Source of the DNA: Aplysia californica
Lineage: Eukaryota
Assembly (NCBI RefSeq): GCF_000002075.1
Contig: NW_004797412.1
Span: 37,493 to 101,492 of the forward strand
DNA: 64,000 nucleotides
Reading direction: 5' to 3'
Under the pieces are notes generated by a model. It searched no databases and was not told where the DNA came from. It saw nothing but the letters and a program-made list of their open reading frames with translations. The translations under genes were made by a program, and so were the position numbers. Below, piece by piece: positions 1 to 64,000 of this stretch (the stretch's first letter is position 1; every line of letters starts with the position of its first letter).

Positions 1-1
1 C

Positions 2-54
<53 letters not shown>
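1..54. repeat. (CAGA)n microsatellite
   Basis: direct. Confidence 0.95.
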
Positions 55-1308
55 GGGAAAATTGCAATTTTGGGCATCTCTTTTGGCTAGAGTATATCAA
101 AGCGGAGACGAACTATCCATTACGCTTCGAATTTTGGGGTGTCCTTTTTGGACCAATTTATGTAATATCCCATCCATATTGGACCAGTAGACAGGTTAAT
201 TTATTTCGCAAGGCAACAATTGTGCGAGAGAAAGTTTCTAGTTATCGGGGGCATCAAATACAAACAGGACAATCACGTCACAGTAAGCCCACATGGCTAT
301 CGGAAATATTTTGTGGAACTTGTGCCAACGAGCTGTTAGCCAGCCTGCCTATAAACCGTGTACATGTACATAGCCTTTCTGAAATCTTTAACCCAGCTGC
401 AAAATTATATAAAAACCAGCTATAAGTCCACCTCCCCCCTCCGTGCGGTGGGCAGAGGGCAACAGATACACAGCAGGCCTTCAGAATCTCTTTTTTTAAA
501 AATCTATTTCAAAAGACTGCATTTGGTGAAAAGAGGCAACGAGAAAATCGATTCCAAAATTAAAGCAAGAAATCGGGTTCAAAAGAGACCCATTTTCAGT
601 GGTCCAACAAGAACTTTGTAGTTACTGGTTCAAAAGAAACTCCGCCTCGAATTTCACGCCATCCCCGCCCGAGGTTCTTTCTTTGTGCGTGGCCTTCAAC
701 TCGGAATGGGAAAAATGTTTATAGTTTCAATTAAATTAAGAGTTTCACGGCACTTGCAACACACACAGGTCACATAAGTGCAGAAGCTCCAGGGAAAAGG
801 TCTATAATATTTTCTTAACTGACCATAGACAAAAATTAGCATTTGCCTGAGCAGCTTCTTGCTCACAAAGAGGCAAGATATTGTAGACCAATGCAAAGAA
901 CGGTCATGTCCGCAATCAGTAAGGAATAAAGGTTAAAAAAAAAGCAGGCCAGCTCGTAGTAAGCTATCAATTAATCTCCTTATTGAATTGTAAAAGTGTT
1001 GTACCTTTATCGACTCAATTTGGACACTCAGGAGACGAGCGGCTCCGATCCTGCCTGCCGGGCTCAACCTCCGTTGAGAGGGTTGTTACAACGTCATAGC
1101 ATAAAAATTTTCCCCGCACAGGAATCAAATTGACGTCATCTGATTATAACTCCACTGCGCCAAAACCGCAGACACCGATAAAACTTTTTTTTTCTTAGTG
1201 AAATTTGATAACACAATGAGATCACCACTTAGGAGCGCTACCTACCGAGTGACTGGTTGAGTGTTCGTGTTTTCCGTCGCCACTGACATAATGTACAAAT
1301 TTACGAGA

Positions 1309-1310
<2 letters not shown>

Positions 1311-1361
<51 letters not shown>

Positions 1362-1486
1362 NNNNNNNNNNNNNNNNNNNNNNNNNNNNNNNNNNNNNNN
1401 NNNNNNNNNNNNNNNNNNNNNNNNNNNNNNNNNNNNNNNNNNNNNNNNNNNNNNNNNNNNNCACACACACACACACACACACACAC
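1311..1486. repeat. (CT)n and (CA)n microsatellites flanking a 100-N gap
   Basis: direct. Confidence 0.9.
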
Positions 1487-2950
1487 AGAGGCGAAAATGG
1501 GTATGGTAACATTGCACGCACACACGCACACACACACAGATGAAAAGGGGTAGGGTAACCCAATAAACACACACCCACCTACATGCATACCCACACATAC
1601 ATAAAGACGATGAAGGAGAGAGAGGAGCATACACGCATGAGAGAACATACAGGCATGCAACAACACACGTGACCGCCTGGGGTTGCAGTATCGACGTGAG
1701 CAATACCGCTTTGCCCGGAGGACAAACATTAAACAGCGATTATTATCTACCTGGAAAAACGGGGGGGGGGGGGGGGGGGGGGGAGAGAAAAAAAAGCCCA
1801 TCCTCCTCATCCTCTGGGTGCCAATGGGGAGGGCATACTAAACAATATTCTATCCGGTGATGACAATAGTGGCCCGGGGTGGGTCAACAGCGGATGGAGC
1901 CTATTAGCCTATTAATCGATATATAATGTACCACAGGTGCCGCCCATGTGGTTCAAGAGGGGGGGGTGGGGGTGGAGAGGGAATAGTGTATCTGGACACG
2001 GTATAATTACGAAGAGCACTGTTCATTTCGTACATCCATCCAACTCCAAGTTCACTTGGTAGCTTCGGGAAGACAAAAAAATGGTATGCTTGGATAGTTC
2101 GTTGCTCTAACCAGCTGGGACATATGCAATTTGGCTAATGAAGCCACTTAGAGAATATCTCACCCTCGTGCGCAATCATTCGTGCACTAAATCATTCACC
2201 AAGGCATAGGCATTCGCACATTCGATAATGGCCAACCACCAGGACTATTAACACCAAATACACCATAGGGTGCCCATTTTTTTTTAAATAGAGCGGTTTA
2301 TTCAGAATATTTTTTTCCCTTCACTTCGATATGGCCATGGAGGATAGATTTGAAACTAAGACTTCTCCATTTGTTATTCCAGCTAATGCTTTTTGTCCTC
2401 CAAGACGTAGCGTTATATGTGGATGAGGGAACTTTTGCTGCCTCCCAGAAAGCGGCTAAAAACATTTACGCACTTCCCCAATGTTCTCATGGCGCAATTA
2501 CGTGAATGAATACTATAAATCAGCAAAAACTCACTAATAAATACAAAAAAGAAAACTTTGCATATAGATGGTTGAACGCAAGGCATTTTTTTCGTGCTGC
2601 TATTAAGACAAATTAAATCGAGTTTAGCGTAAACATTTGGCACATTTTTGTAATTTCTTATGAACATTATTTCTACAAATTCTTTTCATTATTGTTGTTT
2701 AATGGAAGGCCTACAGTACATCATGCAATCACAAAACTTAAAAAGTGCCTATTAGTGCATTCTGTCTCGAAACCATTAATTTAGCCCAAATGAAACAAAA
2801 ATCCACTTGACCGAAAGATACCCAATACCCCCCCCCCCCCCCCCANNNNNNNNNNNNNNNNNNNNNNNNNNNNNNNNNNNNNNNNNNNNNNNNNNNNNNN
2901 NNNNNNNNNNNNNNNNNNNNNNNNNNNNNNNNNNNNNNNNNNNNNCTCTC

Positions 2951-2994
<44 letters not shown>

Positions 2995-3613
2995 ACCGTC
3001 CACAACTGTCCACAAAGAAACAATGGACAACTCACATTTCTCTGATCAAATTGAACGTATAAAAACCGAAAGGTTTCCACAGACCGAATACCTGTGGTGA
3101 AGAAAGAAATGACGTTGACCTGGTTTGTTGAGCACAACGGTTCTGTGGGTAGGTCGGCATTTGTCTGCATGACCGGGTACGCATGGTCGGGTCGGGGGGT
3201 AAAAGCAGACGAATAACTGGCATGTGTGCTACTAACAAAACTTTAGAGAGGAAAACGAATGACTGAATGTGTATCTCTGTTACTGAAAGGAATAAAAAAT
3301 ATGGGCGTTTTCGGAGTTCCATTGAGTTGTGAGAGTACAAACTATCTCTTGGACTTGTCCATGTCTAAGTTGACTATTACTTTCACAAAGAATCGTACCT
3401 AACAGCACTGTCCCAGTATACCACCAAAAAAAGTCTCCTCTATGAAGATCGAACCGGATTAGGTCCAAAGCCGAATTGAGGTATAAACATGAGACCCTGT
3501 CTGCGTGACTCAAAAATGATCTTATGGTAAAAGTCCCAATCGACACAATTTGCTACAATTCAGGAGGTGGACAGCTTCAACCCCAGCCGCCAGGGCCAAA
3601 CCGGGCTGAGTGT

Positions 3614-3788
3614 TTATGTTTAGTAGAGGTTTTACGGCGCTCACAACTGCATAGGGTCATATGAGCGCCAGAAGATTAGAGGTGTTACAAGAGAGTAACA
3701 CACATAAAAAAAGAAGGTAAGATAAGGACGATAGATGTTTGATAGGGAAGAAGAAGCAAACCACACCAGAGCACCCGCCAACCACTCA
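3614..3788 (-). mobile_element. Short retroposon (family C) with the same 3' hairpin tail
   Basis: Tail GGCGCTCATATGACC...GAGCGCC on minus; 12-bp TSD CGGGCTGAGTGT (3602, 3789). Confidence 0.75.
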
Positions 3789-4194
3789 CGGGCTGAGTGT
3801 GATAGAGTAGAAAGAAGATAGTAAATAAAATGGCTTCCCTATATAAGAATCGAAATTTGGGTCTTGTGCAGGCAGCACGTGGAAAATTAGTTCAATTAAC
3901 TAGCATGATAAGAGAGAAAGCACGTAATCGCAAGAACTAATAAGCTGCAAAGTGCCCCCTGTACAAGTGTCATGTCCTGAGAGAGAAGTCGGTGCTAATT
4001 AGTACTTGCAAACCGAACACGCCACGACAGGAGGGGGGGGGGGGGGGGGGGGGGTTAATATTTCAGCATTTGTACATAAATTATAATAGTATGTGAGCGT
4101 GCATGCGCGCAAGTGCCTTGGGAAAAAAATGGGGGATAGAAAAGAAGAAGAAATAAAATGGGGAAGAGAAAGTGTGTGTGGGAAAAAGTTCTTT

Positions 4195-4707
4195 TTGTTT
4201 TGTTTTTGGTAAGTGTTTTGCGGCCCTCGCAACTGCAAAAGGTAATATATGTAGCGCGCGGGACACATTAAACATTTTCAGTTGGTATGAAATTTCTGAA
4301 ATTTGCCCGGGTGCGGCCGAAGCCTACTCTTATCCATTTTAGACCACCAAGGGATCTTTAACATGTGCAACTTGCATACGGGACCTCCGAAAATTTTCAC
4401 CCTTTTCTCAGAAATCTTGGTGTAGATCTTTCCTACCAGAAGATCAGGGGTGTGGCTGAAATACATCAGTAAAAAGGGCCATGGAGTAGCAGTAGAAAGG
4501 CTGCAGAAGGAGTCAGGAGCCAAGAGAAAGGGGTAAAGGAGGTGAAGGGGTGGGGGCAGAAAGTGGAGACGAAAGCAGACGACAGAACATAGCTAGAGAG
4601 AAGGAAAGGAGGTGAAAGAAAAGTTTTAGAGAAAAAAACGTTTTTCCGTTCGAACCCGGGACCTTTGAATGAGAGGCGAACACCCTATCTTCTGGGCCAC
4701 GAGAGCC
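4195..4707 (-). mobile_element. SINE family A copy
   Basis: Reverse-complement similarity to 12439-12973 over its full length. Confidence 0.88.
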
Positions 4708-7700
4708 GTCAAAAATGTATTTGTGAACTTATTAAAAAGACATTCTCCTCGAAAACATCAGACTATCTTCAAATTAACTTTTTTTGTAAATCGTCTAATC
4801 ACAATGGCTTCAAAAGAAAATAAATTAATGAAATTTGCAGTCACTTTGAAAGGAATGTCAGTTGAGACCACTTTTTTTTTTTTTACCTAGCTCTTGTCCT
4901 TTGTTTGAGAGTAGATAGTTTCAAATTTCAAGTACAAAGGGTGACAACTGTCACTTACGGTAACTCTATTTCTGCGAAGTAGAGCAGCACAGTATAACAC
5001 ACTTTTGGAAGGTAAATTAATTCTAGCAGTTTCATATCATCACATTTCATAATACGCCCCCCCCCCCCAGGTCTTCTCAATGTTATCATATAAAACATAC
5101 ATATTGAATGTATATATATATAATATAGCTACAGTCGTCTGAGACAGTCATAAAGAGTAGCATATCGACCACAAAAACTAATAAATAAAACCCGACTACT
5201 CAGAACTGAAAAGAAGGAAAAAGTAAGACGAAAGACCATGACAAAAGGCGGACAAGAATAGTGGGAGCATCACCTACCAGTGTTGTCCTCCATCGCACAG
5301 TCCATCCCCACCCTCACCCCCAATTGTGCCCGTGAAACCCACTTAATCCCTTCAAATTCAAATACATTTGCACGATTACAAAAGCACAGACACACAAACA
5401 AACGCATAGACACACACACANNNNNNNNNNNNNNNNNNNNNNNNNNNNNNNNNNNNNNNNNNNNNNNNNNNNNNNNNNNNNNNNNNNNNNNNNNNNNNNN
5501 NNNNNNNNNNNNNNNNNNNNNNNNNNNNNNNNNNNNNNNNNNNNNNNNNNNNNNNNNNNNNNNNNNNNNNNNNNNNNNNNNNNNNNNNNNNNNNNNNNNN
5601 NNNNNNNNNNNNNNNNNNNNNNNNNNNNNNNNNNNNNNNNNNNNNNNNNNNNNNNNNNNNNNNNNNNNNNNNNNNNNNNNNNNNNNNNNNCAAGAAATGA
5701 AAATGAGCGCATTACTGTATACAATTTTCCTTTTTTGGTTGCTTCAAACAACCAATAACTCGAGGCGACAAAGAGAAATGTTCATAATAGGCTAATCCAA
5801 AAGGGTGCAGGCATCGTTTTCTCACTGTTCCATGGCGTCACGCCACGTTTCACTCGGTTTTCTTTCAAAATTTGACTTTTTATTCCGAGTTGCTCAATTA
5901 GATCCCATAGGCAGTCGACGCTATAAAATCATATATTATAAATTGTACCCACTACTGACAGGTTCAATGTTTTTTCCAGATAAATCGCTCTTCAGCGGGG
6001 ATAAATTTAGATTTTAAAATCATAAATCTTCAACGTTCTTTGTGATACACGAATTCATCATTTAAGCCATTCATTAATGTGATGTTGTATTTCAAATTTT
6101 TTCAGAAGTAAGCAATCTGGTGTAAACAGGGGTGAATCATTTTGATACAAAAAGCAATTCAGCTTGGAATCAAATGCCTTTCAATACACATGTTTTTTAA
6201 ACGAGAAAAAAAGGGATTAATTATGAAACACTGTCACTTTCATAGAGCGTTTGAAACGGCGTCAAAACTTAGTCGCAAAACTATGTCACGAACAAACCAT
6301 AAATTTTGATGGTGTCAACACGTTATGATTGTTACATGTACAAACATTAATTTTCTCTCATTGACTACCTTGGATTATATAAATGCATGTAGCACTCCTT
6401 ACTTCCACCTTTGTCGATTAGTTTGGAGTCCTATGCATATATGACTCAAATATTTTGTTTTAGCAAGCGTTTTAGGACACTTGCAACACAAATGAGCCAT
6501 ATGATAACGGAAGATGCGATGTGTGTTACAAGAGAGTATCATCATATACAAAGAAAAAGAGGCGAGAGAAGGACGACAGGTGTTTGATAAGAACACTGAC
6601 AACATCACTCGCCAACCACCCACCTCAAATACAAATGTACATCATATCTAACAATCGACTAGATCCTAGTTTTCGAAACGTCGATAGATCTTGTCATTCG
6701 ACCATTAGTTGATTTCTTTCCCCAAAAGTCACTACTGCGTTCTTCACCGTCCCGACCCCAACTGGCTCACCCATAAAACCACGCCATCCTCCACTCTGAT
6801 TATCCAGCTGGCAAAGGTTCAAACTGGGTGTTGTTGTGGCTTTAAGACGTTACAATACTGTGTAGTATTACGTTGCGTAATCGCTTAGGGGCGGGTTATG
6901 ATCGGAAACCTGGGGGGGGGGGGGAGCACGGAGCAAACGTCCAACTACACAACAAATTATTAATCGACCAAAGAAGCAAAAGGTGAAGGTGTTTCTGCGA
7001 GAAAGGAGATTACAATACAGAGGGAAAACACTCGATGAAAACACATTTGTACATTGGCGGGGAAGAAAAACAAACGTTTTAATTCTATCACCTGAGGCCA
7101 CGTTTAACTCTGCACAGGAAATGTTTTGAATTTAAGTGTATAATTACAAATGTGGGGGTTTTTTCGGTCCTGGCCAGGAACACTCTCTCTTCCCTCGGGA
7201 GATTGGGTGATTACGTGCAAGGACAATAAAAAAATAATAATGAAGAGCAGTCTCAGTGCCCCCGCCGGGAATCCTTTAATCCCGTGTCGACGCCAAAATG
7301 TTCTCCCCACTCGATTGCAAATTTAAGAATGACTGAATATTTAATAAACAAGGCTGCCTGTAGATATGTGATAATCGTCTCTCTGACATAATGTGTGGGC
7401 CCGTTGCCAAGATGCACGCTAGTGATGTTGGGACTTTCAGAGTCGGACCATGTTGGGTCAGGAGAGGAAAAGGAAAGTACAGTCATGCAAATGTTTGAAT
7501 ATGCAGAAGTCTGTTTTGTGTATTTTGCTGATGTTATTTTTTTTTAATTGTAGCTCATTACTAGTCAGCGCTAATGGCTACAGTTTTTTCATAACCAGGA
7601 TATTAGTCTTCATATCACAGGAAAGAATAAGGAGATTGCATCACGGCACCTATTAACCACCCGCAGTACATGTATACTAAAAAAACAAACAAAAAAACTA

Positions 7701-8157
7701 CCCAAAAACAAAAACCAATGCCGGACAAAGAACACTTCAACTGAAATGGCTTGGAGAACAGTTTGTTCCTTTTTGGAAAAGCAACGATTTCATACTTTAC
7801 TGGCAGACAGTATTGTCTCATTTGTTCGCTTGTTTTAAAATCAAAAGATGTAAAACGACACAATATTAGACATTTGATATAGAAAGACAGAGACAACACA
7901 GCGGAGCTGGAGCAACCAGTGGCGTCCTCTGACCACCCACCCACCAGTTCTGATTTCGCACGTGGTACATTCGTATGACTATAAACTTTCGTTTATCCCA
8001 AAGACATACATTGTCACCTCTGCCAAGTCTCCATTCCGTAACATCTGCCTACCACTTATCGTTAACTATCAATATGGAACAAAACAACAAAATGCCATGC
8101 CTATGTGTGCGTGCCAATGTGCGTGTGAGCGGATGTGCGTGCGGATGTGCGCACGCA

Positions 8158-8225
<68 letters not shown>
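8158..8225. repeat. (GT)n microsatellite
   Basis: direct. Confidence 0.95.
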
Positions 8226-8226
<1 letters not shown>

Positions 8227-8634
8227 CTGAAAAGGGAGAAGAAACTACACTACTGTAAAATACCACGCATTTTATAATACGTATCGGCATCCTCCACCCC
8301 CCGACCCCCACCCCCACCCATGAATTGATGACACTCGGAAATGGGGAGGCTGTCGGGGGGATGGCTGGCATCAAAGTCGCGTACAAGTCGCAGGGTGACC
8401 CTTGCTGTGTCAGCACGACGAGTCGATTCACTGGCTTGATCGATAACAATTTGAACAGCGAATGCCTTCCATCCAGTGGCTCCCACCTTCGCTGGGTCAT
8501 TTCGCGTCCGTGTACACATCAATGTTCCATCTATTACCCGCCATTGTGATCGATCTGCCAAGTTCCCAGCCATAAGGTATAATTAGTAATAGCATGGAAT
8601 TCCGCTCAACTCCTTCGTCTCTAGAACATCAGGA

Positions 8635-8652
8635 ATATAATATATATATATA

Positions 8653-8722
<70 letters not shown>
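8635..8722. repeat. (TA)n microsatellite
   Basis: direct. Confidence 0.95.
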
Positions 8723-8725
<3 letters not shown>

Positions 8726-10431
8726 AAAAAAACCTTTAGGAGCGAACACAATCACCATTTGTTTTTGTTTTTGTTTGGGGGTTTTTGTGTGTTTTTTGTT
8801 GTTCCAAGTCAAAAATTGCATCCAAGCAAACATTTTCCTCCATAAAAATAGTAACAATCGACTCCAGTATGGTGGCCTATAATCCCACAACTATTAAGCG
8901 GTGGTTCAACCCTGAAGCCTCGGATAAATAATATTATTATGATGCACGTCTCCATGGGTGCGTCTCGTCTGGCTTTCTTTTACTTTCTCTTCCAAAAAGA
9001 CAAGCTAAAACATATAAAAACAAGTAAATGGGACGGAGGGGGAAGACGTTGCCTTTGAATTTTATATGAGGATGCTCTAATGGTAGATGGGACTCTACAC
9101 CCAACGGAGTTAGCCAATATAATAATATCCTATACGATAACTAGCAGGGGAATAGACACCCTTTCTTTCTTCTTCTCGTTCGATTGCAACTCACAATGTG
9201 CATCGCCGAATATTACCAAAGGCTTCTCGATTTCATAACTGCCTTAGGGTCCGGTAATGATAATCATACATAGTTGGTTTGAATTAAAGAGGACGAAAAC
9301 ATAGAGAGGGACACAAGGACGAAAAACAGAAAGCGCACACGCACGCACAGCGAGAGACACGTACACTTTCCCCTTTACAACTTTCTTATTCACCCAGACT
9401 TCCACCACTGTAAAATATTTCCTGCTGGTCTTAAGCATGACGGCCGACTGCTTCCGGAGACCTAATCAAGACTGGGGAGTACAGTGAACGCTCCGCCGAG
9501 CCAATCATCTGCCTCATAGACACTACCCGCCTTGCTCCACGCTGTAGTTCTCATTCGGGCCTACTTTCACAGGGACATCTACCAGCAGCTTTTTCTGACA
9601 CAATAATCTTACTTTAGGAGTGATGTAACTACAATTAGTACTAGAATGTTTATTTATTACGGCATACTTTGAGAAAGAAGTAAATGAGGATACAACATCA
9701 AAACCAGAACACTCAATTATGCCTTCTAATGCCCACCAGCGTGGACCATCTCAATTTTCACAAAAATCGAATCCAGTGCAATAATGCCTAGTTCCCGAAT
9801 AAGTTGGCTCATAGAAGGGAAAGGGAATGAAGCAGCAGCAAATACATCATGTATATTGCGGGAAACGGTGAATCAGGCGTAACAAACCGCTGCATACTGA
9901 AACAAAGTGGTCGTCTTTTCACCAACAAATTTTCACAACTAGCATTTCATCGATGGAGATCGAGGTTCTAAGAGAACTTCATGATTTTGGAGCGCAACCA
10001 AAGTCCATTATTTGATACTCAAAGTAACATTTTCCCGAACGGCAAAAATACTTCATGCAACATAACATGGCAGCCCAATAGCTATCGTCCCCAGAAACGT
10101 CTGTCCTTCTCCTTATTCAGAAGACGGACAAGCTTCTTCCTCCACAGGCAGCAATCGTCGTGAGCCAGTGGAGAGCTATTGTGGCTGTAATTAAATGAGC
10201 GTGGGTATGGACCAGCAGATGCCGGTGGGGGGGAGGAGGTCAATGAACAAGTCTTGTAGGACATGGACAGAGCAAGACGCAGGACACAGAGAGCTAAATC
10301 TCACAGCATTTACTAAACCGTTCATTTTTAACACCCCCACCCCACCCCTGTTTTGATCTGATCTTTTGTCATTTGATCTGTACATGTGTATGAAAGTGCA
10401 TTTGTGCGTTTCGATGTGTGCGTACGTGCGT

Positions 10432-10438
<7 letters not shown>

Positions 10439-10493
<55 letters not shown>

Positions 10494-10519
10494 TGTGTGT
10501 GTTTGTGTGTGTGTGTGTG
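10439..10519. repeat. (GT)n microsatellite
   Basis: direct. Confidence 0.95.
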
Positions 10520-11586
10520 CATGTCTTTGTTCAACTTTGTTTCATGCGTGGCCCCATTCAGATGGACAACGATAACATTTATTGAACGCATTGGCCAAAA
10601 GCCTGATAACTAATGTATCATAACATTAACTAATTAACTGACAGATGATGCGACCGCATGTTTTAACGCTTCACGCAACCAATTCGGTAGCTCAAAATAA
10701 CCCTGTAAAATTTAAATTAAACGAGCTGTCTGCACGGGCGCACATTCACAGGTGTCCTGTTTCATCTCAAGTGTGATGAGCTCCAAGTAGTCGGGTAACA
10801 GAAGCATTGTATTGTACTTTTTGCTTGATCTATTTGCTATCATAAACATAAATTAGGTTGGGGGGTTTTTTCACAGCTAAGAGTATAATATATTGTGATG
10901 TACACACATACACACAGGGGGCACACGCAAAGCTAAGCAAAAGCAAAAAGAATTCGAGAAAGATGGAAAGGGAAGTCGTACAACGGGTCAAGCAGTCTCC
11001 TCTCACAGTTTTATAATAATACATGTATCATACATCAATATACGGCCATAATATTACACTAATGATATAACGTATTCACAATGGTCCATTCTGTATGCGC
11101 ACAATTTGCATCCGTAAGCAGCTAAAACACAGATCACGCACTTAAATCAAAAGCAACCATTAAGACCTAAAAAAGCATTTTTTGTTGTTTGTTTGTTTTC
11201 CAACACAAATGACACCACACATGCCTAAGCTATGAGCGCGCATGCACGCACGCACGACAGAAGCACGCACGCACGCACACACACACGCGCGCGCCGAAGA
11301 CCCTAATCGCACACCGCAAATTCCGCAGCAAAAGGAAACAACCACTTGACAGCGGCTGGCTGACAGGGTGCCCTGGTAATGATTCAAGTGTTTATCCAAA
11401 TGTACTCATTTTGTTCGTAGTCTTTAAAAAAAAAAAAAAAGAAAAGAAAGAAAGAACGGGGAAAAATAGAAGTTTCCATTCAGTAGTCTCTTAGAACATA
11501 CACACCCCGGCTTGTTTGTTACATAATACAGTTCTCACCTTATCTCTACCCCTTTTTTCTTCTCCCAATATTTTACTTCCATTTCA

Positions 11587-11790
11587 GGCGAACCATTAGC
11601 TAGGTTGCAATCATGCTGGGCTATTGTGTGGTCGGCTCTAGTTCGAATCCCAATGGGACGTTCTTGGATGTAGATACTTCGGGGATGTTAAAGTTCTGGG
11701 CTTACTTACCCGCCCTCTTGAAGATGGACGCTAAATTGGAAGGTCCCACCCCATGAATTATTACCCTACAGTGTTAAAAGTTTAGGGGCT
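11587..11790 (+). mobile_element. Degenerate tRNA-SINE fragment
   Basis: B-box-like AGTTCGAATCC near 11640 followed by a decayed SINE core. Confidence 0.35.
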
Positions 11791-12438
11791 TAAAACAATT
11801 ATAACTACAATGCATGTAATTAGTATCTTCCTTTGTCGCGGTGTGAATAATATATAGATACACAATGTAATAAACAAAGAAGTAAAAATAATGGCTTTCC
11901 TAGTACAGTGCGCGGACGCAGAGAGAGACGTCTTGTTCTGCGTTCGGCAAAGTGTCAAGGTCAGTGCAAACTGCCGAGCTGAAATGAACGAGCACGAGTG
12001 TGGTGTGGGTGGTGTGGCAGGACGGGTCACATTCGGGCGTTCGGGGAATTAAATTAAGGAGAAATAACAGGCCCCCGGAGCCCAGTTCAAACACCGCCAA
12101 TTACTGTACACCCTCCGGCACCAATTGCCTGAACCGTTAATTAAGATGGTCTCTCCAAAAGCTGGGTAGGGCAGTCCCTCATAATTAGCTCCTAATTTAA
12201 GCTTACATAAGAATTTGGTGTGCAATTCTTATTACTATATAACATCATGGAAATGACTTCATAACAATTGTGTATCACAAACACATCGCAAATACAGTAG
12301 TGTTCACAGGGATGAAGAATCAATTAACAATTAAATAAAAGGCCTGGGGTTTTTTTCTTACTAGTTAAGTAACTTCACAATACACTGATCTTTTCCTGGA
12401 CACACTGTGCACGTGTACCACAAATAATTTGCCCATAT

Positions 12439-12973
12439 GGGGGCTCTCGTGGCCTAGAGGTTAAGGGGTTGGCCTCTCATTCAAAGGTCCCGGGTTCGAA
12501 TCCGGGTAGCGACCGAAAAATTTTCTTCTCTAAAATTGTCTCCTTTCACCTCCTTTCCTGCTCTCTAGCAATGTTCTGTTGTCTGCTTTCATTTCCACTT
12601 TCTGCCCCCACCCCCTCACCTCCTTCGCCCCCTCCTCTGGGCTCCTGACTCTTTCTGCAGCCTTTCTACTACTGCTACTCCTTGGCTCATCCTTACTGCT
12701 ACTGTCTTTCTGCCACACCCCTGATCTTCTGGTAGGAAAGATCTACACCTAGCCTTCTCGGACAAGGGCGAAAAATCCCGGAGGGCCCGTGTGCAAGTTG
12801 CGCACATTAAAGATCCCTTGGTGGTCTAAAATCGATAAGAGTAGGCTTCGGCCGCCACCCGGGCAAAATTCAAAATTTCCTTCCGACTGATATTAGATGT
12901 GTCCCGCGCGCTCATATGACCTTATACAGTTGCGAGCGCCGTAAAACACTTTACAAAAGCAAACAAAAACAAC
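12439..12973 (+). mobile_element. Full-length tRNA-derived Nin/Deu-domain SINE (family A)
   Basis: A-box TGGCCTAGAGG, B-box GGTTCGAATCC, pyrimidine-rich body, Nin/Deu-like core (...TTAAAGATCCCTTGG...TCGATAAGAGTAGG...), GCGCTC...GAGCGC tail hairpin; TSD AATTTGCCCAT (12426, 12974). Confidence 0.9.
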
Positions 12974-14063
12974 AATTTGCCCATTTTTCACTACGAGCCA
13001 ACCAAACCGGCCAACCAAGCCACATTTATATTTAATTAACACACAATCACACAAGCAGCATGGTACATAAATGAAGAAGTAACAAATCCAACAAACGAGG
13101 AGAAGCAGAGATTGTAGAGAAAAAGACAGACATTTGGCAGCCCTGACAAAAGATTAATAAGAACATAGTATGTAGTATGTTAGAAGTGCAGTCAGTACTT
13201 GTGACATTGTGTAACACAAGAACATACTTGGTCACTGAGTATCACAGTATCACAGTTAAGAAGTAAATTTAGTTTTTTGTTCCCAGACAAATTTTATGTT
13301 AAACATACCACAAGCAAGTCATTTTGAAAGACTGACACAAAATATTCCAAGAAAAATTAGACTCTTCTTCTGTACATTCACCGAGTAGCATGACACAGCA
13401 ACCAGTAATACCCCGACGCCGGAGAATAGCTAAAAAGACGTATGCATTACCTAGATCTAGATCTACTCATAAGAAATATAAATTTAATGACATTCTTCCT
13501 ACGTAAAGCACCTTCCCATTTTATTGTGGTGGGTGAATCAATAGACTGCACCCCTCCCCCCTTCTTAGCCTTGAATACTATAGTCTATAGTAACTTTGGC
13601 TTGTCTTAGTAAGCATTCATGATAGGATCTTTTTATAAATTATATAAAAATTAAATTAGGCTACTAGGCCCTTGCCTTGGTTGGGTTAAAAAGATGTATT
13701 TTTCTGTAGCCTCCACAGAGCAGAGAGACTTTAAGAGCTAAAGTGTCACCCCCCCCCCCCCCCCCCAAAACACACACACACTTGTACTTTTGTAAACAAT
13801 CTCCACACAACCCAGAGTTGTATAGAAGATCTAGAATCTAGATCCAAATATCCAAATATAGAGATAGAATCTAAATCTAGATCTCTAGATTAGTTTAAGT
13901 TAGTGTTAGATCTAGATATTAGAATCTTACAGTAGGACGAGAGAGAGTAGTAGCAAAGTGCCAGTGAGTGAGTTGAGGTGGTAGTGTGTGAACAGGCATC
14001 TGGCACAGGGTTCAGAGTTAGGAAAGTAGTCAGATTTTTTTTAAACAAGGAAAAGCTGTTTAC

Positions 14064-27371: not shown

Positions 27372-27578
27372 TCACATCAGCTGCTGAGGAGCTCCCGGCC
27401 TGGCTCTTCTTGGAGCTGGCTGAGCCCTCAAGAACACGGCCATTAGAGAGCGTACTCTACGCTGAGCAGACTGGGCAGCATAGAAATTACCAATTATTGT
27501 GACAGGAACTTCATCCACATCAGGGTCCTCACCTGGAAGTTGGACTATGGCTCCACTAACTCGCTGCATTTCTTTCAC
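27372..27578 (-). CDS. IGF2BP: IGF2BP exon 16, coding part (VKEMQRVSGAIVQLP...IIGNFYAAQSAQRRVR...stop)
   Basis: acceptor ggcag|GTG, IIGNFYAAQSAQRR matches the KH4 end, TGA at 27374-27372. Confidence 0.93.
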   Translation of the reverse strand: MKEMQRVSGAIVQLPGEDPDVDEVPVTIIGNFYAAQSAQRRVRSLMAVFLRAQPAPRRARPGAPQQLM

Positions 27579-30500
27579 CTGCCAAATAAAGAAAAAGACA
27601 TTTCAGTTTAGAAATTCTTCAGTCGTTTTTAAATTCCTGTTAATAGGCCTACTTTATTATCTTGGGGAAAAAAAAGCTAAATTAACCAACTGGCTGGATT
27701 ATTCATGTCTCTGTACCGATACTGACTTCATTCCCACTTTTTTCATTAGTGTCAGGTCAATTCAATTTCACTACATGATCTTTTCTCTTTTAATAATAGA
27801 AGTGAAGCAAAGAAGTAAACAAATTATAAAAATAATACCCCTTGAATGTAGGAAAATATTCCTCAGATAATTCGTAAATTTAATAGAATCAATGAGTTTA
27901 CGATCTTTCACACTTTTAATTAAGAAATAACATAAGTGAAAGTTGTCCATACTGAACTGGCAAAATATACTAGACTGTTTTTACATAACCATTACCCATG
28001 AAAACCTGTAAGTCCTTTTTTTTTGGTAAGTGTTTTATGGTGCTCGCAACTGCATAAGGTCATATGAGCACGCAGGTCACATTAAACATTTTCAATAGGT
28101 AGGAAATTTTGAATTTTGCCCTGGTGGCAGCTGAAGCCTACTCTTATCGATTTTATACCACCAAGGGTTCTTTAACGTGCACAACTTGCACACAGCACCC
28201 CCAAAATTTTTCTCCCTAGTCCGAGAAGGCAAGGTGTAGATCTTTTCTACCAGAAGATCAGGGGTGTGGCTGAAAGACAGAAGTAAGAAGGGGTCAAAGA
28301 GTAGCAGTAGAAAGACTGCAGAAAGAGTCGGGAGCCCAGAGGAGGGGGTAAAGGAGGAGAGGGCAGAAATTGGAGACGAAAGCAGACGACAGAACATTGC
28401 TAGAGAGCAGGAAAGGAGACAATTTTAGAGAAGAAAATTTTTTGGTCGCTACCCGGATTTGAACCCGGGACCTTTGAATGAGAGGTGAACACCTTAACCT
28501 TTAGGCCACTAGAGCAACCCCACCCCCCTCCCCCTGTAAGTCCACCTCTCCTCCAACTGAGATAGCCAATGAAATGATGCAGTTAGTTAATATGACTGAT
28601 CAGTGGTGCAGACTTTTTTGGGTTAAACTATATTGGAGAAACACATAAAACACTCGAAGGTAAATAAGCTAATGATACAAAGATACAGTAAATAAAAGTA
28701 AATTCTAAATAATAGTTTCTCAGAAAAAAGAAGGTGACCAGAGCAATATAAAGCTTGTGTTTAATGACAAAACATCAAAACCAGGAATGGTGGAGGAGAG
28801 ACAAGTCTGTAGCAAACATAACAAAACACATAAGCTTTGAGTGGCAATATTATGCAGTCTCCAGTTTTCATCATTTATTCACCTAGCCACTTGGACACAA
28901 ATTTTAGATAGCAAGTTATCTCTCCCCCCTCTCAACAGGATGCCAGTTGGCAATTGAGCAACATATTAACAAAAACTGTTGGAATGATCTTTTAAACATG
29001 CGCACTTCTACAAGTTATAACTTTCCTCCCAATTGGTTTGTCTGGCCTATGAGCGCACAAATCAGTTTTTTAAAGAAAATTGAAGTGAAAATATTTTGAA
29101 AAATGTTGAGCAGACCAAGCATGAGTGCTGCTTTACAGTGCCGCCATAATGAAGATTTGGGTGATGAATGTGCTAATATAAACTCTAATACTGAATCCTA
29201 TTCTAATTTACATGTGTGATCATCACACTCAAATTTCCCAAAGTCCCAAGGATTTCATAATGATCAGAGTGCTCTTGGCCGGTAGGTATTATACTGATGT
29301 TTCCCCATCTACTTTCTGGTATGTCTGGAGTGAGCTCTGCACACTGTGTGGGGAAAAGTGTATAAGAGAAACATTTTCTGCCATTGCCATATTCCAAAAC
29401 AGCAAAATCTATATCAACATAGATCACATTCACTGATGAGAATAACAATCCTACAACTGGTCTAGAATAGCAGCAATGTAATACAGTTGCCATGATTATG
29501 ACTAGACCTAGTGGAAAATATTCAGCACAAAAGGGATAGTACAAAAACATTCTCAGGAGCTACATTGTTCTCCGTACTGTAATCAACAATTTAGAGGGTA
29601 GACACTTTATACAGTATAGAAGTTGACTAACCAGATAGTTGAAAAGTTTGTCTTCAACTACTTACATTTTGTCCACCTTTTCCTATTATGCGCCCAATGC
29701 TTTGTTTAGGAACCACAATTTCTGTTCTTATATGCACTTCGTCATGAGCAGCAAGTCTGAGTTCGTTCTTAACCTTTTCAAAGATGTAGAACTGCGCCTG
29801 AAAAATTTGAAGCAAGATATAACAATTTTTCACAAAAAGTCTACACAATTAGCTTTAGACAAAGAAACTATAGCAATATCATGATGGGTCATATTTACTA
29901 CTGTGAACTGTGGTTTAACTCATTCCATTCCAACTAACTATACATGGAAGAATTGCTGGACCATACTGTGACAACTGTATACACAATGTCACCAAAAAAA
30001 CAAAAAAACAAAAAAGTTCAGCTAATTTTTCAAAATTGCTGGTGTTCAACTTGTCCTACCTGTCACTTTTTAAGATGTGATTTCGTATTTTGGCCCCCTC
30101 CGACGATTGAAATATATATAACGTGCCTAACATATATAAGGTGGATAACAAAAACATTTTATCCTCCACCACCGCCCAAATACCACTGAATTTCAAAACA
30201 TTGACACAAAACCTTGAAAATCTCTTTGGCACAAACTGACTTAAATGGCAAAGTGAAGAAAACAGAACAACTGGAAAAGGCACTTTTCATTGTAACTTGC
30301 AAAGCCAGAGACCTCTTTATAAGAATTTTAAAAATATTGAAATTAATAACCAAAGAGACATGGAGTAAAATGCATGAAGACTAATTTTGATAAGATATCA
30401 CAAAGCAGTCACAGATGAGAGCATGAAAATGTAAACAGGAGGGAACGGGCATCATTAAAGGTTTAATTTTTTTTAATGTCCCATATGGCATGCCAAGTTA

Positions 30501-33500
30501 CATCTGCTATCTCTTTTTCAAGTCATGAAAAAGAAAATGGTTTGCTCTCTTCTTGCTATTTGATTACCAATGATTCTTGACCTACAAGAAGCATAGAGTC
30601 AAGTTTTTAAAAATTGTGCCTCATAGGCACAAGAAAGTGAAGGAGTTGAATATTCCTACAAAATGTTTTTTCCATTTAAGTCCCCTGTGCTGTAAAAAGT
30701 GGTAATGTCTTGGTAGAAACTTTTTAAAAATTATAAAATTAAAAAGTACTGATAGAAAAGAGCCATTAATGACCTTAGCATTAGGGTTATGCTCCACTAC
30801 AGTCGTAGCTGCTGAATTGATTCTGACTACCATTTATAATGGAATTTAAAAACACAAATAGCATTTGGGACCAGAAAACAAAAAGAATTACCAAAAAATC
30901 TGTTGAATCATTTTGTTCTTAAGTAACAAATATTTTTGCAGATGAGATAACCTGAGTGAAAAAAAAAAAAAAATCTACAAATGTTTCAGATATATATCAG
31001 TTTACCTTCCATTGGGCCTCTGGTGAACCAGATATGACAGTTTTTCGCTCATCTCCTGAATTGCTGAAAGGATTGTTTTCTCCGCTTCCATTTTTGTCAT
31101 TGGCGCCCAGAATCTGCAATACATTTCAATGAAAGCTGCAAACTAATACAAAAGGATAAACATTTTTTTTACCAACAACAATGATGGTTAACATTCATTA
31201 CATCACTTGTATGTATGTAAGACAAGACTCAAGATATTGCTAGCACAATTGCCCCGAGTAGGTTGAGTGGAAATGTGCTATATAAAAGTAGGTAGCGTAA
31301 ACACGGCCTCGTGGGCACTCGCGGCCTTCCGACCGCGTGGTATCGGTAAAATCGGGTTAATTCCGATCGCTGTTTCTTTGCTCTTTTGCTATAAAACACC
31401 AAATGCCGTACACCTTGTAAAAGTTCAGCTTTTCCTCGTTACAATGGTGTAAGTTGTTTATATGTCCGATTATTAGGGGCTGGAGAATCGCAGACGAAAG
31501 CGAAGCCCCTCGCTGTTGGAATGCGAGGTCGGCCGGTTGAAAAATTTACACTCGTGCATTCAAATGCTTCGCGGAACGAGGGATGATTAAATACCGTCTT
31601 TTCATTGGCGGAGAACTGTAGAGCTTTAAACGGGCTTTCGCGTGATATAAGTTTAGCCTTTGCCGTCTTTATAGAAAGCTTTTAAAAATACCGTCAAAAT
31701 GTTTAAAGATCACTTTTTACACAAAATATGTAAAATACCGGCTTATAAAAGGTATTAATTAAAAGATCAGTTAATTTCCTATTAGAATAAAGTAATTAAC
31801 TTGGAATTATTTTACATCAATCCTTCCGTGAGACTCAGAAAGCATGTGATCCTGCACGCGGGGTACACTACAGTATAGAGCCGACTCGCTCGTCGCGGGG
31901 GCCGGTGCGGCGCCGGCCGGGCCAACGCTCCGTGTTTTTGTCGAAATAACGACAGATCATCGTGTTTGAAGTGATAAAATACTAATTTGTAAAGATCTCA
32001 GTTTTGAAAAAAATTAGGCTCCATATATTTGTTATAGTGATTGTACTCTGTTAATGTGGAGATGTTTAGTGCACTTGGTACTTTTTTATTGTCTGTCAAA
32101 CTTGGGGTTGCAGCCAGTGACTGACTTAAACAAATTTGATCAAATTTTAAACAACTACCATTTTCTAAAAAATTGACTGAATGGTACCAAAATGCTCAGG
32201 GGATATAGGCCTTTCAAATGGAACAGATAAATTTGGCATACAGCTAGTTTGAAAATTTAGTTTCTGGTACCTAATAAAAGCAATTTATTATTATCATCAT
32301 TATTATGACAATATAAACGTTGAACTTATTTTTGAAAATAACCATTGCCCCCACATACTGGGAAGGAAACCATTCCATTCCTTTCAGAAGTACTGTCACC
32401 AAGGAAACTAACAAACCGACTGGGGCCTTTAACTGAAGTAAAATTATATTCACCTAGAAAAAAGTTTTCATTTGACCTTTCCACGAGTACTCTCATTCTA
32501 TTCACTCACCAGATATTACAACAAAAGAATTTACACAGCTTTAACAAACTTATGCAAACTTGATTCACAATTAAGTTTTTATCCCCAGGAATCACGATAC
32601 AAAAAAGAAATATATGTACGTTTATAACAAAAGTGTCAAATGTCCCCATGCCTAATGAATTAGGAGATGAAAAGGCCAAAAATATTCAACGGAAAACAAT
32701 CATAATTTCTTAATCACATCTGGACTTTACAAATGGAAGTGTATTAATTCATTAGTAATTTATTTTAAGAGTATGGTACTTTAACCTGTGTATGAACTCA
32801 AGGCAGAATAATGTTCCCATGCCATGGAGTATTCTGGATTATTCACAATCCTTAACACCAGTGGAAGCCAAATCAGGCTGCATACTAAAATCTACCTCTC
32901 TATCTCCCCAAATTGAAATGCACTGCTCATGAATACTCTATACACAACAAGGCAATGAATACCAAACATCTAAGAATTGTAACTTTCAGCTAATACATTA
33001 AACCACAAACCTATACAACGGTACACTGTGTATTCACATGTAAAGACAAAGCAAGAATGCGTAAAAAATTATAATGGAAATCATGAAAAGATGTATCAAG
33101 ATACAGACATGGAAAGTGAAAACCTTTTTTTTTCTGAAAAAATAAAAAATATTTTTGTAATATCTAACATTTGTGAGCGTGCCTGGTGAAAGGACCCAAA
33201 AGACGCATTTGTTAGAACCGAGATATCAGGCTTCAAAGGTCAAAAATAGAATTTTTGACAAAAACTAAGTTACATTAAAAGTGGATTCTTTAGCCATTTA
33301 TATATTGATATTTACAAGGACTTAAGCTTCTGTTACATTGAAACACATTTTAAAAGACATTTTTAACACGAGGTATATTGCAGAATCCCCCAAAAATGCA
33401 TAAGAAAATTGTTTTTCTGAGTAAACACTCTTGTCCATTCATAAAGTCGACCCAGTCAATGCACACCAAAATTTAGGTCATTCTCTCCCCTCTTAAATGG

Positions 33501-36500
33501 TGGGTAGTGTGCATGAATATCTAGAACATGTAACCAAAAGCGAAGCTTTGCACGTCCACATTGTCGTTTTTTAAAATTTCTGCAGAATATTCTTTTTGAA
33601 TTTTTAAGATATCTTTAGTTTTTGAGATATGGGTGATTCAAAAAGAATATTCTGCAGAAATGATGTCTGAACATGAAACTGCACATAAAAAAACCCGGGA
33701 TTCTTCAAAATGCGTCATTGGTACCTTTCACTAGGCACACACACATTTAAGCTGTAAAACTAGATAAAAGCAAAAATGTAGAGGTAAACACCCCCAGAGA
33801 GTTCATCATTAAACATCCTCACAAAATGCTCCTATTCCAAGATCCTACAACATTCCCAATATTTCAGACATTTTTTTATAGTATCACACATAATAGAAGG
33901 GCATGGGAAAAAAATCACCTTGATGCGGGCACCAGAGAGGCGCATGATGTTTTTTATGTTTTGACCCTTGCTTCCGATTACAGCTCCAACAGACTTTTCA
34001 GGGATATACAACTGAACAACTTCTGGTTGTTGTACAGCTTGGGACGGCCCTCCTAAAGTTGCTGGATAGTATGCTGAGCCCTGAAACAGAAATACTCTAA
34101 AATAAACCAAAAGGCTCTTCTACAGTAGAAATTTAATTCAGCCCAAAAGCATCAGCAGGTTTTCAGACCCTAGTACCATTATTTCAAAGGATTCAAGATG
34201 TTTTGTAGGTCTATAATCCTCATCTCAGCTCTCATTCCTTTTAAACACTAATTTGGTTTTGCTCTTCTTTAATGTAAGTCCAACATCTTATAGGCAACCA
34301 CGAAGGGCACAAAGCCAAAAATTACACATTTTCACGACCTGGTGAAGTACCAGGTACGTCCTAAGACAGATCAAAATACACAAAATATTCAGATATATCA
34401 ATCTCGCATTGTATTAGACATTTACCTAACAAAATATGTTCTGCTATGAGCAGGGTGATTTAGTGCTGGGGGAAAATATGACAGAAACAAAAGAGGGAAG
34501 GAAAGTAAACAAATAGCACCTACAAGTGGAGCCCTCAATACACCTGTAAGCACTCTCAGAATGAAACAGAAATTCAGCATAAAAAAAAAAAGTTTGACAG
34601 TACATTATACTGTGATTAGGAAAATATGTGATGTATACGTATTCAAAGGCTTTAAGTATGAGAGGTTATATGTAGGCCTACAATACTGATAATGTTCAGA
34701 ATGCTCATTAGACTGTAACCAAAGAAGTGCTGCAGCTTCTGAATTTTAAAAATAGGGATACAAAAAAAGGGCGCCTGCAAAAAAGGGCTTTTATGTAAAT
34801 AACAAAAGGGGGGAAAAGTACTGTTAATATGCACGGCACTAGTGGAATTAAACCAAAAAAATCTAGGGTTCCCAAAAATCTATTCAGCACAATAAACCAG
34901 TACTAGTATCCTACCATGTATGGCATTGGTGGCCTCATGCTTTGAAATGGACTCATGCTGGGCATCAAAGGGAGACCAGGCATCCCAGAAAACATGAGAT
35001 GCTGTTGGGGGCCAAACTGCAAAAAAGGAGGCAACTCTGTGAAACAGTCAACCCCAAAAGACTAATAATGGAATGATTATCAAGCATTTTTTACATTCTA
35101 ACATCCCAACCCCCCCCCCAAATTTATCTTGCATCACCACGGAATATTGTGCTTTAATTTCAAAGCACAGGAGGTGATGCCTGTCCATAATACATTACAC
35201 ATGAAAGGTAACAAAACAACAACAGTAATAGAGAAGTAACTAAATGTTTCCTATTAAAAGCGATACAGCAAATAAAGGCTCTTTGGAAGGCATAATGATG
35301 TTTGCCACCATCATAGACATACGACTTAGGTGCCAAAGATAAATTACGTATGAATTAACATGAGAGGCACATTAATGGTTTCAAAAGCCTGAAATACCTG
35401 CTCATGTGAATTCTTGACGTTAAAGAGAAAACAGCAATAAACTCTTTCACCGTTCTTTTATTCAATTTATCTTCAGGCATCTGGACATAATTTCAAGCTC
35501 ATACTTTATTTACCACTAAAATATCATCACTAGTTTAAGTGTGCAATGCAATTGAAAAAACATTCTTAACACCATGGTGTTACAAAAACAAAGTGGAATC
35601 ACCATAAACATAATTATACCTTTTTAACTTCCCCAGAGCATAATGATTAAAATAAAAGCTGGACTTAAATTTTCTTGAGCAGTATCACTTTCTGTAACTA
35701 TGCAGAGGGAAAAACACAGCATTCCCATATTATGCCAGCACTACCAAATCACACATTATACTTACTTGGAAGGATCCAACATCTTGTTCAAAGCACTGAC
35801 GCATCTTTTCTGAAATTTTTCCTTCTGCTTTGGAACAATTCTCAGTAGACCCTGATATTGTGATAACTCTGTCCATGTAATTGTTACCAGTATCCATGAG
35901 ACCACCAGGATATGGGTCAAAGCTGAAAACGAAGGAGGACATATTCAAAAACATTTTTATCAAACTAAATTTTACCATTAACACATTTTGTACTTACCCA
36001 TGCTCACAATTAGTCCCTGTGCCCGCACACTGGGGAACCCCCCCTCCCATTTTGTGATACCTAAAAAAAAAACCCATCTTACATTTAATCACAGTAGCTT
36101 CCCTCGCACAAATAACATGTGATAAAACAGCGTAAACACTGCACATAAGCCATCTCCCAGCCTCCTCGTGCATTTATATGAAATCCAGGTCAATTCAGAA
36201 AAACATCAAATGCTGATGAAAAAAGTTTTTCCTTGTTACAAAGGTGCGTGTTGTTCATACGTTTGTGTATTAAAAGCTAAGAATCGCCATGGAGAACAAA
36301 GTCCCTTGTAGTAGAATACACGGGTAGCCCAGCGCGTAAAAAAATTGACACCCAAACATGCATGGTTTATTTGAATGCTTCGCATAAAGATTGATGATTA
36401 AATAGTCTTTTCATTGGCAGAGAACTAAAGAGGTTTGAATGTAACCAGGAGTATATTTTAGTCTTTAGGGTTTACATAGAAAGCCTTTAAAAATAATGTC

Positions 36501-39500
36501 AAAGTTTTCAGTTATTTTTACACTAAGTAAAAAACATTGGCTCCAATAAGGCACCAAAAGAAAGGGCTGTTCATTTTTGTATTGGAATAAAGTCTTAAAG
36601 CTGAGAATATTTCGCATTGATCCTTCTGTAAAACTATCAACACTGGTAACACCCAGAACACTACAACCTAGAGTTGAACTGCTAGATGCAGGTGCCAGAG
36701 TGATGCCAGCCAGGAGAGAGATCTCAATTTTTGTGCAAGTTACAACAAATTTGCATTTTTGAGGTAATAAAATCCTGATTTGCAAACATCTATATCTTGA
36801 AAAAAATTAGGCCCTATCTATGTTGGTCACTAGTGAATGTACATTACAGTGTGTTCCAACTTTTAACAAATTCGAAGTGGTGATTCCTCACAGCCAGACC
36901 TTGTGGTTTTGTACTAAAACATGTTTCAAAGAATTATTTTAAAAAAATCAAAATAAATATCTCACCTTGAAACAACAATGTTTGTGCTGGTATCCTCCAT
37001 GAAAACTTTGATAACATTGCCCTGTTTTCCAATAATCCGGCCACAAATGCTGTTAGGACATAGCATCTTCAATGGCACATTGCTGAAAAATAAGGAAAAT
37101 AAATTTAAAAAATAAATGTACATTTACTATATAAAAGACACTGTAATATGTTAAAACAAAATACAAGGCAAGGAAGTGGCAGTTAGCATTCAAATGACAA
37201 GTAATTCTCCAGACCTTGATGAAAACAAAGCCAGGCTTTCTATTTCAAAGTTCCCATTTCAGGTAAATTCAGTTATTTTCAGGTATTTTGGCAAAAAAAT
37301 CAGTACAAACACAAAGAAGGAAGAAAGGGGGAGGGGGGAAGAGACGGATATTTCCCCGCTACAAAAGTTTTCATCGGGCGGGGTTTGCTTTTTGTGTTTT
37401 TATATAATTAATATAAAAACACAAAAAGCAAAATCACATCTTTAAAAAGTTTGTGTGTGTGTATATATGTGGGTGGGTGTTGTGTTGATTGATTGAACAA
37501 GTAGACGTTTTATGGGACTATCGACTCAGTGTGTGAGTGTGTGTGTGTGTGTATTTTGTTGAGTGTTTATAAGTGATGGTGAACAACGTTGATGAGATAA
37601 GAAGTTATCTTTTTACCATTTTTAGCTTCTGGAAAAAGGAGGTATTCCTGTAAAAACCTTGCACACTAAAAAATTCACAGAAAAATTTTTTTTCTGTAAT
37701 TATCGGGGAAAAAAACTGAACTGTATTAGAAAAAGAATACTGCTTCCAACGAGCCAGTTTTCATTGTGGCACAGTAGGAGTAAGTTCATTATTTCTCCCC
37801 TTATTGTTGGGGACTGTCTAAAATATGAACTACTAATCAGATATATATAAATAAAACTACCTACCCTCTTTTCAGAGATTCAGCCTCTTCTTGGACAACT
37901 CTCATTATTTCTTGGCAAGCCTTGCTGCAGCTCTCGGGTGATCCTTTGATGGTAACCATCTGAAATTATGTAAAAATGGTTATGTTGGTTTACATTCAAT
38001 GCTGAGCCCTTCAGTTCAATAAATTCAAAATACAGTGAAACCCGAGTAAGATGGCCACGCATTGTTGAGGCCGTATATGACAGAGGTTTACACACTGGGC
38101 GGGCCTAAACACATAAGACTATGACAAATCACACGCTTCCCTCACCAGCAGCTGCAAATGTATTGTTACCTATGGGTAAACATTGGGAGCGACCTAAGCA
38201 ACATGATCATTGAAGGGACTAACGATAATGACTGGTGAATCGATAATGACGGCTCGTCCACAGTGTCAGGGGCCAATATATAATTTATGAAAGTGTCTGG
38301 TGATGAGAGATTTGCCTGACCATCTCAAGACAGGTCGTCTTTTTTTGTTTGAAAGTTGATAAAATGTGGTGGCCACAGGCCTGTTGGACAAGTGACCATT
38401 TTACAGTGAATTTATAATATATAGAAAAATAGAGCAAGGGGGAAAACAAAGTGGCCATCTGTACAGGTGGTCATAATGACAGGTTCAACTATATTTGGAC
38501 ATCCACAGGAAAATTTGTTTCATAACTCTTCTGCTGTTAAAAATATCCCTCTAAAAAAAGACCCCCTCCCCTCTCCCTGAAAACAATGTCAGCTAACAGC
38601 AATAAAAAGACCATCTTGAAGATTCCAAGAGCTGCTGGATTAACAAATTAAAACAGCATCAAATAATTCAAATAGCACTCCACTCATCTTCTCGATAAAC
38701 ATGTTTCCAAAAGTTAAAAACAATGGGAAAAAAAAATACAAAGGAATCCTTCCTCACAGACATGTTTCCATTCCAATATACCTTACATTGTATTTAGTAG
38801 TGGTTAGAAATATGCACTTGCAGGATAATGTCTTTCAATTCTATGGTTTTTAATAATTTATTAGAGAATTTTAAATTTTAGTTTTAGTAGAGGTTTTACG
38901 GCGCTTGCAACTGCATAAGGTCATATGAGCGCCATGGGGTGGATGTAAACAGAGAAGTCCTTGCAGGAAATCAGACTTACTCTGCTCACCTCTCTAGTTT
39001 CACCAGCACAAAGTCTGTTTTGACTATCGAGGCACCCTGGAAATAGCGGTCACAAGAGTGTGACAAACATATAAAAGTAGAGTATTTTGATTGATTGAGT
39101 AGGTGTTTTACGGCAGTATCGCCTCAATTTTGGTCAGAAGTAGAAGAAAAAATGAAGATAGTAAGGATTAGGAAAGAAAAAGCAGCAGTTTCGTGTTGCA
39201 GTTCAAGCACAGTTATGAGCATGACATTGAAGAATCAGCCCATTTGCAATTAGAATTCTACTGTGCATAAGAACAAGTTAATGTCCCCCCTCTGGGAAAG
39301 GCCTAAAGACACTTCAGTCAGTAGCACTGCCTCGAGGGTGATTCATTAGAGAATAAAAATGAGGCCACACACAGAAAGCAGCAGTCTGTTGTTAATTATG
39401 GAGTTCTATTTCAGTCATGTTCTTTTAGTATCTGAGGTAGCCTACATCTGTCCAAACTGATGACAGCAGTTTTGAAATATGTGGTGCTTGGACAAAATGC

Positions 39501-42500
39501 AAGGAAACCATAACTTCTGAAGATGAGAACAGAGCAAGCAGTGAAAACTTCTTTATATGCTTACTCAAGCGTACTAAAAAAATATTTTAAAAAAGACAGA
39601 AAAAGAGTAAAAAAGGAAAGCAAGGCAAGGCAAAGCAAAGATCAAGCACAATTCATCCGAGCGAAGTTGTTTTCACACACAAAAAAGCAGTGCAATAAAA
39701 ATAATTTTCCTTTATCAGCCATGTGTACATCTAAGATCCAAGTTTCAAAAGCATACAATCATGCAGAGCTGGCAACCTCAACTCATGAAAAAGTGTAAGA
39801 TTAATAAAAAAAAGTGTACAATCATGAAACGGAAGGAAACTTTATTAGTGAGAGATACATTCAACTTTTTTGCGGCTGATGCGAATGACTGAACATTGGA
39901 CAACGGGACGGACAGTAGGCCTTGACAAAGAACTAGGCTGGCTGGATCAGTGGCGCTAGCTATCTTAAATTTTGAGATACAAACAGTATTAATCGCGAAA
40001 GTAATCAAGCCACACACGATTTCCGCCTCAGTCCTCAGTGCACTCTGTAATAGTATCCGCTTTGGGTATTAACCAATGACTTCGATACCAGAGCTTTCTA
40101 CAACTGGCTGACGACGAGTACCAGCGTGGCTCCGTACACTGAGAAAGTGCGAACCAGAATCGGTGAAAAGACGTATAAGCACACAATAGCTGAAATAGGT
40201 GTACAATGGCTGAAATAAGCGTAAGACTACGCTTTTTGGGCATAAGATTGGCAGCTCTGAATCATGTACGACATCATTAATAACGAAAATCTTCAAAATG
40301 GTCATTGTGCACTTACAGTATCTGGAATATGGCTTTCTCTCCGATGAATGTCAACCCTGTGGTGAAAACCATACACAACCTCACATACCAAAATAAAATG
40401 TGAACCATCAATACAAACAGTACCTTGATCAAAATGCATTTCAAAACCAATCCATTAAAAAAACCAATATAGAGCTTAGAGAAAGGGGATCAAACTAAAT
40501 CAATCAGGGGGTCAAACTAAAATTACACATACCATTAGCATTACAGGCTCATTGAGCAGTGAAAAAAATCAACTTTTAAATACTAATACGAATTAAAACT
40601 GACAAAAGTTAAAATAAAATAACTAATCAAAGCATTCCAATTTTTGCTCTTATGCAGATTTGTCAGATGTCTGGCATCTTTTCGGGGTAAGAAATTTGTT
40701 TGTTTGGGGTAAGGTTTTGTGTTCTGGAAATTTTCAGGATGGACTACCTAAAATTCTCTTGTGCAAGATATAATTGTTCATTAGGGAGTATTCGGCCCCC
40801 AGGCCTGAATTCGACACTTGTAGCTTAGAGACATCTGACAAACTTAAGTTGGTCTTCTATACAATTAAAAAAATATTTGTGAATTAATTATTTTAAGGCA
40901 AACATGTTACTATTTAGTTTATTTCCATCTAAAACCCACAAAGCAAAAAAAAGTATCCCATTAAAGAGTCCTGTGGGGGTGGTATCTGAAAATTGAAAAA
41001 TGAGAGTATTCTTCACTTTGCTTTGAAGAAAGAGTGCAATAATAAATAGGCACAAAGTCTCCACTGCTACAGTTGCTGAAAACCCATCCCCCTTCTCAAC
41101 ATGAATTTTAACCTGTAAAAGCTATTGTTAACATTTATAAGTGTCTGTAGAGATAGTAACATTATTAGAAGTCTCCTTTGTAAGCAGTTTGAAGAATCAA
41201 GAGAAAAAACAAAGAAGAGACCCATAAAACAATTCTCCTCTTTCCATCTTTTGGGCTTAATTATTGCTTTCTCTTTCAATCATACAATCAACATCACAAC
41301 CCCTCATCACTGACTTTAGAAAGTCCCCAACCAGCTATAAGGCAGGAATCAGGAAAGTAACAGCAAAAAAGAAACCTGTCAGAAGTACCAAGTCATAAAC
41401 AATAAACATACCTGGCCCGGCTTTCAGAAGTAATTTTCCTGATAGTTAGTCCTTGTTTACCAATTATAGCACCAACATAATCACTAGAAATAATAATTCT
41501 GGGGAAAAGAAATAAACACCTTACCTTGATGAAACGAACAAAAGAACAGCTATAATTATAATCACAGGCTACTTTTAAAAAATAATATAAACGGCAAGAG
41601 CATACCCATCCGCAGGGCAAAATAGAATGTAATTTTTATCTCTCTAGAATGCTGTATGTTAAGCTTTGGGAAAACCCGATGAGCCATGTGAACTTGAACA
41701 TAGTAAAAGTGTAAGTAGTTCTTGATTGAATACAGAAAGATAATGCCATTTTCAATGGAAATAATGTCAACAACTGAATCTTTTGCTCTGTTGTCTCTAT
41801 TTGCAAGGAAAATCATTGGTGACAAATTTTTTAGGACATGTTAAATGTCTACCTTGCTGAATGCCCATCTTAAGTATGAAATGTAAATATTGGACAAGAA
41901 AGTTCAAATCAGGCTGTCTTCATCACCCATCCCCATTTAAAAAAGAAGGCAAATGTGCAACCTTCAAGTGAAAAGTTGATGTTCTGTTTTTGAGACATAG
42001 TGTCATCGAGGCTGACTACTTAAATGGTCATAATTACTGAAGACTTAATTGGTTTTGTTATGATGAAACTATATTTATAATCTACCCTAAACAATAAAAG
42101 ATGACAGAAGCTAGCAAAAGGAATCCTCCTGATGTACAACAGTTTTCCAGCACGCAGAGCTGTGAAGGCAAAGCAGTGTGTCTACGAGATCCTCTTGCAA
42201 CCACCCTATTCACCAGATATATTATATTGTATCCTCTGGCTTTTTCTTGTTCCTAATCCCAAATCTGAAAAGTTCTCAAAGAACAGTGTTTCCACGGTGA
42301 TGAAGATGCTACATCGCTATATCCACAGTGCAGGAATGGTTCGGTTTCGGTCATATTATGCTCAAAGACTTTTGAAGGTCAAACAAAGACTGCAAAAGTG
42401 TCAATTCGCAGGATGATTAAGTAGAGAAGTAGCATTGTGAGTACCAAATAACAGTATAGATTGCTTCTTTCATAGTCAGGGTAAAGACTTATTGAACACC

Positions 42501-45500
42501 CCTCATACTGTGACTAATGAAACTAGGAAAATCAGAAGAGAGTGCAGGGTGAGTATAAAAAAATATACCCTTGGAAAAAAATATTCATTACTTCGTGCTG
42601 TACAAGAATCATTTCCAAGTAAGAGCTATGGAACAACTAACTGGTGATCAGAGAGTATAAAAGCTGTGTCAATTCAGAAATCAATCTAGGTCTAGAGCAA
42701 AGAAATGCAGAAGGGGGAGGGGGGTGATGAGTTCATAAAACTGGAAACGCAAGACATGCTATGAATAGCAACATTGTATAGGCTACATTTTTGCCATTCT
42801 TTCTTCTGTTACGATGCTGCGATAGTTCATTTGCAGACCAGAGACCACATATAAACAACATCAATCAATGAAGATGGTATCATTTGAGTTGGAAGTCCAA
42901 GACTTTGTTAATCCTGATGATGACAAACTCCCCACTCATATAAAGGAACATGCTAATAATCTACTTTCAGCTTAAGAAAATTGGCAGTGTAAGAAATTAT
43001 TTAACTAAAGCAGCTGCCAAGACACTTGTAACAACACTCATTTTATCAAAGTTAGATTACTGTAATGTTATTTTGTCCGGTTTGACATCCGAAAAACTAT
43101 CAAAGTTACAAGTACTCCAAAATCAAGCAGCAAAATTGATAATGAAACAAAAGAAATCAGCCCATGTAACACCAATTCTGAAAGAACTACACTGGCTGCC
43201 AATAAAAGAAAGGATTAAATACAAAACTGCCGTTCTCTGTTTTAAATGTATAAATGATAGTGCACCTTTATATATAAAACATTTCTGGAATTATAAAATC
43301 CACCTAGAGCTCTTAGATCAACCTCTGACAATCTAATTCTTAAAACTCCAAAACAAAATTACAAAACATACGGCGAGCGTTCCTTTTTGTTCTTTGGTCC
43401 CCAGGTATGGAACGAACTCGCATATAAAATAAGATCTGCCCCAACAATTTCCATTTTCAAAAATCAGCTGAAGCATTTTTTATTCACAAAAGCATACCTG
43501 TCATAATGATGTACTGTGATATTTTTGCATGTGTATGCCAGACTGTGAGACTGAAGAAATAGCGAGTGAGAATGAGAGAGAGANNNNNNNNNNNNNNNNN
43601 NNNNNNNNNNNNNNNNNNNNNNNNNNNNNNNNNNNNNNNNNNNNNNNNNNNNNNNNNNNNNNNNNNNNNNNNNNNNNNNNNNNNNNNNNNNNNNNNNNNN
43701 NNNNNNNNNNNNNNNTGTATAGAATTAATGTTTTAATGAATGTTTCTAGTTACTCACGTTTCAACTTTATTTTGACTGTTCGTGAATTTTTATTGCATTG
43801 TATATTTTTAGTGAACACATTTTCAACCTCACTGCGAGACTGTTTTTCTGGTATAAAATTTTACACATATGCATTTATATTATATGTATAATACTTTGTT
43901 TTACGTACACATTTGTGTCGATTAAGTTTTAAGATGTGATGTCTTTTTCATTGTAATGCGCATTGAGTATCTTTTAGGAAATGGAAATGCGCAGTATAAA
44001 TGCTATTTATTATTATTATTATTATGACAACAAGGGAATGTAGAATTTGCCTTTCTTTAACATCCCAGAAATTTAAAGCAAATGACATTATTCCCACCCC
44101 CAACCTAAATCATCATTTACCGCAGTGGAAGTTCCTGACGAGAGACACCAGGGTTGCTGCTGGAGTTACTTCTGTTTGATCGTTTTTGATTCCGGAAAAA
44201 CTCCACCTGAAAGCAAACAAATTAATTTTAGAGCCCCTGAGCATAGGTAGTTAAGTAAATTTAATTTTTGTTCACAGCACAGCCAACATTCTATTGGAAT
44301 TCTTTCTCTTATTCTGGAAACCACTACAGTAAGCCTCACTTGTAATAGTCTCGATAACAACATGATATTGGCTATCACAGACATACAATAAATCCCCAAG
44401 TCTTGTCTCTTATAATGTATAGAAAGTTTTTAAAATGTTTTATAATAGCAGGCATTCGGACAGACATGTCCGGTAAAAACATAGGTTCTGTCACTTACAA
44501 AATCCTAAAACAATGGACAAGACAGAAGAAAAAAAGCAAATGAAGCAAAACAACATCCAACATGGCAAAAGCATCTTGCACCTACATGACCCACAGGCGG
44601 TTTAAGTTGCTTGAGTACACATTTTATGATGTATCTTACTGTGTGCAGAGGAGGGAAGGGGAAAGTTGGACCTACTGGCACAAATTTTCCAGTGCCTCAG
44701 CATGATGTTGGTCTGGCACCACAAAATCATGTCGTCTCCCCTCGGAATGATGAGATTTGTACCAGGAATTAATGACAATGAAAAGTTGTCACTGGGAACC
44801 AGATGAGTCTCAGATCTACATGTGTTCCTTTTCTAAACTGTGGCAACTATTCGACTACGAATAGTTGTACAGCGCACAGAGCATGCTACAGTCACTGAGG
44901 GTGTGACTGGTTTGTAAGGGTAAAGTATTGAAATACTAATTACATTGATCAGTATCAATAAGGAAGGAGAAAAGTTGACAATTTTGTGAAATAAGCAAAA
45001 TTGGCCTTTGAAGGGAGGAAGGATGTATTAATAATAAATAGCATTAGTACAGCGCATATTCCCGCTCAACAGCAGGCTCTATGCGCTTTACACTATATTA
45101 TTACCCCAACAGACCATAGAACGCTCCGAAACATTCTCAGCTTCCCGGAAGCATACAGTGCAAGCAGCTGATTAAGCGCTCAAACACTAACAAACTGACA
45201 AGATCTTTCGCTGTCTATAGCTGGGTACCCATTCCCCCTTTACGGGATTCGAACCCACGACCTTACGGTTGCGAGTCCGAGATTGTACAGCACCTAAATG
45301 CTCTCCACTTAGTCTGAATGAACTGACGTGACCCCTGACTATTAAGTCTTTTTCGAAGTCAGTTTTAGTTGATGTGGGCTTATAACCCATGGAGAGCAAA
45401 ACGTGGTTAACCTTTTTCACCAATCACAATTGTCTCTTCATAATTTGAAGAGGCATGCCATTTCCACTTATCCAATAATGAGCTTTCAGTTCTTGGTCAT

Positions 45501-48500
45501 TGCTGCTCTCCTTAACCTGTCCAAAAATTATAGCTTTCCATCTCCGACTGAATTTCCCGCTCATGTCGTAACGTATCATTGTGTTGCGACGGCACCAATC
45601 AAAATTTGAGAAAGAACAAAACATGGCTGGACGACTAACAGATGACTACATCAAGCAAGTGCGAAGAATGCACACCATTTTGCCTAGCAAATGGCTTTAA
45701 GGTGAATTAAAATGCAATGATCAGGGAAACAAAAGCACGAGTTCAGTTCGATATCGTACAGTTCGATGTGGCCATGTAGGTCTTCCCACTCAGAGTATGA
45801 TGTAAGTTCAGACAGTAGACTCAAATGTGAGTGCAACGTTTGGCAAAAACAAGCATGGTGACGAGTTCACACCTCTGTGTGAACCTGTCTGGCGCAAACA
45901 TTGCACCCAGTCATCAATATTTACACCAGGGCTATGATCACTCACTTGAGAGGATGAATCTGTGATGCAGGCATGGGGCAATATTTTGATTGTGAATTTT
46001 ATCTGTTTGGTCAATCAGCTGCGCAGGTCCGAGTTTTTTGTTAAGTAAATTATGAGCTGCAAAGAAGGACCTTAGCTGAATATAGATCACGGCATACAAA
46101 CAGCGCTCTTTTAGTTGGCTGGGCGATGGAGTGACCGGGTCACGGCGGGCCGGTCACATAGAGGTCACTCACCCGACCTCCCGCTACCTGCGTCGGTAGC
46201 CCATGAAATGAATTTTTCAACACATGTTTCATCGTCTTAAACAAATAAAAAATATCATACGTGAACACAAGTTTGTTCTTTAGAGAAAGCAACTAAACTT
46301 CTTTATTGGTACGAAATAGCAATACCATGGCCGCTCACGTTTTGGAGTTAGATGCTCTTAAAATGTATGTCTATTTATAGTCAGTAAAAAAACCCCACAT
46401 ATTGAGTGGCTAATAACTTATTAGCCTAACGATAAATATTTACCAAACTGCCACGTAAGGCAGGCAATTATGTTAAGAAATTGACTCACTCAAAATGTTT
46501 CAAGCATGATCATGGCACGTGTCATGAGCATGATAGCCAAAACGCTTCCCTGCATTCCTGACTTTTTGTATCCAATGGAATGTGTATCCTCCTGAATAAT
46601 GATATACTGACGTATTTTCAATATACAGCGCCAATTTCTTTTCACAAAATGAACATGTACAGAATAAAAGTATAAATTTATACAATTTTTCTTTCTAAAC
46701 ATATCCAGCAGCACACAATGAGGGAGCTATTAGCAGGAGATGCGACACAAAAATAAAACGCATTATGTCTCTCTGGTTTGGGATCTTTCGTGCTCTGGCT
46801 TCCAGTTTTGAGATCGCTTGGTGGCTGCTTTCTGTGTCCTATTCTCCTAAAAGCCTGAGAGCAAACATGTGTTGTTGTATGTGTGGAATACAGTGTTGCT
46901 ATGATATATGTTGCTTTGGGATGACTTTGCAGGGAAATAGCGTCTGAATGCGGCCATATTGTCGATTGCTACAAGATTTCTGGAAGTGAAAATTGTTCGA
47001 CTGGTTTGAGATGTGATATTGCAGCGTGAACATGGTTAAATCTTTCATTGAGAAGATTGAATATTGCTTCCAGTCCACTTGCTTCCTCAAGTTTTGCAGT
47101 TTCGCGGGAGTATTTTCTTGTTTCTGTACAAATTGTGTTTGTTAATTCCTTGCATACATGGGGATGGAGGGAGGTATGCTTGGGGTGTTTTGCGATGTTT
47201 GCTTGAAATGGATCTTTGTATGCAGTCACCCAAGCAGTGCCGACAAAACGGAGAAGGAATTCACATTTATGCTATTGTCAAACGCACACCACATGTTCCT
47301 ACTAGCGTCAACAGCTTTTTTGCGGCATGAATTGATGTGACGTAACACCATATCTCCTTTTGATAGTTGAAATCGCAGTAAAACATTTGACACAAATGTT
47401 AGTGGAATACGACTGTTCATTTTCGTCCCATTTTCATCAATCCCATAAATCAAGAGAATATCTCCTATTGTCTTATATAATCGGGGCTTTCTGTACTTTT
47501 TTGTTTGACAGTTAAATTCAAACGCCAACACACCCGACAAAGTTAATTCAGAGACTCTCTATGCCTCTCATATGTGTGACCCATTGCAGTTTAACAATTT
47601 TTACTTAGGAACACAATTCACTAACTCATTGCCAGTCACTGCAAAGAGCTGGAAAAACAAAATCCACATCATTAGAAAATATGATTTGATGGCTATCACA
47701 CAGCGTAAACAGAAATAAACACCAATGTTTCATTTTCGAATGATTTGTTATTAAATTTGAAGAGATCACAATATTAACGGCGCTTCCCATCACTTAACAC
47801 TCACAATTTAAAACTGTTATTCCCAAACGAATCAATGAAAACTGTTGAAACTTTCACAAGATACCAAGAAGACGTAGATGAAGCGAAACTGGTGAAGAAG
47901 TAGATTCTAGGGGTAGAGTGAGCATCATTTTACGGCTCATGAAATTAGGGGAAGAAACGCGATCTGATAAGGACAAGATAGGACAGCGCTGTGCACGAGT
48001 TGACCGCGGTCAATCCCCGACTTGACACATGAAATTGCAGCTCACCTGCCGGTGATTTATAGGCCTACCGCGGGGGGGCCGGACTAACTAAATGATCGCT
48101 GAGACAAAATTTTGGACGCCGTGAGATAGCCCTTCAGAGCTGGATCTCGTGAATGAAAAATTGTGTTGAAAAATTGTTTTCATAAAACGGTGGGAGCTTA
48201 AGAGAGCCGGGATCATGAACGAAAGAGTTTTAGGCGCACACTGCTGTATTGTTTTTCTCTTATTACCATTATCATAAAGTATGTTTAAACGTTTGGTTTG
48301 CTCAACTGTATAGTAGCTCACCTTGAGTTGAGTTCCATCTTCAAATCTGTAATCATTCAACTGTTCCACACATCTATTTCAGAGAAAACAAAACAAAACA
48401 AGTTTACGAACATGGAAGCTCAAAATAAATGAGCAAAGAGAATCCTAATTTCTTTTTAACACAAAATTAAGTACATTATTCTATTGAGTGGGTACCAAAG

Positions 48501-51500
48501 CGGTCGACGACAAAAACACCGGGTCCATCAGTTAGGCACATCACAGACATTAGATTCGACAGGTTTGTTCATTATTTAATTTACGGTGGTAACTGTCCCA
48601 AAGTCATAGGTGCAAACAGGGTGCTGGATAAGGAATTAACAACATAAAAAAAAAAAAAAAGTAATTTCAATTACTTTAGGATCATTAAATACTCACTCTT
48701 CTGCTTCTTCTGGGGTACTGAACGTCACATAAATAGCACCTTCTGAGCCAACTGAGGGAAACAGAATTTTGTTTTAATCAATTTAGTGTAATGGGCTTTC
48801 TAAAACACAAAACACGTATTTTTGTTTCAAGCCGTTTATTTTAACCATCAAACTTGGTATTTCCCCTATGTCTTCATGTTACCATCTAAATCTAAAAGTG
48901 GTAATTTATTCTTCTAACACAGGGCACGCTCCTTACCAATTGGCAGTTTTAGTAAAAAGGCAAAAAAGATACTTAAAAATCCTATCTGCGTGATCTGACA
49001 CAGTGTCTTATCAGTCATCTGACACAGTGTCTTATCAGTCACAACTCCAGTATATACGACTCGCCCATGGTGATGAGTCTGCAGAGAAGATCCAGAGAGA
49101 AAAGTATCCATATATATTTAACTTAAAGCAATGCAGAGCTGATGGAACCTTTCATTGTTACCAGCAATGAATACCCAGAGAAATGGGTCAAAATGGAAAG
49201 ATGAGCACACTTGATACTACTATTGTGGTCATGTCACTTTGCAAATTTCTGCCCTACTGACAGCCATAGTTCAAATTTACACCATATTCAAACCTGCCAA
49301 CCACATAAAGAATCGGGAGTCTCCAGAACCCTTATAGATTAGGATTATATAACAAACCAAGAGTGGCAAATAGAGATCAACCAATGGAAGCGGAATTCCA
49401 AGACAAAAAGATGCAGATCCGATCGGGGTTCCTCATCCGGTTAAAAAAAAAGAAGCTATTTCACTGCAGTACTTGGCAGTTCGGCATATTTGTTAACATC
49501 ATTCTATAATCCTTGAAGAAAAGAAAAGCACCTATTATGCAATTAAACAATTACATCAACTGTTTGCAAATAACCCTCTGAATCGTATTGAGACCCACAA
49601 GTTTTTATTTGAAGTACTCAACTACACACTCACCTTGTTCAAACTTTTTGTGATTCCTTGATGTAACATTTACAAGCTCTTCTATTTGTTCCTTTGAACA
49701 GTGAGATGGTACATTCCGAATCTGAATCTTGTTGGTTCTTGGCCTACAGGAAACCAATGATATAACAATCGTTAGCATTGGCCTATAGCAAATCTCTTAT
49801 GGCAATCCATGGGAAAGACACCAGAAAAATGTACCGGTCTGGTGATAAAATATTTTAAAATCTTTTTTAAAATCTATTTTGACGAGTAATTGTATGAGGA
49901 ATCCATTTCTGATGTTTGTTTTGGTTGAAAATATACTTAAGACTTGAAAAATTGCGGAAAAGAATGCAGTGTTTTTTATTTTTTAAGAACTCTAAAAATT
50001 ACAAATTTGAGCCTCAGCACACTGATTTGCAAGCCATTCATTGAAAGTATCGTTGGAAACCCAAGACCAATATGTGAAAGCTTTTCTAAACCGATGATAG
50101 GTGAATTATTACAAGATGTAATGTGTCTTGTACTCATACTTTGTCATGATGTATCAAGAACGCAGAATAATAAATTTTGAATATATGATCAAAAGCCTGT
50201 CAGGTGTGGGTAGTCAGCAGAGGTACACAAACAATAACTATGTATAAAAATATTATTCCAAGGTGTTATTCTGCTTCAGACCTGAGCGCAACACATTGTC
50301 TCCATCACTGTACACTACACAATACTAACAAGTGAAAGTACAAACCTTTTCTTTCCATTAGATGGTTCCGCCTGCAACTGACATCCTTCCAGTGTGTACC
50401 CTGAATCAAGAGAAAAGACAATGGTTGCACTGAAACATATGCCAGGGCAACTTCTATTGCTCTTCGGTTCTACATGATAAAATTGTAACAACATTATGGC
50501 AAAACATGGATGAAATAAAGCTCACAGCTTGTGGGGATCTGTGCATCTGGTAAAGCTCATTGTAAAAGTTCAGGGTTTGACCTATTGCACAATCAGAAGC
50601 TCAAAGAAGGGACTGTCTTGGTGACGGAAGATGTCAAAAAAATCATTCCAAATGAAGGATTCAGTTCAATTTAAAAGGAATCTATGGAAGAAAATATCAG
50701 CCTAAAATCTAAAATAAATAAATGACTCAGGACCTATTAAAACTAATGGAAGTGGAAGAGGAAGGCAGGCCAAATCAAACATGGAAAAGTGTTATAGTTC
50801 CTTGAATAAGGAAATAAAGGAAAAATATAAGGATGCAATAGAAACATGGTTAAAATGACCAGTGTCAAGAAAATAAAGATAGCAAATTCATGCATTCCAA
50901 CATTTTTTATTTTTTTTTATAGTAGAGGGTTTTAGGCGCTCGCAACTGCATAAGGCCATATGAGCGCCAAGGGGCGGGTGTCAACAGGGAAGTCTTTACA
51001 GGGAATCAGACTTATTCTGCTCACCTCTCTAGCTTCAACAGCACAAGGTCTGCTTCGACTATCAAGGCAACCCGGAAATAGCGGGTCACAAGAGTGACAA
51101 ACATACAAAAGAAGTAGAGGAAAATGACAATAGTAAGGATTAAGAAAAAAAAAGCAACAGTTCCCTGTTGTAGATCAGGCATAGTTATGAGCGTGACATG
51201 AATCAGCAAATTTACAATTCTACTGTGCTTGAACGAGAAATGTCCCCCCTTTGGAAATGGCCTAAAGACACTACAGTCAGTGGCACAGCCCCGGGGGGTT
51301 CATTCCAAAATCAAAGATTAAGAAAAAGAGAAGTTTGGCAGGGATGTGTTGTCTCCAGACCTCTATAACCAATACAGTGAAACAATCCATAGAAACATAC
51401 AAAAAAGTCCTGGTCTCAAAGTGAATGGAGAAAAAAACATCAGATATGCTGATGACACAGTTTCAATTGCAGATTCAGAAAAGGACCTTCAATTGCTTCT

Positions 51501-54500
51501 TGATACTGATATGAGACAGTGAACATGAATAATTTTATTTTTAAATAAACGAACATAAGATGCATGGTATTATCTAGAACAGCAGTCATTTGTCATAAGC
51601 ATAGGTGAAAAGATCAAATGTGCTGCGACGTGGTGGAGTTGGGCATATATATGAGGTTTGGTATCATCTTAAACTTAAAGCCTGTCATTTGCCTTGCTTT
51701 TGGTGAAAAAATATCCATCTTACTAAGTAGAATAGAAGTTGAAATATTCGCGACTGAAGGAGGTCAGGGTCACTTGGTTTCAGAGGTGAAATTAGCGAGA
51801 AAATGGCCTCCAAAGTTTCGTAATTTCCATAGCTTGAGAGTGCTTGGAAACTGAAAATTGACATTTATTTTTTGTGCTTTTAATCAATGTTTTTTCAGTA
51901 AAATCCAGACAGAAATGTATTTTTAAATGGAAATATATATAACATTAGAAAAAAATTGCCCAACTGTCAGAAAAATGCCAATTTCTTTGATTTCACGATT
52001 TTGACGAGCGCCCGAGATCACCATGATGCCTCACAAATACGTTCCACGTCTCTTGGGACATATTACATCCAATGCTAAATGATCTAGAGAAATAAAACAA
52101 AGAATCACAAAAGCTAAAGACAGCTTCAAAGAAATAAGTCCAATCTTGAGAAAAGAAAACTCAAAGACTGCTAAATCAAGGGTTCTTATAGGCAATGCTG
52201 CAATGTGTGGTCAACACTTTTATACGGTATATATGTTACAGTCAAACCCGGAAACTAGTCATTCTCAGGAAATGCCTGAAAATTCAGTCATTCTCAAATA
52301 ATTCATGTTTTGATCAGGCATTTCCAGGAATGCCAAAAAATATTTGTCATTTTCTGAGAATGACTGAAATAGGCAGTCAGGCATTTCCTAGGAATGACTA
52401 CCATCGGAAAAAAAAATAAATGGCGGAACGACAGATGTAAAGTAAATGACAGGGGGTGCATGCGGTAACGTATTCATCCCGTTTAATGAAAACAAATTTA
52501 ATAATAAAAAGTGATAATTAAATATAGAATGTTCATTTACATGAGCTCATTTGTTTTTGCTGTAGAGACTGGTGGCAACGACTATTACATTTTTGAGCTT
52601 TGCTTTGAAGCATTTGCATCTGTTAGTAATAGTTTGACATTTCTTTGATCTTAAACAGTTACATTTAATGTAACCTTGACCGCTACACTGAGAGCCAAAT
52701 ACAACCGCTTCTCTTAAACTGACATGTGTGGTGCAGTTAACATCAATCATCAGAAGAAATTTTTCAGGGCAAAAGTTCAAATTCGTTCCTGCTGTTTGCC
52801 CCTTTTAAAATTCCATGTTTGGTAGCCAGCGTGTAGTTATTGTTGTCACGTCTGTCCAAAACAACAGTCAAAATGTTTCATGGTTCACCACGGCCCCGAT
52901 CAACAAGAGGAATAGGAATGGCAACATTGTCACCGTTCTGGCCTGGAGCAAGTCCTATTCTACTTCTTTTTACCATCCGTTCTGCTTGTTCCATCTGGAA
53001 TTTCCTACTCTGCTCTCTATGAAAGTGTATTTGAGCCTGTCTAGCATCGAGAAGTGCCACGTTTTCAACAGTGCCAATGCCATCAACTTGGTCGACATGA
53101 GGATAATTCAGGCTTGTGGCTTGCCCGTTAGCAGCAGCAAATTATGTGACTTGGACAACGTCGGTGATTTCGTCGACAAGATGAGCAGCAACGTAAGCGA
53201 TTTCGTCGACGTGATGAGCAGCAACGCCTGTGATTTCGTCGACATGAGAACGAGCTGCTAGAGCTGTTTGCTGGGCAAAGGCTCGTAAAACATCCGCGGA
53301 CTGAAACTGGCCCAGCATTTCCGTTGGTATAGATGTTGAGGCCCACCCTTGGTTCAGTACCCAGCAGCGCCTGGTAAGGCGATCGTTTGACAGCAGCATT
53401 GAATGAGAGAGAGAGAGAGACAGACAGACACACAGGCAGGCAGACAGAAAGACAGACACACAGACAGTTAAAAACAATAGCTAAAACTGACCTGGCTTGA
53501 AGCTTGTATTGTCGAGCTGTTTTTCTGGCTACACCCAAAGTCGCCTGCAACTGATGTATAATTTCCTGATATTTTGTCTTGGGTAATAGGTAATTTCATA
53601 CTTTTCAAAAAGCCTTCTTGTAAAAGTTTCTTCACAAGGATTTTCAGCCATATTCAAGCTTAACTATAAAGTGAATATCTAATGACAGGTTACAGGTTTG
53701 TAACTTTCGCTACTCCTCACTTTCACTCAACACAGTTAAATCAACACCGCACTCAAACCATAACTGTGACAATGTAAATAGCACTAAGTGATAGTCAAAT
53801 GGTTTGCCTACTACTAGTGGTCAAAATAACAACCAAGCAAAGCTGGGAATCTGAGGCTTTAATTTTCGGTCATTCTCCAAGAGTGTCTAAAATTTTTAGG
53901 CATTCCCGGAAATGCCCGATCAAAGCAGGAATTACTTGGGAATGGCTGAATTTTCAGGCATTTCCTGAGAATGACTAGTTTCCGGGTTTGACTATAACAT
54001 ATATATATATGACTGCGAATAATGGAGAAATTACCAAAGTGAGGTGAAAATAAAATATTTAACAAATTAGGTTTCTTATAAGATCTTTTAAAAATTTCAT
54101 GGAATTAAACAGGAAAGTATAGAAAAAAGCTCAAATGGGCCGCTTACTAATATATATGAAGGAAGTGACAATTTCTGGACACTTGACATTTTTGAACATC
54201 TTGCTCTCACGAGAAAACAAAGAGGCAGGGCTGGATCCAGAACGACTTCTTTGGAAAATCTACACAGATCATAGGTGACAAGGATACACCAAGTAAAATA
54301 GTTTTTTTAAGAGCATCCAAGCGGAGCAATGAACTGAGAATCATGATTGTCCATGTCTGTTCCAGGCCTGGCACTTTATGATAATAAGTTTTGCAATAAA
54401 ATGCTGTTTCAGCACTCTGGAATTTTGTTGCAGCATCAACTTAAAAATATAATTTCGCAAAGGTGAGCTTTATTTTCAAACCTAACGATCATTTTTTTTA

Positions 54501-57500
54501 GCTCTTGAGAAAACAATATATTGTTGGTTAAAGTAGTCAAGAGAATGCCTTTTTTGCGACCTGAGGCAAAATTATTTTTATTCGAACTTCATTGCATTAT
54601 AACACTTTAAGCCCAATTGCATAGTAATTTTCTGCACTTCAGACCAAATCTAGGGTTTCCAGGAGGGCAGTCGCCCGGAGGTAAAAAAAAAATCAGGGAG
54701 AGCATCGCCCTTTCTCCCCCCATAATTTAATAATATTTTGCAATAAGGTTTGAAATTTTCTTGCAAATAATTTGTGACTGTCTTAGTGACCATATATTTG
54801 TGTGGGATCTGGGGAAAAAAAATAGCCATTTGATCCCCAAATGCAGTGTATCTGTGTGAAGGAGTGAAACTAAAAATTTACCTGCTGCCCTTGTTCCTAG
54901 TTACTTGTACAGGGTAAGGACAAAGGAACAGCAGGACTTCATACTCAGAGGGCGAGTTTTCATTGAGGAGACATTTTCTGGACTTATTCTATTGTTTTCA
55001 GCTGCTAGTTCTGTTGGCTTATGGCCTGCTTTGAAATTTCAATGTGTAGCATCGAAAAAGTCGACAGTGAAAATAAATCGCAGAACACCATGAAATGATA
55101 TGTAACACAAACTCATGAATTCATACTAAGCAGCACTAACCAGTTGGATACATTTAAATCTTATATTAATCATTTTTGAGCTTCAAAGAAAACATTTATA
55201 CAGCTGACTGCTCTGTTGTCTCATTTGGACTTTCACAATGACATATGTACATGTAACAACAACATGCTTCCTGGGCAAGACATGCGTAGTTGAACAGATG
55301 AATGAGTACTTTTCGAGACTCACATGGAGGCATCCCGGTGGTCTTAGAAGGAAATCTATGGGCTTGCACTGAAATATGGGGTCTGGGAGCAGGGTAACAT
55401 GGAGGCTCAGATTGTTTTGTTCATGTAAATGGGGGTGTGCCGGCCATGATGATGAGGATAAGAAGACCCCCTTGTCAGACACGCGTGAGGTCACTGCTGC
55501 GAGCTCCAGTATCGTATAAAAAAACCTCTTTGGTTCAGACTCAGTTTCTAGCTTTAACTAATTAACTGGGAACCTGCAGTTACAGAAGGACAATTTAAGA
55601 TTCCGTTCTGACACAAAATTAGATAAAATACTCAATTATAGAGAGATGTGCTATTTTTCTGTACAAAATGAGCAGTAATATTTCACTAGTTTTTAACAAG
55701 GGGGTTTTAAGGGAGCTTGTTTCTACGACCGACTTTTTTTCAAACTGTCGAGCGTTGCCGGGTTCACATTTGCGAAGACGGTTGAAGAGGCCTTGTCGAC
55801 CGAGGCTGTTTTGCTGCTCTCTTTCGCCCTCCGTAAACTCTGTTGCATTCGGACCACCGCTACATTATATAAATTTTTCACGTGAGTATTCCTGTGCTGT
55901 TTCCTCATTCACTTTGAGTTAGAGCGACAGTAGCGTTTCAGTCATGCCCCTGGGCCAATGGTGGATGATTCAGGGTGGCATGAACATAGCCTGCAAACTA
56001 CGTTCACTGCGCCGTGAACAAAGCCACTGCGAACAAGATTTATTTCTACTAGATCTAGGCCTACCATTTCTGTCATCACAAGTCATAACTTGTCATATAA
56101 GTGCCATAGAATTGCTTCTCTTTATACTTTATATATCTAGAATCTAGTAGATCTAGATGTTTTTGCAAATGGCATGGAACTGACTAAGTGGAAGGAGTTC
56201 GTCAGAGGGCCGGCCGACCAACAACACACAAAAGAGATCCCCAACCCTATCTCTTGTATAGTTTGCTCAGTGGACCTTGTAACGGAACGGTAAGTGCCGG
56301 CCCTCTGCAGAACTCCTCCCGACTAAGTAGTAGCCTCTAGATAGTAGATCTAGATTTCTAAATCTAAATCTAGATTAGATATATTATCTAGACTTCCAGT
56401 GGCGTCACGTGGGTTGCAGACAAGGTGGTACATAATTGGAAAGTGAGCAAAAGGGCAATAAGCTTAGTAGCTACTTTTTAGATTTCAAGAGAAAGTCAAT
56501 TAGAATCTGCAGGATATCCCGTAATCTAGATCTAGATCTATCGATATTTACAACTGTTTCTAAATCTAGATCTAGATCTAGATCTAGATGAAACCGCATA
56601 AAAGCTGCAATAAAGTGAAACAATTAATACTATAACTAACTCACTATGCTCACCATCTGAGAAGATTTAAAGATTTCTAATTACTTCGTGCAGCACCAGG
56701 ACTTGCTACACTAGAGGGAGACAACAGTTTCGATACCCATTCTTCATTGAGTCACTAAAATCTAGATCTACCAGTGTAGTAGATAGGCTCGCGGAAACTT
56801 GGATGAAATTTTTAGCTTGCACCAAATTTGTGCCGCGAAGAGCAGTTTCATGCACCTTTCTTCTTGTGCGAGAAGGACGATACCTAGATTTCTGTACAGT
56901 ACAATGACAAAAATAACTTTGGTGCAAAGATTTTGCTTGCTCCCAGCAGACACTACCGCAACAGGTGCGACGAGCAACCTCCTCGCCGTCTGTCTCTTCA
57001 CTGGCGCAGCCAGCAGGTGACGGATCGCAAGGATTTAGTTGTAGATCTAGAGCACTGACTGGTTTAGAACAATTAAAAAAGGGAGGGGGGGGGGGGTGAA
57101 GGCCAGGGTTAGGTGGGCGCACCTTCCAACGACCTGTTAATTAAAACATGGTCGTGTTTGTCGTAAAAGTTTTGCAAGTTTATCATAGACCTAAAATGAA
57201 AGTGAAAGCAAGATCTACGCGCAAATATTCTAGATTACTGTGCCAAGCCATATGGCTCCTTGGCAAGTCAATAAACAGTCATTGTGAAAGACCTAGACCT
57301 AGATTAGATCTACATCTTAGACACAAAACAAGAAAAAGAAGAGAGGAATATCTTTACTACTGTTCCCATCCATACCATTCAGTTTCTTCACCATGTCATC
57401 CACTGTGTACTTGTCTTTCACTGTGACAAATGCAAAGTTTCGTTTCATTGAAATGCTGTTGAAAATAATGCCCTGTTGCTCCAGAAGTCGACGGAGAGTT

Positions 57501-57550
57501 GATTCGTTGACATCGCCAGGTAAATTTCCCAAAAACACTTTTTCCATCAT
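27372..57550 (-). CDS. IGF2BP: IGF2 mRNA-binding protein (IGF2BP/IMP/Imp family), complete 16-exon gene, 579 aa, RRM1-RRM2-KH1-KH2-KH3-KH4
   Basis: Manual exon chain: 57550-57376, 50400-50346, 49743-49634, 48751-48697, 48373-48322, 44206-44121, 41498-41412, 40356-40317, 37959-37865, 37082-36966, 35922-35766, 35016-34915, 34080-33919, 31113-31006, 29797-29666, 27578-27372. All introns GT-AG, phases match, total 1740 nt with no internal stop. N-terminal KVFLGNL (RNP2) and FAFV (RNP1); four KH GxxG loops (GKQG, GKQG, GSKG, GKGG). Confidence 0.95.
28016..28532 (-). mobile_element. SINE family A copy
   Basis: Full-length similarity; TSD CCTGTAAGTCC at 28005 and 28533. Confidence 0.9.
29666..29797 (-). 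CDS. IGF2BP: IGF2BP exon 15 (KH4: AQFYIFEKV...IGRIIGKGGQN)
   Basis: KH motif, acceptor tttttcag, donor AAT|gtaagt, 132 nt. Confidence 0.93.
31006..31113 (-). CDS. IGF2BP: IGF2BP exon 14 (...ERKTVISGSPEAQWK)
   Basis: GxPEAQWK motif, acceptor attgcag, donor AAG|gtaaac, 108 nt. Confidence 0.92.
31289..32273. mobile_element. Unclassified non-autonomous DNA transposon (985 bp)
   Basis: Ends TAGGTA...TACCTA, 7-bp direct repeat ATAAAAG on both sides; CpG-rich; interior related to 36330-36900. Confidence 0.65.
33172..33745. mobile_element. MITE with about 40-bp imperfect TIRs
   Basis: TGTGAGCGTGCCTGGTGAAAGGACCCAAAAGACGCATTT ... AAATGCGTCATTGGTACCTTTCACTAGGCACACACACA. Confidence 0.72.
33919..34080 (-). 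CDS. IGF2BP: IGF2BP exon 13 (KH3: EVVQLYIPEKSVGAVIGSKGQNIK)
   Basis: KH motif, acceptor gtttcag, donor AAG|gtgatt, 162 nt. Confidence 0.93.
34915..35016 (-). CDS. IGF2BP: IGF2BP exon 12 (Pro/Met-rich KH2-KH3 linker)
   Basis: acceptor ttttgcag, donor ATG|gtagga, 102 nt, phase 0-0. Confidence 0.85.
35766..35922 (-). CDS. IGF2BP: IGF2BP exon 11 (...DRVITISGSTENCSKAEGKISEKMRQCFEQD...)
   Basis: acceptor gttttcag, donor CAA|gtaagt, 157 nt. Confidence 0.92.
36300..36900. mobile_element. Older relative of the 31289-32273 element
   Basis: Shared blocks GATGATTAAATA..GTCTTTTCATTGGC.GAGAACT and ATAGAAAGC.TTTAAAAATA..GTCAAA. Confidence 0.55.
36966..37082 (-). CDS. IGF2BP: IGF2BP exon 10 (KH2: VPLKMLCPNSICGRIIGKQGNVIK)
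   Basis: KH motif, acceptor tttttcag, donor AG|gtgaga, 117 nt. Confidence 0.93.
37865..37959 (-). CDS. IGF2BP: IGF2BP exon 9 (MVTIKGSPESCSKACQEIMRVVQEEAE)
   Basis: KH1 C-terminal helix, acceptor atttcag, donor GG|gtaggt, 95 nt. Confidence 0.9.
38870..39344 (-). mobile_element. Retroposon family B (no tRNA head, same 3' hairpin tail as SINE A)
   Basis: TSD ATTAGAGAAT (38860, 39345); body shared with 50901-51300 and 63500-63851. Confidence 0.8.
40317..40356 (-). CDS. IGF2BP: IGF2BP exon 8 (VDIHRRESHIPDT)
   Basis: VDIHRRE motif, acceptor caccacag, donor T|gtaagt, 40 nt. Confidence 0.88.
41412..41498 (-). CDS. IGF2BP: IGF2BP exon 7 (KH1: IIISSDYVGAIIGKQGLTIRKIT)
   Basis: KH motif, acceptor ttccccag, donor AG|gtatgt, 87 nt. 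Confidence 0.93.
41880..42507 (+). mobile_element. Mariner transposon 3' relic
   Basis: KLAKGILL...YEILLQPPYSPD (HPPYSPDL motif); terminal TTATTGAACACCCCTCATA resembles a mariner TIR plus TA. Confidence 0.75.
42945..44025 (+). mobile_element. L2/CR1-group LINE 3' fragment
   Basis: SKLDYCN...LQVLQNQAAKLI...HVTPILKELHWLPIKERIKYK; L2-type 3' end TGTAATGCGCATTGAG...GCGCAGTATAAATGC(TAT)n. Confidence 0.9.
44121..44206 (-). CDS. IGF2BP: IGF2BP exon 6 (VEFFRNQKRSNRS...QELPLR, RRM-KH linker)
   Basis: acceptor gctttcag, donor CG|gtaaat, 86 nt; ends in the PLR motif that precedes KH1. Confidence 0.88.
45027..45310 (-). mobile_element. tRNA-derived SINE with an L2-type 3' tail
   Basis: B-box GGTTCGAATCC on minus; tail TGTAAAGCGCATAGAG...GCGCTGTACTAATGCTATTTATTATT. 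Confidence 0.8.
46088..48123 (-). mobile_element. Chapaev / N-RAG-TP-like DNA transposon, internally deleted and pseudogenised (RAG1 N-terminal-like zinc finger plus C-terminal transposase segment)
   Basis: Termini CACGGCATACAAA / TTTGGACGCCGTG; 4-bp TSD AGAT (46084-46087, 48124-48127). Minus-strand relic from ATG 47584: MGHTYERHRESLN*LCRVC...ILLIYGID...ICVKC...W...VCRH, then LFPCKVIPKQHIS*QHCIP...LLGE*DTESSHQ. Confidence 0.85.
46695..47584 (-). pseudogene. Decayed transposase of the Chapaev/N-RAG-TP-like element
   Basis: Multiple frameshifts and stops; only about 890 nt remain and the central catalytic region is apparently deleted near 47230-47170. Confidence 0.75.
48322..48373 (-). CDS. 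IGF2BP: IGF2BP exon 5 (CVEQLNDYRFEDGTQLK)
   Basis: acceptor tgaaatag, donor AAG|gtgagc, 52 nt, ends phase 0 and joins exon 6. Confidence 0.88.
48697..48751 (-). CDS. IGF2BP: IGF2BP exon 4 (GSEGAIYVTFSTPEEAE)
   Basis: acceptor ttccctcag, donor GA|gtgagt, 55 nt. Confidence 0.88.
49634..49743 (-). CDS. IGF2BP: IGF2BP exon 3 (RRM2 start: PRTNKIQIRNVPSH...)
   Basis: KIQIRNVP motif typical of IGF2BP RRM2; acceptor cctgtag, donor G|gtgagt, 110 nt. Confidence 0.92.
50346..50400 (-). CDS. IGF2BP: IGF2BP exon 2 (YTLEGCQLQAEPSNGKKR)
   Basis: acceptor ttgattcag, donor AG|gtttg, 55 nt, phase 1 to 2. Confidence 0.88.
50901..51300 (-). mobile_element. Retroposon family B copy
   Basis: TSD CATTCCAA (50893, 51301); A-rich tail. 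Confidence 0.82.
52234..53999 (-). mobile_element. Ginger-type (Ginger2/TDD, KRBA2/SCAND3-like integrase) DNA transposon deletion derivative
   Basis: TGT...ACA ends, about 135-bp TIRs (TGTTACAGTCAAACCCGGAAACTAGTCATTCTCAGG...), TATA on both sides. Minus-strand remnants: SPYQALLGTEPRVGL, NVAIPIPLVDRGRG, GQGYIKCNC...NRCKCFKAKLK. Confidence 0.8.
53150..53260. repeat. 33-bp minisatellite (about 3 copies) inside the Ginger element
   Basis: GATTTCGTCGAC...ATGAGCAGCAACG recurs with a 33-nt period. Confidence 0.75.
57376..57550 (-). CDS. IGF2BP: IGF2BP exon 1 (RRM1: MMEKVFLGNLPGDV...MVKKLNG)
   Basis: ATG at 57550, RNP2/RNP1 motifs, donor G|gtatgg, 175 nt, phase 1. Confidence 0.92.
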
Positions 57551-57700
57551 ATTGCAATAGTTAGCAGCTGACGACGCCGGGAAATTTCGTCGCTAAACAA
57601 GCGTCTAACGTGTCCAAAAGTTCTGCCCTACAAGATCAAAAGTACTATTTTCCAACAGAAAAAATAACGGAAGTAAACCAAGGATGGCGTAATAATACAT
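57551..57700 (-). promoter_or_regulatory. Putative IGF2BP 5'UTR/core promoter
   Basis: CpG-containing stretch upstream of the ATG, with ETS-type ACGGAAGT (57667-57674) and YY1-like AGGATGGCG (57681-57689). A second YY1 core, CGCCATCTT, is at 58241. Confidence 0.4.
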
Positions 57701-58564
57701 AAATACATGTAATCAAGGGATTGCAGGATAGTATTATTCAATGTATACATCTAATATGACTTTATATCACCATTATGTTGCTTTTTATCACACTAGATAT
57801 ATAAATTTAAATATTTCAATTCATATAAATTAGAAAATATCTCTCAGTTGAAAATATTCAGAGCGGCTTAAGGTTATAGATTCACCCTTTGCCGGTGAAA
57901 TAATGAACTCGTCCGAAAACTGTCGTTTCTTTTATTTTTATTTTTGTGTGAGACACGTGTTTCTTGCGCCCGCTTCACTCTTCGGCCTTCGGACATTTTC
58001 ACTGCAAGAGGCCGGGCGGTGATAAGTGAAAATAGTACAGCTTTGGATAATTAATGTCATTATTCCACACTTTACTGGGAATGAAGACTGAGACAACGTT
58101 TTTACGAAACTCTTTGCTCTTCTTCCTTCTCCGGCTACTCACAGTCTAGGCTATTAATTAGCTCGATCTTCTCAGGCTTCGAAAAAAAAAAGTCGACTTA
58201 GTCTAACATTATAAGAGATCTAATTTATTTTTCCTCTCCACGCCATCTTCTTACATGCATTACGTTGGCCTTCCTGTGTCCAGAGAAACAACAAAAAAAG
58301 TTAGGATTCCGTTTAACAATGAGGTCAATAATTAACTTTAGATAAGAAAAAATGAAGAGAGAAGAGGCATCGTAAAAGACACGTTCACTTTCTAACGTTC
58401 ACAGCATAGGCTAGTATCCTGCAGAGTGTACATGTACAAAGATGTACATTCGTCTGCACTTCATTGTACTAAGTTCAGCAGTTCAAACGTAAGGTCATTA
58501 CAAACATCCGATGCCAAATTTTATGTAGTCTACCGCGCAAAAATAATTGTGATAGCTGAAGACA

Positions 58565-60821
58565 GTTTCCAGATTGACCACATAATATGTGTCAACAAGA
58601 AATTCAGGAGATCAATGGGATGTTAGTGTTTACAGGGGTGCAGACGTAGCTTCTGACCATCATCTGCTTATTTCAACAATCCGACTAAGACTAAAACAAA
58701 GACAGGGGATTGTCAATCATAGGTGCCGGTACAACGTGGGATTTCTGAGAGAGCCATCGTCAAGAGAGGAGTTTAATGTAGCAGTTAAGAACAGGTTCCA
58801 AGTGCTGGAAACACTAGGAGAGGATAGCAGCGTGGAAGAAACATGGGAGGCAATAAAAGAAGGCTGGACCACTGTGTGTCAAGATGTACTGGGGAAACAG
58901 AAACGTGAGCACAAGCCATGGGTATCTGCCACCACTATGAAGAAGACAGGGATCAGGAAAAAGAAAAGGGATCACGTAAACAGGAGAAAGATAAGAGCAG
59001 CCAAAGCAAAGGCCCAAGAAGAATACACCAAAGCAATGAACGGAAAGACAAAAGAATGTAGATGACCTAGCGCGCGAGGCAGAAGAAGCAGCAGGGGCAG
59101 GAATCATGAGAGGACTGTATGAAACCACCAAGAAACATGCAGGCAGATACAGGAACGCAGATGTGCCAGTTAGGGGTAAAGAGGGAAAGCTTCTCACAAA
59201 TCCAGACGAACAGAAACAACACTGGACGGAGCATTTCAAAGAGCTACTGAACAGACCAAGGCAGAAAAACAGTTTGACATTCCACCAGCAGAGATTGATC
59301 TGGGGGTGAGTGAAGAAAAGCCCAGTTTAGAAGAGACCAAGGAGGTGATAAGACAACCGAAAGGAGGCAAGGCAGCCGGCCCAGATGGAATTCCCCCCAG
59401 AAGTTCTCAAGGCGGATATCGACACTGCAGCAGGGATTCTTCATGGAATTATGGGCAAGAAATAGGACAGCGAAGAATTTCCCAAGGATTGGAGAGACGG
59501 ATTGCTTGTGAAACTACCCAAGAAAAGAGACCTGCATGAGTGTAAAAATTATTTACAGAGGAATCATGCTCCTGTGCATTCCTGGGAAGATTTTAAGTCG
59601 TACCATACTGGAAAGACTGAAGGAAGCCGTGGATGTAAAACTAAGAGAGGAGCAGGCAGGATTTCGTAAAAAGAGATCATGTACCGATCAGATTGCAACT
59701 TTGAGGATAATAGTGGAGCAGTCCACAGAGTGAAACTCTTCCCTGTACGTTAACTTTGTTGACTACGAGAAAGCTTTTGACAGGCTAGATAGGGACCCAA
59801 TATCGAAACTCATGCGCCACTACGGTATACCTGACAAGTTCGTGAGATTGATCAAGAATCAAAAAGATGTATGAGAGAATGAGCTGCCGTGTTTTACTTG
59901 AAGGGCAGCGGACAGACTTTGAAGTGAAAACAAGAGTGAAACTGGGATGCCTGCTATTGCCTCTTCTCTTTTTATTAGCAATGGATTGGAGAATGAGACA
60001 GACAGCGTCGGGACAACGCGGTGGCATACAGTAGACCCTTTCCAGTCAGTTGGAAGACTTGGACTTTGCCGACGACTTGGCACTTCTTTCTCACAGTCAA
60101 GCCCAGATGCCACAGAAGACTAGTCGTCTCAGGGCCTTCTCCCGTAGTGTTGGACTCCATATTCACACGGATAAAACGAAAGTTCTGCGAATGAATGCAG
60201 CCGAGGTTCCTATCACACTGCAAGGGGCACCACTGGCTGATGTTGAATCCTTCACCTACCTGGGAAGTGTCATCAACAAGGCAGGGGGAACAGACGAAGA
60301 CATCAAGGTCAGAATCCAAAAGGCAAGAGCAGCATTCATCATCCTCAGGAATATATGGATGTCTAAGGAACTGGGATTGAACACCAAGCTGAGAATCTCC
60401 AAGACAAACGTGAAGACTGTTCTACTGTATGGTTCAGAGACATGGAGGCTCACAGCATCAGCAGCAAGGAAACTGCCTAAGGAGGATAGTACGGATCAAG
60501 TGGTACGATCGAGTCACAAATGCTCAACTGAGGGAAATAACAAGCCAAAGGCCAGTAAAGGAAGACATACAGGTGAAGAAATGGAAATGGATTAGGTCAC
60601 ACCCTGAGGAGACCCCCGACAAGCATCATCAGACAGGCTCTGACGTGGAATCCACAAGAAGGAAAACATAAGAAAAGAAGACCAAAGATGACATGGAGGC
60701 GAGCGGAACAAGTGGAAATGAAAAAGGCGGTGACATCATGGAAACAGCTACAAAAGGATACAGAGGACAGGCTTCGCTGGAGAAATGTTGTGGATGGCCT
60801 ATGCTCCACTGGGAGTTAAAA

Positions 60822-60823
<2 letters not shown>
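58565..60823 (+). mobile_element. RTE-clade LINE, 5'-truncated, frameshifted EN-RT ORF
   Basis: QIDHI and RGADVASDHHL (endonuclease end), KAAGPDGIP, YRGIMLL, LREEQAGFRKKRSCTDQI, DLDFADD, YLGS, VLLYGSETW; followed by (GA)n. Confidence 0.93.

Positions 60824-60824
<1 letters not shown>

Positions 60825-60876
<52 letters not shown>
60825..60876. repeat. (GA)n microsatellite at the RTE 3' end
   Basis: direct. Confidence 0.95.
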
Positions 60877-60880
<4 letters not shown>

Positions 60881-61131
60881 AGTTTCAATAGAATGAGTTC
60901 AGTTTCTAAAAGAACTATAAAAAACCGCAGATACATCTAAACAACAACCAAAATACGAGTTTTAAAAAGACTATGTGGCCTTCTGCGGCCGTGAATGTTT
61001 GGGCAAATACAATAGTTAATGAAAAATAAACTTCAAACAACAGGAATGCGGATTAAATCATGTTAAGAATTTCATGGATGGAAAAGAAATCAAACGAGGT
61101 AGGTCTTAGAGTTGAAAAAGCCTGAGAGGGT

Positions 61132-61539
61132 TAGGAGCACAGAAAGAGCAACCAGACAACAGCGTTAACTACACAGAAATAAAAACTATTATAAGTACAC
61201 TATTTAAAGCAACTCAGACACCAGATGGCTACCATGAGCTGTCCCGCCAAGAACAAGTGATTATCTTAAGACTAAGGACACAACACACAAGACTGAGACA
61301 ACATATGTACAAATGTTTTAAACTAGTACAATCACCAAAATGCCAGTGTGGAGAGACGGACCAAACTGTTGAACACATCCTTCAGCACTGCAAGACACAC
61401 AGGGCCCTGAGACAGGAAACGTGGCCAACCCCACTGACGCTGCTAGAGAAGCTATACGGGCCGACAGATGAACTGAGCAGGACGGCCCAATTTATGACAG
61501 ATACCAGACTTCAAGTGTGATGCGATCGAGAAGAAGAAG
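61132..61539 (+). mobile_element. 5'-truncated LINE 3' end (I-group/Ingi-like, C-terminal CCHC knuckle)
   Basis: RLRTQH...CQCGETDQTVEHILQHC...LYG; (GAA)n tail; 14-bp TSD AAGCCTGAGAGGGT at 61118-61131 and 61540-61553. Confidence 0.85.
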
Positions 61540-61749
61540 AAGCCTGAGAGGGTCGCCCGGGACACTTGAATAGACTATTAAAGGCCTTGAACATCTTGCT
61601 CGAGCTGGGGGGGGGGGGGGGGGGGGAAGAAGGCAAAAGAGGCAGGAGTAGACAAAGAACAACTTCCTCGGGAAGCTTGAACTGAACAGACGGGTGACGG
61701 TGAAAAGACCGAGACATAGTTTTAAAAAATCATTTAGACATATCTACAT

Positions 61750-61848
61750 AATTTTTTAGAGCATCCGAGCCGAGAAATGAGTGGCAACGGCAAACCATGA
61801 TCATTGATGAGGGTGTTTGAGATCTGGCACATGATGATGATCATGATC
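61750..61848 (+). mobile_element. RTE-like LINE 3' terminal fragment
   Basis: Resembles the 3' end at 54310-54385; ends TGGCACA(TGA)n. Confidence 0.4.
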
Positions 61849-61984
61849 GATATACATGTGTATTCCTTTCTTTCCGACCATCCTTTGGACTACGTGTGCA
61901 TATAGATCTAGCTTGTCGCTATGCTTTACCGTTCTGTTATGTTAGATTGATTCGTATAATTGTGGTTTGACCTGTGAAAAGGGC

Positions 61985-62500
61985 TTTTTGTGAGTGTTTC
62001 ATGGCACTCGCAACTAAATGAATGAGCGCGCGGGTCGGCTTGGTGGGAATTCTTTTTTAATTTTGCCCGGCTGGCGGCTGAAGCCCACCCTTATCGATTT
62101 TTAGTACCACCAATGGTCTTTAGATTCTAACATGCGCAACTTGCACAGTGGAGCTCCGAAACTTTTTCGTCCTTATCCGAGAAGACTAAGTGTTAGATCT
62201 TTGCTACACTAAGAATGATATGGTGTGACCGAAAGACAGCAGTAAGAAGGAACCGCAAGGAGTAGTAGTTGTAGAAAGGCAGCAGAAAGAATTGGGAGCC
62301 CAGAGGAGGGGGGCAATTATTTATTTATTTATTTTTATTTTTTTTTGGGGGGGGGAGGAGGCAGAAAATAGATGCGAAAGCAGACGACAGAATATGGTTA
62401 GAGAGCAAGAAAGGTGAAAGTAAAAACATTTTCTGTCTCTGTCAGATTTCGAACCCGGGACCACTTGAACAAGAGGCGAACAGTAGACCACGAGATCTCC
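61985..62500 (-). mobile_element. SINE family A copy (older, more diverged)
   Basis: Same head, body and tail order in reverse complement. Confidence 0.82.
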
Positions 62501-62994
62501 CAAAGAGCTTCTCTGAAATAACTAGAGAAAATATTTTCTAGGAAATTGTCTATCCGAAAGTCGTACCCCCAACTACCATTTAGACGCATAATGAAGAAAA
62601 GAAAATCATGAACAATCTGCATTAGTAGGCTACATGCGTTGTAAAACCTTAGAAGGAATTAGTGAAATGCATCAGCACATACAAAAGAAGGCACCCAAGG
62701 AAGAAGCGCTTTTTCTCCCTTGTCACTGAGAAAAAAAAACACACCTACGACAATAGGCCTACATTCCTACTTGGAATGGGTTTAATCTTTCAGATTTGAT
62801 CAGTGTGTGTAAATTTTAAAGGGGCATTTTATGGTAAGTCTCGTCTACACAGTAGAGGCCCACAAGAAAACCAAGTTCTATTCTTCATTGTGTGCAGTAA
62901 AGTACTGGTAGGCCTACCTGGGACAAGTGCCTTGTGTAGACTGTAGGCCTACTGCTTGTTGGGTTTTTACACACCCCCCCCCCAATCGACATCA

Positions 62995-63272
62995 TATAGT
63001 CGCTTTTAAGCACAAGAGGCTATCCCGTAAAATGCTGTTTTGAGAAAATGGAAGGTAACGTTTTTGCCTGTTGTTCAGTTTCTTTAAAAGACGAGAAGAG
63101 TTTTCTCTGTAACCAAACAAATATATGCCTATATAGGCTACTGTAGATATAGGCCTACACCAAAGGCACCAAAGTTCTTCTGTAGGTAGGGCAATATCCA
63201 CTTTTGGTGTAGGTCAAGATTTCTGGAAACCCACGAAATCTGGGTTAGCCTGCTTGTCCTTAAAGCGACCAT
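62995..63272. mobile_element. MITE with about 20-bp TIRs
   Basis: TATAGTCGCTTTTAAGCACAAG ... CTTGTCCTTAAAGCGACCAT. Confidence 0.72.
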
Positions 63273-63499
63273 TTATATTATTTAGGAGGCAGGCTGCTTC
63301 TATCCTACCCGCCTGGGTCAACTCGGGCTGAGAGGGATGAAATGTCCCAACAGAAAGACGGTACGTGTTTTTGTTAAAATTTCTCTCCGAATGAGAACTG
63401 AACTCATGTCTCCTGCGTGCGACGGTGACAAGACTAACCGCAAAGCCAACATCACGAACGCTTGTACACAAGTCTTGTAAAAAGTTTACTCATACACTC

Positions 63500-63851
63500 T
63501 TACTTTAGTTTTAGTAAAGGTTTTACGGCGCTCGCAAACGCATAATGGAATATGAGCGCCAAGGGGTGGATGTCAACAGCGAAGTCCTTTCAGGGAATCA
63601 GACTTGCTGTGCTCACCTCTCTAGCTTCAACAGCACGAAATCTGCTTCAACTATCAAGGCACCCCAGAAAAAGCGAGTCATAAGAATGTGACAGACCTAC
63701 GAAAGAAGTAGGGGGTGGGGGGGAAGGGGGGGGGGAATGACGATAGTAAGGATTAGGAAAGAAAAAGCAGCAGTTCCCTGTTTCAGTTCAGGCACAGTTA
63801 TGAGCAAGACACTGATGAATCAGCCCATTTACAATTACAATTCTACTGTAC
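63500..63851 (-). mobile_element. Retroposon family B copy, truncated by a duplication junction
   Basis: Similarity to the two other copies stops at about 63852. Confidence 0.8.
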
Positions 63852-64000
63852 ATAGAATGAGTTCAGTTTCTAAAAGAACTATAAAAAACCGCAGATACAT
63901 CTAAACAACAACCAAAATACGAGTTTTAAAAAGACTATGTGGCCTTCTGCGGCCGTGAATGTTTGGGCAAATACAATAGTTAATGAAAAATAAACTTCAA

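Follow-up and report, generated by a model that had tools for sequence, protein, structure and literature searches.

A conserved offset of about one helical turn between the bipartite, CAC-initiated ends of Chapaev transposons

The window (the whole stretch of 64,000 nucleotides of Aplysia californica DNA that was analysed) contains a decayed DNA transposon, the parts of which are listed in Table 1. CAC-initiated ends were read at 46088 and 48123, exactly where an earlier note on this DNA had placed them, and re-reading of the two ends gave the agreement that had been claimed there, namely 11/13 in the outer box and 14/16 in the inner box. The inner box begins at nt 14 of the left end and at nt 23 of the right end, again as described, with the 9 extra bases at 48102-48110; these bases can be placed anywhere within nt 9-22, so that their position is ambiguous. 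An inner-box match of 14/16 was reached, at any offset, by none of 2,000 random pairs of 60-bp window stretches, N-containing draws having been discarded. The element is flanked by an AGAT TSD, which is absent from the earlier note.

Table 1. Parts of the Chapaev element and of its immediate flanks in the window.
Feature	Position	Strand	Remarks
Family A: non-autonomous, internally deleted Chapaev DNA transposon	46088..48123	-	2,036 bp
Left TSD copy AGAT, 4 bp	46084..46087	.	4-bp TSD in 18/19 rebuilt copies
Right TSD copy AGAT, 4 bp	48124..48127	.	
Short (3′) end, outer CAC-initiated box	46088..46100	+	first 6-8 bases kept across families
Short (3′) end, inner box, nt 14-29	46101..46116	+	
Cross-family motif TTAGTT closing the short-end inner box	46111-46116	+	nt 24-29
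Long (5′) end, outer CAC-initiated box	48111..48123	-	
Long (5′) end, 9 extra bases, about one helical turn	48102..48110	-	exact register ambiguous
Long (5′) end, inner box, nt 23-38	48086..48101	-	
TTAGTT closing the long-end inner box	48086-48091	-	nt 33-38
Decayed N-terminal Chapa zinc-finger coding remnant, with frameshifts and stops	47244..47599	-	
Decayed C-terminal transposase remnant: H(4)H motif and last catalytic-Glu region	46698..47178	-	

Elsewhere in the window, a 219-aa open frame at 13890-14549 (-) resembles an N-terminal exon of SLC12 cation-chloride cotransporters, and the open frames at 42944-43336, 58586-60595 and 61116-61520 resemble remnants of non-LTR retrotransposons. 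One set of tandem arrays, with periods of 262 bp and less, is present both at 15330-16497 and at 17780-18947, exactly 2,450 bp apart, as the outcome of either a recent duplication or an assembly artefact.

A longer element of the same family (L091, 3,808 bp) has ends as in the window copy and carries the core that is missing there; its 514-aa frame includes the two Asp motifs, C(2)C, LH and H(4)H as well as the last Glu motif. The two elements are 81-88% identical, and the C-terminal remnant of the window copy matches the L091 core frame at 76-82% identity (E 7e-60), the two catalytic Asp motifs lying within the deleted part. On this comparison the window copy is a deletion derivative of the L091 element; without its catalytic core, it likely moved in trans. 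The minus-strand orientation of these remnants makes the right end of the element in the window its 5′ (long) end.

The earlier note had called the element Chapaev-like, which was borne out by the 4-bp TSD, the CAC ends, the Chapa finger and a predicted RAG1/Transib-like fold. By the described hallmarks, the window element and its relatives can be assigned to the Chapaev group with 4-bp TSDs. For Chapaev, TSDs of 3-4 bp are expected (4 bp outside Chapaev3), and these were found as AGAT at the window element and as 4 bp in 18/19 rebuilt copies of its family. An N-terminal Chapa finger, related to the N-terminus of RAG1, is present as a remnant in the window; a family profile matches RAG1 finger 21wb at E 5.5e-5, and Pfam RAG1_imp_bd and zf-AD were matched below cut-off only. 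The Chapaev DDE core with C(2)C, LH and H(4)H was found in the parent L091 and in the intact element L142, and is partly deleted in the window copy. In the Repbase definition of Chapaev the DDE spacings are 60-80 and 220-290 residues; those in L142 are 70 and about 330, the second exceeding that range. A single ATG-started ORF of at least 100 aa (937 aa) is present in L142 within the 4,105 bp between its ends. The available portions of PMC4079192 and PMC4411706 describe CAC...GTG ends, a 4-bp TSD, an N-terminal Chapa finger, C(2)C, LH and H(4)H motifs and a single transposase gene as Chapaev hallmarks, which match the features of the window element and of the families described here; bipartite or uneven ends are not mentioned in these portions, whereas the ends found here are uneven.

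Other assignments were rejected. For Chapaev3, a 3-bp TWA duplication is expected (PMC4079192, in part), and 4-bp TSDs without TWA were seen. For Transib, a 5-bp TSD, a heptamer with an A-tract nonamer and no Chapa finger are expected; 4 bp, a TTAGTT inner motif and a Chapa finger were seen. A RAGL transposon should have a RAG1L+RAG2L pair and a 5-bp TSD, and one gene with a 4-bp TSD was found. Named protein relatives came from gastropods, and no relative was found in viral contigs. Repbase has named Chapaev families from a sea hare according to the portion of PMC4079192 at hand, and these may be some of the families described here.

The genome of the window was searched with each family-A end, which gave at least 40 scored matches per end. 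The inner box lay at nt 14 in all 30 left ends that were fetched and at nt 23 in the 27 complete ones among 30 right ends; the remaining three had damaged tips and the same inner part. Nineteen copies (2.0-2.3 kb, 1.5-6.1% from their consensus, with the window copy at 5.2%) were rebuilt from overlapping loci, and every one of them has one long and one short end. A pattern composed of the outer box, a free gap of 0-30 and the inner box found 81 sites, against 0 for the control, and all 81 have one of two lengths that are 9 bp apart (37 short, 44 long). The earlier note had allowed that the 9 bp might be a private indel of this decayed copy, with most other copies symmetric. Private indels do occur in such ends, as in L161, L160 and L217, but the two fixed lengths in 81/81 ends and 19/19 rebuilt copies refute this reading for the window copy; with both lengths present in the longer parent L091 as well, its probability is practically nil.

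A further 40 transposase-bearing loci were fetched from the genome. In 21 of these the two ends could be located, in 10 a single end (partial in some cases) and in the other 9 no end, and all 21 two-ended loci are long at the 5′ side and short at the 3′ side. Together with the parent L091, these loci make up ten families (A-J), with offsets of 9 bp (A, C), 10 bp (B, D, E, F, G, I) and 11 bp (H, J). Measured from CAC to the end of TTAGTT, the long/short lengths are 38/29 in A, 39/29 in B, D, E, F, G and I, 39/30 in C, and 41/30 in H and J. A 4-bp TSD is present in eight of the ten family representatives (not F and J) and also in three shorter F copies. Most families were found without a motif being assumed; F and G were picked up through the TTAG motif itself, so that families with symmetric ends and a different motif may have escaped the search. 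Fourteen of 19 short metagenome loci were also examined. Both ends were found in L199 (39/29, offset 10), L196 (39/30, offset 9) and L206 (offset 10), single ends at the expected length in L195 and L200, and no ends in the other 9 of the 14. The three metagenome pairs all lack a TSD, a frequent situation in contigs of collapsed repeats. In L206, which carries a RING-bearing transposase (27-35% identical to the rest), the offset is still 10 bp but the inner box is another one.

In 13/13 families with both ends the long end is thus at the 5′ side and the offset is 9-11 bp, the families compared being themselves related. Their transposase cores are 27-64% identical in pairs, the inner box ends in TTAGTT in 12 of the 13, and only the first 6-8 bases of the outer box are conserved across families. 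The one-turn offset (9-11 bp) is a conserved feature of the Chapaev families for which both ends were found. Two broader patterns gave 1,223 sites (687 for the control) and 317 sites (57 for the control); among the first 100 matches listed for the first of them, in which 29 lengths were possible, 72 were at lengths 29, 30, 38 or 39. Among the matches listed for the three patterns, all 58 distinct pairs of ends facing each other within less than 13 kb differ by 9, 10 or 11 (one row of a broad pattern was left out of this count); these pairs are not independent, because copies inherit both ends together.

Shorter and rearranged derivatives were also encountered. A 272-bp miniature element of family C (L165:196-467) keeps long and short ends, as do abundant 1.5-1.7-kb derivatives of family D (L168-L171, L173, L175-L178), in which no coding remnants were detected. 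A decayed Chapaev element at L228:2800-8200 (-), of a RING-bearing family, has a cysteine region of RING type together with a short tandem repeat in its coding part, and there are assembly gaps where its ends may lie. At G000:C45:54648 and 57029, a short and a long family-H end lie 2.4 kb apart in the same direction, not facing each other, which may be due to a local inversion or an assembly error.

The spacer letters are scrambled between families, and the length difference is held at 9-11. In the 10 nt before TTAG, the two ends match at 6.0/10 positions within a family and at 3.5/10 between families; the difference between within-family and between-family box match was reached by 2 of 100,000 permutations (one copy from each of 12 families, L206 excluded, without correction for relatedness). 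This agreement within families suggests recognition of the box by a single protein surface at both ends. Families B, C, D and H show poor agreement, with 2-4/10 before TTAG. The offset could be neutral, left over from a single ancient duplication or insertion in the common ancestor and handed down to all families with its spacing free of selection; a short direct repeat of the kind that a duplication leaves behind is indeed seen in the long ends of B and G (7/8, period 11) and of C (6/8, period 10). The other families lack this repeat (2-6 of 8), and tandem duplication was rejected as a general origin of the long end. Spacer letters have been randomised and the transposases have diverged down to 27% identity, yet the difference stays at 9-11, and the inner boxes have changed in step at both ends; a neutral relic is therefore very improbable.

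One copy departs from the long-short arrangement. At L161:2116-3788 (G000:C3:342615), the long end of a family-C copy has lost 10 bp, so that its ends now measure 29/30. The loss lies between two short direct repeats and the 4-bp TSD is intact; the locus is a single one, part of which is locally duplicated with its flank 3.2 kb away. Of the 14 matches to family-C 5′ ends, 12 are long. The sequence fits a loss after insertion between the short direct repeats; the copy may instead have moved with two short ends, as one case against a strict rule.

Protein modelling was performed with the family-B transposase, for which an intact 937-aa frame at L142:4190-7003 lies between intact ends, the element itself spanning L142:3468-7572. 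Sister copies (L141, L143) are 98.5-99.3% identical, and the borders were confirmed by empty-site sequences (reads and a contig), in which the flanks join at four shared letters. The AlphaFold2 model of residues 244-937 (pLDDT 92.8) had RAG1 as its best match (Foldseek E 6e-16; Z 28.8, rmsd 3.7, 461 residues), followed by HzTransib (Z 24.7) and lancelet RAG1L (Z 24.5), with P transposase far below (Z 11.6); a search with the single sequence against solved structures gave no match. The family-B transposase is thus predicted to fold like RAG1. In several alignments, model residues from about 303 align with RAG1 from 391, the nonamer-binding domain (NBD). When segment 300-367 was folded alone, RAG1 NBD 3gnb ranked 2 of 48,161 chains, with further RAG1 chains at ranks 3, 6 and 12; the match is weak (Z 5.1, rmsd 3.8, 62/68 residues) and level with that of an unrelated b-TrCP domain (Z 5.2). 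Profile and Foldseek searches with this NBD-like segment alone did not find RAG1, and a two-copy complex prediction of the segment in which the alignment was not used scored 0.00 and was given no weight. The segment has a three-helix shape in the predicted model, in the position of the RAG1 NBD, with a conserved Pro-Arg-Lys (PR/RK), a basic helix and the conserved residues Arg305, Arg319 and Arg327; the GRPR motif is absent, and the protein has no CCGHC tail. A three-helix segment is accordingly predicted in place of the NBD of RAG1. For the family-B gene, no RNA holder is listed on record, and one poly(A) run gave 82 patchy reads, with no sign of a full transcript, a result that speaks neither for nor against expression.

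A 12/23-like preference, by which the Chapaev transposase would pair one long with one short end, in line with the asymmetric end-pairing rule suggested in the earlier note, is the probable, if by no means secure, explanation of these observations. The catalytic cores of a transposase dimer would engage the two terminal CAC boxes, and a dimer of the NBD-like segment would bind both inner boxes; the difference of one helical turn would keep both boxes on the same face of the DNA while the dimer tilts, which would favour the pairing of a long with a short end. Cleavage would then be joint for the two ends of one element, and not for like ends of two copies. For RAG, an NBD dimer that pivots to take up the 12/23 difference is described in the consulted part of PMC10629977. 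The expectation, in a section of PMC7204232, that lancelet-type RAGL enzymes are fairly insensitive to asymmetry would count against such a preference, and so do the L161 copy, an inner motif other than the RSS nonamer, and the weak NBD match without GRPR.

The uneven spacing might also be functional without any pairing rule, each end needing its own spacing, and pairs of like ends might then react. The reason could lie in additional subunits of the transposase, as for piggyBac, in a host factor that bends the DNA or acts on the promoter at the 5′ end, or in damping of activity; piggyBac needs asymmetric ends by way of a tetramer, another mechanism (10.1101/2022.09.26.509586, in part). The differing inner boxes of B, C, D and H, the constant position of the long end at the promoter end, the weakness of the NBD-like match and the existence of one short+short copy all speak for this alternative. 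It is nevertheless considered the less likely of the two, since the offset is within one base of a helical turn in 13/13 families, a size that the NBD of RAG accommodates, the same TTAGTT closes both boxes, and the predicted fold is RAG1-like throughout.

A CAC start is shared by the 12/23 RSS and the families described here. The RSS nonamer ends at nt 28 and 39, and the inner box here at nt 29-30 and 38-41; the offset of 11 in families H and J equals that of the RSS, and that of the other families is mostly 10. The inner motif is TTAGTT here and a nonamer in the RSS, and RAG needs RAG2. Marks of a 12/23-type system were seen at the ends, which are bipartite, CAC-initiated and different by about one helical turn in 13/13 families, and, by the predicted model, in the RAG1 fold of the recombinase.

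Uneven ends are known from RAG-like transposons. PflRAGL-A of Ptychodera flava has bipartite ends with a 10-bp length asymmetry (PMC10629977, in part), and AanRAGL has 4/13 spacers, a 9-bp asymmetry (PMC9435367, in part). As far as these parts go, both share bipartite CAC-initiated ends and a RAG1-type fold with the families here, and differ from them in their RAG2L and 5-bp TSD (one gene and a 4-bp TSD here) and in their inner motif; PflRAG1L-A has GRPR/K and the CCGHC tail, whereas the family-B protein has neither (no GRPR in its NBD-like segment). Transib5, Transib2_AG and others have 12/23-like ends (PMC1131882, in part), and uneven bipartite ends are reported for Subgroup I Transibs (PMC9435367, in part). 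From the same portions, uneven Transibs resemble the families here in having one gene, a terminal CAC box, an inner A/T-rich box and a spacing difference of about one turn; they are unlike them in their 5-bp TSD, CACAATG heptamer and A-tract nonamer and in having no Chapa finger. The 5′ end is short and the 3′ end long in the Transib examples of 2005, as opposed to a long 5′ end in 13/13 families here, and many Transib families are symmetric, whereas 13/13 families here are uneven. Activity is reported to depend on unequal ends for ProtoRAG (spacers 27/31; PMC8289069, in part), with a difference of 4 bp versus 9-11 here, and for piggyBac (10.1101/2022.09.26.509586, in part), which belongs to an unrelated superfamily. 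In the available text of a 2021 review (PMC8355894), certain Transibs are given as the only other case of 12/23 asymmetry.

A literature search, with Repbase entries outside its scope, found no description of uneven Chapaev ends, and none is given in the portions at hand of PMC3014272, PMC12730594, PMC7204232, 10.64898/2026.08.26.747230 and 10.64898/2026.01.24.700457. The Chapaev ends have an RSS-like geometry with their own motif, polarity and TSD length, in a known superfamily. The origin of the 12/23 rule is disputed in the consulted parts of PMC10629977, PMC8355894 and PMC9435367 (from a RAG-like transposon or from a separate Transib, with RAG2 needed or not), and PMC4411706 (in part) portrays Chapaev transposases as no more than distant relatives of Transib and RAG1. 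The present results suggest that the one-turn geometry is older and wider than described, or that it arose twice on the same fold. That Chapaev follows a true long+short rule by means of an NBD homologue without RAG2, GRPR or CCGHC, shared by descent with RAG, is a tentative proposal to which somewhat less than even chances are given; if it were true, the 12/23 rule would be older than the divergence between Chapaev and the Transib and RAG-like elements. With L142, an intact single-gene element (937 aa) with both ends, the question can be tested without rebuilding.

In L195, L196, L205 and L206, the Chapa finger is followed by a Gly-Arg-Pro motif. This motif, a long way upstream of the NBD-like segment, could be a second DNA-binding hook. 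Pfam DUF1280 (PF06918) was noted as a marker of the Chapaev-like transposase family, and five public Chapaev-like transposases (P0011, P0023, P0033, P0056, P0069) are labelled 'amine oxidase'.
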